In this document: positions 1-64,000 of the stretch, piece after piece
Position numbering within the stretch: the first letter of the stretch is position 1
Layout of the letters: every line of letters begins with the position of its first letter
DNA from: Craspedostauros australis
Taxonomy: Eukaryota
Length of the DNA stretch: 64,000 bases
Direction: 5' to 3'
Assembly (NCBI GenBank): GCA_030167865.1
Contig: JALAGF010006190.1
Coordinates: forward strand, 1-64,000
Made by a program: the position numbers and the translations under genes
Notes under the pieces: generated by a model
Told to the model about the DNA's origin: nothing
The model's input: the letters and a program-made list of their open reading frames with translations, nothing else
Database searches by the model: none

Positions 1-1219
1 TACGGACCTACTCATGGGATGTATTCCATCATTCTACGTTCGCCGGTGAATGCCGCCAGTGGAGTGTGGTGATCCCAGTCTTCTTTGTATGAAAGAGTGA
101 ATTGGTTCCACTAGCTACCACAAGCATGGGGGTGTTGGCATCTGTACACATGTACAATGCAGACGTCATCGACAGCAGCAACAGCTGACACAACAAACAT
201 CATCACAGCTCCGTAGTCATGAATCCACCATCAGCACGAAATCATACACACCACACACTCGCGATACTGACAAATTCAGACAACAATTGGACAACACCAT
301 GCATTTTGTCGGTAGAAACCATTTAATACAAATACAACACGATAATTGCACGATTCGGGAAATGGATGAGTGCAGCAATCAGTCAGAAATCACGTTTTCA
401 CGACGCAACCAAAACGACAACACCAAAAATTGTGCTTCGAAACGTAAAAACGGAAAAGGAAAATTCACAACACGACCAACGTGACGTGTTGGACAAACCC
501 TTCGGAAGCCCGAAGGCGTCATCAGTCAACAATAACTATGGCACTGCGTGAACCGACCATCATGATTGGCTGGTTGGTTCGTGGCGTTATGTCAAAGTTC
601 TTATTTGGTGGGAACGCAATGATGTCTGCGACAGGTCACGAAGACACCGATGTCCACAACACGAGGGGAGTTCTCATATTTCCTTTCAAACAAATATCGA
701 TTGTGTACTTGTGAACACAAGCAAAATGTCAAATAAAAAATCGATGTTTCGTGATTTTGTCATTGCGTCGTTCTTTGCATGTTGTACCATGTTGTATTTC
801 GTCTGTGGAACTGGAGGATGATTTGGACTTACGGAACAGAGTGTGACGTCACGATAAGAATTAACCGTCCAACCATTCGGACAAGTGAAAGCACACGAAC
901 CAACTCTTGCACAGTGTTTCAATGACAGAAACGCGGAGGCATGGCGCCAGACAAGCAGTCTAAATGTGGAAATGCTGTCCTCTGTTTGTATGGTACGTTT
1001 CATAATGTATCTACACACATTAGTATACCAATTCTTGATGGTACTCCGATGGGTACCGAAGGCCAACAAGGATGCGTCAGACCAGGGTGGGAGGAGACTG
1101 GGAAAAGGGTCTCCCGCAGCTCCCAAAGTTGGGCACTACGACACGGCGTCGAACCGATGACAAAAACGATAAGTTGCAATCATTTCGGAACGGAGGAATA
1201 TCCCTAATGAGTTTTTTGC

Positions 1220-1251
1220 TGACAAATTTGGCACATGTGCCAAATTTGTCA
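1220..1251. repeat. Perfect 32-bp palindrome in the left end of the MITE
   Basis: TGACAAATTTGGCACATGTGCCAAATTTGTCA is its own reverse complement. Confidence 0.95.
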
Positions 1252-1363
1252 CTTCTTTTGGGTTCGCATCAACAGCGCTCGTTGGCCTCCACGTGTAGGT
1301 GGCAAGATCGCATGCCAGACCAACATGGTCCTCCAGTGTGGTGGCTTCTCTCATTGTTTAACT

Positions 1364-1413
1364 NNNNNNNNNNNNNNNNNNNNNNNNNNNNNNNNNNNNN
1401 NNNNNNNNNNNNN
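1364..1413. other. Assembly gap (50 N) flanked by an identical 35-bp direct duplication
   Basis: TCCTCCAGTGTGGTGGCTTCTCTCATTGTTTAACT at 1329-1363 and 1414-1448, typical of unmerged overlapping contig ends. Confidence 0.9.
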
Positions 1414-1907
1414 TCCTCCAGTGTGGTGGCTTCTCTCATTGTTTAACTGGAACCTTCTGGCGCAGGCAATTTCCGCTGCAAACAAGGCCACATAAGGGAT
1501 TCAGAACCCAAAGGACATACCCCATAAATGAATTATTTATCGACAAGCCGGAACGCTTCGTGCATAGACACTGTTGAAAGACAATGATTGGATGAAAATC
1601 ACAGACTTCGCTTGGAAATAGCACTGAAACAAGTTCCGTGAAGCATCGAATAGTCTCACCGTCGTCGGAAACCAACCGAAGCACAAACGCCAATCCTGGA
1701 GAAACAACAATCAAGAGTTTTGAGGACACAAAAGCGCCTCTGCACGATAACGCTGTGTGGAAGTCGAAAAAACATTATCAGTACCATCTCAGCTGGCCGA
1801 TGCGAACACACAGGATGTGACAAATGTGGCACATCGATCCAAATTTGTCACATCAATGTGAAGTGCCAAATTTGTCACATCGGGAGCCCAAAATCTCATT
1901 AGGGATA

Positions 1908-2345
1908 TTAACTATCGTCGCCATTTTCGCTTTGCCTCGGCCTCCGCCACCGTATCGGAACTGTGGCTCGGCCAATCCTTTTCGCAGAGGCGCGATCAGC
2001 CAGCCTCGACTCAAGCGGCATCAACATCCTCGTATCACAACGTTCCTCCTTCGCAAAATCCAACACCGTGCTGCATGCCTTGTTCCGCAAATGGACATCA
2101 ATCTCATCCAACGTCATCAGATACTCGACCAGTGTCACATGATTTATCTTCACCGCACAGTGAAGCACCATGTCTCCGTCATTGTTCGACATGTTTGCAC
2201 CCACCTTCACGTCGCTCGATTCAACCAGCAGCCTCATCTTCTCCAGACGATCGCCATAGTTGTCGTAACTGTCGCTGTTGTCGGTATCGCTGTCGGTGCG
2301 ACGGATGCGGTGTGGTGTCACCAAGTGTTGCGTCCACTGAGTCAT
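1908..2345 (-). CDS. Small ankyrin-repeat protein (possibly partial or degenerate)
   Basis: 145-aa ORF with ankyrin-like segments: NNDGDMVLHCAVKINHVTLVEYLM...DVHLRNKACSTVLDFA. Confidence 0.5.
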   Translation of the reverse strand: MTQWTQHLVTPHRIRRTDSDTDNSDSYDNYGDRLEKMRLLVESSDVKVGANMSNNDGDMVLHCAVKINHVTLVEYLMTLDEIDVHLRNKACSTVLDFAKEERCDTRMLMPLESRLADRASAKRIGRATVPIRWRRPRQSENGDDS

Positions 2346-2805
2346 GATCTACCAAATCTTCTCTTGTCCACTGTTTTTTCACAAACTTTGGTTCGAAGTA
2401 ATCGATGTTGGATGTGGACCATCAAAATGCGAACACGTACTTGGGGTTCTCGTTGATGCGGAAACTCGTGTCACGACAACATGGAAGATTGTCGTCGACG
2501 CGGGTGCAAAATCAGAAGCAAAGGAACAAATCAGACACCAAGGTGCTGTTCTTCGTGCGTTCTTTGGATACAATCAAGAGTGAGAAATCAACGAAGGCAC
2601 CTCTCTCTCTCTCTCTCTGTCCGCTTCTCCCCTCTGTGCCTCCATCCACAACAGCGATGGCACCAGCAACACGACAAGAACAGGATCAGGATCTGAAGCC
2701 CTCACAATCCCACAGCTCGTGTTCGTATTCATCGATCGTACCATACCCATCCCATACATACCGTTCGGCACTCTCCCGTACCAGTATCCAAGACAAGAAG
2801 CAACC

Positions 2806-4972
2806 ATGAGCGTCTCCAACACGGCCTCCATCCCAACCCTGGCAGGTGCCTTCATCGGCCTCGACACGATCAAGAAGAAGACCGATGTCACCAACCGCAG
2901 AACCAAGATCTTCTGCACCATCGGACCAGCCTGCTGGGAGACCGAGCAGTTGGAGACTTTGATGGACAGCGGAATGAACGTTGCGCGGTTCAACTTCTCC
3001 CATGGCGATCACAAGGGTCACGGCGCCACCCTCGAGCGTCTGCGCACGGCCGCCAAGAACAAGCAGCGAAATATCGGTGCGTTCGGAGCTTGCAGCATTG
3101 CAGTGGCATTGTTCTTGCGTTTGTATTGTGCTGTTGCTCTGCTTGGGTGCTGTTGATTGCATTCTGATATTACTGGATCATCGGTTGATCTATCGGTTGA
3201 TTGGGCTCCTCTCCCGATTCGTATCAATGCCAACCGCAAGGAAGAAGGATACAGAGCCACCAAGCCGCACCCCCGAGGAGGAAGGAGGTGTCTTGTGGAC
3301 CAATGCTGTGGCCAAACTGCAAGTGTGGACGCCAGCACTTCCTTGGGTTTTGGTGCATCGTGCTCATTAATGAATGAGCGAACGAATGAATGGCGGTAGA
3401 AATGCAAACAATACCTTCATTTCATGAATTGCGATATAATCGCTGCACGATCAATCTCACACAGCACACACCTTTCCTCAACAAATTCATGTGCACAATA
3501 ACAATGCATACATTCAACAACGACGATCGCAATCCAAACAAATTCCAACGCAACTTACAATGCAACTTGCAATGCAATTACAAAATACCGCCACAGCCGT
3601 CTTGCTGGATACCAAGGGACCAGAGATCCGCACAGGATTCTTCGCGGATGGAGCAAAGAAAATCGATCTTGGCAAGGGTGACAGCATCACCTTGACGTCC
3701 GACTATTCCTTCAAGGGTGACAAGACCAAGCTCGCATGCTCCTACGAAAAGCTGGCCACCTCGGTCAAGAAGGGACAGTCCATCTTGGTGGCCGATGGAT
3801 CCTTGGTTCTCACGGTCCTTTCCTGCGACGTCGCGCAGGGCGAGGTCCTGTGCCGCATCGAGAACACGTGCTCACTTGGAGAGCGTAAGAACATGAACCT
3901 CCCAGGAGTCGTCGTAGATTTGCCAACCTTCACCGAAAAGGACGTCGATGACATCGTCAACTTCGGGATCAAGAACAAGGTCGACTTCATCGCCGCCTCC
4001 TTCGTGCGCAAGGGTGATGATGTCAAGAACCTCAGACAGCTCCTGTCCGACAACGGCGGTCAGAGCATCAAGATCATCTCCAAGATCGAAAACCAGGAGG
4101 GATTGGAGAACTACGACGAGATCCTGAGATACACGGACGGAATCATGGTGGCCCGTGGCGACCTCGGCATGGAGATCCCACCCTCCAAGGTATTCCTGGC
4201 GCAGAAGATGATGATTCGCAAGGCCAACATCGCCGGAAAGCCGGTCGTCACTGCCACCCAGATGCTGGAGAGCATGATCGTCAACCCACGCCCAACCCGC
4301 GCCGAGTGTTCCGATGTTGCCAACGCAGTGCTCGATGGAACCGACGCAGTTATGCTTTCTGGAGAAACCGCAAACGGTCCGTACTTTGAGCAGGCCGTTA
4401 AGGTCATGGCTCGCACATGCGTCGAGGCGGAGAACTCCCGCAACTACAACGCTCTGTTTCAGTCCGTCCGTAACTCCGTCATCAAGGATCACGGACATTT
4501 GGCCCATTCTGAATCCCTGGCCTCGTCTGCCGTCAAGACCGCCATCGATGTCAAGGCCCAGCTCATTGTCGTGCTGAGCGAGACCGGAACAACCGCCAGA
4601 TACGTTGCCAAGTTCCGCCCAGGCCTCATGGTCATCTGCCTCACACCAAACGCGGGTATCGCGCGACAGGCAAGCGGATTCTTCCAGGGCGTCCACGCGT
4701 TCCTCGTCGATAGCTTGGAGCACACGGAGACTCTGTCGACGGACGTCTCCATCGAAGCCATCAAGGCTGGCGTGGCCAAGGAGGGTGATTTGATGGTCAT
4801 CATCGCAGGTACCACCTACGGGCAGGGCGCCACAGATCAGATCCGTGTGGAGAGCATCTCTACTCACTACTGGGATGAGCCTGCCGACCACATGTCATCC
4901 AGCCAGGCCGTCGGCCGCAACTATTCGGATGGCCACTTGAAGGCAGGATTCCAGATCCCAAAGTTCGCCTAA
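2806..4972 (+). CDS. PK: Pyruvate kinase, copy 1 (2 exons: 2806-3076, 3597-4972), probably cytosolic
   Basis: Motifs TKIFCTIGPA, ARFNFSHG, LLDTKGPEIRTG, KIENQEG, MVARGDLG, ATQMLESM, DAVMLSGETA. A phase-1 GTGCGT...CAG intron restores NI-AVLLDTK. No obvious targeting peptide. Confidence 0.96.
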
Positions 4973-7264
4973 AGCGTAGCGCATGACGCATCTGACAGGA
5001 TGACTGGTTGATTCGTTGGCTTTTCGCATTAGTCTGCGTCCTCGTGTCTTGCCATTACGCGGAGACGTGGTTGTTTAGAAACAACTCCACGGATCTCGCA
5101 TGAAGCGACGCATCATGGCTGACCACGCCTCCAGAAACGAGCTACTCAGCAGACTCGTATGGTGCGGGTACGACGGAAACACAGTACAATAATCGGCCGC
5201 TCATTGTTGGAGCAGGCTCATTCGAATTTTGATCATGTTAACAACGCAATAACTGAAACACACAATCAAATGCAATACACTTCCATCATCCTTGCTGTTG
5301 CTGTCGACGTCGGCATCGGGTTCATTCGCGCGGCATGGGGTCATCGAAACTGGCGAGCGTCATTGTCGGTCTCTGTCCAGTTCGCGTGTATGGTATGGTA
5401 GAGCATGGCAGTAGCCTTGGGGGAGGCGCAGCTTGTTCCAGGAGATGAATTTGCAGTGGTGGTGGTTGTGGTTGCGGTTGCGATTTGCCAACCTGACCAG
5501 AAGATGAATCGCAGACTGGATCGTGTGGTGGTGTTCGGGTTTCCTGTGCGCAACGCAAATCAGAACCCTTTCGCCCATGGGAGAAGGTACGACCATCATT
5601 CGCCATTCTCGCAACTGCAACAACTTCCGCCTTTGGAACGGAGATTTGGTCATTTCTGTTGCAGCTGGTTGCGATCGCCCACCCGTTCGTCCGAGAATAG
5701 CGCAAATTCGTGACAGATGGGAATGCCTTCTGGCTTCCTTCTGCTCCGGTAGTGCCCATTCCGGGGCGCTCTCAGCTGCCTGTCTGATCGCGCCATGCGC
5801 ACGTTCTGCGTCATTGGCAATAGCGTCGACAGAACGCTTTTCTTCCGCCCGGACGTGTACTTGTAGCATGGAGGCTCCAACGATTTGTCCTGTGTGTTCT
5901 TCTTGTGCAATCGTGAAGAGTGGGAAATAGAGCAATAGAAGACTCTACTCCGAGAACAGCGAAGAGAAGGCCACGAAACCACGAGGAGGCAACAAACACA
6001 AGAGGAGGCGCCAGAGAGTGGATCCGCAGATTCATGCAACGGAAGGAACGTTCTCGCCCAAAGGGAGGAGCTTCCTGCCTTCCTTCGCTTCTTCGCCTCT
6101 GCCATCGAATCGTGAAGATCTCCCATCGTGGTCGAATTCGTGGGACACAAGAACGAAGGAACACAAGCAGATGCGAAATGCGAAATGATGGACATGCGCG
6201 ATGCGCATCAAGTGCATGTGTTGACAGAAGAGAGATTCAACAGAATTCAAAGATACCATCGATCATCCATCCATCCCATCAGCTCAGCGTTGACATCAGC
6301 TCAACGTTGACATCAACGAAACGTCAACATCGCAGACGTTGCCACCAAGGAGATCAATGACATGATGATGACATGGTGATGACAGATGAGGGATCTCGCC
6401 CGCCGTCACGTCTCTTGGCGCGCACATCATCCGTGCGTGACGTGACGTCGGGGAACAAATCAAAAGCGCAAAAGGTATCTTCCGGCCTCTTGCACTGTTG
6501 TATTTTGTGGGTTGGATACGGGTGTAATTTCAAGTTCTTTGCAGATTCTCAACCGCCGGCAGCCAACCATTCCGTTCGGTTGATTCCTTGCACTTTCATT
6601 GGGCTATTTACCAGAACGTCATTCAGGGTATCTCTCAAGTCGTGTCTGTAGTTCTCGAACAACCAATCAAAAGCGAACACGACGAGCCAAAACACAGTCC
6701 CTTTCGCCAAACCTCCGCGAAGGACAGGCAGGCGACACAAAAGGAAAGAAAACACACGAAATTCCCCATGTCTTTCGCGCACGCACGCAGCGCCACACAC
6801 GACAACAAAAATCCAACACAAACGCAAAGAGGCCACTTGGCGCATGCCACATGGGCCTCTCTTTGCGCGACACATCACCCTCCAACCAACCAACCAACTG
6901 GTGGCCAACCAAAGAACAAACAAGTGCAGAAGAAAAGAAAAAGACCAAAACCAAAGTCACGCGAACCGCCCGAGGACCACAACATCGGGCACTTTTTGGT
7001 CTTGTCATTGCGAGACATCACACCAACAGCAACACCAACGTCGACAACACCAACAACACCAACAACAACCACACCACCGCAATCCACTGCAACGAAGCAC
7101 GACGCTGCACGATGCTGCGCGGTGGAAGATGCGCAACAGAAAACTGAGAAAACAGAGATTCGTTCTCCTCATCCATCTCTGGTCATAACTTGATTCTCGC
7201 AACAACTTCACAACAGTTCCCAAACTTCACCTCAACCTATCACCCACCACCAACAACTACAATC

Positions 7265-9431
7265 ATGCAGTCCCAAACCAACACAGGAGGAGGCCCAGAA
7301 CTTCGCGGATCCAACATCACCCTCGAGCGCGTCCTCGCCCCAACCGACACCAGCCACCGCCAGACCAAGATCGTCTGCACGCTCGGGCCAGCATGCTGGG
7401 ACGTCCCAAAGCTCGAGGAGCTCATCGAGCACGGACTCAGCGTCGCTCGGTTCAACTTCTCCCACGGAGATCACGAGGCACACAAGGCCTGCCTTGACCG
7501 TCTTCGTCAGGCTGCCTCCAACAAGAAGACGCATGTCGGTGCGTCACATTGTCACAACCTCGGGAAGCGCAAAGACGCCTCCATATTTGTTCGTCGTCTG
7601 ATCGATCCTTCGATCGAAGCCGCATCCCATGGGATGTTCGATGCACAGTGCCCACTGCAGTGTCCAATGCATTGTTCCATTTGCCTTCTGTTGACAATGC
7701 GATAATCCGTCGGCCCAAAATCATTTTTTGGTCAATTTGTCTGCCGAATGTGCAATTGCACCACACTTGCGAGTACAGCTCTGTCATCCATCATCGACAT
7801 CGTCGCCATGCCATCGCCGTACTCGCACCAGTCCTATTACTACTGTTATTGCTAATACTGGTACACATGCCAAACCACCACGCTCACATCATCTTCCAAT
7901 CCTTCGATTCCCATCCACCACTCCGCTCTTCCATTGGACTTGCTGGGACTTTCTCGTCCTGCCTGCGTCTGCGTCCTTTATCTTCTGGAATTCACCCTCT
8001 GATGATGACTGATCGTACACCAATGACGACTTGATTGCCGTGCTTTGTATCCTTACTCAAAATCTATCGACCCACGGTATGGCGGGTGCAATCGATTGCG
8101 ATCAAATTCATCAACGATGACGATTACGCCATCATCTTAATTCATTCATCGACCGCCACACGCCAACAGCCGTCTTGTTGGACACCAAGGGACCAGAGAT
8201 TCGATCTGGATTCTTCGCCGATGGTGCCAAGAAGATCAACCTCACGAAGGGACAGAACCTCATCCTCACCTCCGACTACTCCTTCAAGGGAGATTCCAAC
8301 AAGCTCGCATGCTCCTACCCAACCATGGCCTCGTCTGTCAAGCCAGGCCAGCCAATCCTCGTCGCTGATGGATCTTTGGTCCTCACCGTCCTCTCGTGCG
8401 ACGCCAGTGTCAACGAGATCACTTGCCGTGTCGAGAACACCTGCTCCATCGGAGAGCGCAAGAACATGAACCTCCCAGGAGTCGTCGTCGACCTCCCAAC
8501 CCTCACCGAGAAGGACATCTCCGACATCACCGACTGGGGTATTCCAAACGGAATCGACTTCATCGCAGCCTCCTTCGTGCGCAAGGCTGAGGATGTCCAC
8601 AAGATCCGCGAGATCCTCGGACCAGACCACCAGGGCGTCAAGATCATCTGCAAGATCGAGAACCAGGAGGGACTCGAGAACTACGACGAGATCCTCGAGG
8701 CCACCGACGGTATCATGGTCGCCCGTGGTGACCTCGGTATGGAGATCCCACCAGAGAAGGTCTTCCTGGCGCAGAAGATGATGATCCGCAAGGCCAACAT
8801 CGTCGGAAAGCCAGTCATCACCGCCACGCAGATGCTCGAGAGTATGATCGTCAACCCACGCCCAACGCGTGCCGAATGCTCCGATGTCGCCAACGCCGTC
8901 CTCGACGGAACTGACTGCGTCATGCTTTCCGGAGAGACCGCCGGAGGAGAGCACCCAACCGCCGCCGTCAAGATCATGGCGGAGACATGCTGCGAGGCCG
9001 AGTCCGCCGTCAACTTCAACTCCCTCTACCAGGCCGTCCGTAACTCCTCCCTCAACAAGTACGGAAACCTCAGCACATCGGAGTCCATCGCTTCGTCCGC
9101 CGTCAAGACCGCCATCGACATCAACGCCAAGGGAATCATCGTGTGCTCCGAATCCGGAAACACCGCCCAGCAGGTGGCCAAATTCCGCTCCGGACGCGCA
9201 GTCATCGTCCTCACCCAGAGCGAACGCGTCGCTCGCCAGTGCTACGGTGTCATGAAGGGCTGCAAGGCTCGCGTCCTCCCATCCCTGGAGGCCACCGACA
9301 AGATTGTGTCGGAGGAGATCGAGAGCCTCAAGACGGCGGGAGAGGCCGGAGCCGGCGATGCCATCGTCGTCGTCTTTGGACAGTCCTCGCGTCAAGGCGC
9401 AACCAACACCATGCGCATCCAGTACGCATAA
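7265..9431 (+). CDS. PK: Pyruvate kinase, copy 2 (2 exons: 7265-7538, 8170-9431), probably cytosolic
   Basis: Same PK motifs (TKIVCTLGPA, ARFNFSHG, LDTKGPEIR, ARGDLG, DCVMLSGETA). Intron at the same position and phase as in copy 1. Confidence 0.96.
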
Positions 9432-10002
9432 ACGCCTGTCATATTGGTACGAATGGTGACATAGAGACAACTTAAACGTTAGCAAACGACGGTACTACGA
9501 TACTATACAACATCATGCTAGTTCGCCTCGTTGACATGACAATCAAGCAAGGCAGTCAAACAATTCAATAACATCAAGAGCCGCAAAAACAACAGGAGCA
9601 GTGAGAACAGATCTTGATGAGCCTCAACTGATTAATACAATAGAATATGAGTGTGAAAATGAAGCCGTGTGCAGCAAGGAGTCTGGTGTGCAATTGCAGA
9701 CACTGGGGTATCGTGCTCTCCAACTTCGAATCAACCGCTGCATACCAAACGTCAGACGCTCGCTTCATCAGAACGGGATGGGCGCGGCACACCAAATCGC
9801 AACAACAACCACGTACAATAACGACAGAAGCGGCAACAAGTATCCAAGACAAAGGAAGCGCATCATCGACTTCACGTTACGAGTATGTTGCCAGTGGCCG
9901 AATTGAGGAGTGAATCTACCAATAAACTACGAGTGTTATGGTAAGCAGGTAAGAGCGGGAACTCTGCATACATAGAGCAAGTCTGTCAACTTGTTTGACT
10001 CT

Positions 10003-12981
10003 CTATACTGGGAGTCCTCCACGGCGAGGTCCCATGACATTCTCGGCTTCCTTCTTCTGGCCCAAACCGCAGATATTTTGACACTTCAGGTCAGCGTACG
10101 CCTGCGTCAAGCGAGCGACGGTGTTGGCCTCGGCGGATCGCAGGCATTCACGTGGCTGTGGTTGTGGAAGGGAATCGATGTATTTTGATGATGGAAGGAA
10201 GGAAGAATATTTGTGTTGCATTGCATTGGATTAAGTGACGTTGTTGCATTACGTTGGATTGAAGCGTCAATCCAAAGTTATGTGGGCCACAAAAGAGATC
10301 ATGATGGGTGAGTGTGAGTGAACTTGCGGCAAAGACAAATGAAGAATAGAATGGTGATGATGATTGAGAGCAAACGCCATAAAACCCCCCAGACAACTCG
10401 TCACACAACACAGCACAACACAAACGATACGTACATCGTAGTACTTCTTGTTTGGCTTGTCGTCGCCCTCTGGATTTCCGATCTGTCCCTGCAGGTAACC
10501 GTGGTACTTGGCCTCGAAGTCCTTGATACCCTCCCAGTAGCTCCACTGCGTGTCGGTGTCGATGTTCATCTTGATGGTTCCGTATCCGATGGCCTCCTGG
10601 ATGTCCGAGACGTCGGAACCGGAGCCACCGTGGAAGACGAAGGCGACTGGAAGGCCGCTCTCTGGGGCGTCGTCGCCGAGCTTCTCGGTGATGTACTTCT
10701 GTGCCTTGTCGAGGATCTTTGGCTCGAGCTTGACATTGCCTGGCTTGTAGACGCCGTGGACGTTACCGAAGGCGGCGGCGACCGTGAACTTGTCGGAGAC
10801 CTTGGTGAGCTCCTCGTAGACCTGGTAGATCTCCTCCGGCTTGGAGTAGAGGTCCTCGATGGGTCGGTCGGTGTTGTCGACTCCGTCCTCCTCTCCGCCG
10901 GTGATACCGAGCTCCATTTCCAGCAGCAGACCGATCTTGTCCATGCGCTCGAGGTAGTCCTTGCAGATTTGGATGTTCTCCTCGATGGGTTCCTCCGAGA
11001 GGTCGATCATGTGGGATGAGAAGAGCGGTTCGCCGTGCTTTTCGAAGTAACGCTCGGAGGCGGCGATGAGGCCGTCGATCCATGGCAGGAGCTGCTTGGA
11101 GCAGTGGTCGGTGTGGAGGATGACTGGGACTCCGTACTGCTCGGCCATGGTGCGGACGTGGAAGGCTCCGGAGATGGCGCCGGCGATGCATGCCCTGTAG
11201 TTGGTGTTGTCAACTCCCTTGCCGGCGTAGAAGTTGGATCCGCCGGAGGAGAATTGGATCATGATGGGTGCGTCGTTCTCACGGGCAGCCTCGAGGCAGG
11301 CGTTGATGCTGGAGGATGTGACGCAGTTGACGGCCGGGATGGCGTATCCTGCGCGTGATCAAATCGCGTGTTGTGGTGTGTGGTATTCGGTTGGTTGTTT
11401 GGTTCATTCATTGGTTGGTCATGAATTCGTGACGTTTGCGTTGCGTTGTGCACCAACCATCATGGAGTTGCGCATTGCATTTTGTCGGTTCCAATGAATG
11501 CAGGCATGCATCAGCCGTCGCAGGGTTGATTTGCGTGGATTCATGGGTGGCCAGCACAGGGTGACGAGGAAGCAATGCCGATGCAGATACCAACACACAC
11601 GATCATGATCATGAATCGCATTGCACCAAGCAGATTGATGATGGTGAGGGTCCATGCATGATCGGCAATGGATGGCGCGATGCATACGTTGAGCCAACAA
11701 ATCGGCATGTGAATGAATGAATTCGGAAGATGGACAGCGAGAATCGGAGAGTGTGAGATGATGACGTCTGGGGAGTTTCAGGTTTGCATTTTCGCAGATG
11801 AAAGCTGGATGCAGGATTGCTGTGCCATGATGAGTGGATAGCAGCAACATCTGTTGCATTCATCATCGCCGAGCGTGGGTCTATAGTTGATGGCATAAAC
11901 CTTCAGAGTGTTGGTGGGTGCGTGGGTGTGACTCGCGCATGACTGGTGCAACGCAGCACCAATGAGATTTGAGCTAGAGACACCAGGTATAGAGAGCTCA
12001 AGGTGCGCAAGTCTGGACGTCTGGGCCCATCCCGTTGTTCATCGGAACATGTTGTTTGGATGGCACGTCATCGTCGTTTGTCGAAGCATCTGATATGACA
12101 TTGAATTGAATTGGATGGGATTGGTTGTTGCTGCTGTTGCAGTTGCGTGTCATAATTTGGTGTTGATGTTGACGATGAATGGTAGAGCAGTCGTGATGAT
12201 GTTGACGTCGATGAATCTGTGATGAACCGAACCCGATGATCGGCTTTCGCTGCTGAGCCATCCGTTCCGGTGGTTGTCGGCGGCTGCGATGGAATCTTTG
12301 GGGGTGTAGCCAGCCATCGGAGGGTAATGAATGCCCTGGAATTGCTCCTGCGCGTCTCGAATGAGAGGAGGTGCCGTCCACAGATGCATGCACAGGATGA
12401 ACGGCTTCTAACGAGCGTCTTGACAGCCTGACACCTGCGATATCTGGTGGCAGCTTTTGATTCACTCATCATCCGCTCAATGACCACTCAACATCCACCC
12501 ATGTGCGCCCAATCCAATCCAATTCAATTGAACTCAACTCAATTGAACTCAATCCAGAGTAGAGCAGAGTAGTCCAATTGAACTCAACCAAGCTCGGCTC
12601 GATTTCACATGCACCCATCCGATGGCAATCCATCCAACCAACATGATGGAACGGAAGAGGACATACGCAGCACAGTGCAGCACAGTAGAGTGCAGCAGTG
12701 TAGAGTGATGCACAAGATTGAAAGAAAGAGACAACAACGAACTCACCGTTCTCCTTGGCATGATTCAAGAGATCCACCAGAGCCTGTCCAGAGACAACAC
12801 CTGGATGCACGCTGTCTGGGAGGTTGGGGAAGGAGTCCAAGGCGCATTCCTCTTCGCATGGAATGCCAACCTCCTCGCTCATGGCGCCCTTGTGCAGGGT
12901 GGTGATTGGACGTCCGACCTGAGCGGATGGAGCAAAGGCGGCGACGCCGGAAACGAGCAGAGCAGCGATAGCGAGCTTCAT
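10003..12981 (-). CDS. FBA: Plastid-targeted class II fructose-bisphosphate aldolase, FBAC2-like (3 exons: 12981-12747, 11348-10435, 10155-10003)
   Basis: Presequence MKLAIAALLVSGVAA|FAP. Class II motifs YAIPAVN, LHTDHC, SSHMIDLS, FGNVHGVY, FVFHGGSG, KMNIDTD, PNKKYYDPR. GT/AG junctions keep the frame. The C1/C2 label is from recall of Phaeodactylum paralogues and is less certain than the family call. Confidence 0.93.
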
Positions 12982-13022
12982 GGCTCTCTTCTTCTTCTTG
13001 TTCCTCGTGAGGTGTATGTATT

Positions 13023-13058
13023 AGCAGAACTGAGCAGAACTGAGCAGAACTGAGCAGA
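13023..13058. repeat. 10-bp tandem repeat (AGCAGAACTG)x3+ upstream of the aldolase
   Basis: agcagaactg agcagaactg agcagaactg agcaga. Confidence 0.85.
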
Positions 13059-15066
13059 GTGGAGTGTGCTGGTTGTCAAGTATGGTTTGTGCGTTGTTGA
13101 CGTTGTTGGCGTTGTTGACGTCGGCGTTGACGTCTGCAGTGATTTAGCAGTGACTTGACTTTCGTAGCTCGATGTTGCCGTCGTTGTCGCTTGTGTGAGG
13201 TGTGCGTTGTCCACCGCGGACTGGCTATCGGTATTCAAGTACAGTCGATTTTCGGATGCAGCACGAGGCCCACTGTTGGTTGGTGCGTGTTGTTTTGGCG
13301 TTGTGCTTCCATACGACTACTCCGAGTACGCATGTCGTTCGCAAATTACGTGGTGGACTTTCCTGTGTGTCGTTCGGCTTGTCGCGGTGCTTGGATGTGC
13401 GTTACCAAAACCGAGGATTCTGATGAGGGTGTGTCATTCCGATCAACGGCCCCGTGCAAAGATACTCCCGTGTTGACGTCGCTGTCTCGCCGCATCACCG
13501 CGTTGCTCCAGATTCTGTTCTACACGGTTTCCTGTTCTCGTTTCTTGGTTGTCGGCGATGTCCAACTTGAAACGAATGATACGCGCAGACGTCACACACA
13601 TGGAAACGCTTGAAATTGCATCGTTCCGAGGAGTCGAACGCACAGGATTCCACGTTGGTCCAATCGATCATGCACGAATGGAAAACGTTTGGACATTTCC
13701 AACGCTCGTTGCGTGACAACAACAGTCACGAACCGCGCAAACGTTGTCTCCATCTTCGCGAATGCAATTCCTCCTCTCTCTGATGTGTGTCGCGCACACA
13801 CACAGGTGCCACCTCTCTCCATGGCGGCGAGCGTTTGGTATTGCCACAGGTATTGGCACAACATCCATCCATCCACCTCTCACTCGGTGCCTCACTGTTG
13901 AGTCGTCGATGGTGTTGGTGTTGGTGCTGACCGTGGCATTGGTATTGGAATCGACTTCTGACATCGACTTCGACATGATCGGGGCCATGCAAGTGCCTCC
14001 CACTGACAAATCTCAATCAGCCCTTTGGATTCGGCGCTGATGTCGCCTGGGATGCTGGCTTTGGAGGGACTGCCATGTGGTATGGCCGCATGTGGTTTCA
14101 TATGTGGAACAAATCCAGGTTGACGCGGAATACGGATGGATACTCGAGAGAGAGGGAGAGATAGATTGAGTGCTCTCGCTAGACAGAGAGAGAGAGTATG
14201 ATACTCTGCCAAGTGGCGCATCACCGCAACAGCCGAAGAGAGACAATGCAGTCACATGATAACTGTCTGTTTCACAAAGCGCATGGAATTCTGGGGAGGA
14301 GGGTGCGACGAAGCTGCTGAGTCCGCACGACATCTCTCATCTTGCATCTCTCAGGATGAAAGATTATCCGTCACGCTGTGCCAGATCAACATCAGTCTAC
14401 ACCGACCGGCTTGGCTGTTGATGACAATGCAGCTCACACCGCAAGTCCAAGCGATTGCCCAGATTTGCGCTGCCTCGACTGTTCTGCTCGACAGGACAGA
14501 GCAACACACGCTGAGCTCGCGCCAATCAAAACAAGGCGGATGGTATTCGAGTGTGTACATGTCGCTGCTACCGCCGTTTGCACTGATGTCACCTTGTCAG
14601 ACATATGAACAGCACTACATACATAAGAGTGCGACACTTTCGAACTACACATACGCAGCATCCTGAGAACCATTCTTGAATGTCTGGACATGTTCTCTTT
14701 TTGCGATTATCGTTCTCAATCATCACAATGAAGCACAAGTCCATGCAGTGGTGGTGAATTGATGAATGGATAACAAGAAGGAATCTAAACTTTGGACTTG
14801 TGATGGATGGCATTCTTCTTCATGGCACGAAGGTGAATGCGTGCAGGTATGGAACGTGCTTGATGCAGTATCGCTCCGGCGCAACAGCTTGACCACTTGT
14901 TGCGTCGAAGCGTAGTAATCCCATCTGCCTGCTTGCTTGCGGATGCATCTGTGGTTCATCGATCGCCGATCAAGGAGAGAGCAACTACCACATGAGTCCA
15001 CCGTCTGTTCTTCACTTCAGGCTATCGCGTCGGGTATTAGTCTTTTGTCGGTTTTGCTTTCTTTGT

Positions 15067-15660
15067 TTACTTCTTCTCCTTGCGGTTGGCGACGGATGCA
15101 CGGTATCCAGCGATCTTGGTCTCCTGGCGGGCCACACGCATTGTCGTGAAGGCCTTGCTGTTCTTCATCTCGTCCGTGACATCAACCAGCTCTGGAGCAG
15201 ACTTGGTGTAGTCAATTGGCTGGATGGTGCCCTGCAGCTGTGCGACGTCTGTGGTCTGGCCCTTCTCCAGGATGACCAAGTTGCCCAAGTACGTCTTAAG
15301 TCTGGCAACGTTCAAGTCGAGGGATTCCTGGGACTTGTTGTTTCTGCGGTGGTCGACGGCAATTCCGACAGTGCGGGCGTATCCGGCGCTGATTCCGGCA
15401 CCCTCGAGCTCCTCAAAGGTGAAGCCACGTCCGAGACGGACCTTGGCGGAGTATTTCTGGGTTGGGCAGTGCACGACAGGTCGGAGCTTGTTGAGTGGGG
15501 CTGGTGCGATGGCGGCGGCCCTGGCAGCACGCGCCAGTCGGCGGCTCTTCTTCTTGCCTGCCTGGTTGAGGGCGAGCTTGACCTTGAGTGGACCACGCGA
15601 AGACTGGAGGTACTTCTTGTGGCAATGGATATTTGGGATGATATTGTTGTGCTTGACCAT
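15067..15660 (-). CDS. RPL13: 60S ribosomal protein L13 (eL13)
   Basis: MVKHNNIIPNIHCHKKY, LRPVVHCPTQKYSAKVRLGRGFTFEEL, GIAVDHRRNNKSQESL. Confidence 0.96.
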   Translation of the reverse strand: MVKHNNIIPNIHCHKKYLQSSRGPLKVKLALNQAGKKKSRRLARAARAAAIAPAPLNKLRPVVHCPTQKYSAKVRLGRGFTFEELEGAGISAGYARTVGIAVDHRRNNKSQESLDLNVARLKTYLGNLVILEKGQTTDVAQLQGTIQPIDYTKSAPELVDVTDEMKNSKAFTTMRVARQETKIAGYRASVANRKEKK

Positions 15661-16885
15661 CTTGAGATACTATTCTTGTTGCTCCTGCTACGTCGAATGG
15701 GGATGTTTATACTTCTGCGGTGGTGGTTGTGGTGATTCATCCGACGTTTGACGTTAGACGTTTGATGGTTGATATTGGTGTTTGTTCGTTGTTGTAGTTG
15801 GAGTTGCCATCACCGTTGGTGTTCGTTGCAGTGGTTGTTGTAGTCGTCATGGCGTTCGCGGTCGGCAAGCCATACGGGCAGCAGCAAGGAATACGATACG
15901 TCAGCCACACATGTATGCGCAAATCATCATCGAGCACACAGACTATCCACACCACCACTACCACCACAACAACAGTGACAATAACAAAAGGGTCTTTGCT
16001 CTTCATGTTGCGGCATGACGCAGCATGCGAAGGTCCTCGAGATCTCGCCTTGGCGCTGCTTGTCCAATATCCTTTGCCGCTGTTCCCGCCATGGTGCCAC
16101 ATCTACGCCGGACTTGCGCCATCTGCACCGCGTTGATGGGAAACCCCTATTGCTGCTGCTCTTTCCTCATGCCATCGTCGGCATCGCATCATCCAAGAAC
16201 CATCCCATCATGGTCGTCGACTTACACCGTCGATTGGTAGATGTCCGCTGGTGGTGCCTGGGTTGCTGTTCGTCCTGGTGCTGGTGTTGGCTCCTGCTGA
16301 TGTCGCCTGTTGATGTTGGTTGGCTGGTTGGTCTTGGTGCCTGTCGGGTTGCCGTTCCTTCACCCGCAACAAACGCGGCGCTTGCTTCTCAGTTTGGTTG
16401 GGACAAACTTGGTCGTTGACTGATGCGACTGCAATTCAAGCGCACAAACAACCCATTTCAGTAGACCGAAAAGAGGTACAAACGATCGATCGAGTCAAAC
16501 TCAATTGATCGTTGGAGTCAAATTCGCTCCGAGGGAAAAACCGGAACGAGAAAACTCGGCGAGACCACAACAACAAGGGAATCAGCAACTCACGAAGAGA
16601 ACTGTCTCGCACCTCCACCGAATTGCACAACAACAGATCAGGACGCTGCTCCGAGAAGCAACTGAAGAGAAGCGGTGATTGATGTCGATCATCTTCTATC
16701 ATGCCAAATGAATTCATCTATTCCAGTTGTGAATGCTGACCTATGATTTTCTATGGAATGTATTTATTAGAATACAAGTAGCTCTGGAGGAAAGGAAGAT
16801 GCAGAGATACATCGACATGAAGTAATGATATGAAACGACACGCATTCACGCTGTTGAAAACAAGGCGGCCAGGCAGGCTGCTGCC

Positions 16886-18748
16886 TCAGATGACGACAAA
16901 GTCATCGCCGCCATTCGATTCGCTGTTGGCGCTGGAATCAGACGATGATGATCCGAAGAGCAGCTTCGCCCCATCGAGGTATGTTGATGTGGAATCTTCC
17001 TGATCAACGACTTCCATACTCGTGGAGGCGTCGTCCTTCTCCACGACCACGGCACTCTTTTCAGATTTGGAGCTCAGCGCAACGATCTGCCCCAGAAGAG
17101 CGTCGAACTTGGCCAAGTCCGGGCGTTGGTCATCCACGACGATGACGCTGTATTCGATCCCGTTGCGCTCCAGGTTCTTCTGGAAATCCTCTGCGCCTGC
17201 ACCGACCCGGACCACGATGAGGACGACGTCCGGGTTGACCTTCTTCTTATACTTCGCCAGCATCTCAGAGAAGTCGTCGCCCATCGTCCTGCCATTCTCC
17301 CACTCGTCGGTCACGATCACGATGGTGTCGACGCTCCTCTTTTCGTCGTAGTACGGCCACAAAGCTGCGGCGAAATTCGTCATTCCGCAGGCACGGATCG
17401 CGTCGCAGACGTCCAACGTGTCCTTCACGGTCTTGGGCTTTTCGTGCGGCGACTTGATCAGACCGGTCCCGAAGAAACTGAGCTCTCCGTCGAGGCAGGC
17501 TGAAACCATGCTTGCGAAGATGGTCGCAGCCTCGACAGCGACCTGCATGCTGCTCGAAGCATCTCCGAAGACGGCGATGATCTCGTTGCTGTCGTGCTGC
17601 GCCTTCCAGTACTGCTGAAGATGCGCGAGTCGCTGGGCGGCGACCTCCTCGAGGCGAGCGCACAAGCTCTGCGAGATGTTCTTCTTTCGGAAACTCACGA
17701 TGCACGCGAGCAGCTTGCCGTACGTGAAGGACTTGCCGTTGTGAATTGCAGTCTCGTTCTTCAGCGCCTCAGAAAGCCGCTCCTCGATAATGATCTGGCA
17801 GTCCTTCGCCACGGCGTGGAACTCGTCAAAGTACCAGAGGAAGGTATCGAGGGGGATGTTGCGCGCGAATTGCAGCACGATGGGCTCGGACTGAATGATC
17901 GACGGATGACGCCTCAGGAAGGCGAACGCGTCGTACACCTGCGGGTACCTCTTGGCAACCGCGTTGAATTCGTCCGCCACGTTCGATGGCGAGGCCTTGA
18001 TCAACCGGCGCATGTTGAACACGAAGCTATCCTCCGGGATGGCCTGGCCGTAGACATCGTGCAGGAAGTAAGGGACCTGGAAGTCGGATGGGCGGAAGTG
18101 GACCAGGTCGGCGACGTTCTTCCACGCGGTCGTGGGCATCTCGAGCATGACGTACTCGAGAAAATCGGGTTTGATGGACTTGGCCCAACGTTGGATCCTG
18201 CGTGCCATGGATCCAGACACCGACGAATTGGCCACGCATTCGTTGATGATGGGATGCGAATGGAGATCGAGGCACTTCTGTCCCCGGTGGTCGCCATCGC
18301 CCTTCTGGATGAGAGCATCGATGCGCTTCAGGCTGGAGCGCAGCACGTCAATCTTGTACCGCTTCGTCTTCTGGGCGACTGCATCGGCGACGGAGCACTT
18401 GACGATTTCCTTGGGGGACGTCTTCACCATGGACCGTTCGATGGAGGCGATCTTCTTGCGTAGCTGCCGGGCCACGCGCGGACGATCAAGGATGACCAGG
18501 GCCTTCTCGATGTCGGTGATCTCGCAGTGTGGCAGCAGCGAGTCCAGCTCTCGGTGGTGCGAGCATATGTGGAGGGCAGCGATCACGCGTGCCTTGATGG
18601 CGGTCGTGACGCAGGCCCAGACGGCCTTGGAACTCGTGTAGTGACGGATCTGTTTGAGGTACTCCGCCTCATGCTCCCGCAGGTCATGAACATGCGAGAA
18701 GATGCAAGGGTTCTTCAGGTTGAAGCAATTCATCGTCGCGTCCTTCAT
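16886..18748 (-). CDS. Uncharacterised protein with a helical N-terminal region and a C-terminal VWA domain (TROVE/Ro60-like architecture possible)
   Basis: Intronless 620-aa ORF with coding-like codon bias. MIDAS-like VFGDASSSM, GMTNFAAAL and IVIVTDEWEN in the C-terminal third. Confidence 0.75.
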   Translation of the reverse strand: MKDATMNCFNLKNPCIFSHVHDLREHEAEYLKQIRHYTSSKAVWACVTTAIKARVIAALHICSHHRELDSLLPHCEITDIEKALVILDRPRVARQLRKKIASIERSMVKTSPKEIVKCSVADAVAQKTKRYKIDVLRSSLKRIDALIQKGDGDHRGQKCLDLHSHPIINECVANSSVSGSMARRIQRWAKSIKPDFLEYVMLEMPTTAWKNVADLVHFRPSDFQVPYFLHDVYGQAIPEDSFVFNMRRLIKASPSNVADEFNAVAKRYPQVYDAFAFLRRHPSIIQSEPIVLQFARNIPLDTFLWYFDEFHAVAKDCQIIIEERLSEALKNETAIHNGKSFTYGKLLACIVSFRKKNISQSLCARLEEVAAQRLAHLQQYWKAQHDSNEIIAVFGDASSSMQVAVEAATIFASMVSACLDGELSFFGTGLIKSPHEKPKTVKDTLDVCDAIRACGMTNFAAALWPYYDEKRSVDTIVIVTDEWENGRTMGDDFSEMLAKYKKKVNPDVVLIVVRVGAGAEDFQKNLERNGIEYSVIVVDDQRPDLAKFDALLGQIVALSSKSEKSAVVVEKDDASTSMEVVDQEDSTSTYLDGAKLLFGSSSSDSSANSESNGGDDFVVI

Positions 18749-20035
18749 GGTGACGCGTGTTTGGGGTTGATTCTTGCTTCCGATACAAGCAAATCAATCA
18801 ATGAATACAATATAATACAATATCAGGATTGATCGCACGGAAGACGTTGGTGTTGATATCGGTGGCCTGATGGATGGATGAATGTTGGTGTTGGTGTTGG
18901 TGTTGGTGTTGTCTACTGCGGGTGGTTGAATGCTGTTGCGCCGTTTCTTTGAGATGAATGCTTTCGATTCAAGTTTTTTGTGAGACCTGCCACACTCGTC
19001 CCATCTCAACGATCATCAAGGTGGCAATACACTCACCACAAGTAAGACAGGAAGGGAAAGAGTGAGTAGCGCTGCCTCACCGCAAAGAAATGCGACCAAC
19101 TAACCAACTAACCAAGCCACACAAAACGCACGCAATGGCGTAACCCAAACCCAGACTTGGTTTCGACAAGCAATGTCCACGTCTCAGAACACAGCGAAAA
19201 CCACGTCTGGAACATAGTCCAAGACTGGAACCGATTGGCCACAGATCCACGATCCGGGATGGGAATGCGATCAACCGCCGGTGATGGGCACATCTTGAAC
19301 TGGACGAATGGAGGGTGTTCAGCAACGTGGCACGACTATATCCAGCTGCGATACACAGTACTTCTATTTATTATATGATGTTGGAGCACATGGAAAGGAT
19401 GGCGCCTGACGATAGATGTGATAAGTTGAGCAATGCTTGACAACAATGGCGTACTCGACTCGTTTCTCTATGTGGATTGAGAGGACTCAAGCAAGTTTGG
19501 AGTGGATGTCAAGTGTTGAAACTGAGTGTGTGTGGGCTTGGCTAAGAATGGAGGGAATGTTGGAAAGCACCAGAAGAAAGCCATGGTCCTTCGCACCGTA
19601 TCATGTTTGTTCTTCGGGTGCTCGTGGGCAAGTGTGATGCTGTTGGAATGTATAATAAGGTAGTGTCTGTGATGTTCCAACGTGATGGAGTTGCTGCTGT
19701 CTTCGTGGTTGCATTGGGATGGATGCTTCGCTTTGCGAGCCCCGCCAATGAGTACTTGTGCATTCTACCGTTGGTTTGTAAACGCCTACATTGCCTGCTC
19801 CTGAGTGCTCTGTCAGCACGATATGTCGTAGTATATGTACTCGTAGGTACCATGTATAGGTCGTATAGCAGTACTCTCATGAGAGAGATGTCCCTGTCTT
19901 TTGCGGGCATGGGATTGAGCGGCATGCCTCTCCCACTCCGCTTCACTCCACGCCTTCGGGGGAAAGAAGAGCAGAATAGAACACGCTACCGCACTCTACG
20001 ATGTTTGTGCTTGCGCATGGACGCGAAGCAAAGCC

Positions 20036-21016
20036 TCACAGCTGCTTCGTGGACTTGATGGGCGTTGGCGACTTGCCAGCCGCATCGTAATCGTCGATGC
20101 CCGTCGTCCGGTTGATGCCTAGGATGCGCACGCCGTTCATTGCTGGCAGCTTGGCGACGACCTCGATGATCCACAAGATGCCCACGTTGATCAAGCAGAT
20201 CGACCGACGGTACTGCCCGAAGTGGCATGCGGCGTAACAGATGAGAGTGGGGATGATGGTGAGGGTGCGTTTCGTGACCGAGTTGTGCGGGCGGCCTTCC
20301 AGCTGCTCCCACAAGGTGAGGCCCGCCAGCTCGTTTTGCACATCGTACAGCGGACTGCCCTTGCACCAGTGCAGGTACCAGAGGGTGACGCTGCAGTGGA
20401 TGAAATGCACGATCGTCCAACTGAGCGCGAAGGAAGACAGACTGGAGCTTTCCCCGCCGCTGTCGTCTGATGTGCCGCCATCCACAGTTGCAGCGCTCGA
20501 TTCGGATGCGATGCGCTGAAAGATGCCAAGTATATACGCTGCGACGGCGACGTTGTCCTTGGCCGCGCTCGTGAGGAGCTCGAGCACAAGCACGGCCAGG
20601 ACCTGGATGAGGGCGATCCCACCCAGGTAGGTGGCCAGCAGCAACCAACCGCCCTGCTCGATCCAGTCCGTGTGTTCCTTGCGAGCCAGCTCGAAGGGCA
20701 CCAGGTTGTCTGTGTTGCCGTACAAACCCGCGTACGATCTGGGAATGTCTCTCGAATTCATGCGCGGGCGACGCCCCACCACGTTGGCCGAGTTGGAGGC
20801 GCCGGTCTTCATCCAGTCGTTCGAGTTGGTGTTCTCATGGTTGTCACCTGTGTCATTCCCAGGCAAGGCATCTGGCTGAGACGAGAGGGATGGTTCCTGG
20901 TGACCGCTGTTGCTGGACGCCTTCATCCTGCCAAGGCGCATGGGCGAGCGGACCGCAGCGGATGATTCGTTTGCGGAGCCAGTGGTGGTGCGCTCATTGC
21001 TGGAGGACGAAGCCAT
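20036..21016 (-). CDS. ORM: ORMDL/ORM family sphingolipid-synthesis regulator
   Basis: SWTIVHFIH, LHWCKGSP, LTLWEQL, LTIIP and AKLPAMNGVRILGIN match ORMDL motifs. Long Ser-rich N-terminus. Confidence 0.88.
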   Translation of the reverse strand: MASSSSNERTTTGSANESSAAVRSPMRLGRMKASSNSGHQEPSLSSQPDALPGNDTGDNHENTNSNDWMKTGASNSANVVGRRPRMNSRDIPRSYAGLYGNTDNLVPFELARKEHTDWIEQGGWLLLATYLGGIALIQVLAVLVLELLTSAAKDNVAVAAYILGIFQRIASESSAATVDGGTSDDSGGESSSLSSFALSWTIVHFIHCSVTLWYLHWCKGSPLYDVQNELAGLTLWEQLEGRPHNSVTKRTLTIIPTLICYAACHFGQYRRSICLINVGILWIIEVVAKLPAMNGVRILGINRTTGIDDYDAAGKSPTPIKSTKQL

Positions 21017-21976
21017 GTTGATCTGGGTGGTGCGATGAGGTGATCGTGCTTTGCGTTGCTCTGTCTGGTCCCGTCTGTTTTTTGTGTAGATATGCCTTCT
21101 GCTGCGTGTCGCCGCAGATGCTCTGGAGCGAGAATGGAGATGGTCTCTCTGCCAGCACTATACGTATGATTGTATGTTAGATCGTAGTGCATGTATTGCG
21201 CACACCCGTATCTGTTGCCGTGTCCGCACTGTCAGTGATCAGAACCGTTCCGCGCTCCTCTCTGCTCGACGCGCGATGCCGCAATCCAGTTCGCGTTTTG
21301 TGTTGTTTGCGCTGTTCTGTTGCTGTCCTGTTGCTGTCCTCCTGCTGAAATCGTGGAAGCTGGAACCAAAGAAGCCAGGAACACACCTCCAGAAGAAGGA
21401 GGCAACAGGCTGTTGTGGAAGCGGGACGAAGGCACCTCTCTGGAGGAATGAATCTCTTTGTGTTCTGATGGAGGTGTCGTCGTGGTTGTGCTCAGTTTTG
21501 GCTGTGTCGTGGTTGTGGTTTGTTGTGGTCTGTTATCCTCGTCTCGTTTCTTCATCTTGTTTCTTCTTTCTTTCTTTCGTTCCTGCGCACAAACGGATCG
21601 TGGCAGAATGCGTGCTGTGTTGTGATGATGCGCTCGGCGGAACTGCCAAAGAACCTCGAAGATGCACAACAACGAGATGAGCTGAAGTAACGGTCAACGG
21701 TTATCGAGCGTGATATAGTACTGTTCTATACATCGCTTTTCCAAACCCCGAACCGCCGTTATATTTTAAATCGTCTGTCCTTCCACCATTCAATCCCCAA
21801 ACACCCACACCAAACAAACCGATGCACACGCCAAGGCACAACCAAACACGACGAAAGAGAGAGAAACAGAGAGAGATGAGGAGATCAAGATGAGGATGGA
21901 ATGAAACAACATCCAACACAGCGCATTGCATTGCCCTGCACACAACAAGTACTATTAGGACATTGCAATCTTCGAC

Positions 21977-22016
21977 ACAGATACAGATACAGATACAGAT
22001 ACAGATACAGATACAG
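21977..22016. repeat. (ACAGAT)n microsatellite
   Basis: About 6.5 perfect hexamer units. Confidence 0.9.
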
Positions 22017-22312
22017 CATCGCCAAAGAGGACGATACGGATACTCCAGCAGGTAAGAATACGTATGAGCATATCCGTGGCCAACCCTGCATTGTAGTTCA
22101 GCACAACCGAACGGCAACAGCAACAGGAACAGCATCAGATCGCTCCATCGCATTGCACTCTCGCTGACTTGCATCCATCCTCCTCTCCTTCCGTGTATCC
22201 ACCCAACTATCCACGCCTGACACGATCATACTATCATACTGATAATACACACTCCACGCAACTTCGTCAACACCTTTGAACGCAAAGAACACAACACGTT
22301 TGAACATTGACG

Positions 22313-24439
22313 ATGGAGCAGGCGTACTTGGGAACAGGAACACAAATCGACAAGGTAAGACCACCATTGAGTACGGCGATGAACATTGCATTGCGTTGAT
22401 TAATGGATGGCAAATGCATCGAGAGTTGCCCATGCAAGTCCCGGTGTGGTTTCCATTCATTCATTCATTCATTCATTCATTCAACTGAATTGGCCTTCAT
22501 TCTGCTCGCTTCCATCTCCACCTTCACCATCCATCTTCTTCATCAACCAACGCAGGGTGAGAATGCCCGCCTGTCGTCCTTGGTCGGGGCCATGGCCATT
22601 TCGGACCTAGTCAAGACGACGCTGGGACCAAAGGGGATGGACAAGATCCTGCAGCGTCTGGGACCCAACGACCAATCCGTCAGCGTCACCAACGACGGTG
22701 CCACCATCCTGTCCAGCATCCCGCTCGACAATGCCGCAGCCAAGGTGCTAGTGGACATGGCCAAAGTGCAGGACTCCGAGGTTGGAGATGGAACCACTAG
22801 TGTGGCCGTGCTTTGCGGTGAGTTGCTGCGGCAGGCAGAATCGTTGCTTCTCGAGCAACGTATCCATCCCCAAACCATCTGTGCGGGCTGGAGACAGGCC
22901 GTGCAGCTCGCCAGGGATGAGCTCGACAAGTGCGCCACCAAGTCCATCACGCGGGAGGATTTGCTGCAGATCGCGCAGACCACGCTGTCGTCCAAGCTGG
23001 TGCATTCCGAGAAGGCGCACTTCGCCGAGCTTTGCGTCCAGGCCGTGGAGAGATTACAGCAGCAGGAGGAGCAGCTCAACGAGGAGTCAGAGGACAGCGC
23101 GAAGGCAGGAGGCATGACCGTCAACCTGGATCTCATCCAGATCATCCAGCTTTCTGGCGGATCCCTTCGCGATTCCTACCTGGAGGATGGCTTTCTGCTG
23201 GAGAAGTCGGTCGGCGTCGGCCAACCACGTCGCTTGGAGAATTGCAAGGTTCTGATTGCCAACACCAGCATGGACACGGACAAGATCAAGATCTACGGCT
23301 CCCGCGTCCAGGTCGATTCCTTGAACAAGGTGGCCGAAATCGAGCAGGCGGAGAAGCAGAAGATGCGACGTAAGGTCGAGAAGATCCTGGCCCACGGATG
23401 CAACGTCTTCATCAACCGTCAGCTCATCTACAACTTCCCAGAATCGCTGTTCGCGGAAGCCGGCGTCATGGCCATCGAACACGCGGACTTTGAGGGTGTG
23501 GAACGATTATCGGCCGTCACCGGAGGTGATGTCGTCAGCACTTTCGATGCGCCAGAACTCGTTACCCTGGGTGAATGCGATGTTGTCGAGGAGGTACGTC
23601 GACGTTGCTTTGCGACAACAACGACATGTCGAGGAGACTGCGTTTGACGTTGGCCATGCTGTGTACTAGTGCAGATGCGCACGGACATGTACAAATGGTT
23701 TGAAAAGGTTTGGTAGCCTGGGGTCATCGGCATGTCCAACTGGGCACTTCCAACCGACTATTCGCTCACATCAAGCTCAAGCTCACACTGTGCCACGATT
23801 GCACACTCACGCTTCCACAAACATTTTGCCTGCCCCCTCTCCCAACTCTTGTTACTCCGCTTGCTTCTCCGCACTGATGATCAGGTGCTGATTGGCGAGA
23901 CGAAGGTGCTGCGCCTTGGCGGATGCAAGTCCAACGCAGCATGCACGTTGGTGCTCCGTGGATCATCCACGCACGTCCTGGAAGAGGCAGAGCGCAGCAT
24001 CCATGACGCCTTGTGCATCCTCGCAGCAGCGGTGAAGAACCCACGTCGCATCTACGGTGGAGGTTGCACAGAGATCCGCATGGCGCAGGCTGTGGACAAT
24101 GCGGTCCCGACCACTGCAGGAAAACAGGCTCTGGCGCTTGCCGCATTCGCCACCGCCCTTCGGCAGCTCCCATTCATCGTTGCAGATAACGGCGGGTACG
24201 ATGCCGCTGAGCTCGTCACGCAGCTCCGCGCTGCCCACGCGAAGACGCAGGAGGAAGGCGGAACATCCGGCCTGGACATGGAGAATGGAAAGGTCGGCTG
24301 CATGAAGGAGCTGGGCGTCATGGAGGCCTACAAATCCAAGCTCCAGGTCCTCACATCCGCAGCCGAAGCGGCGGAGATGCTGCTCCGCGTCGACGACATC
24401 ATCAAGTGCGCACCAAGACAACGGGAAGAGATGATGTGA
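22313..24439 (+). CDS. CCT2: T-complex protein 1 subunit beta (exons 22313-22354, 22556-23593, 23885-24439)
   Basis: [88 protein letters not shown]. The start codon and first exon are less certain than the rest. Confidence 0.93.
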
Positions 24440-25105
24440 GAGGAGAGTAGGACGCCCAAAGGTGTGACGCGACTACAAGCACGAGTAAGCAACAACAATA
24501 CAATATAACATGATCATATGATATGATATAATATGATTTTACATTGTAGAATGTGTAGGAGTCGTATCCTACCAATAACCCTCTCTCCTGAGAGAGTACG
24601 ATCACAGTACGCACAGCTGCTTCTGGACCAGATGCAGCACTGAGGAAGAGACGTGGATCCCGCATTTCTTCTTTCGAATCCCACAACGCATGAATCCTGT
24701 GTTGCGTATTGATTCAACCGACTGAACCGCAGCGAAAAACAATTCTCGATTCGCAAGACAAGATCTTTGGTCATGGTCTTTTTTGTGCGACACGGTCATC
24801 GGCAAAAACAGCAACCACAATGACAAACGTGCGCGCGGGCAGGACCCACAACACGCACACACAGACCAATCACATGCGCGCTGTCGTGCAGACACCAACA
24901 AGACCGGGATTTCGATTTTCACCAAACCAAAAATCGAACGCACACCACCTCCACGAAGCGAAGGCCTGGCTACGACACGGGCAAAGCACACACACACCAG
25001 TATCGCATTGCATCTCATCGCCCCTCTGTGAGATCCGCATCGACACCGCCACAAACCGCAATAGCATCCACATCTACATCCACATCATCAACAACAGCTG
25101 CAATC

Positions 25106-26388
25106 ATGGTGGGTAACGCTTCATGAATCGAGTGCCATGGCTTGCAGATCGACTGAGTGGCTGACTGAGTGGCGATAGAAGGTGGATGGAGGGATGCTCC
25201 ATGCCCGCCTCACGTGGGCCAACGCGAAGAGCAAGAATCAGCAAACCAACCAACGGACCGGCCGACCAACCAACTGAGCAATCAGCCAGTTGGCCGAACA
25301 GAACCCAACAACCAATAGACCGACACCAAGACACGTCTGCTTTCCGCGATCCCTGCCAATTCCAACGTCCCTCTCCATGGGCTTTCCAAAAGAGGTCCAT
25401 TGGGGGTGGGACCCCGACAAAGGACACTGCGACATCCGCCACGTTGATGACGAGGATGGCCGTTTGTTTGCCGGACGCGGAGCGACCAGGCTGATGGGAA
25501 GATGGGTTGGTTTAGCATGGTCTGGTTTCGGTCGGTTTGATGTTTGCTGCTTGTGTTCGTTGGTCATCACGCCATCTGTCGCGAACCTGGCCGTGGTGGA
25601 TGGTCGATGCGGGGCCGTTGGCACGTTTCGATCGAGTCGCTGGCTTCGCGCTGGTCACCAAGATCGCGACAGTGAGACGTATTTTCATTCTCCGCTCGTT
25701 GCTGCGTCTCTCAAGAGAAGGGCCATAACACGGCATACTGATGTGCATGTTCATGCCTGTGTCCATGCTCACTGACTACGTTCACATTCACATCTCTCAC
25801 CAACATGCAATCTTCTTCGCATTCGTTGCTGCTGATCGTGGCCTGCACACAACACGATGGAATTCACATGGACACCACTGCCAACAACAACCACACCCGC
25901 GACGACGATGACTATGCCTCGCGCTTCTGCTCCACCCTACTTCCACTTCTGCTGCTCTACAGGCCACCGGAGTCGTCGCCGATAGCGAAGTGTCTGACAC
26001 TTTCCAGCAATTCAAGCTCCAAGCGGAGGGCTACAAGCTCCGCTACTACATCTACAAGATCGAGAACAAGAAGACCATCGTCATCGAAAAGTCCGGAGAC
26101 CGCACACAAACGTACGACGACTTCGCCGCCGAGCTCCCAGAGAACGAGGGTCGCTACGGACTCATCGACCTGGACTTCACCACCAAGGATGGACGCCCCA
26201 CCTCCAAGCTTGTGCTGCTGACATGGAACCCAGATTCCGCCAGCATCCGTGACAAAATGCTTTACAGTGGCTCCAAGGAGGCCATGAAGAGTGCTGTGTC
26301 AGGCGTCGGTATCCACATCAATGCCACCGACGCATCCGAGCTTGACTTCGAGAGCACCATCCTGCCAGCTGTGCAGAAGTTCACTTAA
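25106..26388 (+). CDS. COF: Actin-depolymerising factor/cofilin (ATG-only exon 25106-25108, then 25963-26388)
   Basis: M|ATGVVAD..., RYYIYKI, YDDFAAELPENEGRYG, WNPDSASIRDKMLYSGSK, NATDASEL. ATG|GTGGGT donor and CTACAG acceptor give a phase-0 intron. The first exon is inferred. Confidence 0.92.
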
Positions 26389-28027
26389 GCAGAGCACTGG
26401 ACTGGCCGATTGTGGGAGATGACCGTGACGCTGGGCAACTCGTCCGCCGTTTTCTCACGATGCTCTCATTGATTCCATACACGCTGCGACCCTGGGGGGA
26501 ATCCAAAGCTGTAGCGTGACGCACGGAACTTTATGGTGGAAATTGATGTGAATCGAATGAACTCAACGCCGTGCGTTTCCATCAGCATCACCATCAGCGT
26601 CGATTTCATCTCGGGTGTCACTACCATCATCATTTAGTCAGTCAACCAACCCATCAATCCGATGATTTGCCCACCCAAATGTCGCAGATCCGTCGGCTGT
26701 TCTGTCTCGTATGCCCATGCAAGCTCGTGTTGCAGGGTATCCGACTGAGAACAAGCTGGTGTAGTCTGCATTGATCGGGCGGGCACCAGGAGGTAATGGA
26801 TGAGACCTGTGGACGGAACGAAGCTTCGATATTGAGTGTCGAAGCGTCATTTTGGCCGCACAGCCCCACAACCCATCACCTCGTGCGATTTGCCGTATGG
26901 TACAATGTATAATCCATGTTTTTCCACATATCTCCTACACAAATTGCGCAACCGCAGAAGCACTCACAACACACAGAAATAGAAACACACACACACAACC
27001 ACACACTATTCGTACAGCTCTACCATGTGTTGTACTTTTTGCAGAGCATGTGGTTTGCGTGAAACTCTCTCTCCAGAACGAACGAATCCAATTGCATAAT
27101 CAACGCGCCTTGGTGAGGTCCATTCCATTCCGCTCTTGTGTTCTCAGACATACAAGACCATGGAGCATGCAGCACGGTTTCCATGTCTCGTTCCGCGCCA
27201 GATGGTCTGAATACTCTCAGCACTCTCGCGGAGAGCAGTTTGGGTTGAAGTTGTGATTGCATAGGTCGTACTGCGTCCGTTTGTTGTTCATCATTTGAAC
27301 TCAAGCAATTCATCTGGAAGTAGTTGGTGTCGAGGATGAATAGTCCAGCGGAATGAAACAGAATAGAGCAGAGCAGAGTGCTATTATAGGCCGCATTATG
27401 CATGCATATGTCTTCGCGCTGGTGTTGGGAGATGCAAGTTGCGCTACTGCAGTTGCACAGTGGCTACGTGAGTACTAAGAGGAGATCTGGTTGCTAACAC
27501 AGAGCAAGCTACCATACGTACTATGTCCACGCATGGAGCAAGACTCTGTCACACGCGGTCGTCTCTCTCTCTCTCAGTGTGTGTGTTTGTGAGTAGAGCA
27601 TATTTTACTCTCTAGGGAGAGAGAGTCTAGGTCTCCCAAACAAGACAAAACCGTTATGATCGAAGTGGTCATTTGTCAGTTTTCCTGTTGTTGTGACTCT
27701 TACCTCGTTACTTCAGGCAAAACGAAGTGAAGACAACGAACAAGGTGACTCATATCTGACTTGGACACGTCTGTCCGTTGCCCGTTGTCGGCAACACTCT
27801 TGGTCTTCTGTCGTGATGAAGTGTCGTCACGGTCGCCTCGGTTGGAAGGGTGCGCAACAGCAGCAACGAACGCAGCGAGCAGAGAGAAGAGCCAAGAAGC
27901 CAAGCAAGCAAGCCTGTGTCCTGTGTCGCCACCAGCATCAGCAACACCAACACCAACATCGGCACCAGCAACAACATCGAAACACTGACCGGCAACAAGT
28001 CGATCACGAAAAGTAATCCAATTCACC

Positions 28028-29116
28028 ATGGTGCTAACAAGTTTGGACGGTCTTTCAGACTCGCAGAAGGAAGACCTGGTGGCCTCCCTGTGCTGCCTCG
28101 TTATCGGGGATGAATGCGACGCCGAGAAGATCTCGGCTGTCGCCACTGCCTCTGGTAACACGGTAGGAGCAGCCATGGCGAGCCTCTTCGGAGGCGTCGT
28201 CTCGCTGGCACCAAAGAAGCTCGAATCCTTCACACCAGGCCCAGGAGGCGGTGGTGGCGGCGGCGGCGGGTGAGTGCAAGAGCGCCACGAGGATCGGTTG
28301 GAGGATTGGGGCGGTGTTCGTGTGGGCCATCCGTCACGTTTGCTGTCCACAGTATTGGTCACGAAGTTGTGGCTGGATCGAACACCCACACGTACAGCTA
28401 TACAAGTGCAGTAGCATTGCACAGAGGGTTCATTCAGACTGCGCGGAGAATGCAGACAGGAGCAGATGAGAACGACTCCAGCCGTGGACTTGTTGGCATC
28501 TGTGGCTGGGACATAAGCATCAGCAACGTCAAGTCCAGCCACGTTCAAGAACGCTTTGTGCGCAGGTCTTGCCTCCCGCGTTACGCTATGAAACTATTGA
28601 ACCACTCCGATCGTCTGATCAATAATCTGACACACCATCTTGCCCTCTCTCTCTCTCTTGTTTCAACGTATCAAACACACACACCATTATCTCTTGATGC
28701 TTCCAACCACAGCGGCGGAGGGTAAGTTCATGCATTTGGATTTGTGGTGGATAATTGATTGTGTATGTGCTGTAGGGATTGTCCTGTTCGCCTGAACATC
28801 CCTACCCCAACATCAGTTTTCAGCTCGAGGATATCAGCCTTGATACGTATCGCTTTCTCATATCCAATCAACTCACACTTCCAACTCACTTTGTGCTTTT
28901 CGACTTGGCCTCGTATTCATAACTGGATCATGTTCAATCATCGCACCGCTTCCAACGCAACAAACACATTGATTCGACACGACCTAACTCTACAGTGCCG
29001 CCGGTGGAGAGGCTGCTGAAGAAGAAAAGGAGGAAGAGAAGGAAGAGGAAGAAGAAATGGACCTCGGAGGTGGTATGGACATGTTCGGAGGAGACGAAGG
29101 CGGCGGTGACTACTAA
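28028..29116 (+). CDS. RPLP1: 60S acidic ribosomal protein P1 (exons 28028-28269, 28713-28721 microexon, 28996-29116)
   Basis: N-terminal helical domain (AEKISAVATASGNTV...LF), Gly hinge, acidic tail EEEKEEEKEEEEEMDLGGGMDMFGG...DY. Phase-2 introns with GTGAGT/GTAAGT donors, and a CTAAC branch site before 28996. Confidence 0.9.
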
Positions 29117-29858
29117 GCTGCTGCTGTCTGCTCCATCGATAGTAACAAAGAAATTCAATCACACTCAAACAACCCCAGATCACGTCTTCTCTTTGACCTA
29201 TCATAGGTGTCTATGTGCCTCATGGAGCCTGTATGTTGAGACCTATTGTACTACGTGATATTGTAGAATACTTGTGTTCTATTCCTGGCCGCGTTGCCGA
29301 TGATCAGGTATCGTCACAGCCAGCGTTCTGGATGATCTGTGCCTTCCCTGGTCGAACTCCGCAGAAGCGGTTTTTCTTTCCTTTTTCGCGATCCCAACAA
29401 AGAGGAGAAGAAAGCGAGAACCCTGTGGAAGGTGTCGGCAGCAACTTTCAATGAGGTCTTCGTGTTCCCAAACCTGCCCCAAAGTTCCAATGGATCAGCC
29501 ACACAGAGATCTGGGGATGAAGACGGCGTCGGCGACGACAACAACAACAGCAGCAGAAGGAGCAACAGCAGCAGCAGAAGGAACAACGACAACAACGGCA
29601 ATAGGCAACCTATTGGTGGGTCATAACCATCAGCGAGCATCAATCTGCACATTGGCATTCTGCAAGTGCTCGACCACATCGGCAGGTGTTGGAATCTCTC
29701 GACTCTCCGACGGCTGCTTTGCTGCTCTACTGCTCTGCACGCCACACGTGCTCTTGCTCTCTCCATCCCCATCTCTGCCACCCTATCTCCGTTCCTCCTC
29801 GATTGCCTCATACGCTAGTTCAACCAACACCCCTGCATACTCCACCCCATACAGACTT

Positions 29859-32800
29859 ATGTCGATTCGACAAGCATCCAAAGAAGGAGCATCGCTAGTT
29901 TTCGGCGCGGCAGTGTGGTGGATTCCCAGGATCTTGAGGAAGATATCTTTCACGATCTCCCAAAGAATCCGTCTCCGCTCCAGCCTCTGGGTCTCTCTCT
30001 GCTTCTGCATTCTTCTTTTCGTCGCCGCAGGTGCTTCACCGTTCGTTACACCAGCAACAACAGCAGCTTCGCCCACCACCTCGGCATTGGCTTCTACTGG
30101 CACTTCTGCTTCTATCGCAGTCCGCACGACAATGAGGGCAACCGCTGCTTTTCCATGGTCCCAACGTGCAACAACTCGTACGGGTAGCACGGCCGCATCC
30201 TGGTTGGTGCACCACACATCAACACTCGGAGTGACAAGTGAGGGATCAGCACGTCATAGCATTGGCGGAGCAGCAGCTCGCTGTTTGGCATTCCAGTCCC
30301 CAGTGTCGAGACATCGTCCTCCAGGCTCCGATCTAAGCCTGGCCTATCCACATCTGAGGATCCATCCGTGCCGTACGACAGGAGCTTCACTGCGCATGGC
30401 CATCGGCAACTCCGAGCCATCATTCTCGACCATCTCATCTCGAAGATGGTATCGCAACAGCCCTGAGGCTGATGTCGCCGTCGAGCAGGCCGGCGGTTTT
30501 CATGATGTATCCACCGCCATCAAGCTGCTGCCCGATGCAGCTGCCGCCACTGCGGATGGAACATTCGTGGACGCAAGGCCAGATAAGCGTTCCTTGTTCC
30601 AAGTCACTGCACCGTACGAACCAACTGGCGACCAACCAGAGGCCATCGAGCAGCTCGTCCGTCAGGTGCAACGCGGTGACAAGTACAGCGTGCTTCGAGG
30701 AATCACAGGCACCGGGAAGACGTTGGTGATGGCGCACCTCATTGCAAAGCTCCAACGCAAGACGTTGGTCTTGTGTCACAACAAGACTCTGGCAGCACAA
30801 TTGGCCAGGGAGCTGCGTTCATTCTTCAAGAAGAACCGCGTCGAACTGTTCGTGTCGTACTACAACCACTACGTGCCTGAAGCCTTCAAAGAGGCCACCG
30901 GCAAGTACATCGCCAAGAAGTCATCCGTCAATGAGGAACTGGATGCGCTGCGGCATCTCGCAACCAACTCGTTGTTGCAGCATGACGATGTAGTCGTCGT
31001 GGCATCCGTCAGCTGCATTTACGGGCTGGGAATGCCAGAGGAATATCTCAAGGCCAGTGCTCGGTGGGACGTAGGAGACATATTCGAGGATTTGGTTGAG
31101 ATTGAAGATACGCTGCAAACTATGCTGTACATCAATGCCGGTAACGTCGACGAAGAGGTCCTTGATGATGACAGCTTCGACACCGGCAAGCGCAAACGAC
31201 GAAACAAAGCGCGAGGCCAATCCAGAACGTCATCCAACAAGGAGGAGATGGTGCGCGGCCGGTACGAGCTCGATACGAATCCTCAAAACGGCGTGTCCAC
31301 CCTCTCTCTGTGGCCGCCATCGGAGGCGTATCCCCTACGGATCTTGTTGCAGCCAGTGTCAAGATCCCTTACATCGCCGGTGTCTCAAGAAGATGCTGAC
31401 GATCGTGTTCAGATCATTTCTATCGGACGTGGGCAAATGACGGGGCTTGTGGAAGTTGATCATGTCATCGTCTTTCCCACCAAGCACCATGTCACGACGT
31501 CCCAAGAGGGCTTGGATGAGACCTGCAGACGCATCGAAGACGAACTCAAGGACCGTGAGAAGGTGTTGCGCGATGAAGGAAGGAAAGAAGAGGCCGACAG
31601 GCTGCAACATCGTGTCATCCAAGACTTGGCCATGATCCGCGATCTTGGATTTTGTGCTGGCATTGAAAACTACAGCCGTCATCTGGCGTTGCGAGAGGCA
31701 GGTGAAGCACCCGCCTGTCTACTGGACTACTTCTCCAAAAAATGGGCCACAGATAAAAATGGGCACAACGATGCAGATGCTCAAGCCAGCACCGAAATCA
31801 CCAATGCCACCAACAACGGCGAGAAGAACAAGGGTGATGACTGGCTGCTTTTGGTCGACGAATCTCACGTCACGCTCCCCCAGCTGAAGGCCATGTACCG
31901 AGGCGACCAGGCACGCAAGAAGATGCTGGTGAAACACGGCTACCGGCTACCCTCCTGCCTGGATAACAGACCGTTGCAGGAGCGAGAATTCTTCCAGCGC
32001 ATCCGTCAGGGAGTCTTCGTCAGCGCCACACCTTCGAAGCAGGAACTGCAAATGTCAACTGCCGATCCCGTGGACATGCTCATCCGTCCAACCTACGTGT
32101 GCGATCCTTCCATCGAAGTTCGCCCATCAGGTCCCGATCAGCTGGAGGACCTCTTGCGAGAAGTTAAGCTTCGCAGGGGACGAGGAGAACGCACCCTCGT
32201 CATGGCCCTCACGAAACAAGACGCCGAGGACTATTCGAAGTACTTGGGCCAGCATGATGTGCTCTCGACTTACATCCACTCGGGTCTCAACACCCAGGAA
32301 CGGTCGGACGCGTTGAAGGCGCTTCAATTGGGTCGCGTGGACTGCTTGGTCGGTGTCAACCTGCTGCGAGAAGGCCTGGATTTGCCGCAGGTCTCGCTCG
32401 TGGCCATTCTCAACGCCGACAGCCAGGGATTCTTGCGCTCTGAGACTGCCATGTTGCAAACAGTCGGAAGAGCAGCGCGGAACGTGAACGGGGCCGCGAT
32501 CATGTATGCCAACAAGGTGACGTCCGCCATGCAGGAATGCATCAACATCACAAAATACAGGCGCGAGCTCCAACTTCGGTACAACGAAGAGCATGGAACA
32601 AAGATGCGTTCAACGACAGGGTCGACCATGCAATCAATCTTCGACGTCTTGAAAGACCAGATCGAGGCACAGAAGTCGGTCGCGACTGCGAGGAATGCAC
32701 CAAATGGAGCCATCGGCGGTGGCAGCACCAGCAGCAGTGCCTCATCACGCGGAAGCAATGGGGTTGTTGCTGCGACAGGCACGATGCAGATCGCCGTTGG

Positions 32801-34790
32801 TGCGGATGATCCTGCGAACATCGAAACGGACCACATCCCGGCAAAACCTGGCGTGTACTTTTGGAAGGGTGGAGATGGTAGCACCCTCTACATCGGCAAG
32901 GCGAAGAAGCTTCGAAATCGAGTCAAGTCATATCTGGCATCAGGTGCGAAGCATTCCCGACGCATCCAGGTCATGATCCAAAAGGCCACGAATGTGGAAT
33001 TCATCGTGACACCCTCCGATCGAGATGCCTTGCTGTTGGAATCGAACCTGATCAAGCACCATCAGCCACCGTACAACGTGCTTCTTCGTGACGATGCATC
33101 CTATCCCTACATCTGCGCATCGTTGGAAGATGAGTACCCTCGGTTTCACATCGTGCCGACGAAGGCGAACGGTGATGCGTCATCAGTAAACAAGTACTTT
33201 GGACCGTATCCTCACCATTCAGAGGTGTCGCAAATCCTGCAACGCATCGAGGACAAGTACAACCTTCGGACGCTGGCACTGCAGGCCCGGCATGGATCCC
33301 TCAGCAAGACGAAGTACAGAATGCAATTCGAGACCGCCTTGCAAGAAGTGTTCGAAATCGACGCAAATGGCGATCTTGCCCCCAGCAGCGGATGTGACGT
33401 GAGCGCAAGATCCTTGGCGGTTGCGCAACTAGAATACCAAGAAGCGTCGCAGCTCTTCGATTCGAAATACAACGAGAACCGAGATGTCGTCGCTATCCAG
33501 CCGTTCAATGACCAAACAGAAGCAGTCGTCCAGGTGATGCAGCTGCGAGATGGACTCATCGCTGGCAAATTTGCGTATCGGTGCCAGCTGTCGGCAGGAA
33601 TGGACGCCGAGGAGGATTATTCGGCAGTCCTGCAAACGGTGTTGGAACGCCAGCACTATCCGTCAGGAGGCGACATGCCCGCAGGCAGCTTTTCGTTTCT
33701 GCCGAATGAAATCCTGCTGCAATATCCACTGCCGGATGTGTCCGAACTGCGTCTCATAATCCGGACAGCACGGCGGAGCATGAAGGCCAGAAGGAGTAGC
33801 AACAGCAACGATGGCGAGATCGTGGGTGCTGATGGCCAGGTGAATGGCTCTCCGGCGCCGAAGAAGCGTACCTCCCTTGCCATTCGGACGCCAGTTACCC
33901 GCGGTCCCCGGAAGAGCACAGACCAACGCGCGATGAAGCTGGCCATCGAGAACGCCCAAGAAGAGGCCAGGCAGAACGAGCTTGGTTCGGTACGAGGAGC
34001 GACGAAGACGTCGTTGGATGGAACGGCAGTGACCGAACTCCAATCCATGCTGAATATCGAGCGTCCCATCAAACGGATCGAATGCTACGACATCAGTCAC
34101 ACCCAAGGCAGCGCCAGCGTGGGATCCTGCGTGGCATTCGTGGACGGACGACCGTCACCGAAGTTGTACCGCCAATTCCACATCAAGACGGTGAAGGGCA
34201 TTGACGATTATGCATCACTGGAAGAGGTGATTGGACGTCGCTTGCGCCATGCCTTTGGCAACACGGGTAGCGGTCGATCGATGGACCGCAGCGATGATGA
34301 TTGGGCCGCCCCTGATCTGATCGTGATCGATGGTGGACGTGGCCAGCTCAATGCAGCCGTGAAGGGTATGGCCAAGGTGGGTGTAGCACCGTACCTGCCA
34401 ACCAGCAGAAATGTCGTTACCAATGGTGCTACCACCACTGCAAGTGCTGCTGCTGCTGCTGCTGACCATGTACGTGATGATGGTGTTCTTGATTGCGACG
34501 ATAACACATCTTTGCACATCGTCGAGGAAGAGTACATCCCCATACCTGTTGGTGTTGACCCGCATGGCCATTGCGGTACCGATTCGGAAGCAGACCTGCG
34601 CCCGACGATCCCCGTCATCTCGTTGGCCAAGAATCAAGAAGAGGTGTTTTCGCTGACATCAAGCGCACCCATCAATGATAGGCCAGACTCTCCGGCGCTC
34701 CTCTTGCTTCGGTCCATCCGTGATGAAAGCCACCGATTCGCTCTGAAGAATCACCGCATCCTTCGATCCAAGTTGAATGGGTTGCGATGA
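29859..34790 (+). CDS. uvrB-uvrC: UvrB-UvrC fusion protein (bacterial-type excinuclease ABC subunits B and C) with an N-terminal presequence-like extension
   Basis: Single open frame (29451-34790; true start uncertain, ATG 29859 preferred). UvrB part about 30597-32600: PTGDQPEAI, GITGTGKT, HNKTLAAQL, FVSYY, DESH, GYRLPSCLDNRPL, NLLREGLDLP, QTVGRAARN. UvrC part about 32830-34790: PGVY...LYIGKAKKLRNRVKSY, LESNLIK..QPPYN, RIECYDISH, DDYASL, PDLIVIDGGRGQL, RDESHRFA. Confidence 0.93.
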   Translation: MSIRQASKEGASLVFGAAVWWIPRILRKISFTISQRIRLRSSLWVSLCFCILLFVAAGASPFVTPATTAASPTTSALASTGTSASIAVRTTMRATAAFPWSQRATTRTGSTAASWLVHHTSTLGVTSEGSARHSIGGAAARCLAFQSPVSRHRPPGSDLSLAYPHLRIHPCRTTGASLRMAIGNSEPSFSTISSRRWYRNSPEADVAVEQAGGFHDVSTAIKLLPDAAAATADGTFVDARPDKRSLFQVTAPYEPTGDQPEAIEQLVRQVQRGDKYSVLRGITGTGKTLVMAHLIAKLQRKTLVLCHNKTLAAQLARELRSFFKKNRVELFVSYYNHYVPEAFKEATGKYIAKKSSVNEELDALRHLATNSLLQHDDVVVVASVSCIYGLGMPEEYLKASARWDVGDIFEDLVEIEDTLQTMLYINAGNVDEEVLDDDSFDTGKRKRRNKARGQSRTSSNKEEMVRGRYELDTNPQNGVSTLSLWPPSEAYPLRILLQPVSRSLTSPVSQEDADDRVQIISIGRGQMTGLVEVDHVIVFPTKHHVTTSQEGLDETCRRIEDELKDREKVLRDEGRKEEADRLQHRVIQDLAMIRDLGFCAGIENYSRHLALREAGEAPACLLDYFSKKWATDKNGHNDADAQASTEITNATNNGEKNKGDDWLLLVDESHVTLPQLKAMYRGDQARKKMLVKHGYRLPSCLDNRPLQEREFFQRIRQGVFVSATPSKQELQMSTADPVDMLIRPTYVCDPSIEVRPSGPDQLEDLLREVKLRRGRGERTLVMALTKQDAEDYSKYLGQHDVLSTYIHSGLNTQERSDALKALQLGRVDCLVGVNLLREGLDLPQVSLVAILNADSQGFLRSETAMLQTVGRAARNVNGAAIMYANKVTSAMQECINITKYRRELQLRYNEEHGTKMRSTTGSTMQSIFDVLKDQIEAQKSVATARNAPNGAIGGGSTSSSASSRGSNGVVAATGTMQIAVGADDPANIETDHIPAKPGVYFWKGGDGSTLYIGKAKKLRNRVKSYLASGAKHSRRIQVMIQKATNVEFIVTPSDRDALLLESNLIKHHQPPYNVLLRDDASYPYICASLEDEYPRFHIVPTKANGDASSVNKYFGPYPHHSEVSQILQRIEDKYNLRTLALQARHGSLSKTKYRMQFETALQEVFEIDANGDLAPSSGCDVSARSLAVAQLEYQEASQLFDSKYNENRDVVAIQPFNDQTEAVVQVMQLRDGLIAGKFAYRCQLSAGMDAEEDYSAVLQTVLERQHYPSGGDMPAGSFSFLPNEILLQYPLPDVSELRLIIRTARRSMKARRSSNSNDGEIVGADGQVNGSPAPKKRTSLAIRTPVTRGPRKSTDQRAMKLAIENAQEEARQNELGSVRGATKTSLDGTAVTELQSMLNIERPIKRIECYDISHTQGSASVGSCVAFVDGRPSPKLYRQFHIKTVKGIDDYASLEEVIGRRLRHAFGNTGSGRSMDRSDDDWAAPDLIVIDGGRGQLNAAVKGMAKVGVAPYLPTSRNVVTNGATTTASAAAAAADHVRDDGVLDCDDNTSLHIVEEEYIPIPVGVDPHGHCGTDSEADLRPTIPVISLAKNQEEVFSLTSSAPINDRPDSPALLLLRSIRDESHRFALKNHRILRSKLNGLR

Positions 34791-36193
34791 GTTTCTCCAG
34801 AGGGTGCAGTTGCAGGTGCAGGTGCAGGTGCAGACGATCGTCACAGACGTGAGTTGAGCAGATGAGGAAGTGAGGGAGCCAAGAAGTCAATGATTAAGAG
34901 TAGAGTCGTCGGGTATGTACTTTCGGTTTCCCCAGATGAGATAATCGAAGAGTAGGCGGAGCATGACGCGCGGCAGTACTGGTAGCTCGTAGTTGCATAC
35001 TCGATGGTTGAGCACAAGGGAGACGACCTTTTGATGCCGACCGGAAGAAGTACTCGTGCGTTTGGTGCAGATAGTTTGGCAAAGTCGGCGTGTCTGGAGC
35101 GCAATCCCTGGAAAATCTCACCCACAAAAATCAACGTCGGATTGCGCTCTCTCTCTATCTATCTTGGCATTGGAAGATGGGAGGGTTGTCGTGAGGTGGT
35201 GGATGGTGGTGGATGGTGATGGTGATGGGCGACATGATGTGTGATGGATGGATGGCATTTTCTCCGCATCTTCTTCTCCTTTTCTCCATTTGCCGGCAAT
35301 TGTGTTGTCCGGCTGTGGTGCTGAAAAAGTGAGGCGAAGCTCCATTTTCTGCTTGCGACAGGCGCTGTGACACAACAACTATCAATGAAGTGGTGTGATG
35401 TTAAGTGTGCTCCAGCTCATTTATGGTGGTGCGCTTCAAGTGACTTCCGCGGTTTGGTTGGGAACTTTGCGACAGCATGGCACAACCGATGGCAGAAACG
35501 TCATCTGTCGGAGGCACATTGGCCTCCTGACTTTTGGACCCTTCCAGACCCCGCAACGACACACATCACAGCACCACCAGACCCGACACACCAACCAACC
35601 AAGGCAATCAAGGAACCAACCAACCACACACAACAACGCAACACACAGATGCCCCAAAATTGTGCGTCGTTGTGTGTTCCTGTCTGACAACCCGAAGGCA
35701 AACAATGACGACAACACTCTTCTTGCGCCTACACCACCAAAATGGAGGCGAAGAGAAGTCGACAGCAGAGCAACGACACTGACAGCACTGACAACAGTCA
35801 CACAACAACAAGAACAACAGTCACACAACAGCAGCAGAAGCAGAAGCAGAAGCAGAAACAAACCCACAAACCAACAAAGACACAAAAACAGAACCAGTCA
35901 GTCATCAGACGCCCTTCTCTTTGTCGATCCCATTTGCACCATCGCACTTGAGCAACACCACACCCAACACACACATCCCCCCGTTACTGAAGAGGAAGAC
36001 AGGCACCTGCGTTCACCTCTCCATTCATCCCATCATCCATTCATCCATTCATTCCAACCAGAGCGCAAATACAAGCACAAATACAAGCACAACACAGACA
36101 CCGTACGGACGCGATACGAACATTGAACGAACACTTCACTCGTACAAGCACGGTAAACACTGCTCTACTCTATTCTACAACTACCAATATAGT

Positions 36194-38139
36194 ATGTCAC
36201 CCAAGCCACAAGCAGATGGCGAAGACATCGCCACGAACTACGGAAGCCTCAATTCAGATGGCGATGCAAGCGCAAGCGAGACTTCGCCCTTGAGCAGAAA
36301 GTCATCAGCAGTCTCCGCCAGGAAGGCCCATCCCACCCTCATCAAGACCCAAACGAGCTTCTGGGAGGACGCTGTCAACTTCCGCGAGGGTAGCATCCCC
36401 CATTCCTCGATCTTGGCCATCAGCATTGGTATCATCTGCGGAGTTGCCGCATGGATCTACTACACCATCCTCTTCTGGGTGCTGGAGTACGTGTGGCATG
36501 ATCTGCCGCAGCAGATCGTCGTCGGCGTTTGGCCGGAATGGGCCCACATCCTCTGGATCCCCCTCGTCGGCTTCCTCATGGCCCTCGGCGTTGGACTCAC
36601 CGTCACGTACATGGGAGAGCCAGGCGATCTGCCGTCCACCATCAAGTGCGTGCACGAGGATGCCTACGTCGCGATGGACCACGTCATGCCCATGGTGTGC
36701 GCATCGCAATTCAGTATCGTCGGCGGTGGCTCTTTGGGTCCCGAGGCGCCTTTGGTCGGTACGTTGTCGATGGTTCGATCGTTTCGTCCGTTTGTGCGCT
36801 TCATTCTGCGCTTCATCCTACGCTACGTTCTGCTCTGCATCTGTGGCAAATTCATGTCGTCGTTGATGGCGGCATTTCATGTGACCGTCATTGTCCTTGC
36901 CCAGCATTGAACGCATGGAGCACTGTCATTACAGTGCCACGCATCACAGCATGTCACGCCATCACTATCACGCCATAGCTCATACTCTATGCCCTTTGCC
37001 ATCATCATTTCTCATTCTTCCTCAAATTCGGTCGGACCCATTTTCCATGAATGTGCGTCGTGATAACTCTTGAAATTCGAATTACAGCCATCTGCGCCGC
37101 ACTCGGTGGATATGTCTCACGCACCATCTTCAAGCAAACCCAACGCAACCTCATCCGCAAGCACACCCTCATGGGCATGTCCAGCGCATTGGCCGCCTTC
37201 TTCGGCTGCCCGCTCGGTGGTAGTCTCTTCGCCCTCGAGGTCAACTCGCGCTTCGGAGTGGAGTACTTTGAGCACACCATCGAAAGCATCTTCGCCGGAG
37301 AGATCTGCCTCATCGTCTTCCGCGGGCTCGCCCAGCTCCCCATCGAACCAATCTGGGAGATCGTGCCCGACAAGCTCACCGGAAGCGACCCCATGGCCTG
37401 CATCCACGGCATGCTGCTGGGACTCGTCGGTGCCCTCGTCGCCTACTGCTTCGCCAAGATGCACGCATCGGTCATGAAATTCTTTGCCATGCTCAACCTC
37501 ACGCCAAGCCGATCCGACCTGGCCGTCCCGCGGGCGCTGCTGGGATCCGTCGTCATTATCGGTCTCGGCATGATCATCCCGCACACCATGTTCTGGGGAG
37601 AGTTTGAGTTCGATACAATCGCCACCCTGGCGCCTGCCAGCACCCTCGCGCACATCTGGCCAACCGACGGCCTCATCGGTTTCGAGCTCAGCAACACAAC
37701 AGCAATGCCATCCTTCATCGTTGGCGTCACCAAGCTCATTGCCATCTCCTTCACGGTCGCCGGAGGATACCGCGGTGGTTACATCTTCCCAGCCATGGCA
37801 GCCGGAGCCGCGTTGGGAAATGCTCTCCACCTCTCCGTCTTCCCCTTCATCCCACAGCAGCTCTGCTGCTTGTGCATGGCCGGTGCCATCAACGTGGCGA
37901 TCACACGCACATCGATCGCCACCACCATGATCCTCGTGTACCTCGCCGGTGAGCAGAATGCCATGTCCGCCGTCCTCGCCGCGTCCCTCGTCAGTCTGTT
38001 CGCCACGGGATACATGCCATTCATCAAGACCCAGATCGCACGCGCGGACATTGATCGTAGCTTGTACCACATCGATGAGGAGGACGAAGATGACGATGAT
38101 GATGCGGAAGAGCAAGGCGAGAAGGCCCAGCTGGTTTGA
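36194..38139 (+). CDS. CLC: CLC-family chloride channel/transporter, prokaryote-like, without CBS domains (exons 36194-36758, 37088-38139)
   Basis: GGSLGPEAPLV|AIC, AAFFGCPLGGSLFALE, GGYRGGYIFP and many hydrophobic helices. Phase-1 GTACGT...CAG intron. Confidence 0.9.
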
Positions 38140-38996
38140 AACCGCACGGAGCCTCAACTCGCATGAGTGGCACGCCGCAGCGGCATCAGCAGCAACAGCA
38201 ATAGCAGGGAGTCTTCGACCTATCCATGGCGCCATACAAGTACCTGCTCCACTCCTACCGTGCGGCGTATACGTACGTACCAGAACTCTCACGATACGAG
38301 TATGTCCGTACCACATGACACACCATTTTTGTTCCTGTCAATTGAACATGTGTTACATTAGTAGAGCTAACGAGAGAAAACAAACCCAAAATACCATAAT
38401 TCTTGTGTCTCTAGCTGTTGCTCTGCGGTGGAGGAGTATTCGTGCGAGGATGAATGTACTCCACCATACTTTTCTCTGCGCGACTTCCGCATGCTACAGT
38501 CATCCCATGACATGCAAGTGTGAGGCGCCAACAACGGGAAGATGAAATGGAGCGTAAGCGGAATACTAGTCGTCATACGTGTGTAATTGGGCAAGCTATC
38601 GAAGCTTCGGAGGTGCATCACTCTATGAGGAGTCGTCGTCCGTATGCACTGATGGCACCTGATGGCACCTGATGACGAGCAAGACGATGCATCAGAAGGA
38701 CAGCAATCTCTCTCGTTCGACCTACCATACGTCTGCCATACCATACCAATGCAAGTTCCAGAGACGCCCTCTGACTGATGATTATATGCACGTCCTTGAG
38801 AGTTACGGCAAAGTGTTTGGATGTGACAGCGCTTCCGCGAGGTGTGCTACTTTGTCCTCTGCAGCTCGTGCGAGTAGAGGACATTGCAGCTGCAGTTTCA
38901 CTTGACCCTGGCCATGCTTCATTCGCACTCGCAGAGCACTCTGCTAGGATACAGTGTGGTAAACCATTCTCGAGAGAGTAACTAATTGTTAGTAAA

Positions 38997-40289
38997 TCAC
39001 AAGTCAAAGGACTCGCTAAACTTCAGACGCTGACCCGGTCGTCGACGACCACACAAGTGCCAGCCAGCAAAGACGAGGAGGACGAAGGCCCCAGCCACCG
39101 AGGCAGCCAGCCAGGCAACGTTGCTCCTGAACAAACCGGCAGCGCTTGCTTTCTTTTCCGGTGCATCCTCATCAACACTTTCATTCTCGTCATCTCCGAT
39201 CAACGAAGGCGTCGTTCGGACGGTGCAGCAGGTCTCGTAGAAACCATTGTCGTGATAATTCTCCAACAGACGATCACACGTGGATTCATTCGGGATGAAC
39301 CGCAGCGAAGTCGCAAGATCCTGACACGAGTACTCGTCGTCATCGAGCATTTCGTCAGGATTCAGGACCGCCCCGTTGTCCAGTTCATCGCCGCACAGCG
39401 AACAAATGTCGGGCGGTGGTCCGCTGTCCTCGCACCCGCAGAAAGCAGGAGCGTCGAATTCGAGAATATTCGCCACCATGTACGAGCACTCGTCATGCGT
39501 AAACCACGACGCCACGAGTTCGAAGGCGTCACAGTCCCAGCCGTAGAACACCTTCTCCGTGCGGACCGTGTGGCTGGATTTGCTCGATCGTTTGCCGGTG
39601 GGGCACAGGCTGCATTCCGCCTCTTTGCCAGGGCACTTGCACCATGCCGCGCTTCGTTGCAGCAGCGTGTCCGAACAATCTCCCGGGGTGAAGAGGTAGT
39701 CGAGGAAGGGGTAGTGCCTGCCCTGGCTCCCCGTGTCTGTGTTCGTATTCAAATCTCCGACGACGAGATCGGAGCAGGTCCGGCTGTCTCTGTCGCCTCC
39801 GCTTAATGATGGCACGATGGTCAGAGGGTCGAAGACCCCGCCGTCGGGGCACAAAGAACAGACACCTCGTGGGGGTTGCGGGCAGCAATCGTTCTGGTAG
39901 TTCGCCAGCTGCTGCAGCCGACATTCTTCACCCGCCGTGGGTGAAATCTTCAGAGTTTTGGTGGCCAACGCGGCACATTCTCCAACCTCCTGTTCTCCGT
40001 CATCATTCGTGTACGAATCGTCGATGATGCTGTCGCCGTTGGCACACGGTTGACATTCTCCCATCGTCATCTGCTTCGTCTTGGAATTGACGGCCCCCGC
40101 TTGGTGGCTGTACGTGATGGGGCGATCCATGTCCAGCACCAGATTGGGCTGCTGGGGATGGATGATGTCGGCGGCACTGATCTGCGCGGCAGTGACGAGC
40201 AGAACTGCAGCAGTCGCCGCGATCGTCCTGTCGATGCCGCCATTGCGACCCCAGTCAATTCGCCTTCGTCTGGTCGATGGAGTGTTCAT
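38997..40289 (-). CDS. Cys-rich repeat type I membrane/surface protein
   Basis: Hydrophobic N-terminal segment (IAATAAVLLVTAAQISA), four repeats of the form CxxCxxG...C...C...CC/CxC, and a C-terminal TM helix (VAWLAASVAGAFVLLVFAGW) followed by RRR. Start set at ATG 40289. Confidence 0.75.
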   Translation of the reverse strand: MNTPSTRRRRIDWGRNGGIDRTIAATAAVLLVTAAQISAADIIHPQQPNLVLDMDRPITYSHQAGAVNSKTKQMTMGECQPCANGDSIIDDSYTNDDGEQEVGECAALATKTLKISPTAGEECRLQQLANYQNDCCPQPPRGVCSLCPDGGVFDPLTIVPSLSGGDRDSRTCSDLVVGDLNTNTDTGSQGRHYPFLDYLFTPGDCSDTLLQRSAAWCKCPGKEAECSLCPTGKRSSKSSHTVRTEKVFYGWDCDAFELVASWFTHDECSYMVANILEFDAPAFCGCEDSGPPPDICSLCGDELDNGAVLNPDEMLDDDEYSCQDLATSLRFIPNESTCDRLLENYHDNGFYETCCTVRTTPSLIGDDENESVDEDAPEKKASAAGLFRSNVAWLAASVAGAFVLLVFAGWHLCGRRRPGQRLKFSESFDL

Positions 40290-41374
40290 GGTTGATGCAG
40301 TTGTTGCTGCGGAAGTGCTGTGCGAAGGATGTTCTGGAGAGGCTGGTTCAAACAGACCTTGAAAACGTAGCAACCCTCGTAATGATGACAACGATCGAGA
40401 GACGGAGATGGAGAGGGTGGTAGTAGTGGCTGGCCTTATGAAGTGATTCCTCGTACGGTTGCGCTCGACATTTGATGACAAGGCCGCGCTCTTGAGCTGT
40501 GACTCTGGATGCTGTTATTGAGGTTGTTTGCAACAGGCCCCTCTCTACAATGGGCAAGGTGTGTACCATATATTCTATAGTACTCGACAGAACACATACA
40601 TAGTGCCCTCAGCGGGAGGAAAAGATGCGCAGAGGACTGTTGGGTCGGCCTCGCAAATTTCAGTGATCATGGTCGTGCCACATGCTCGTGCGCACGATTC
40701 CCCTCGTAAACATCGAATCCATTAGCCCTCTCCCATAATCGTTGTTCTATCTTTCACATGACTGCTCCAGGGGGCTCGTCCACTTGCCTTCTTCTGTCCA
40801 GCTGGAGCAACTCATCCTCCCTTTGGACCCTTCGCGCACCTCTCGCCATCTTCAAATCGTTGGCTCCAACGGCAGCGCACATCCACAACACACCACGGCG
40901 CTCGGCCGTCGACGAAAACAGACACACACACAAATTGTGAGTTCGTCTCTTTCTTCATTGTTGTATCCACGACTGTGATTTCGGGAGATGACGTCACTCA
41001 TTTCAGATATGCAAGAGAAACACGATCAAATTTTCGACAGCTTCGCGGATCTTGTTTCGGAATCTCGAAATCGACTCACGAAACAACAAAGAACACAAAC
41101 GAGCAACAACAATCTCCACCACCGTCACTGTCATTGGTGTCAACTGATGTTGGTGCTGTTGTCATCCCCACAAAGTCTTGGCCACGCGGGCTGCGCATCA
41201 CACTCTGATCTATTTCAGAGAGTACTACTACTAACTATACTTCCACCTCGATACTTCGCGACTGAACTGCCCAAGGCAAGCATCGCAGGAGGGGACGGTA
41301 ACGGCAATAACAACAACGACAACAATAGCGATAGCGACGACGGTGGCGACCATTGACGCAGCAACAGCTTGAGC

Positions 41375-43009
41375 ATGGCTCTGTTCCGGAGAAAGAAGAA
41401 AGGCAGAAGCATGCAGCCACCTTCAGCTGCATCGCCGAACGTCTCGGTGGTCAATCAGCAGAGGTTTCTGAACCAAGCCTCGTCTCTCATTCCTGCGGAA
41501 GTGCGCATGATCAGCGGATGCGAGGATCAGCAAACTTCCGCGGATGTGTCCAATGTAGCCAATCAGCTACCGAATCCCGCTGGCCGTGCCGGAGGTGCCT
41601 GCACGAGTCAGCTGTTGAAGATACTCTGGAGACAACATCAACAGCAGCAGCAACAACAACACCATTCACACAATATGAGTAATGAGATCTCGGCTTCCTT
41701 CCAAAGCGTTCTGGTCGAACTACGACAGAATCTGCAACAGGAAGGGTACTCGCAGATACCCCAGCTGTCAAGCAGCCGTCCTCTGGATTTGGGTTGCACG
41801 CCGTTCCAATTGGCGGTGGGCGGTGGACGGCGCCGGGCGCTGTTGGTTGGCATCAACTACCGCGGGCAGAATGGCGAATTGAGAGGATGCCACAACGATG
41901 TGCTGAACATGAAGCAGTATCTGATGAGCCACCATGGATTTCCGCAGCAGGATATTCTGGTCCTGATGGATGACGGCGTGCACAAGTACCCCACCCGACA
42001 GAACATCATGCGAAGCCTGCAGGCCTTGGTCAAGGCTTCCGCACCCGGTGATTCCGTTTTCTTCCACTACTCCGGTCATGGCGGTCTCCTCATGCCGCAG
42101 GGCAACCTCTTCAAGACGAAGCAAAAGGACTACGACCAGACCTTGATCCCGGTGGATCACAACCATCGCGGGCAGATTCGCGACTTTTCGTTATTCACGC
42201 ACTTCGTCCAACCGATGCCAGCGGGCGTGACGGTGACGTGCTTGCTGGATTGCTGCCATTCCGGGTCCGTCCTGGACCTTCCGTACAGCTTCCGTCCCAC
42301 GACCATCGGCGAGAAGGGCGGTGGCATGCTGGGCAATTCCATGATGACACCGCACATGGACTTCCTGAGTAACCTGGCGTTCCTGTATCTGCTTTCCGGT
42401 GGGATGCTCCCGCATGGATTCGGCGATGTGACAGATCATTTCGAGGATGTGACTGGCGAAGACATGACTGAATACCAGGGCATTTTGGCGGAGGATACCG
42501 CGGCGGATATTGATGGTGCAGATCTCGGGTATGCAGGTGATGGCAGTGGGTACGGCGCAGATGTTGCAGGATTCGATGATGATGCTCTGGATGAGTACGC
42601 GAACGCGACTCCGAGAGAGTACGATCTTGGACTTGGTGACGATGACGAGCCACTGTTTGGTGATGGCAGGAACAACACTGGCGAAGCCGCAGAACAACAA
42701 GGCTACGGCGACACGTGGGGCGAATCAAACGGTGGTGATGCAGCTGCCACAACAGATGCAGTTGATTACACGCAGAACACCGGTTACACGCAGGACACTG
42801 GTTACACGCAGGATGCTGGTTACGCCAACTATGCGGATGCCGGTGATGCAGGTGGCACAAGCGATGCGTTCGGATACGGATACGGCAATGATGATGTCGG
42901 CGGTGGTTGGGGAGGTGACATGGATGCGGATGATGGAGACAATTGCAACTTCTTGTCCTTCGTGTTCACCCTTCTGGGTAGCATTATGTCCGGAGGAGAC
43001 GAGGACTGA
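41375..43009 (+). CDS. MCA: Type III metacaspase (p10 domain N-terminal to p20) with a long acidic C-terminal tail
   Basis: p10 motifs MISGCEDQQTSADV, AGGACT and QIPQLSSS come before p20 motifs RALLVGINY, LRGCHNDV, HYSGHGG and DCCHSG (His/Cys dyad intact). Confidence 0.92.
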   Translation: MALFRRKKKGRSMQPPSAASPNVSVVNQQRFLNQASSLIPAEVRMISGCEDQQTSADVSNVANQLPNPAGRAGGACTSQLLKILWRQHQQQQQQQHHSHNMSNEISASFQSVLVELRQNLQQEGYSQIPQLSSSRPLDLGCTPFQLAVGGGRRRALLVGINYRGQNGELRGCHNDVLNMKQYLMSHHGFPQQDILVLMDDGVHKYPTRQNIMRSLQALVKASAPGDSVFFHYSGHGGLLMPQGNLFKTKQKDYDQTLIPVDHNHRGQIRDFSLFTHFVQPMPAGVTVTCLLDCCHSGSVLDLPYSFRPTTIGEKGGGMLGNSMMTPHMDFLSNLAFLYLLSGGMLPHGFGDVTDHFEDVTGEDMTEYQGILAEDTAADIDGADLGYAGDGSGYGADVAGFDDDALDEYANATPREYDLGLGDDDEPLFGDGRNNTGEAAEQQGYGDTWGESNGGDAAATTDAVDYTQNTGYTQDTGYTQDAGYANYADAGDAGGTSDAFGYGYGNDDVGGGWGGDMDADDGDNCNFLSFVFTLLGSIMSGGDED

Positions 43010-44137
43010 TTTTGGTACTGTGGTTTATCTACGCACCACACATACTCGTATTGTCGTGAAGCATGCACGCATATAGAGAGTCGATCATTCGTACAGCATT
43101 AAGTAATAAATACATAATCCTATTGTATAATGCATTACTATTATATTATATTAGTAGATCTTTGTGTGGCGTTCGCAGAACAGAGTGAAACACTTGAATC
43201 TCTCCAGAGAGAGAGAGAGAGTATCCTATTATTTTACTACTCCATTATTATTACACTGCGCTTCAGAGAGACGTACGGACATTAGGATGCGCGTTGTCTT
43301 CATGGCGCCCGCACTATCATATCTCGTGCACATGCACATCAGTCTCGAGTTCAAAGGAAGTAGTCGTATTGCATTATCCATGGCTAGTACTGTGCACTCT
43401 ACGATTGCAAACGTAGCCTTCCTCCTCGCCCCGCTCCGCTCTCGACGGAGAGAGGACGATCCCCCTCCTCCTCCTCTCCTTTCGTCTTCCGCCTTTTCGT
43501 CCCGCTTGAAGGTGGAGCATCGTCGACATCACCGCTCCCGCGCCACGCAAATGCACACAGAGCAACCTTTGGAACGTACGATTCTTCCGATTCAGTTGTA
43601 TTTTTGCGGGGTCTTCGCGTTCGTTCGTACGGGTATGCGAACACTCTGGACCAATCAGAAGTTCGCATTGGCAGACGGAGGTTCTGATCCGGACTCCACA
43701 CGCCACGAATCTTTTTGCGTTGTTGTGTGAACGACAAAAAGATCTCACACGCATCACATCATGCCACATAGTCGTACCAACCCCCAACATCCCGAAGTTC
43801 GGATCCCTCCACGCACCAATGAACGAACGACCGAACGCAAGGCGAGAAAGCAAGGGGGAGGCCACCAAGGGAGGAGAGAGCGGCCAAATTCGACGGTTCT
43901 GGCGACATCACCGATTCTGGCACCGGGACGACAACCGCTGCCACCAGCTGCCGCGGCACCTCTCTTGTCTCGTCCATGTCGTCGTTGCTGGGGCACTAGC
44001 TCGTTGTCGTTGTCCGCGCTGGCTGCGGTCGCGACTGCGGCAGCTCTGTCGTCGATGATGCCCACAAAAAGCAGGAATCCACAAAACCCAAAGATCCCCC
44101 CATCCGCACCCCTCCCACCAGCTTCACCAGCCTCACC

Positions 44138-45786
44138 ATGTTGACCAGCTTCTCCCGCGCCATCGCCCGCAGCCAATCCACATCGGCCATCGCCAAGCGG
44201 TCGATGAGCGCCATCACAGGCGTGCGCGGACGCGAGATCATTGACTCTCGTGGCAACCCGACCGTCGAGGTCGACATCACCACCGACAAGGGCACCTTCA
44301 CCGCCTCTGTGCCGTCCGGCGCCTCCACCGGCATCTACGAGGCCCACGAGCTTCGCGATGGCGGAGCCCGCTACATGGGAAAGGGATGCGCCAAGGCTGT
44401 TGAGAACGTCAACACCGTCCTGGCCGACACCATCATGGGAATGGATCCTGCCGACCAGCGCGGAATCGACGAAGCCATGCTCAAGGTGGACGGAACCCCG
44501 AACAAGGCTAATGTCGGAGCCAACGCCATTCTCGGAAGTAAGTTTACCATGTTCAGCCGCCTGCCCTGCTACAATTGGTGGTGCTATTATTGCTCTGCTT
44601 CTACTGCCTTTTCTACTGCTGCTGCTGCTGGCGGTGGCGGTGGCGCAAATCCCATAGAAGAACGGAGGAGCTCTAGAGCCATCACCTCCTCTTCCATTTC
44701 TAATCCATTCTTTCTCATGCTTTTCTACACCATTCTCCCACAAAATCGAAATGACCAATACTCGCACTCGTGCATCAACGCATCGCCATGCCAACGCGCG
44801 CAGTCTCCCTTGCCATCGGAAAGGCCGGCGCCGCCAACCGTGGAATCCCGCTCTGGAAGCACTACGCCGACATCGCAGGAAACCCAATCCCAGAGACTCT
44901 CCCAGTCCCATGCTTCAATGTCATCAACGGAGGTGAGCACGCAGGTAACAAGCTCCCCTTCCAGGAATTCTTCGTCATCCCAACCGGTGCAGAGACATTC
45001 AGCGAGTCCATGCAGATCGGATGCGAGGTCTTCCACAACCTCAAGAAGGTCATCCAGACCAAGTTCGGCGGTGATGCCACCCTGATCGGTGACGAGGGTG
45101 GCTTCGCCCCGCCATGCGACGTCGAGTCCGGTCTTGACATGATCATGGAGGCCTCCGAGATGGCAGGATACCTCGACAAGGTCAGCGTCGGTTTGGACGT
45201 TGCCAGTTCCGAATTCAAGGTCGCTGGAGAGGACGCCTACGACCTCGACTTCAAGGCCGCCGAGAAGGATCCATCGCAGGTCCTCTCCGGTGACGAGATG
45301 ATCGCCCTCTACAAGAAGATCATCGACAAGTACCCAATCGTCACCATCGAAGATCCATTCGATCAGGATGACTGGGTCAACTGGTCCAAGATCGTCGCCG
45401 AGGTCGGCGAGGCGGTCCAGATCGTCGGAGATGATCTCACCGTCACCAACCCGCTCAAGATCACCGAAGCCATCGAGCAGAAGGCCGCCAACTGCCTCCT
45501 CCTCAAGGTCAATCAGATCGGTTCCATCTCCGAATCTATCGACGCCGTCAAGCTCTCCAAGCAGAACGGATGGGGCGTCATGACGTCCCACCGCTCCGGA
45601 GAGACCGAGGACAACTACATCGCCGACCTGGCCGTCGGTCTCGGAACCGGTCAGATCAAGACCGGTGCTCCATGCCGTGGAGAGCGAACTGCCAAGTACA
45701 ACCAGCTCCTCCGTATCGAGGAGGAGCTGGCAGGTACCGCCGTCTACCCAGGTGCAGGATTCCGCACACCAGCCTGGATGGCATAA
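44138..45786 (+). CDS. ENO: Enolase with a mitochondrial-type presequence (exons 44138-44537, 44804-45786)
   Basis: [24 protein letters not shown] presequence. Motifs [70 protein letters not shown]. Confidence 0.97.
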
Positions 45787-46779
45787 ATTCGCGCATCGCC
45801 CTGAAGATGAACCGAAGAGTTTGGGAGGAGAAGCGGACGGATGGCCCGGCAACGTTCAGAAGGGAGAGGAGGCAGCGCATGTCTACGGGGATAGCTGACC
45901 TTCTTTCTGTTGTTGACTTCGCCGGCGCCGCTGCTCGGCGGGTTCGAAACAGAATTTGCAGCACCAACGCCAGCATTCCGCTCCTTCGCCGATATTGTAT
46001 GGTCAAGGACCCCCGTCCGCGCTTGTGCGTGCAGTGTGCTCGCAGAGTGATTGCTTCAAAGCATTTCCAAGCACCCTGCGAGTACTTACATGAGAGTAGG
46101 AGTATGTCGGCAACCAAACACACACCAGTCGCAAAATAGACGAAATGAGTTTTTTGAACATTCATGGTCTGCCCAGCGACAGGCAGAGGAGAGTTACATA
46201 TGGTACATGCGTGAGGTTGCGTGGGCAGTTGTTCCTGCCGGCGATTGCATATTCGAGGACTCTGCTCTTATTGCTTGCGCCTTCCTAAGGTCGCTGGAGG
46301 CGCGCGTCCCTTTGGCATGCCCATCCATGGATTGTGCGTAACTGATTGATGTGTGGGGGCGTTGAGTGTCAAATGGTGAATGAAGTGAGATCGAGTCGCT
46401 GCAGCTCTTCTGGTGCCGCATACTTGTAGTACGAGTTTGGACCCGCTCAGCACCCCGTGAGGAGGCAAACGGACTCTTGGTCATCACATGAAGGAAGCCC
46501 ATCTGAACTGCGTCTGTCCGCACGAGTGTTGCTTCAGGCCGACTTGACGCTCCGTGCAGAGCATCGTGCAACACATGCTGGGATGGCGGTTGCTGGCTTC
46601 TCGTCAAGAGAGTCGGAAAAATGGAATGAAAAGGCAGAGTGCATACCCGCGATTCAGGGCGCTCATCATGGTTCTTGACGGAAACACGAGCACTCTGCTG
46701 GAAGACAATTGTGCTGGAGTGGGTACAAAGTATACCAGGATACTATACTAAACTATTTGAGTATCAGCAGTGCGACCAT

Positions 46780-48834
46780 TTAGTTGAGGACGTTGACGCA
46801 GTTCAAGTCTTCGGCGGCCTGGCACAAACGAGCGGCCATGGCTTCCTCTCCGGCGCGGAGCATCATGCGTGGGTCGTAGTACTTCTTGTTTGGGATGTCG
46901 TCACCGTCTGGGTTTCCGATCTGCGCCTGCAGGTATTCGCGGTTCGCGGCCTCGTAGGCGCGGACACCGTCCCAGTAGGCCCACTGGGTGTCAGTGTCGA
47001 TGTTCATCTTGATGACGCCGGCATCGATGGCGTACTGGATGTCATCCGGGGAGGAGCCGGATCCTCCGTGGAAGACGAAGAGCATTGGCTTGTCCTCATC
47101 ACCTCCGATCTTCTCCTGGATGTACTTCTGGGTGTTGTGGAGGATGACCGGTCGGAGCTCGACGTTTCCTGGGGCGTAGACACCGTGGACGTTTCCGAAG
47201 GAAGCGGCGCAGGTGAAGGCTGCGTTTGGAACCTGGGAGAGCTCCTGGTAGGCGTAGTAGACCTCCTCTGGCTGGGTGTAGAGGCGGCTGGAGTCGATGT
47301 CAGTGTTGTCGACACCGTCCTCCTCTCCTCCGGTGACACCGAGCTCGAATTCGAGGAGGATATCGATCTTGGCGAACTTCTCCATGTACTGCTTGCAGAT
47401 GCCGATGTTCTCCTCGAGTGGCTCCTCGGAGAGGTCGAGCATGTGGGAGGAGAAGAGTGGCTCTCCGTGGAGCTTGTAGTACTCCTCGCTGGCGGCATAG
47501 AGACCGTCGATCCATGGCAACCACGCCTTCTGGCAGTGATCGGTGTGGAGGACGACTGGGACTCCGTAGAGCTCGGCGACCTCACGGACGTGCTTGGCGG
47601 CGGCGATGGATCCGGCGATGGAGGCGGAGTCGGCATCGTTGGAGAGAGACTTTCCGGCGATGAACTGTCCACCTCCCTTGGAGAAGGTGACCATGATTGG
47701 TCCACCGTACTTGGCGGCGGCCTCCATGCATGCGTTGATAGAGTTTCCTCCGACGACGTTGACTCCTGGGATGGCGAATCCCTCCTTCTTGGCGTGCTCG
47801 AGGAGGTCGACGAGGGCCTTTCCGGTCACGACACCTGGCTTGACGGAAGCTGGGAGCTTGGCGAATGCCTGTGGGTGCGCAAGTTTTTGATGTTGACGTT
47901 GTTGTCGATGTTGTCGTTGTCATTGAGGTGGGTATTACCGCACGTATCGTGACGAATCAATCAATCAGTTTGCGTCGTTGGATGTGATCGTTCGTGGGCA
48001 TCAGAAGCCGTCAAGAAACGCCGTTCAGACAGAAGAGGACGGTGTGGTATTCCATTTCCATTGCGTTTCCATGAAGCGACGTCATGAAGTTTCGAATTCC
48101 ATTGATTACATCGTCGGTTGGTGAATTGTTCCATTTCGAGGGCAGTTGATGCAGGATCAGTTGATTTGGTTCATGGAGAAGTTCATGGAAAATTTGATTG
48201 ACGACCAATGTGGCGGAAATGAAGTACGTCATCATCAATTCCAAGAATCAAATCACAACAGAACATGGAAGACGAAAACACCCACGGACGAAACAGATGA
48301 CAGTACACCATATTCGTTCGTGTGCATGCGGTGTCCATCATTGCAATATCGGATGGAGTCCATGGTGATGAGAGGGAGGGAAGGAAAGGTGAGGAAATGA
48401 GCGATATTACATTGCGCACTGCATTCCAAGGTGCCTCCATTTTTCATTTGCATTCTGACGCGTTGGCATGTTTTGTGAGGTGTATTGAGGGCGTATCTTT
48501 TCGTGAAATTTGATGATGCGCGTGGCGACGCCGCTGCGGCGAGCCACGTTGACGATCGATGATCGCTGCACCATTTTGGTAAGATGTCCATGCTGCTCCA
48601 AGCTTGCAGGTATATGCACAGTCCAGTGGGAACCACGCGGCACGTCAAAGATTCAACACATGCGAAGCGCAGGCAGATGCCCGCATCTCCAACCCTCCGC
48701 GAAATGGAGATTCGTACCTTGGTCTCGTCAGAGGTCTCGGAAGACTTCAAGGCCATGTTGCGGACGCCGAAGTTGGTGGCTGGGGCGAAGGCGGCGGCGG
48801 AGCCCAAAAGGAGGAAGGCGGAGGAGAACTTCAT
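46780..48834 (-). CDS. FBA: Plastid-targeted class II fructose-bisphosphate aldolase, FBAC1-like (exons 48834-48718, 47868-46780)
   Basis: Presequence MKFSSAFLLLGSAAA|FAP, then ...ETK|AFAKLPASVKPGVVTG. Motifs LHTDHC, SSHMLDLS, FGNVHGVY, FVFHGGSG, PNKKYYDPR. Confidence 0.95.
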
Positions 48835-49884
48835 GATGATCGTAGTTGTTGTTTGTCGTCGAGAAGCGTGCTGTGTGACTTTTTGTGACAGAAGCGATGA
48901 TGTTGCTCTGGAGCAGCCTTTTTCGATGGTTTGCCTGGCACGTGAGACAGAGAGACACAGAGATCACGATAGGAACCATCCGAACCACCCATGTCACTCC
49001 GTGGCCACCCGCTCTCCTCTGCAATCATCACGTAGACAGCGGACGTATCAACCAGACGACGATTCTCGCGCGTACGTATTTCGTTCGAACTATTCGTATC
49101 TACCACAAGAGACAAAGAGCACCAAGACCATCACGCATCCTGCAGAAATCAGCGCAAACTCCGGCGTATCCGCGCCCGTATGTGTACGAGCTATTGGTGT
49201 GGTGCAGGGATACCTCTGTTCACTCGCAATTGCAGCGAAATCAACCAAACAGCAACGTACGAGCCCTCATGCGTGGGCAAAAGTCAGGCAACGTGGACAA
49301 CAACGACACCCATCGTCGCTTGTGCCGGTACACCAGACCACGCGACGCGACGCGGAAAACGACAACGCACCAATTCCCACCCAAAGGAAAAGATTCCAAC
49401 AATCCTCATCTCCCTCGTCACAAACGCGTGCGTCAGATGTCTCCGTGCCACATCTTGTGTGGCTGTGATGACGTACACATCACTCACACAACGCAACTGC
49501 TGTTGTCGAACATTCGGACAAGCTGACAGCGAAGACGCGCAAGATATTTCGTACCAAGTATTGGATACTTGGTGGTGGTATCGTATTCTTGTTCGTAGTA
49601 CCAGGCATCACACACAACAAAGCGCTTCTCTGCCTTGGCCTCACCAACGCGAACATTGACAGGAGCAGAGGCAGCTGAGTCAACGGTTCTGCTTTCCAGG
49701 CCCCCTTCGCCGACGACTCCAGGTCTGCGCACATGCCGATACTCATACTCGTTGCAGATCTTACCACACAAGAGCCATCACATTCCATTCCCATCTCTAA
49801 TCACATTCATCTCAGTGGAGCATTGTTGCAACACTCATATTCTACTACTCTACTATACTGCACCATACTGTGAACGGCACTGCC

Positions 49885-49940
49885 TACCATACCACACCAT
49901 ACCATACCATACCATACCATACCATACCATACCACACCAC
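49885..49940. repeat. (ACCAT/ACCAC)n pentamer microsatellite upstream of menB
   Basis: About 11 tandem units. Confidence 0.9.
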
Positions 49941-49993
49941 ACCACACATTCCATTCCACGGGACGACTGGGCAGGCGAACCACGGCGAGCAAA

Positions 49994-50938
49994 ATGGATG
50001 TGGCGTCCATGAGCGCGGCGCGGAACCCTTCGAAGACGGCGGCTCCAACGAAGGATCGCGACGGTTTCCACCTCATCAGCCGAGAGCACATCCGCTGGAT
50101 GCCCGATGCTCAGTTGAGCGGAAGCACCGCCTTCCAGGACATCACGTACCACGTGTCGGAGGCTGATCATTGCGCGCGGATCGCGTTCAACCGACCGCAG
50201 GTGCTGCATGCCTTCCGCCCGCAGACGATACGCGAAATCCAGCAGTCGCTCGGCATGGCGTCGGAGGACCCGCGCGTTGCCGTGGTCATCCTGGCGAGCA
50301 ACAACGTGCCGTCGCAGTACACGCCCGCCTTCTGCGCCGGTGGAGACCAGTCCGTGCGATCCAACGACGGTGGCTACCAGGACGGCACGGAAGTGCAGCC
50401 CAAGCTGCGCGTCCTCGATCTCCAGGTGCAGATGCGGCGCTGTCCCAAACCGATCATCGCCGTGGTGGACGGGTACGCCATCGGCGGCGGCCATATCCTG
50501 CACATGATGGCCGACATCACGCTGGCCTCCGACCGTGCGGTCTTTGGCCAGACAGGTCCGCGGATGGGATCATTCGACGCCGGATACGGCAGCACCCACA
50601 TGGCGCGGCTGGTCGGCCAAAAGCGAGCGAGGGAGATATGGTTCCTGTGCCGGTACTACGATGCCAAGGACGCCTTCCAGATGGGCCTCATCAACGCGTA
50701 CTACCCCGTCGACGAGCTGGAAGGAAGGGTGGCGCAGTGGGTGAGGCGCATCGTCATGAACTCGCCCACTGCTCTTGCATGCTGCAAGGCCGCGCTCAAT
50801 GCTGACGAGGACGGTGGGGCAGGCATCATGCAGATGGGTGGGGAACTCACGCGTCTCTTCTACATGTCGAAGGAATCGCAGGAAGGCAGGGACGCATTTT
50901 TGCAGAAGCGGGCCCCCAATTTTAGGAGTAAGCTGTGA
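49994..50938 (+). CDS. menB: 1,4-dihydroxy-2-naphthoyl-CoA (naphthoate) synthase with C-terminal SKL
   Basis: IAFNRPQVLHAFRPQT, AFCAGGDQSVR, GYAIGGGHILH, FGQTGPRMGSFDAGYG, VGQKRAREIWFL; ends FRSKL*. An extra upstream exon cannot be excluded. Confidence 0.95.
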   Translation: MDVASMSAARNPSKTAAPTKDRDGFHLISREHIRWMPDAQLSGSTAFQDITYHVSEADHCARIAFNRPQVLHAFRPQTIREIQQSLGMASEDPRVAVVILASNNVPSQYTPAFCAGGDQSVRSNDGGYQDGTEVQPKLRVLDLQVQMRRCPKPIIAVVDGYAIGGGHILHMMADITLASDRAVFGQTGPRMGSFDAGYGSTHMARLVGQKRAREIWFLCRYYDAKDAFQMGLINAYYPVDELEGRVAQWVRRIVMNSPTALACCKAALNADEDGGAGIMQMGGELTRLFYMSKESQEGRDAFLQKRAPNFRSKL

Positions 50939-52226
50939 GCTGCGTTCCATCTTCCTTCTTCTCTTTGTTGTTTCAATGAACGCTCGTATTGTGTTGGTGA
51001 ATATCGTGGAGTGTACTATTATATATTAATATTATATAATATATGATACTGTATAGAGAAGAGGACATGACGTTGTACGCTCTCCAGCACTGTTATAGCA
51101 GAGTATTAGCACTACTCTATTCCATGCTGTACTTGGTGATCCAATTGTGACCACTCAGAGCGGATCAGAATAGAGTAAAAGATGGCATCATATGATATTG
51201 TATTGTTATAATAGGATTCGTCTCTGCCAGCAATTATGGCGTAGCAAAATACTCTTCACGTGCATGGTGCTTGGCTTCGAGATTGCTTCGATTTGATGAT
51301 GACGGTGGCATGATGGTGTGATCCTCTTTCAGGTGCTCTGCTCTCTGAAGAGAGAGAGAGGACGAAGCACCAAGGTGTTGCGTTGTCGTGATTTTGCGAG
51401 GACGTCCAGATCTCTCACTCATTCTTGTTGTGGTTTGGATTGGAGACGTGGATGGTGGCGAGAACGGATGAGAATGACGTCACACGCTGAGATTTTGAAC
51501 GCTTTCGGAGTGATGACATCCAGCGCGCCCAAATGTGATGTCACATCATGTCATGTCACACATGTGTCATGTCATTCCATTTCGTGCGACTTCCGCGCCC
51601 TCTCGTTCCATGTCAACAACAATGACATCGATTCGCCTTGTCACCACATCACCATCAGACCAACACATCGATGATGGGCTGGTGGTTCTGGTCCCATGCA
51701 TGTTCCTTGGAACTTTTCTCGCCGCAGTGCTTTGTTCTGGTTTGTCTGTCGGAATTCTTCCTCTTCCTCCTTGTCTCCAGGAGCAGTCCCTACTGCGACG
51801 TGCGGCACCTACGGTAAGAATAGGAGTGGGCCACGTGGGCGGCATGAGCATAGTGATGGGAGTATGGCACCTTTGCCTGGCTGTTTGCGTCTATTCCTCT
51901 CTGGCTTTCTGTGTGGTTGGAGAGACACAGAGAGAGAGAGAAGACCAAGAGGACCACACTATACTGGTACTTGCTCCCCCTCTCACCATTGCCACTTTGG
52001 ATTGAGTAGAGTGTTTGTACTCTTGAAGAGTTGGGGATGGTCATGCTTTGACATTTTTCGGGTTTCTCCATCACTGCAGAGCAATCAATCAATCGATCAA
52101 CCACAAAAGAGCAAGACGTTGAGGGCGATAGCCATCAACACCAACAACTGCAGCAGCAGCGCCACCATCAGCGCCAGAACATCGCGAGAGCGTCACATCA
52201 GAGTTCTTAAGAGTTCATCACACATC

Positions 52227-53186
52227 ATGAAGTTCCTCTTGTATCGACGGTTGCAAAAGGCAGCACTCAAGGATCTGCGCAAGCAACGAAGAAGCAGGCC
52301 TCAGATGGTTCGGACCACAGCCGCTGGTTCCAGGGGTGGAATCGCAGCACGTGGCGACCGTGCGAGCCCCTTGGTCCAGAGCCCAGCCACAAAGACCTGG
52401 GGCCAGAGGTGCTCGGAGACATGCGGGTGTCTCTTGAGATTCGAGACGACCATCGATCCGCAGACCCAAAGGATCACCGACGTGTCCTACGATGCCAAGA
52501 CGTTGTTGACTACGACAATAACATCAGCGCAGTTGCCTGCTGAGAATCGAACAAAGCTGCAGCCACAGCTCACGAATAGAACGGGAAGGCCCATGATGGC
52601 ACCATGCAAATGCGAGACGGTGCACGAGCTGTGCGCGCAGGCGGTCGATTTTCTACCTGGGCAGACCATGCACAGCGCCCGCAACATGATGGAGTTTGCC
52701 TCCTTCCGATCGTCTGACGCTCTGCGCCATGCCATCCTCATAAAGCACGAGCGGCCCACGTCGGACTTGCACTGCTTCGATCTGGTGGAGGAATCACTGG
52801 CCGCTGCCATTCACGGATACATGCCGTCGCGACGGAGAAGGCGGGCCGAAGCGTACGGATCGATGCTTTCCCGCAGGCTGCTCATGCAGGAGAAATGCAC
52901 GCAAGACGAGGATGGCGTGGTGGTCGCGGTGCAGGGCCAACCCGACTCCGGTCAGCCACGCACGAATGACACAACAGCATCTCTGTCATCTCCATCGTCG
53001 TTCTTTGATAACGACGACAGCGCATCTGCGGAGACCCACAGCATCCGGACCTGGACTGACTACGTCGCAGAACAGCGCTACGGTGAAGCATCGCGAGCGC
53101 CGGGCCCCAAGATCTACGATTGGGTGTCATACGTGGACAGCTACGGGCAGCAACGCCCACATGAAGAACAGGAGAAGGCCGCGTGA
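52227..53186 (+). CDS. Hypothetical protein with divergent IscU/NifU-N-like motif spacing and an Arg-rich N-terminus
   Basis: ETCGCLLRFETTID...RITDVSY, CKC...FLPGQTMHSA and LHCFDLVEESLAAAI parallel IscU CGD/GC/GKT/HCxxLAxxA. Judged by eye only. Confidence 0.6.
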   Translation: MKFLLYRRLQKAALKDLRKQRRSRPQMVRTTAAGSRGGIAARGDRASPLVQSPATKTWGQRCSETCGCLLRFETTIDPQTQRITDVSYDAKTLLTTTITSAQLPAENRTKLQPQLTNRTGRPMMAPCKCETVHELCAQAVDFLPGQTMHSARNMMEFASFRSSDALRHAILIKHERPTSDLHCFDLVEESLAAAIHGYMPSRRRRRAEAYGSMLSRRLLMQEKCTQDEDGVVVAVQGQPDSGQPRTNDTTASLSSPSSFFDNDDSASAETHSIRTWTDYVAEQRYGEASRAPGPKIYDWVSYVDSYGQQRPHEEQEKAA

Positions 53187-54865
53187 GTTAACGAGACGAA
53201 CGACTGCCTCGATGATGAACGTAGCCAGCAGTCGAAATGTATGTCATACTCAAGCGTTGATTCATCTGCGCCTCTCGTTGTGGTCATCTCATGAGGGATC
53301 AACACCCCACCCGACTTCGGCTGACGGCAGCGCCCGTTTGTTCGCAAACATGCGCGTGCCCGAATCTGCTGCCTTCACCCTTCGCGATAATTAGTATACA
53401 ACACGTAACCATAAGAACAATGCAGCAATCTCATTGTCTGTGTAACACAGCGCTCTTCTATGTTCATACTCTCTTGACGGTATGTTCCAAATCCAAGTTG
53501 GACTTCGATCGCGCTGCCATCACACCAGTACGTGTGCGTGCACGCTCGCTTAGTTTTGTCATGTTTTCGGTTTTGTCATGCAGCCATGCTAGTGCGTGCT
53601 CGAAGCTGTGCCTGTAACTGTAGCTGTACTTCCTTCTCCAGATGCTGAGGTTGCATGATGTTGCCAAGGGCGGAGCAAAATGAGGATACTTCGCGTCAGA
53701 TGATTCCGCCTTGAGACGAGCGGAGCAAAGCTGCATTTAATGTATCCCACGATCTTCGCAGTGTGACTTTCATTGCCAGGCCTGCCGTGATCGATTGCCA
53801 GGAGGACTTGACGCCGTCGAATGGAGGTTTTGATTCCGTCTGGATTCGTTCTATGCCCTTCCTCTTCCACATGCCGGCTGTGGCAGCAGCGTAGACATCG
53901 TTGGTCATCTCAACGAGCGACCGCAACGCATCATCGCGCGAGGATGTCGCGATGGACTCGACGGAGATACGATCTAATGGATGGGTGGAGACCAGCATCA
54001 CGTGCATTTCCCAGCCCAGCCGCCTCGGCTGCAATCATTGTCATCGCTGCCGAGACGACCATATCTTGTGCGTGATACCTCAACCGAGAAGGAACGACTC
54101 CTGCAATCGCTCCTGGAGCGTATCTCGCAGTCGTCCGCAGGCGTTGTGGTGGGCTGTTCTGGGTTGTGGCTTGGTGTGAGCTGTGGCTCGGCATCTCCTC
54201 AATAGGTCGTACTTGTGCGTTCGCGTACCATCCCATCCTTTCATGCTGTGGCTCCTGCACAACCAGAACCTCCTCAAAATCTGTCGTCATGAACAAGAAC
54301 CACGACGAGTCTGGACAGGTGAGGTTGTGACCGGATTTGCTTTTGTTCTTTGACAAATTATCATGTATTTATGCATATGACCACACCTCCCATAAGGAGT
54401 CCGTTGTGATGTGTGTGACACATGAATTTCGGTGAGAATAGGTGCGCGAGCTCGTAAACAAGCCGAGCAGCACGCGAGGCTTCATGTCACATTGTGGAAC
54501 AACGGCGCGCAACAACGCGATGTCTGCGCGCAAACCTTGTCCCGCCACGCCGCCAAAAATTTGTGATGTGAGCGTAGATGGAAGGCGGGAGAAGTGATGA
54601 CGATGGGAAATGACACCAGGACGAGGTCAGGAATGAGCATCTGGCCTTGCGCTGTGCATCAAGCACAAAAGGAGAGGAGCAGCGGATCGCCAACAACCGC
54701 ATTCTCTCTCGTCCCGCTACATTTCTGCCGTCATCGTGCTGACTTGATTATCCGGACCCGTGCGCGTGGGCGTTCCATCGACATTGCCATTGCCATTGCC
54801 ATCATAACAATCGCGCAGAACGCCAGAGCAGAGTGAACTGCAGCCAACTGCACTTTACCACCAAC

Positions 54866-55231
54866 ATGGCAAAGCACCAGAACTTCCTGAAGGATGAAAA
54901 TGGGCAGTTGGTCATTGCCAACGGCTCGCCGATCATAGCGAAAGTGCTCTCCAAGAATCGCAAACCCAACTCTTGCCAGAAGTGCGGCTTCTCGCACTGG
55001 TGCGTGGGGGACACCTGCTTTATCATCCAGAACCCAGGCGGTGGCATGGAGTGGCTCTGTCCAAACTGCGCCCTTCGAAAGGGTCTCCCGAGAGAGCATC
55101 ATGTCCAGAACAAGTACTCCCAACCGCCTCCCATCTTCCACGTGGATTCTGACAAAGCGGCCACTCCGGCATGCAGCCAGCTCGGATGGCAGACGATCAC
55201 CGGAGACCTATTCTCCATGTTCTCGTCCTAG
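54866..55231 (+). CDS. Small hypothetical protein with a putative Zn finger (possibly the first exon of a larger gene)
   Basis: ATG in CAACATGG context; CQKC...GD...WLCPNC. Confidence 0.35.
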   Translation: MAKHQNFLKDENGQLVIANGSPIIAKVLSKNRKPNSCQKCGFSHWCVGDTCFIIQNPGGGMEWLCPNCALRKGLPREHHVQNKYSQPPPIFHVDSDKAATPACSQLGWQTITGDLFSMFSS

Positions 55232-56664
55232 AGAGGATCGTCCTCATGCCTTCCTGTCAATCTTTCGGTGCACCAGACACATGGGACGTGTCACACGTCA
55301 CATGGCGCATTGCAACCAGGATCAGATATGTCACGATGCGACATGCTAGGCAAAACAGCCTCGTACTTTACGACATACACTCTCCAGCATTGGTGTGGCG
55401 TCATGTGCATGTCCATGCCCATGCCCATGCATACCGACGCAGCCAATCCTCTCAGCCGAACGCATCGTCTTCCTCGAACCCGCAGGTCAGAATGGGAGGA
55501 GTTGCACACGCATACTGATGGCACCTCCCTGATTCGCTCTTCAGGGAGCTAGAACGCTCACGAACCTAGCACTCTCCATTGTGCTTCCAGGCCCTAGCAG
55601 ATTTTCACACAGCTGACCTTGACAAGAGGCAAGGCACCATGCAACTGTCACTCTATTCCGTGTTCCTGTTGATTGTTGTGTCTGCTCGGATTCATCCGGA
55701 GCAGGCGTTGGCAACTGGGGGAGGTATGCTCATCCATGCACTCGCTCACGGGGATATGGCCGAAATCCTGGATATCCACGCAACCAGCTCGCACCTCGCC
55801 CCCAAATCTCCGAGTACCGAGGATGAATCCATTGCATCCAACACATGGGTGTAGTGTTTGCACCGATGGACTCTTCTGCACTCAACGTTCGCACATCGAT
55901 GCACACAGCCGTTGATCGGAACTGCTTGCTCTGAGTCGCCTGCTCTGGTCAGTTCTGGGCTCAGAGCCGGCTCATTGCGAGTGACCGATACAAGCGTCGC
56001 GTACTCGCAGCGCAGTGCGACGTGGTACAGTGCAAGATAATCCACTCTGCTCTGTGCAAGATGCGCAAGATACGATTGGTCTGGGCATCTTCTCGGGCGG
56101 ATTGTACGAGTATGCTTCCAAGCCAATCGGTTTCGTCGCGCTTGCGAAGAAGGAAAAGGAGTGCACAGAGTCCGTTCCCAAATCATTCCCCGAACCAGGG
56201 AGAGGAATCGGGGCAGCCTAACCCTGAGCCACAATCAGCTTAGCTCCGCGCAGCTGCCATTTATTGTAGATATTCCAGAACGAGCAGAGTGAGCGCGAAT
56301 CCAGAAACATACGAGTATGCTGGTGGTCGATCATCACTTGTGCGTACGAGCACTCTGCTTTGTAATGGACAGCCCGCTCTATTTTTATCTCCAGACGGGA
56401 GTGGGGGTTAGTGCGATAATGCAATAGTATCTATGGCAACATAAATGCTTCTAATATACAATCAATTCGCACCCGCACCTGCGCCCACCTAAACATTTCC
56501 ATCCACAATATCGGCACCACTCATATACACGTAAACGCACCATTTTCGCTACTCGTGTACTCGTATGTGGGTGCGAGTACGGTGTCCGTGCATGCTCATG
56601 GGATTGCCGTTCATTGGCCGCTTTATGATTACATAAGAGTACTCTACGACAGTCGCCTCGTCTG

Positions 56665-59600
56665 TCATTCCTCAGCTTTCTGGTCTGTCGACAAGGCCAA
56701 CGCAGCCTCGATAGCTGTAGCCTTGCCCTCAACGGCACCGAACAGAGCGTCGCCCAGCTCCACGTCTCCCTTCTCCAACGCCAGGTCTCCCTTCACGACA
56801 TCGCGGAACATCTCCAACGACCACTTCATGAGCTTGTTCTTGATGAACTCCTCAAAGAATGACCCATTCTCTGGGAACAAATAAGAGAGTATCCTTGGGG
56901 TCACGATTTCCATCTGGACTCTCATCAGGCACGAGCTTTGCTCTCCTGGCAAGAACTCCACGATGCCAGTGTTCTTCAATCCGCTGACAGACTCCCACCG
57001 AATCCCCTTCAGGGGCGCCTCCAGCAGAGAACTTCTGGCTCTCCACCGAAACGTGAAACCTCGGACGTTCAGCGTCCACTCCGTCTCTCGTCCATCCTCG
57101 ATGTACTTTACTGATGATATCCACGGAGACCATCTGGGCAGCTGTGGCAAATCGATGAACCGCGAGCATGCCGTCTCAGCTGAAAATGGAAGCGGCAAAG
57201 ACACACTCACGCTCATGCTCCTGCCACCATCGCTGGTCGACGTGGACACTTCGTACTGCTGGAGCATGAATTCTGACGATGGGCTTTCGCCACTCCCACG
57301 CCCACTGCCAGCACTGCTGGTCATGGAGGTGACATCAACAAGATCGAGCTCGTTGGTTGGGGCTCTGCTCGTTGTTGCCTCCATGTGGCTTCTGACCTTC
57401 GAGGATGGGACGAGAAAGTCTTTCGAATCTCGCAGCTCATCGAGCCGCAACCCGTATAGCGCGCGTGAGATGGACACCACGTTCAGGTAACCATTCTCGT
57501 TGACGTACGATCCGAATGCAGGTGATAGGATGTCGTCAGCCAGCAGCGAAAACGTTCCTAAACCGTGAGGGTAGTCGGTGGCCACGTCTGGCATCGCCTT
57601 TCCGTTTTCGCTCGCGCCAGCGGTTGGCGACATGTCGGATACACTCGCCAGTAGCGATACGTATGCGAGCCCAATGCCGGATTCGAATGTTGACGTGAAC
57701 ACCGCACCAATGCCAAGCTGTTGCCTTCCAGCGCGAGCCAACATTGCAGAGAGTTCCATCCCCAGCACGGATGGTTTTAACACAAACGCTGCGCACCCCC
57801 TGTTCGATGTCGAAAATACTTTTTGCAGATCGGAGAACATCAAGCTGAAGTCGCCTCCACGCTGATTCGCCAGATCCACCAAGCTCTCATCAAGCGCATA
57901 TGAAACATTGGTTGCTCTGTGAAACGCCTCGAGCGAGGACACGTGAGCTTCCAGATCCCATACTGAGTTTCTCACGATGGGCTCCTCTATGTACTCGATA
58001 CGTTGCAGTGTGGCTGGTTCAATCTTGCCAAGGATGTCGATGAATTGGGTGGCGCCATCCATGCTCCAGGCTCGGTTTGCGTCGAGTCTCACCATACCAG
58101 TCCGTGAACTGGAACGTCGCGATAGCTGGAGAGCTAGAATGACAGATTCGAAATCTCTCTCCGTGTCCTGATGGCCGATCTTCACTTTCATGGAGGCATA
58201 CCGCTGCGACTTAGCAGAGTCGATAGCCCTGCCGCTCTCTTGCACACCTCGAGTTATGATGCCATTGAGCGCAAGCATGGGGACCGCATCACGGCCGCTC
58301 GTAGAAAATGGAGAATGGACCAGTAATGCTTCATGCAATGGTTTTCCAGTTAGTTGTGACGCAAGAGACAACAACGCCATCTCAAAGCCGGCTTTGACAA
58401 CAGGCAAGAGCCGCTCAATACCGAGTGCGTCACACAGTTCGGACAGGTAGATGTCCACTGCACCATCCATCGACAAGATCCTGGTCGCGCTGAAATTTGG
58501 TGCGTGATTTGCACCCATCTTGCTAATCTTTTCAGATATCTCATCAAGTTGGTCTCGGACATCATCCATCGACTCCCTGTGTAATCCAGGCAGCGCAGAC
58601 GCTTCGCCGATCCCCACCTTCTTATGTTCTGATGACGAGAACAGTTGGACGATGAAACCTGATCTTGAACTCAGGCCGCTGGGCGTTTCAGGCGCAGCGC
58701 CTTTCCCCCATCCAACTCCGAACACCGCCCCTTCCTTGCGGTCGGTATCGTACATGGGCAGTGCGAATGCCTCAAATTCGACGCCGTCGATGGCGGCGAT
58801 CAAGTCCTGGTCCTGGCGCGAAGGTCGGCTGGTTACTGACGATCGCAGGCTGGAAGGTACGCCTGCTGCTTTGGGGGCAATCGATTCGTCTTGTTGCAAG
58901 AGTCCAAAAGTTTGGCTACAGTTCTTCGTGTCTCCGTACTCATTGGATACAAAGGTGAAGATATTGTCAGCGACATCTACTGGAGCCTGCACAAGTAATG
59001 CGTGGCCACAGCCTGGAACCACTGTGTGGTATGGTCCATTGTTCTGCGTCGCCCAGTTGCTGCCAAGGCTTGAGTATTTCCTGTCCAGCTGCCCGCTCAT
59101 GAACAGCGTCCTGTCCGGGTGGCAAAAGGTCCAGTCGTACAGAGCATTTTTTGGTGGAGTGCATCCCTCGAGGACGGCAGCTATGCTGAGGCCACGAGTT
59201 GTGAGGCTTGCAATGCGTTTCGTCACTAGATCCCTGTAGGCCAGTCCCGAGCTGAAAAGATTGCCCCATAGCTTAGCACTGTACCACGACTCCACAAGAT
59301 CTGTCCACAGCGAAGCAGCAGCGGAGGGCTTTCGGTCGCTCATGTAGAACCGTTCTGTACGCCTAACGATGGCATTCGCGAGTTCGACGTCCGCTGCCAC
59401 TCTCTGTGATGCCTGATCCTGCTGCTTTCGAAGTGTAGAGCTCGACACCTCCGAAAGTGAATCGAATGCACCGGGATATGACCCAAGAAGCATCAACTTG
59501 CAGTCCGCGGACAGCAGCTTCTGCGACAGCGGCGATGTCTGCGACGCTTCGATCCGTTGCATCGCCAACGCGACACGTCCTCCAAGACTATATCCTGCGA

Positions 59601-62600
59601 CTGCATGGATCCTCTGAATTCCGTGGTGATCCCTCAGGCTCTTCAACACTTTGCCTGCGATGGCATCCAGCGATGCCTTCTCGGATCTCGATCTGCTTGA
59701 GGATCCCAGGCCAAGGGCCTGCTTTACCAACTCATGATCAGTCGGCATGAACGTCGATGATGTTCCATGTCCCGGAAGATCGATCGAAACGATGGACCAT
59801 TGTCCCGCCAACCTTTCTGCGAGGAGCTGCGCTGTCGCGTCCCACTCTTCGGCATCACCCATCCAACCGTGAAGCAACACCATGGTTTTCGCATCAGCTG
59901 CATCAGCCGTACCCACATTGTGGGAGGCGTCTTCCATCTCATGCAAATACCACCTTGCCCGCGCTTCGTACTTCTCGTTGATTCCATCTGGACGATCCAG
60001 GAACGACGCGATGGAATCAATCACTTTGGCTTGGATGGCTCTGTGAACAGCTGTGTTCACGTCTCTTGGAGCAACAACGATCTCCACAACCGTGTCATCT
60101 GTGCGATTGGGTTGGCGTTGGAAACTACTGCGAAGTGCGTCCAGGTCTTCCGCAACCTCGTAGTTGATGCCGAACGCTTCTGCAGACTTCGCAAACGAAA
60201 ATGTCCGCGTCGGGGTTCCGAAGTACTCGTCGAATCCGACATCGCTCCCGTGCTTTGCGACTGGCAGGAACGAAAATATCCCACCTCCATCATTGTTGAT
60301 GACGATAGTTGTCAACGGATGACGCTGCTGCGTGTTTGTGTCTCGAGACATCCTTGATGTTTTGAGGCCATGGAACGAATTGATATCGTGAAGCGCGGCT
60401 ACGTCCCCGATCATCAGCATTACTGGTTCGTCGGCACCATCCGAGAACCCCGTCGCCGATGCTATGATTCCGTCGATGCCACTTGCGCCGCGGTTAATGG
60501 CCACCTGTCCAATCGGGCAATTCTCCATGAGCTCATCCGGGTACAGGAACGACTCCGCGTCTCTGACTGGCATCGAGTTGGAGAGAAACAACGACGTTTG
60601 TGGTATCACATTGGTTGACAACATCGAGGATAGCATCGTGGCAATCTGAGGCTCTGTAATCACATGCTCGGGCAAGTGGAATTCGGCAAACACTTCGCGA
60701 GCAGCGTTGTCGATGATCGGGCCCATCTCCTTGCGAAGATGATGCCCTAGTCTGACAAGTGAAGACAGTTCGCTGTGTGCCTGCAGCTTGTGCTCACGAA
60801 GAAATCTTTGGGTGTCTCCCAGTAGCGGTAATATTTCGGCAGAGAACCGATGAGTGACGGTGTAGTCCGGATCTCTTCTCTCCGATTCGTGATGTGGCAG
60901 CACGAGGACGTGATTGATGTGATGACCACGCCGCAAAGTCATTTCGATCATACTCGACACTTCTGTGGAAATGAGAGGGGATCCAATTTGTAGCACCAGA
61001 TCAGGGTTCAGATTATCCTTGATTGTTGGCGTTCTCAGCAGATGTTCTGCGTACGGGATGACTGATGGACTGATGAACCGGAGCATGCCGCTTTGCACCC
61101 CAGCGATAATAGGAAAACCGGTTGCTTCTGCAAACTCAGAGATCGTCCGATGAATCTCTTCGTGAGAAACCCCATGGCCTTCGTTGCATTCAACACGCAG
61201 GGTCCCAACAACGATGATTCCGCGTGATGATTGTTGAATGAGTTGCGACATATCAATCGCTGTCTGGCGACTCTGATCCTGTCCTGATGTCGCAGGGGAA
61301 TGGTACCACCTTTTGCCACTGTGAAGCCACCGTTGGAATCCTGGTGCGTCGGTGAAGCGCAGTCCGTTAAATCCTGTGCTCGGCTTGATCCTGTTGTCGT
61401 TCCTGATATCTCCAGCGTCAGGCGCCAGGTTCTCGCGGAACTGGATGTTAATGTGCACAGGCCCGCGTGCTGTTCTCGAGACACGCACTGCATGAGCTGC
61501 GTCGCTAAGGGCGGTTGCGACTGACATATCGTCTGTCGGTGGGATCACATCTCGGAACCAGCGTACGTAAGAAGGCGAGAACATGTTCACTTGGTCGATT
61601 GCCTGATTTGCTCCGGTGTCGCGGCTTTCGTATGGGCGATCTGCCGTGACGAGAATGATTGGCAGACCGTCCATGCTGGCCTCAACGACTCCTGGATACA
61701 GATTCGCAACGGCAGTTCCGCTGGAGGTGACGACCACTGCAGGATGACCGGAACCGCGGGTGAAGCCCACTGCTCGGAATGCTGCACCTCTCTCATCGTG
61801 GATACTGACAGCGCGAATTTGGCCAACCCGGTACCTCATTGCTCTCGAGATGGCGGCAACGAGCGGAGTCGACCTTGATCCTGGGCAGATGTAAAACATG
61901 GTGATTCCGTTGCGGATGAGCTCCTCGACAAAGGCCGTGGCCCATGCCGAGTTCGGTGTGGGCATGCTGTGGAGTGCAAGAGGAGACTGCGGGAATATTG
62001 AGGACACCACCCCGAGCTTGTACGACGTCTCCGTCCACTCTCCTTGGACCGTCGAACCAGGGACAATGCCTGCACCGGCGTATAAATGGGCTCGTGCTGG
62101 ACTGCGACTCAAGATGCCAGGTAGAGATTGCTGGCTGGGAGCCCTCCTTAGCAAGGCGGATCTGATGGCAACTACAACCTCCGCGGAGTCCTTTCCAATG
62201 AAACCAACCGGTCCAGAGTAAAACCCTCGATCAAGCCCTGTCGCCTCGTTGTTTCTGATGTAATCGAGCGCCTCGTGTTGTGGAAATCCACACAATGCTG
62301 GTGTTGGGTGAAGTTCCTGAAGAAGCAGCCGCATGGCATCTGATGCGACGACATTCGAAGCCAAGTCGCTCTCGAATTGCTGGCATATGTGTTGCAGGTG
62401 AAGCAAACGCCTCACAAGGAACTTCTCGCGGATCTCCGCCGTCGGATTGTCATCATCATCTTGTTGATGCCCAGCCTTTGCGTCCGGATGGTTCACATCC
62501 GTGGGAGATTGTCTCAGGTAGCCACCGTCTCGCAATCGCAAAAAAGCCGAACGCACGAAGTCGGCGACAATTTGGTTCTCGTGTGCATCCTTGGAGGATT

Positions 62601-64000
62601 CGAAAAGCTCGCGCGCGAGGGATTTGTCTGCTTCAGCCGTGGACCCTCTCGGACGTGTGCCTGCCAATGCTTCTGATGTCACGCGCCCAGATATAGTGAC
62701 AGAGAAGAGTCTCTCGGGGGTGCAACCAAGGAACTCATTTTGCGATTTACTCGGCTTGATGTAAAAGTAGTGGCCTCCAGGCGGGGCGGAGCTGAATTTC
62801 CACGTCTTCAATAAGTCCAAGCCGTTCCAGTTTTCTGAGAACGAAGCCTTGGCAGTTTCGAATTCCAAATCCAACCGGCGCGCCAGCACCACTTTCTCGA
62901 TGGTTGTCAGGTTGGTCTGCGGTCGCTCCATCGTCTCGATCGCTCTCGCAACGATGTCATCATACCACTCCTGCCCGTCGACATCGAATCCGTATTCTCT
63001 GGGGTGATCTGTGAGCCGCTGCATGATGGGTGGCAAGGTCGTCGTCGTGACGGCTCTCGTGACGTGGCTGCTGAGACGATGCAGTAGCTCTTTGGCGCGC
63101 TTCGCTGATCGAGAAAAGGAATCATCTCCGGGTCGCCGTACGAGATGGACTGACAGGACGTACTGCTGCTGTTGTTGTTGTTGCTGCTGCTCAGGTAGAA
63201 GTCGGATTTGTTCGGAGCTTGCAGCCTCGTCTCCTACAAGTACATCGTGCATGGCGTTGGAAGACCTCGTCTTGTCGGGCGACACCCGACGCAATTCTAC
63301 GGCGGGTAGAATCCATAGGGCATCACCAAAGTCGCCCCACTCCTCAGATGCTACGCATGAGTGGTCAATGTCGAATCTCTGACCTCCGTACATGTATGCA
63401 TTCGGCGGAAGCTCATTGATATCGTTCCAGAAATCGTCGGATGAAGCTGGCGCACGTATCTGATGCGCAGCTCCGATAACAGCAGCTTCGAAACTCTTCT
63501 CTGCTGTTTGAAAGTACATGATAGGGAGCTCCTGAACTGCATCGCCATGGACAGGGTTTTCTCGAACCTGCGCATCCAACCAACAAAGCGGATCTATATG
63601 ATGCGAGACCGGGTGGCTTATTCTCAGCATGCGTGTTTCGGGGTCGACGATGTGATGGTGGCCGGCAATCCAACTTTGATCGGTATCCTCTTTTTGGATC
63701 GGCATCTGCATCGGCATCTGTATGCGATCAAGAGCGAGCATCAGGGTGTCCAAACATTCTCGCATGGATGATGATTTCCACGGGGACTCGTGAAGCTCCT
63801 GCGCATCTGGGAAGATGATTTGGTGCGGAGAGAGCTCTCTTCCAGCCCTGATTGATGGGTCGTCCCTGGCGATGCCTGTGGACGCTGCAGACTCCCACCG
63901 CTTCTGCGCGCTTCCATCCAATCCATTTTGCGTCGCCTCATCGAGGCACCGGCCCGCTCTGTTGGGGTTGAGGCTGCACGGTTGGATTCTGCGTCGACTG
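56665..64000 (-). CDS. PHYLLO: PHYLLO-like multifunctional phylloquinone enzyme: MenF-MenD-MenH-MenC plus a C-terminal START/SRPBCC domain (5' end beyond the window)
   Basis: Uninterrupted frame of more than 2418 aa, open to position 64000. MenF: KVVLAR, TPERL, ALAGT, HPTPALCG, YAGAGIV. MenD: CPGSRSTPL, DERGAAF, TSSGTAVAN, NRGASGIDG, GDVAALHD, NNDGGGIF. MenH: LHGWMG, DLPGHG, GYSLGGR, GH. MenC: KVKIG, DANRAW, EEP, DES, KPS. Tail: RWSPWISSV...IRWESVSGLKNTG. Confidence 0.95.
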   Translation of the reverse strand, partial: SRRRIQPCSLNPNRAGRCLDEATQNGLDGSAQKRWESAASTGIARDDPSIRAGRELSPHQIIFPDAQELHESPWKSSSMRECLDTLMLALDRIQMPMQMPIQKEDTDQSWIAGHHHIVDPETRMLRISHPVSHHIDPLCWLDAQVRENPVHGDAVQELPIMYFQTAEKSFEAAVIGAAHQIRAPASSDDFWNDINELPPNAYMYGGQRFDIDHSCVASEEWGDFGDALWILPAVELRRVSPDKTRSSNAMHDVLVGDEAASSEQIRLLPEQQQQQQQQQYVLSVHLVRRPGDDSFSRSAKRAKELLHRLSSHVTRAVTTTTLPPIMQRLTDHPREYGFDVDGQEWYDDIVARAIETMERPQTNLTTIEKVVLARRLDLEFETAKASFSENWNGLDLLKTWKFSSAPPGGHYFYIKPSKSQNEFLGCTPERLFSVTISGRVTSEALAGTRPRGSTAEADKSLARELFESSKDAHENQIVADFVRSAFLRLRDGGYLRQSPTDVNHPDAKAGHQQDDDDNPTAEIREKFLVRRLLHLQHICQQFESDLASNVVASDAMRLLLQELHPTPALCGFPQHEALDYIRNNEATGLDRGFYSGPVGFIGKDSAEVVVAIRSALLRRAPSQQSLPGILSRSPARAHLYAGAGIVPGSTVQGEWTETSYKLGVVSSIFPQSPLALHSMPTPNSAWATAFVEELIRNGITMFYICPGSRSTPLVAAISRAMRYRVGQIRAVSIHDERGAAFRAVGFTRGSGHPAVVVTSSGTAVANLYPGVVEASMDGLPIILVTADRPYESRDTGANQAIDQVNMFSPSYVRWFRDVIPPTDDMSVATALSDAAHAVRVSRTARGPVHINIQFRENLAPDAGDIRNDNRIKPSTGFNGLRFTDAPGFQRWLHSGKRWYHSPATSGQDQSRQTAIDMSQLIQQSSRGIIVVGTLRVECNEGHGVSHEEIHRTISEFAEATGFPIIAGVQSGMLRFISPSVIPYAEHLLRTPTIKDNLNPDLVLQIGSPLISTEVSSMIEMTLRRGHHINHVLVLPHHESERRDPDYTVTHRFSAEILPLLGDTQRFLREHKLQAHSELSSLVRLGHHLRKEMGPIIDNAAREVFAEFHLPEHVITEPQIATMLSSMLSTNVIPQTSLFLSNSMPVRDAESFLYPDELMENCPIGQVAINRGASGIDGIIASATGFSDGADEPVMLMIGDVAALHDINSFHGLKTSRMSRDTNTQQRHPLTTIVINNDGGGIFSFLPVAKHGSDVGFDEYFGTPTRTFSFAKSAEAFGINYEVAEDLDALRSSFQRQPNRTDDTVVEIVVAPRDVNTAVHRAIQAKVIDSIASFLDRPDGINEKYEARARWYLHEMEDASHNVGTADAADAKTMVLLHGWMGDAEEWDATAQLLAERLAGQWSIVSIDLPGHGTSSTFMPTDHELVKQALGLGSSSRSRSEKASLDAIAGKVLKSLRDHHGIQRIHAVAGYSLGGRVALAMQRIEASQTSPLSQKLLSADCKLMLLGSYPGAFDSLSEVSSSTLRKQQDQASQRVAADVELANAIVRRTERFYMSDRKPSAAASLWTDLVESWYSAKLWGNLFSSGLAYRDLVTKRIASLTTRGLSIAAVLEGCTPPKNALYDWTFCHPDRTLFMSGQLDRKYSSLGSNWATQNNGPYHTVVPGCGHALLVQAPVDVADNIFTFVSNEYGDTKNCSQTFGLLQQDESIAPKAAGVPSSLRSSVTSRPSRQDQDLIAAIDGVEFEAFALPMYDTDRKEGAVFGVGWGKGAAPETPSGLSSRSGFIVQLFSSSEHKKVGIGEASALPGLHRESMDDVRDQLDEISEKISKMGANHAPNFSATRILSMDGAVDIYLSELCDALGIERLLPVVKAGFEMALLSLASQLTGKPLHEALLVHSPFSTSGRDAVPMLALNGIITRGVQESGRAIDSAKSQRYASMKVKIGHQDTERDFESVILALQLSRRSSSRTGMVRLDANRAWSMDGATQFIDILGKIEPATLQRIEYIEEPIVRNSVWDLEAHVSSLEAFHRATNVSYALDESLVDLANQRGGDFSLMFSDLQKVFSTSNRGCAAFVLKPSVLGMELSAMLARAGRQQLGIGAVFTSTFESGIGLAYVSLLASVSDMSPTAGASENGKAMPDVATDYPHGLGTFSLLADDILSPAFGSYVNENGYLNVVSISRALYGLRLDELRDSKDFLVPSSKVRSHMEATTSRAPTNELDLVDVTSMTSSAGSGRGSGESPSSEFMLQQYEVSTSTSDGGRSMSVSVSLPLPFSAETACSRFIDLPQLPRWSPWISSVKYIEDGRETEWTLNVRGFTFRWRARSSLLEAPLKGIRWESVSGLKNTGIVEFLPGEQSSCLMRVQMEIVTPRILSYLFPENGSFFEEFIKNKLMKWSLEMFRDVVKGDLALEKGDVELGDALFGAVEGKATAIEAALALSTDQKAEE

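Follow-up and report, generated by a model that had tools for sequence, protein, structure and literature searches.

The window analysed here is the whole stretch of 64,000 nucleotides (positions 1 to 64,000) of contig JALAGF010006190.1 from the diatom Craspedostauros australis. It carries on the forward strand an uninterrupted open reading frame (ORF) of 1779 codons plus stop (29451-34790), which remains free of stop codons over 5.3 kb and in which a UvrB helicase is followed, after a linker, by the nuclease part of UvrC (residues 1127-1779). Position 29859, previously taken as the start from the letters alone, is an in-frame ATG at residue 137 of this ORF.

29451..34790, + strand, whole ORF (in-frame ATGs at 29451, 29859, 30132 and 30396)
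30594..32678, + strand, UvrB helicase, domains 1a, 2, 1b and 3 (residues 382-1076; placed by Pfam, NCBIfam, solved structures and a structural model)
32679..32828, + strand, Gly/Ser/Ala-rich linker (residues 1077-1126; variable in sequence, predicted to be disordered)

Pfam domains run along the ORF in the order ResIII, Helicase_C and UvrB, then GIY-YIG, UvrC_RNaseH and UvrC_RNaseH_dom, with NCBIfam models matching both UvrB (NF003673, E 2.6e-208) and UvrC (TIGR00194, E 3.7e-93). Along with the 1779-codon ORF and matches to solved structures, this bears out the sequence-only reading that a full UvrB is joined in frame and with no stop to UvrC, while the Gly/Ser/Ala linker that it had put within 32600-32830 is now placed at 32679-32828. 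In-frame GT-AG pairs exist within the variable insertions, but since one insertion is partly conserved in Nitzschia the insertions are read as coding loops.

The genes flanking the ORF are eukaryotic, encoding ORMDL, a CCT chaperonin, a metacaspase and a PHYLLO-like Men fusion, the GC content of the ORF is in line with its surroundings, and GC periodicity of the coding type spans both the UvrB and the UvrC halves. The UvrB-UvrC gene is a nuclear gene of the diatom, its nuclear neighbours confirming the eukaryotic host that had been claimed for the single polypeptide. In the single sequence run examined (contigs only, with the kind of run guessed) one contig of 360 nt, identical in sequence, covers 34541-34900, the only part of the gene matched, and nothing lies over the joint at 32679-32828.

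Distribution of the fusion among algae

Of 101 matches in the protein collection, 85 (P0002-P0086) pair UvrB-type helicase with UvrC-type nuclease domains. The carriers comprise diatoms, Triparma, the green alga Pycnococcus and marine eukaryotes, with every named carrier being a plastid-bearing alga. Some members of the fused set come from chromosome-scale contigs assigned to named diatoms, others from MMETSP transcripts flagged as complete; P0486 and P0535 are further fused MMETSP transcripts. When a library of 1.84 billion proteins was searched, about 15 of its representatives crossed the joint within one matched stretch. Mapped in this way across algal sequences, single transcripts included, the fusion first claimed for one eukaryote is real but is not special to C. 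australis, belonging instead to a widespread algal family. Databases already contain these relatives, labelled automatically with names such as 'excinuclease ABC subunit B'. A look-up in the ESM Atlas returned bacterial UvrB clusters only, at 0.87, which is under the useful score, and yielded no taxa for the fusion. Full-text searches of a paper library turned up no description of a UvrB-UvrC fusion, or of algal UvrB or UvrC, although supplements, for example those of diatom horizontal-transfer surveys, might list the gene. On the evidence of these sequences, the UvrB-UvrC fusion is a real and conserved variant of UvrABC that occurs in diatoms, in the algae sister to them and in at least one green alga.

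The reading of the gene as an artefact, whether as two adjacent genes, uvrB and uvrC, merged by read-through, as a pseudogene or as contamination from bacteria, is close to refuted. Certain database entries do hold a UvrB-like part or a UvrC-like part only (for example P0103 and P0230, on contigs of equal length, 5990), and the single sequence run shows nothing over the joint of the window copy. Against this, the 85 relatives, which stem from many assemblies, repeat the same domain order and domain losses (see below), as do complete transcripts, the library representatives cross the joint in a single stretch, and the frame is stop-free with conserved active-site residues, coding GC periodicity in both halves, eukaryotic flanks and matching GC.

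The UvrB half

The solved UvrB of B. caldotenax aligns with residues 382-541, 654-761 and 796-1066 of the window protein. Within this half the following features were identified, with conservation counted over 71 fused members, each of at least 1200 amino acids.

30708..30722, + strand, Walker A motif GTGKT (K423; lysine in 69 of 71 fused members)
30846..30926, + strand, beta-hairpin (Y470, Y471 and Y474 kept; 6 of 17 positions near-invariant in bacteria changed)
31071..31475, + strand, UvrB domain 2, which binds UvrA in bacteria (fold kept, sequence diverged)
31143..31247, + strand, Lys/Arg-rich insertion in domain 2 specific to the window protein (predicted to be disordered; alignment occupancy 0.21)
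31857..31868, + strand, Walker B or motif II, DESH (D803 and E804; 71 of 71 fused members)

The SF2 helicase motifs are present (K423, D803/E804 and R1007 of motif VI) and kept in 69-71 of the 71 fusions, with the hairpin aromatics being Tyr in 58-68 of them. Across the UvrB columns that are near-invariant in bacteria, 159 of 200 are kept in the window protein, and the scores against the UvrB equivalog models lie under their cut-offs (NF003673, 693.5 vs 743 bits; TIGR00631, 685.8 vs 750.1 bits). The AlphaFold model of the UvrB half has a pLDDT of 83, falling below 50 in the linker, and it superposes on the solved structure 6o8e_A with a target-normalised TM of 0.94 and on 3uwx_B, the UvrB of a UvrA-UvrB complex, with a TM of 0.92.

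In domain 2, 10 of the 18 positions near-invariant in bacteria are kept and 6 are lost, among them two arginines as well as the Gly and Asp of the motif RG.FRV.GD. Pfam UvrB_inter (PF17757) had no match in pieces of the window at E<=10, while cyanobacterial controls do match, and the C-terminal UVR domain of UvrB (PF02151, domain 4) had no match in the window at the same threshold, with 0 of its 6 near-invariant positions kept and the Gly/Ser/Ala linker occupying its place. In the protein-collection table Pfam UVR and UvrB_inter are found in none of the 85 fused relatives, compared with 12 of the 12 bacterial UvrB rows of that table. Because 6 of the 17 hairpin positions and 6 of the 18 domain 2 positions that bacteria hold near-invariant are changed, substrate handling and loading may depart from those of canonical nucleotide excision repair (NER).

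Taken further, these changes could mean that the fused protein is independent of UvrA, loading unaided onto DNA that is distorted, bubble-like or at a stalled fork and cutting there. It would then be a nuclease-helicase specific for structure or damage and not part of canonical three-component NER, a role that we consider doubtful. The absence of domain 4 from the window protein and all 85 relatives, together with a domain 2 that has lost 6 near-invariant positions and goes unrecognised by UvrB_inter in the window, fits such an enzyme, as does the use by Webster et al. (2012; PMC3458569) of a substrate that permits UvrB to self-load in the absence of UvrA. Domain 2 is, however, retained in every member, its strands are modelled with pLDDT of 91-94 within a fold matching that of 3uwx_B, 10 of its 18 near-invariant positions are kept, and the Pycnococcus fusion does match UvrB_inter (38 bits vs the Pfam cut-off of 22.9). 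With UvrA binding as its sole known role in bacteria, domain 2 would be expected to decay were UvrA gone.

The UvrC half

Solved UvrC domains align to this half of the protein, with the GIY-YIG domain at residues 1129-1218 and the endonuclease at residues 1525-1646.

32829..33104, + strand, GIY-YIG nuclease domain, the 3' incision centre in bacteria (Y1136, Y1147, R1157, E1197 and N1209, each in 71 of 71)
33306..33458, + strand, remnant of the four-cysteine/UVR-hairpin segment of UvrC (cysteines deleted in the alignment; no UVR match)
33477..33770, + strand, RNase H-like non-catalytic domain, PF22920 (Pfam)
34041..34754, + strand, RNase H-fold endonuclease, the 5' incision centre in bacteria (D1547, D1627 and H1761; variable insertion at residues 1651-1710)
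34755..34790, + strand, short basic C-terminal end plus stop codon (not followed by an (HhH)2 domain)

The endonuclease domain is matched by PF08459 (E 4.7e-42), its Asp-Asp-His centre being kept in 67-68 of the 71 fusions, and the whole-protein UvrC score is above the cut-off (TIGR00194, 313.2 vs 285.45 bits). Counted over the ATPase and both nuclease centres, 66-71 of the 71 keep the catalytic residues, in keeping with the damage-verification and dual-incision enzyme that had been proposed. For the UVR hairpin of UvrC and for HhH motifs, pieces of the window gave no match at E<=10, while UVR is matched at residues 215-247 of P0295, a control UvrC, and HHH_2 and HHH_5 are likewise matched in the control. 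The window protein stops 18 residues past the catalytic His, the family median being 17, vs 73-74 residues in four bacterial UvrCs. As judged by profile searches and alignment, four elements are missing from the fusion: the UVR helices of UvrB, those of UvrC, the four-cysteine segment and the C-terminal (HhH)2.

Ancestry of the two halves

Among the best 120 matches, the stand-alone UvrBs that carry an organism name are all cyanobacterial (about 33, with 43-45% identity), while the best named bacterial matches to UvrC are mixed, with seven from cyanobacteria, five from Balneolales and one from Kerfeldbacteria. The trees were quick searches with SH-aLRT support only, and bacterial sampling was restricted to what one pattern scan returned. 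In those of UvrB the eukaryotic clade has support of 99-100, and a branch with support of 99 separates this clade and the cyanobacteria from 36 or 12 other bacteria. The UvrC tree likewise falls into three clans, its eukaryotic clade joining the cyanobacterial node; for both, a position as sister to cyanobacteria holds only if the root lies among the other bacteria. The bacterial acquisition that had been suggested is upheld by the nearest stand-alone UvrBs being cyanobacterial and by both halves joining the cyanobacterial node in separate trees, and the fusion gene is, on this phylogenetic signal, from a cyanobacterium-like source.

The N-terminus and targeting

Coding support by homology begins only near nt 30594, the preceding 1.1 kb of the ORF being of low complexity. 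The true start lies, on the evidence of the reading frame and homology, somewhere inside 29451..30593, and codon-position GC is not decisive for the start codon because the region is rich in Ser, Thr and Ala.

29451..30593, + strand, N-terminal extension or read-through 5' leader (Ser/Thr/Ala-rich, poorly conserved, lacking the GC3-high/GC2-low pattern)
30258..30350, + strand, stretch homologous to the small-residue|Phe site and basic transit-peptide-like region of orthologues (Phe at residue 281)

A junction between a small residue and Phe or Trp is the hallmark of diatom plastid import. Under a home-made rule that looks for a signal peptide ending in a small residue, then Phe or Trp and then a transit-peptide-like region, a leader resembling a bipartite plastid presequence is found in 40 of 59 orthologue N-termini, compared with a mean of 2.9 and a maximum of 9 in shuffled sequences (n=300). 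In the window copy, the interval 10-30 codons upstream of Phe 281 contains no in-frame Met, and none of the in-frame Mets yields a presequence by this rule. As such, the organellar action proposed for the protein fits the orthologues, but not a leader from any Met of the window copy itself. Spliced 5' models for this copy, combining an ATG with a GT-AG intron ahead of the Phe site (such as ATG 30132 with an intron of 90-110 nt), are formally possible in large number, and with none supported by data none is proposed. The green-algal members have simple N-terminal extensions rich in Ser, Ala and Arg and no signal peptide. Taken together, these N-termini suggest that the fusion protein is probably plastid-targeted.

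It is improbable that the protein acts instead in mitochondria, or in both organelles, even though dual targeting of DNA-maintenance proteins is frequent in plastid-bearing eukaryotes. In many orthologues the first part of the leader is short, weakly hydrophobic and broken by basic residues, and no hydrophobic signal peptide stands out at the N-terminus of the Triparma protein, both of which would suit a mitochondrial or dual destination. The cyanobacterial ancestry signal, the small-residue|Phe/Trp junction in 40 of the 59 N-termini and the restriction of named carriers to plastid-bearing algae all point away from it.

A proposed plastid excinuclease

The explanation that we favour, with a probability of roughly 0.7 as a whole, is that the gene encodes a plastid-imported single-chain excinuclease descended from cyanobacterium-like uvrB and uvrC. 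These would have fused once, before the carrier lineages (diatoms, bolidophytes, the green alga and others) diverged, such that the damage-verification helicase UvrB became covalently tethered through a flexible linker to the dual-incision nuclease UvrC. Since the two were now joined, the elements that recruit UvrC, namely the UVR hairpins of both proteins and the (HhH)2 DNA-binding tail of UvrC, would have become dispensable and then been lost; the four-cysteine segment would also have gone. Once imported into the plastid, the UvrB part would clamp the damaged strand using ATP and the beta-hairpin, with the cut 3' of the lesion being made by the tethered GIY-YIG domain and the 5' cut by the RNase H-fold domain, and loading may need a UvrA encoded elsewhere, as had been presumed. 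A bolder version, which we think unlikely, is one-protein plastid excision repair, in which a protein relieved of the autoinhibitory, UvrC-docking domain 4 and with domain 2 remodelled would load free of UvrA and make both incisions; if true, such a UvrA-free plastid excinuclease would be both the first organellar NER system and the first natural one-protein excinuclease.

According to a review on DNA repair in the organelles of plants, flowering plants encode no UvrA, UvrB or UvrC, and NER "seems to be absent in organelles" (PMC6981420). On its sequence features, the fusion is the strongest candidate to date for excision repair of the bacterial type in a chloroplast. With a conserved UvrB-UvrC that is catalytically intact by its residues and apparently plastid-directed, the existence of organellar NER becomes directly testable, some of the carriers belonging to genetically tractable diatom lineages. 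The family would also represent a natural replacement of the UVR-UVR handshake and HhH tail by a covalent tether, and so could help to reveal the roles of domain 4, the four-cysteine segment and (HhH)2, all of them lost here, while a single-chain UvrBC could ease structural capture of the incision complex. A gene of cyanobacterium-like origin common to a green alga and ochrophytes bears in addition on the spread of plastid-derived genes among algae.

Comparison with known systems

Bacterial UvrB (TIGR00631/NF003673; 1d9x, 2fdc, 6o8e and 3uwx) shares with the fusion the helicase motifs, hairpin aromatics and 1a/2/1b/3 fold (TM 0.92-0.94), with 43-45% identity to the cyanobacterial proteins. The fusion differs in being without UVR domain 4, in a diverged domain 2 with lineage-specific insertions, in 6 of 17 hairpin positions, in carrying UvrC and an N-terminal extension, in scoring under the equivalog cut-off and in being eukaryotic and nuclear-encoded. 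With bacterial UvrC (TIGR00194; 1yd6, 1ycz, 2nrr and 2nrt) it shares the GIY-YIG residues, a middle domain of RNase H-like type and the endonuclease with its Asp-Asp-His centre, but it has none of the four-cysteine segment, UVR hairpin and C-terminal (HhH)2. In the table of a 2006 survey of GIY-YIG proteins, UvrC has 318 members, 8 archaeal, 310 bacterial and 0 eukaryotic, and no subfamily listed there is fused to UvrB (PMC1564403). That survey offers precedents, among truncated or fused relatives of UvrC such as Cho, for accessory domains being dropped or swapped; Cho is the N-terminal half of UvrC only, unlike the algal fusion (PMC1564403).

The protein P0099 of the ochrophyte Aureococcus ('Type III restriction enzyme') likewise combines a UvrB core with the endonuclease domain of UvrC in a single predicted chain, but in the reverse order (UvrC endonuclease domain first), with no GIY-YIG, an added C-terminal HRDC and a very long branch, and may be a gene-model artefact. 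The plant 'uvrB/C' protein AT2G03390, which is plastid-targeted and is discussed in its description as a hint of plastid NER (PMC4824065), resembles the fusion in name only. As described there, AT2G03390 consists of a short UVR motif and a YccV-like domain, with no UvrB helicase or UvrC nuclease (PMC4824065), whereas the algal fusion has the enzymes without the motif.

The UvrB-UvrC open frame and its genomic setting

The stretch 29451-34790 (+) is a single open frame of 1779 codons with zero internal stops; the ATG at 29859, taken as the start in the sequence-only reading, lies in frame and internal to it. NCBIfam models match the frame as UvrB (NF003673, E 2.6e-208, 693.5 bits) and UvrC (TIGR00194, E 3.7e-93, 313.2 bits), values that exclude a chance match for either half. 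Residues 382-541, 654-761 and 796-1066 align with the solved UvrB of B. caldotenax, and residues 1129-1218 and 1525-1646 with solved UvrC domains. Together with the Pfam matches these results confirm the single-frame fusion with a Gly/Ser/Ala joint that had been proposed.

Features of the fusion protein (+ strand)
Residues 391-1050: ResIII, Helicase_C and UvrB C-terminal motif (Pfam)
Residues 565-599, nt 31143-31247: Lys/Arg-rich insertion in UvrB domain 2 with a KRKRR-type run, specific to the window, the position being occupied in about one fifth of orthologues
Residues 1077-1126, nt 32679-32828: Gly/Ser/Ala-rich joint (sequence, alignment)
Residues 1133-1209: GIY-YIG (Pfam)
Residues 1343-1440: UvrC_RNaseH (Pfam)
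From residue 1531: UvrC endonuclease domain (Pfam)

The window is nuclear DNA of a photosynthetic eukaryote. Neighbouring long open frames encode pyruvate kinase, class II aldolase, an ORMDL protein, a CCT/TCP-1 chaperonin, a CLC channel, a metacaspase, enoyl-CoA hydratase and a giant MenF-MenD-MenH-MenC (PHYLLO-like) fusion, and bacterial contamination is ruled out by these eukaryotic genes and the uniform GC content along the window. The Men frame (56665-63999, minus strand, running past the window end; over 2400 aa) joins MenF (chorismate-binding), MenD (TPP-enzyme), MenH (alpha/beta-hydrolase) and MenC (enolase-type) to a C-terminal polyketide-cyclase/START-like domain, and resembles a phylloquinone-pathway fusion of the PHYLLO type that carries one extra domain. 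At 29000-29104 an identical 373-base contig was found in the single sequencing run compared with the window (its kind guessed), with a word depth of about 750 vs about 6 for the contig matching the fusion gene's 3' end, hinting at a strongly represented transcript or a repeat adjoining on the left.

A family of fused proteins

Of 101 matches from a search limited to similar-length proteins, 85 carry UvrB and UvrC domains together in the same order, with named sources in Nitzschia, Seminavis, Thalassiosira, Cyclotella, Cylindrotheca, Pseudo-nitzschia, Epithemia, Mayamaea, Amphora and the bolidophyte Triparma. Their fusion-bearing contigs reach 4.8 Mb, and two of the 85 are MMETSP transcripts marked complete. 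When 401 residues across the joint were searched exhaustively against 1.84 billion representatives, about 15 spanned both sides in one matched stretch (63-38% identity), lower-ranked matches covering the UvrB side only. Cluster look-ups added two MMETSP transcripts (P0486, complete, and P0535) and a chlorophyte protein, P0497, named 'exonuclease uvrABC [Pycnococcus provasolii]', which has the same architecture, lacking UVR and HhH with UvrB_inter still matched (38 bits). Combined, the relatives, joint-spanning representatives, transcripts and Pycnococcus protein rule out a chimeric assembly and show that relatives transcribe both parts on a single message. It is accordingly less singular to one organism than the sequence-only reading supposed, being common to 85 relatives and Pycnococcus.

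Two other arrangements were seen. The Aureococcus anophagefferens protein P0099 runs from a UvrC endonuclease domain through a UvrB core to HRDC, lacks GIY-YIG and has a very long branch; either a distinct architecture or the merging of gene models may account for it. An ENA protein (P0088, 1349 aa, on a 4266-base contig) begins as a UvrB of bacterial appearance, its UVR domain intact, and continues directly into UvrA domains; it is either a UvrB-UvrA fusion or read-through of adjacent genes.

Origin of the two halves

Stand-alone organism-named proteins among the best 120 shorter matches to the UvrB part were all cyanobacterial (about 33, 43-45% identity), while named bacterial matches to the UvrC part comprised seven cyanobacteria, five Balneolales and one Kerfeldbacteria (29-33%). 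Trees were quick searches with SH-aLRT support only, bacterial sampling coming from one pattern scan and the 20 genomes behind its loci. In a 76-row UvrB tree a branch with support 99 set 20 fusions (99), the Aureococcus protein and 19 cyanobacteria (99) apart from 36 other bacteria of about 18 phyla. A second UvrB tree (40 rows), with 12 other bacteria as the root, placed the eukaryotic clade (100) as sister to cyanobacteria (99), a relation that presupposes a root among other bacteria; within that clade diatoms grouped with Triparma (98) and Pycnococcus with GC-rich sequences (87). The UvrC tree (47 rows) likewise resolved into these three clans, with support of 100 for fusions, 100 for cyanobacteria and 99 for others. 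Separate phylogenies of the halves thus agree on a cyanobacterium-like origin, and because they tell the same story a single acquisition and a single fusion event would follow. The window protein is nested inside diatoms and shares 50-53% identity with every sequenced diatom. No red alga, cryptophyte or haptophyte was among the named matches, which is not evidence of their absence.

Five bacterial loci (L085, L103, L104, L105, L110; hosts Limnoglobus and Verrucomicrobiota, Anaerolineales, Planctomycetota and gammaproteobacterial bins) encode short UvrC frames of 460-534 aa matching the family model in two pieces, and three of these frames group tightly in the UvrC tree.

Retained and lost elements

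Residues were counted in 71 fused relatives with a length of 1200 aa or more, aligned with cyanobacterial UvrB and UvrC.

Residues kept in fused relatives
Walker A Lys, K423: 69/71
DExH, D803 and E804: 71/71
Motif VI Arg, R1007: 70/71
Hairpin tyrosines, Y470, Y471 and Y474: 58-68/71
GIY-YIG residues, Y1136, Y1147, R1157, E1197 and N1209: 71/71 each
Endonuclease Asp-Asp-His, D1547, D1627 and H1761: 67-68/71

Judged from these alignments, the ATPase and both nuclease centres are clearly under purifying selection. Among 200 UvrB columns at least 93% invariant across 120 bacterial UvrBs, 159 are kept (present in at least 80% of fusions) and 32 lost, with clusters of loss in the beta-hairpin (6/17), domain 2 (6/18) and the C-terminal UVR domain (6/6), where the linker now stands. 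The UvrC half has lost its four-cysteine segment, and its UVR hairpin has shrunk to an unrecognisable remnant. Only 18 residues follow the catalytic His (family median 17), whereas the tail of bacterial UvrC is 73-74 residues long and carries (HhH)2 (n=4). Pfam searches of the relevant pieces of the window protein found no UvrB_inter, UVR or HhH at E<=10, all three being detected in cyanobacterial controls; in precomputed domain lists UVR or UvrB_inter occurs in 0/85 fusions, in contrast to 12/12 bacterial UvrBs of the same table with both.

An AlphaFold model of residues 375-1110 (alignment of 45 rows) reached mean pLDDT 83 and pTM 0.82, with the linker below 50. Since it fits solved UvrB, including the chain of a UvrA-UvrB complex, at target-normalised TM 0.92-0.94, with domain-2 strands at pLDDT 91-94, domain 2 is predicted to be structurally retained with its bacterial signature residues partly changed. 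The nuclear-localisation signal-like insertion at 565-599 is predicted disordered (pLDDT about 47-59) and may be a mere loop.

Targeting

N-termini were examined in 59 orthologues with at least 40 residues ahead of the conserved core, using a home-made rule rather than a validated predictor: Met, then 10-29 partly hydrophobic residues that include no acidic one and end in Ala/Gly/Ser, followed by Phe or Trp and a basic stretch poor in acidic residues. Such a leader has the form typical of diatom bipartite plastid presequences. The rule fitted 40 of the 59 (shuffles: mean 2.9, maximum 9, n=300). In Pycnococcus and one GC-rich relative the extension is rich in Ser or in Ala/Arg and has no signal peptide, the look of primary-plastid transit peptides. 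In the window copy the homologous site is Phe 281; after it come a basic stretch and a Ser-rich motif that the relative P0004 also has. The nearest in-frame Mets lie at 30132 (53 codons upstream) and 30396 (35 codons downstream); short-intron models of this 5' end could formally be drawn and were set aside as unsupported. The proposed organellar action is hence favoured by the orthologue leaders but not by the window copy, which has no Met in range, and the plastid is the presumed compartment. The start of the frame (29451-29700, +) consists of Thr/Ala codon runs with simple ACA/GCA-type repeats and looks like leader or promoter DNA, not protein-coding sequence.

Proposed mechanism

UvrB domain 4 is reportedly autoinhibitory. 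In bacteria, UvrC is recruited via a helix-loop-helix motif common to UvrB and UvrC, domain 4 in UvrB, according to Webster et al. (2012; PMC3458569). In the fusion the covalent tether would replace this UVR-UVR handshake and make it needless, which would explain why the two UVR elements were lost together. Because the ATPase and nuclease centres are under purifying selection, the most likely activity would be ATP-dependent damage verification by the UvrB part on plastid DNA, then dual incision there by the tethered UvrC nuclease centres. For the loading step, we infer that domain 2, kept yet altered, is compatible either with a UvrA that has co-evolved with it or with some new function; with domain 4 gone, self-loading would be favoured.

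Comparison with known systems

Full-text searches yielded no description of algal UvrB, algal UvrC or a UvrB-UvrC fusion, though gene lists in the supplements to diatom genome papers might mention them; public databases already contain the fused proteins under automatically assigned names. The plant gene uvrB/C is a UVR-motif protein only (PMC4824065), a 2006 survey of GIY-YIG nucleases has zero eukaryotic UvrC entries (PMC1564403), and a 2020 review states that NER seems absent from organelles (PMC6981420). The fusion, undescribed in the literature searched, is real and is a variant of the known UvrABC-type system.

What the first reader, a model, noticed from the sequence alone, without database searches (positions are those of the whole stretch)
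32600..34790. The UvrBC fusion appears to have lost both UVR interaction motifs, the UvrC Cys-rich region and the HhH tail
Seen: after YNEEHG the UvrB half has no recognisable C-terminal UVR motif (the FExAAxxRD type). The UvrC half lacks the four-Cys cluster after GPY and lacks its own UVR motif, and it stops shortly after RDESHRFA without the helix-hairpin-helix pair. Established: UvrB and UvrC dock through their UVR coiled coils, and the HhH domain aids 5' incision. Inference: covalent fusion made the docking motifs dispensable, and the incision mechanism may differ from the bacterial one.
Basis: partly seen in the sequence, partly recalled or inferred. Interest (0 to 1): 0.7.

Follow-up and report, generated by a model that had tools for sequence, protein, structure and literature searches.

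The report
Trimmed single-chain algal UvrB-UvrC repair enzyme
An alga's nuclear gene joins two bacterial DNA-repair proteins inherited from the chloroplast's cyanobacterial ancestor into one chain that keeps every cutting and motor residue but has shed the docking, iron-sulfur and DNA-gripping parts, in a genome where the usual damage-finding partner was not found.

Summary
Largely confirmed and family-wide. One open frame (29304-34790) encodes UvrB fused to UvrC. In 89 algal fusions (diatoms, Triparma, Rhodosorus, Chromera, Pycnococcus) the HhH tail and an intact UVR core occur in 0 of 89 and the four-Cys motif in 0 of 85; no downstream exon restores HhH. Correction: UvrC's UVR is truncated, not erased; an in-register vestige persists in 40 of 72. 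All catalytic residues of both nucleases are invariant in 74 of 74. Beyond the finding: algal UvrBs are sister to cyanobacteria (99/96), 33 of 51 leaders look plastid-type, the UvrA-binding domain 2 has diverged, and this genome gave no UvrA but holds an Mfd without its UvrB-homology module and a PcrA/UvrD. Fusion tracks UVR loss among algae (stand-alone algal UvrBs keep it, 5 of 8), but unfused bacterial proteins also lose UVR, Cys or HhH, so fusion is not required. Best reading: a plastid, UvrA-independent excision nuclease that cuts pre-opened DNA, probably at stalled transcription bubbles; chemistry conserved, loading different. Untested biochemically. The scan reported this fusion before in two other diatom genomes. 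No paper describing it was found in 10 searches.

The parts
29859..34790 (+). Single-exon-compatible ORF for the UvrB-UvrC fusion, from the first ATG (later in-frame ATGs at 30132 and 30396); open frame begins at 29304
   Evidence: only UvrB/UvrC locus found in the assembly
29859..30596 (+). N-terminal leader: hydrophobic stretch at about 29988-30038, then Ser/Thr-rich, acid-poor segment; candidate bipartite plastid presequence, start codon uncertain
   Evidence: 35% S+T, 2 acidic residues; my simple signal-plus-small-x-small-F/W rule does not catch this leader but catches 33 of 51 orthologues (3.3 expected)
30597..32678 (+). UvrB helicase core: Walker A Lys 30717, beta-hairpin about 30855-30930, DESH 31857-31868, motif VI 32457-32480
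   Evidence: TIGR00631 positions 2-606; PDB UvrB E 4.7e-163; conservation
31062..31470 (+). UvrB domain 2 (UvrA-binding in bacteria), diverged and carrying insertions; fold probably kept
   Evidence: no UvrB_inter hit here, weak hits in 6 of 15 members against 105-118 bits in bacterial UvrBs; folds at high confidence in the Rhodosorus model
32634..32829 (+). Conserved S-I-F-D helix, then a variable linker standing where UvrB's UVR would be
   Evidence: Phe invariant; spacing 47-121 aa in 60 members; low pLDDT
32847..33077 (+). GIY-YIG endonuclease domain (3' incision): Tyr 32856, Tyr 32889, Arg 32919, Tyr 32931, Glu 33039, Asn 33075
   Evidence: Pfam PF01541; 1yd6 and 1ycz matches; 74 of 74 invariant
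33201..33461 (+). Helical bundle: GPY, helix 5, short replacement helix where the Cys/Fe-S loop is deleted (junction near 33296), helix 6, shortened helix 7, UVR vestige YQEAS (33435-33449), helix 8 reduced to one turn
33477..33770 (+). Inactive central RNase H-like domain (RNase H1)
   Evidence: PF22920; absent altogether in Rhodosorus and P0260
34041..34733 (+). RNase H endonuclease domain (5' incision): Asp 34089, Asp 34206, Asp 34329, His 34731; low-complexity insert 34410-34586
   Evidence: PF08459; 2nrt, 2nrr, 8b0q; 74 of 74 invariant; insert disordered
34734..34790 (+). 18-residue basic tail and stop codon; no helix-hairpin-helix pair

Best explanation
The gene encodes a plastid-stroma, single-chain excision nuclease that descends from the uvrB and uvrC genes of the cyanobacterial endosymbiont. 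Shown: both halves keep all ATPase, hairpin and nuclease catalytic residues; the parts lost are those that dock UvrC on UvrB (UVR pair), bind Fe-S, grip DNA at the 5' side (HhH) and, by sequence divergence, bind UvrA. Inferred: the linker holds UvrC at the lesion, replacing UVR docking and the affinity that HhH supplies; since UvrA seems absent, UvrB loads on DNA that is already open, most likely the bubble of a plastid RNA polymerase stalled at a bulky lesion and acted on by the plastid Mfd; GIY-YIG cuts 3', RNase H cuts 5', and the PcrA/UvrD homologue releases the oligonucleotide.
For: Invariant catalytic and motor residues, 74 of 74 or 73 of 74 where one row has a gap; confident folds of all kept domains. 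Algal UvrBs monophyletic 100/99 and sister to cyanobacteria 99/96 under LG+C20; UvrC halves attach between cyanobacteria and the other bacteria (SH-aLRT 93, quick tree). Signal-plus-F/W leaders in 33 of 51 orthologues. No UvrA in three searches of this assembly, controls ringing in 13-14 of 14 genomes. Mfd present without UvrB_inter or any N-terminal UvrB-like module and with a hydrophobic leader; PcrA/UvrD with a similar leader. Literature: HhH-less D. radiodurans UvrC keeps 3' incision and partial 5' incision (PMC10085695, passages); UvrBC finds lesions without UvrA and cuts only bubble or pre-nicked DNA (PMC5814901, section 28).
Against: No biochemical or localisation data. This gene's own leader is atypical and fails my rule. 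UvrA absence was tested in one fragmented assembly (6734 contigs) only. Bacterial UvrBC does not cut damaged duplex without UvrA (PMC10085695 section 27). The bacterial tree sample was the best 80 of 596 hits, 27 used, with no alphaproteobacterium, and algal branches are long. No link between this protein and Mfd or RNA polymerase was tested. Flowering plants keep the Mfd homologue without UvrB or UvrC (PMC6981420, passage), so Mfd need not serve this pathway.
Confidence: 0.52

Rival explanations
1. A structure-selective organellar nuclease: the same enzyme cuts bubbles, R-loops, D-loops or stalled forks regardless of lesions, serving recombination surveillance or transcription-replication conflicts rather than excision repair.
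For: The lesion-finding partner UvrA was not found; loss of HhH, Cys loop and, in Rhodosorus and P0260, the RNase H1 platform removes parts proposed to keep UvrC closed (PMC10085695 section 25); related algal forms carry only RNase H plus UvrB, one with HRDC.
Against: The UvrB hairpin keeps Tyr/Phe, Pro-Glu, Lys and Arg-His positions in 74 of 74, as expected for lesion verification; both nucleases are kept together across red, green and secondary-plastid lineages.
Confidence: 0.22
2. Global repair with a replacement loader: a missed or unrecognisably diverged UvrA, or a new partner binding the remodelled domain 2 (conserved WPP motif), loads the fusion on closed duplex, so the pathway is otherwise bacterial.
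For: Domain 2 still folds and holds a conserved W-P-P (69, 67, 70 of 74); the assembly is fragmented.
Against: Three UvrA profiles found only ABC-transporter tails of 22-31 bits; the second UvrA-binding module, that of Mfd, is missing as well; WPP may be purely structural.
Confidence: 0.13
3. A mainly one-sided nickase, as Cho is in E. coli (recalled): the 3' cut is efficient, the HhH-less 5' cut is weak, and nick translation or exonuclease finishes repair.
For: HhH deletion lowers 5' incision in D. radiodurans.
Against: The RNase H catalytic residues are invariant in 74 of 74, and the reversed fusions keep only this domain.
Confidence: 0.08
4. The enzyme works in mitochondria or the nucleus rather than the plastid.
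For: This gene's leader is ambiguous and some orthologue models have no signal peptide (18 of 51 fail the rule).
Against: Cyanobacterial ancestry; named homologues come only from plastid-bearing lineages.
Confidence: 0.07
5. Gene-model artefact: a downstream exon adds HhH, or the fusion is a mis-assembly.
For: No RNA run of this organism was available.
Against: 89 full-length fusions from many independent sources share the joint and the end point; no HhH downstream.
Confidence: 0.01

Closest known systems
Bacterial UvrB (B. caldotenax 1d9z/2fdc) and UvrC (T. maritima 1ycz, 2nrt; D. radiodurans 8b0q) of the UvrABC excinuclease
   Same: Helicase core, beta-hairpin, GIY-YIG, beta-sheet motif, helical bundle, inactive RNase H1 and active RNase H2, with all catalytic residues.
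   Different: One polypeptide; no UVR on UvrB, truncated UVR on UvrC, no Cys/Fe-S loop, no HhH pair, diverged domain 2, N-terminal leader, nuclear gene in a eukaryote, no UvrA found.
UvrA-independent UvrBC complex of E. coli / B. caldotenax proteins (PMC5814901)
   Same: UvrB and UvrC acting as a unit without UvrA.
   Different: There a non-covalent UVR-mediated side route with no shown excision; here a fixed architecture kept across algal lineages.
Stand-alone algal UvrB (Cyanidiococcus, Porphyridium, Agarophyton, Cladosiphon) and reversed RNaseH-UvrB fusions (Prymnesium, Aureoumbra)
   Same: Same cyanobacteria-derived clade.
   Different: Stand-alone forms mostly keep UVR and have an unassigned N-terminal domain; reversed forms lack GIY-YIG and UVR.
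Reduced UvrC of Patescibacteria
   Same: HhH missing in 3 of 4 genomes looked at, Cys missing in at least one.
   Different: Unfused, keep a UVR match (20.8-35.9 bits), prokaryotic.

Membership tests
UvrB (TIGR00631/NF003673) | Superfamily-2 helicase motifs and beta-hairpin | tested here: met
UvrB (TIGR00631/NF003673) | Whole-protein score above curated cut-off | tested here: not met
   693 of 743 and 686 of 750 bits
UvrB (TIGR00631/NF003673) | C-terminal UVR motif | tested here: not met
UvrB (TIGR00631/NF003673) | UvrA-binding domain 2 | tested here: inconclusive
   no Pfam hit here, weak in 6 of 15 members, fold kept in the Rhodosorus model
UvrC (TIGR00194) | GIY-YIG domain with catalytic Tyr, Arg, Glu, Asn | tested here: met
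UvrC (TIGR00194) | RNase H domain with Asp-Asp-His triad | tested here: met
   whole-frame score 313 against cut-off 285
UvrC (TIGR00194) | Cys-rich Fe-S motif | tested here: not met
   0 of 85; clean deletion
UvrC (TIGR00194) | UVR helix pair | tested here: not met
   intact core 0 of 89; vestige only
UvrC (TIGR00194) | C-terminal (HhH)2 | tested here: not met
   0 of 89
UvrABC excinuclease system | UvrA in the same genome | tested here: not met
   fragmented assembly, one genome
UvrABC excinuclease system | Lesion-dependent dual incision | not testable with these tools
   needs purified protein
Nucleus-encoded plastid proteins of secondary red plastids | Signal peptide followed by a Phe-led transit peptide | tested here: inconclusive
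   33 of 51 orthologues pass a simple rule, this gene does not; no dedicated predictor available

The most novel reading that the evidence does not exclude
Many algae run bacterial-type nucleotide excision repair in the plastid with one polypeptide and no UvrA: a cyanobacteria-derived UvrBC chain that makes both cuts at lesions handed over in transcription bubbles, with Mfd and UvrD as the only helpers. This would be excision repair in an organelle, in eukaryotes said to lack UvrABC genes, and a natural UvrA-free dual-incision enzyme.
Probability: 0.42. Interest if true: 0.88.

Novelty: new variant of a known kind. Interest (0 to 1): 0.7.

Why it matters
Reviews state that excision repair seems absent from organelles and that eukaryotes lack UvrABC genes (PMC6981420 and PMC11228841, passages read). 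A conserved, catalytically intact UvrB-UvrC chain across red, green and secondary-plastid algae contradicts the general statement and offers an explanation for the orphan plastid Mfd. It also makes two open questions of bacterial repair directly testable with one purified protein: whether UvrBC can excise damage without UvrA, and whether UVR docking, the Fe-S cluster and HhH do more than recruit and hold the nuclease.

Tried and rejected
Complex prediction of the UvrB half with the UvrC half of the Rhodosorus protein gave no verdict (score 0.16, mark 0.32); it is used neither way. Expression: no RNA holder listed; one run of guessed kind gave a 360-base contig identical to 34541-34900, which may be DNA, so no conclusion. 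The profile search of representatives failed for length and was rerun with the single Rhodosorus protein. A homologue search with Porphyridium UvrB returned only bacterial UvrBs among the 119 other rows, so whether stand-alone algal UvrBs have a separate UvrC partner stays open. The N-terminal domain of stand-alone algal UvrB got no atlas hit. Per-domain profile scores for UVR, Cys and HhH were not obtained; whole-length profile coverage and Pfam were used. Rejected: 'domain 2 is deleted' (it folds); 'GIY-YIG lost in distant members', suggested by precomputed Pfam lists (15 of 15 match on rescan); 'two independent fusions prove the UVR rule' (they are sisters). Paper searches for the fusion or for algal UvrB/UvrC and for mechanism listed nothing describing it; PMC4624840 and PMC7705064 mention only uvrB/uvrC-motif proteins (passages). 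The library lacks most subscription journals, and supplements were not read; gene tables of algal genome papers may list these genes.

Full report
What is there. The interval is the 3' half of one open frame, 29304-34790 on the + strand, 1828 codons from stop to stop. Pfam and NCBIfam read it as UvrB followed by UvrC, and solved UvrB and UvrC domains are the best matches by sequence and by fold. The genome is eukaryotic (65.9 Mb, 6734 contigs; neighbours include a cofilin and a CLC channel); the nearest named relatives are from diatoms. It is the only UvrB and the only UvrC locus found in the assembly.

The observation. The ORF has no UVR, HHH or UvrB_inter match at E up to 10, whereas three bacterial controls carry them. 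From 259 proteins held I took the 89 with Walker A and both RNase H motifs (this set includes near-identical cluster mates). A whole-length profile from 20 bacterial UvrCs covered the HhH positions in 19 of 19 held-out bacteria and 0 of 89 fusions; tails after RDExH were 13-97 residues against 70-84; the four-Cys pattern was in 0 of 85 against 25 of 39; the intact UVR core in 0 of 89 against 37 of 39; one fusion had a GIG/GVG in its tail. For UvrB, with 15 cluster mates dropped, the UVR positions were covered in 0 of 74 fusions and 98% of 40 held-out bacteria. A spliced HhH is not supported: no signal in six frames of 34791-36300, one weak HHH_5 match on another contig only, and orthologues from transcript sets stop at the same place.

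One correction. The middle of UvrC was trimmed, not removed. Aligned with cyanobacterial and other UvrCs, the fusions lack about 19 residues exactly where the Cys loop sits, keep helices 5 and 6, and have helix 7 shortened by about 7 residues; Pycnococcus and P0107 keep a recognisable second helix, diatoms keep only a turn. A vestige of the F-E-x-A-A turn is found in 40 of 72 fusions, mostly 61-66 residues after GPY, against 1.0 expected by shuffling; the bacterial offset is 89 or 92, which the two deletions account for. I defined this pattern after seeing the alignment, and most rows are related diatoms. The model of the UvrC half (mean pLDDT 83, pTM 0.75) shows the bundle with a short replacement helix, a 13-residue helix 7 and a 4-residue remnant of helix 8. 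The cyanobacterial proteins had 3 or 4 Cys, UVR and a full tail in 5 of 5, so the losses came later.

What was kept. In 74 fusions the Walker A Lys, DESH, the hairpin Pro-Glu, Lys and Arg-His, the GIY-YIG Tyr, Tyr, Arg, Tyr, Glu and Asn and the RNase H Asp, Asp, Asp and His are invariant; motif VI is invariant in 73 with one gap. The enzyme is therefore very likely active, with bacterial chemistry. The linker that replaces UvrB's UVR varies from 47 to 121 residues in 60 members and is predicted disordered, after a short conserved helix.

Origin and place of work. Named fusions come from diatoms, Triparma, the red alga Rhodosorus, Chromera and the green alga Pycnococcus. With 17 algal rows and 27 of 80 bacterial and archaeal loci, IQ-TREE under LG+C20 puts all algal UvrBs on one branch (100/99), sister to five cyanobacteria (99/96), with the forward fusions a clade (99/96) (FastTree on 78 rows agrees). 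The UvrC halves form one branch that joins between cyanobacteria and the other bacteria (SH-aLRT 93, quick tree, two long rows). Limits: long algal branches, a sample chosen by likeness, no alphaproteobacterium, no AU test. Of 51 orthologues with a leader of 50 residues or more, 33 have a hydrophobic stretch followed by small-x-small-Phe/Trp (3.3 expected); this gene's leader has a late hydrophobic stretch and a Ser/Thr-rich segment but fails that rule from any of three ATGs. Reading the pattern as a plastid signal of secondary algae rests on my own knowledge.

Partners. Three UvrA profiles found nothing beyond 22-31-bit ABC tails in this assembly, while controls rang in 13 or 14 of 14 genomes. 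Domain 2 of UvrB, which binds UvrA in bacteria (recalled), gives no Pfam match here and weak ones in 6 of 15 members against 105-118 bits in bacterial UvrBs, yet folds well in the Rhodosorus model. The genome has an Mfd matching model positions 338-903, with no UvrB_inter module and a hydrophobic leader, and a PcrA/UvrD with a similar leader. Both UvrA-binding modules are thus eroded or gone. UvrA was not searched in other algae.

Did fusion cause the losses? Among algae the pattern fits: of 8 stand-alone UvrBs (named: Cyanidiococcus, Porphyridium, Agarophyton, Cladosiphon) 5 have UVR above cut-off, 2 weakly, 1 not; 3 reversed RNaseH-UvrB fusions (named: Prymnesium, Aureoumbra) have none. But the two kinds of fusion are sisters (97/90), so this may be one event. 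Prompted by earlier notes of this scan on Patescibacteria, I checked: 3 of 4 unfused UvrCs from such genomes lack HhH and one lacks the Cys residues, though all 4 keep a UVR match; three unfused bacterial-type UvrBs picked for short tails lack UVR, gene ends unchecked. Fusion is a plausible cause for the UVR loss and not needed for the others.

How it most likely works. In D. radiodurans, removing HhH leaves 3' incision intact and lowers 5' incision, through weaker DNA binding, and UVR serves recruitment (PMC10085695: abstract, passages, section 25 and the first part of section 27). UvrBC finds lesions without UvrA but cuts only DNA with a bubble or a prior 3' nick (PMC5814901: abstract and section 28). 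A covalent tether supplies recruitment and local concentration, and a stalled bacterial-type RNA polymerase supplies a bubble. I infer a plastid pathway of polymerase and Mfd, single-chain UvrBC, and UvrD (0.52). The tether, the bubble loading and the link to Mfd are inferences; a lesion-blind structure nuclease (0.22) and a replacement loader (0.13) remain open.

Novelty. Databases label these proteins excinuclease subunit B, so the genes are visible but the architecture is not described in what I could search. Two papers state that excision repair seems absent from organelles, with no UvrA, B or C in flowering plants (PMC6981420, passage), and that all eukaryotes lack UvrABC genes (PMC11228841, passage). 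This scan reported the same fusion in two other diatom genomes; my reading was set before that look-up. Verdict: a real, ancient, family-wide trimming; a new variant of a known system; interest 0.70.

Noticed in passing
P0267 (Prymnesium parvum), P0297 (Aureoumbra), P0299: Reversed fusion: UvrC RNase H domain before UvrB, no GIY-YIG, no UVR; Prymnesium adds a C-terminal HRDC domain and what looks by eye like an eroded HhH after the RNase H.
   Followed up: partly
P0263, P0269, P0276, P0289, P0293, P0302, P0268, P0274: Stand-alone algal UvrBs with long N-terminal extensions; several share a small unassigned domain of about 100 residues (no Pfam, no atlas hit).
   Followed up: partly
P0114 (Rhodosorus), P0115, P0260: These fusions also lack the whole central RNase H1 domain, giving complete enzymes of 994-1137 residues; good candidates for expression.
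   Followed up: partly
L020:937-4347 (-), G000 contig C6292: Mfd homologue with hydrophobic leader, lacking the N-terminal UvrB-homology module.
   Followed up: partly
L125:1-3630 (-), G000 contig C9: PcrA/UvrD homologue with a signal-like leader followed by Ala-Phe.
   Followed up: partly
L130:475-2763, L129:1450-3777: Patescibacteria UvrC frames with extras: about 340 residues before GIY-YIG in one, a GNAT domain inside the RNase H region in the other.
   Followed up: no
window 25915-26385 (+) and 36194-38136 (+): Neighbouring genes: a cofilin/ADF and a CLC channel split by an apparent intron; no functional link seen.
   Followed up: no
P0292: A bacterial-type UvrB interrupted by an intein with an HTH domain.
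   Followed up: no
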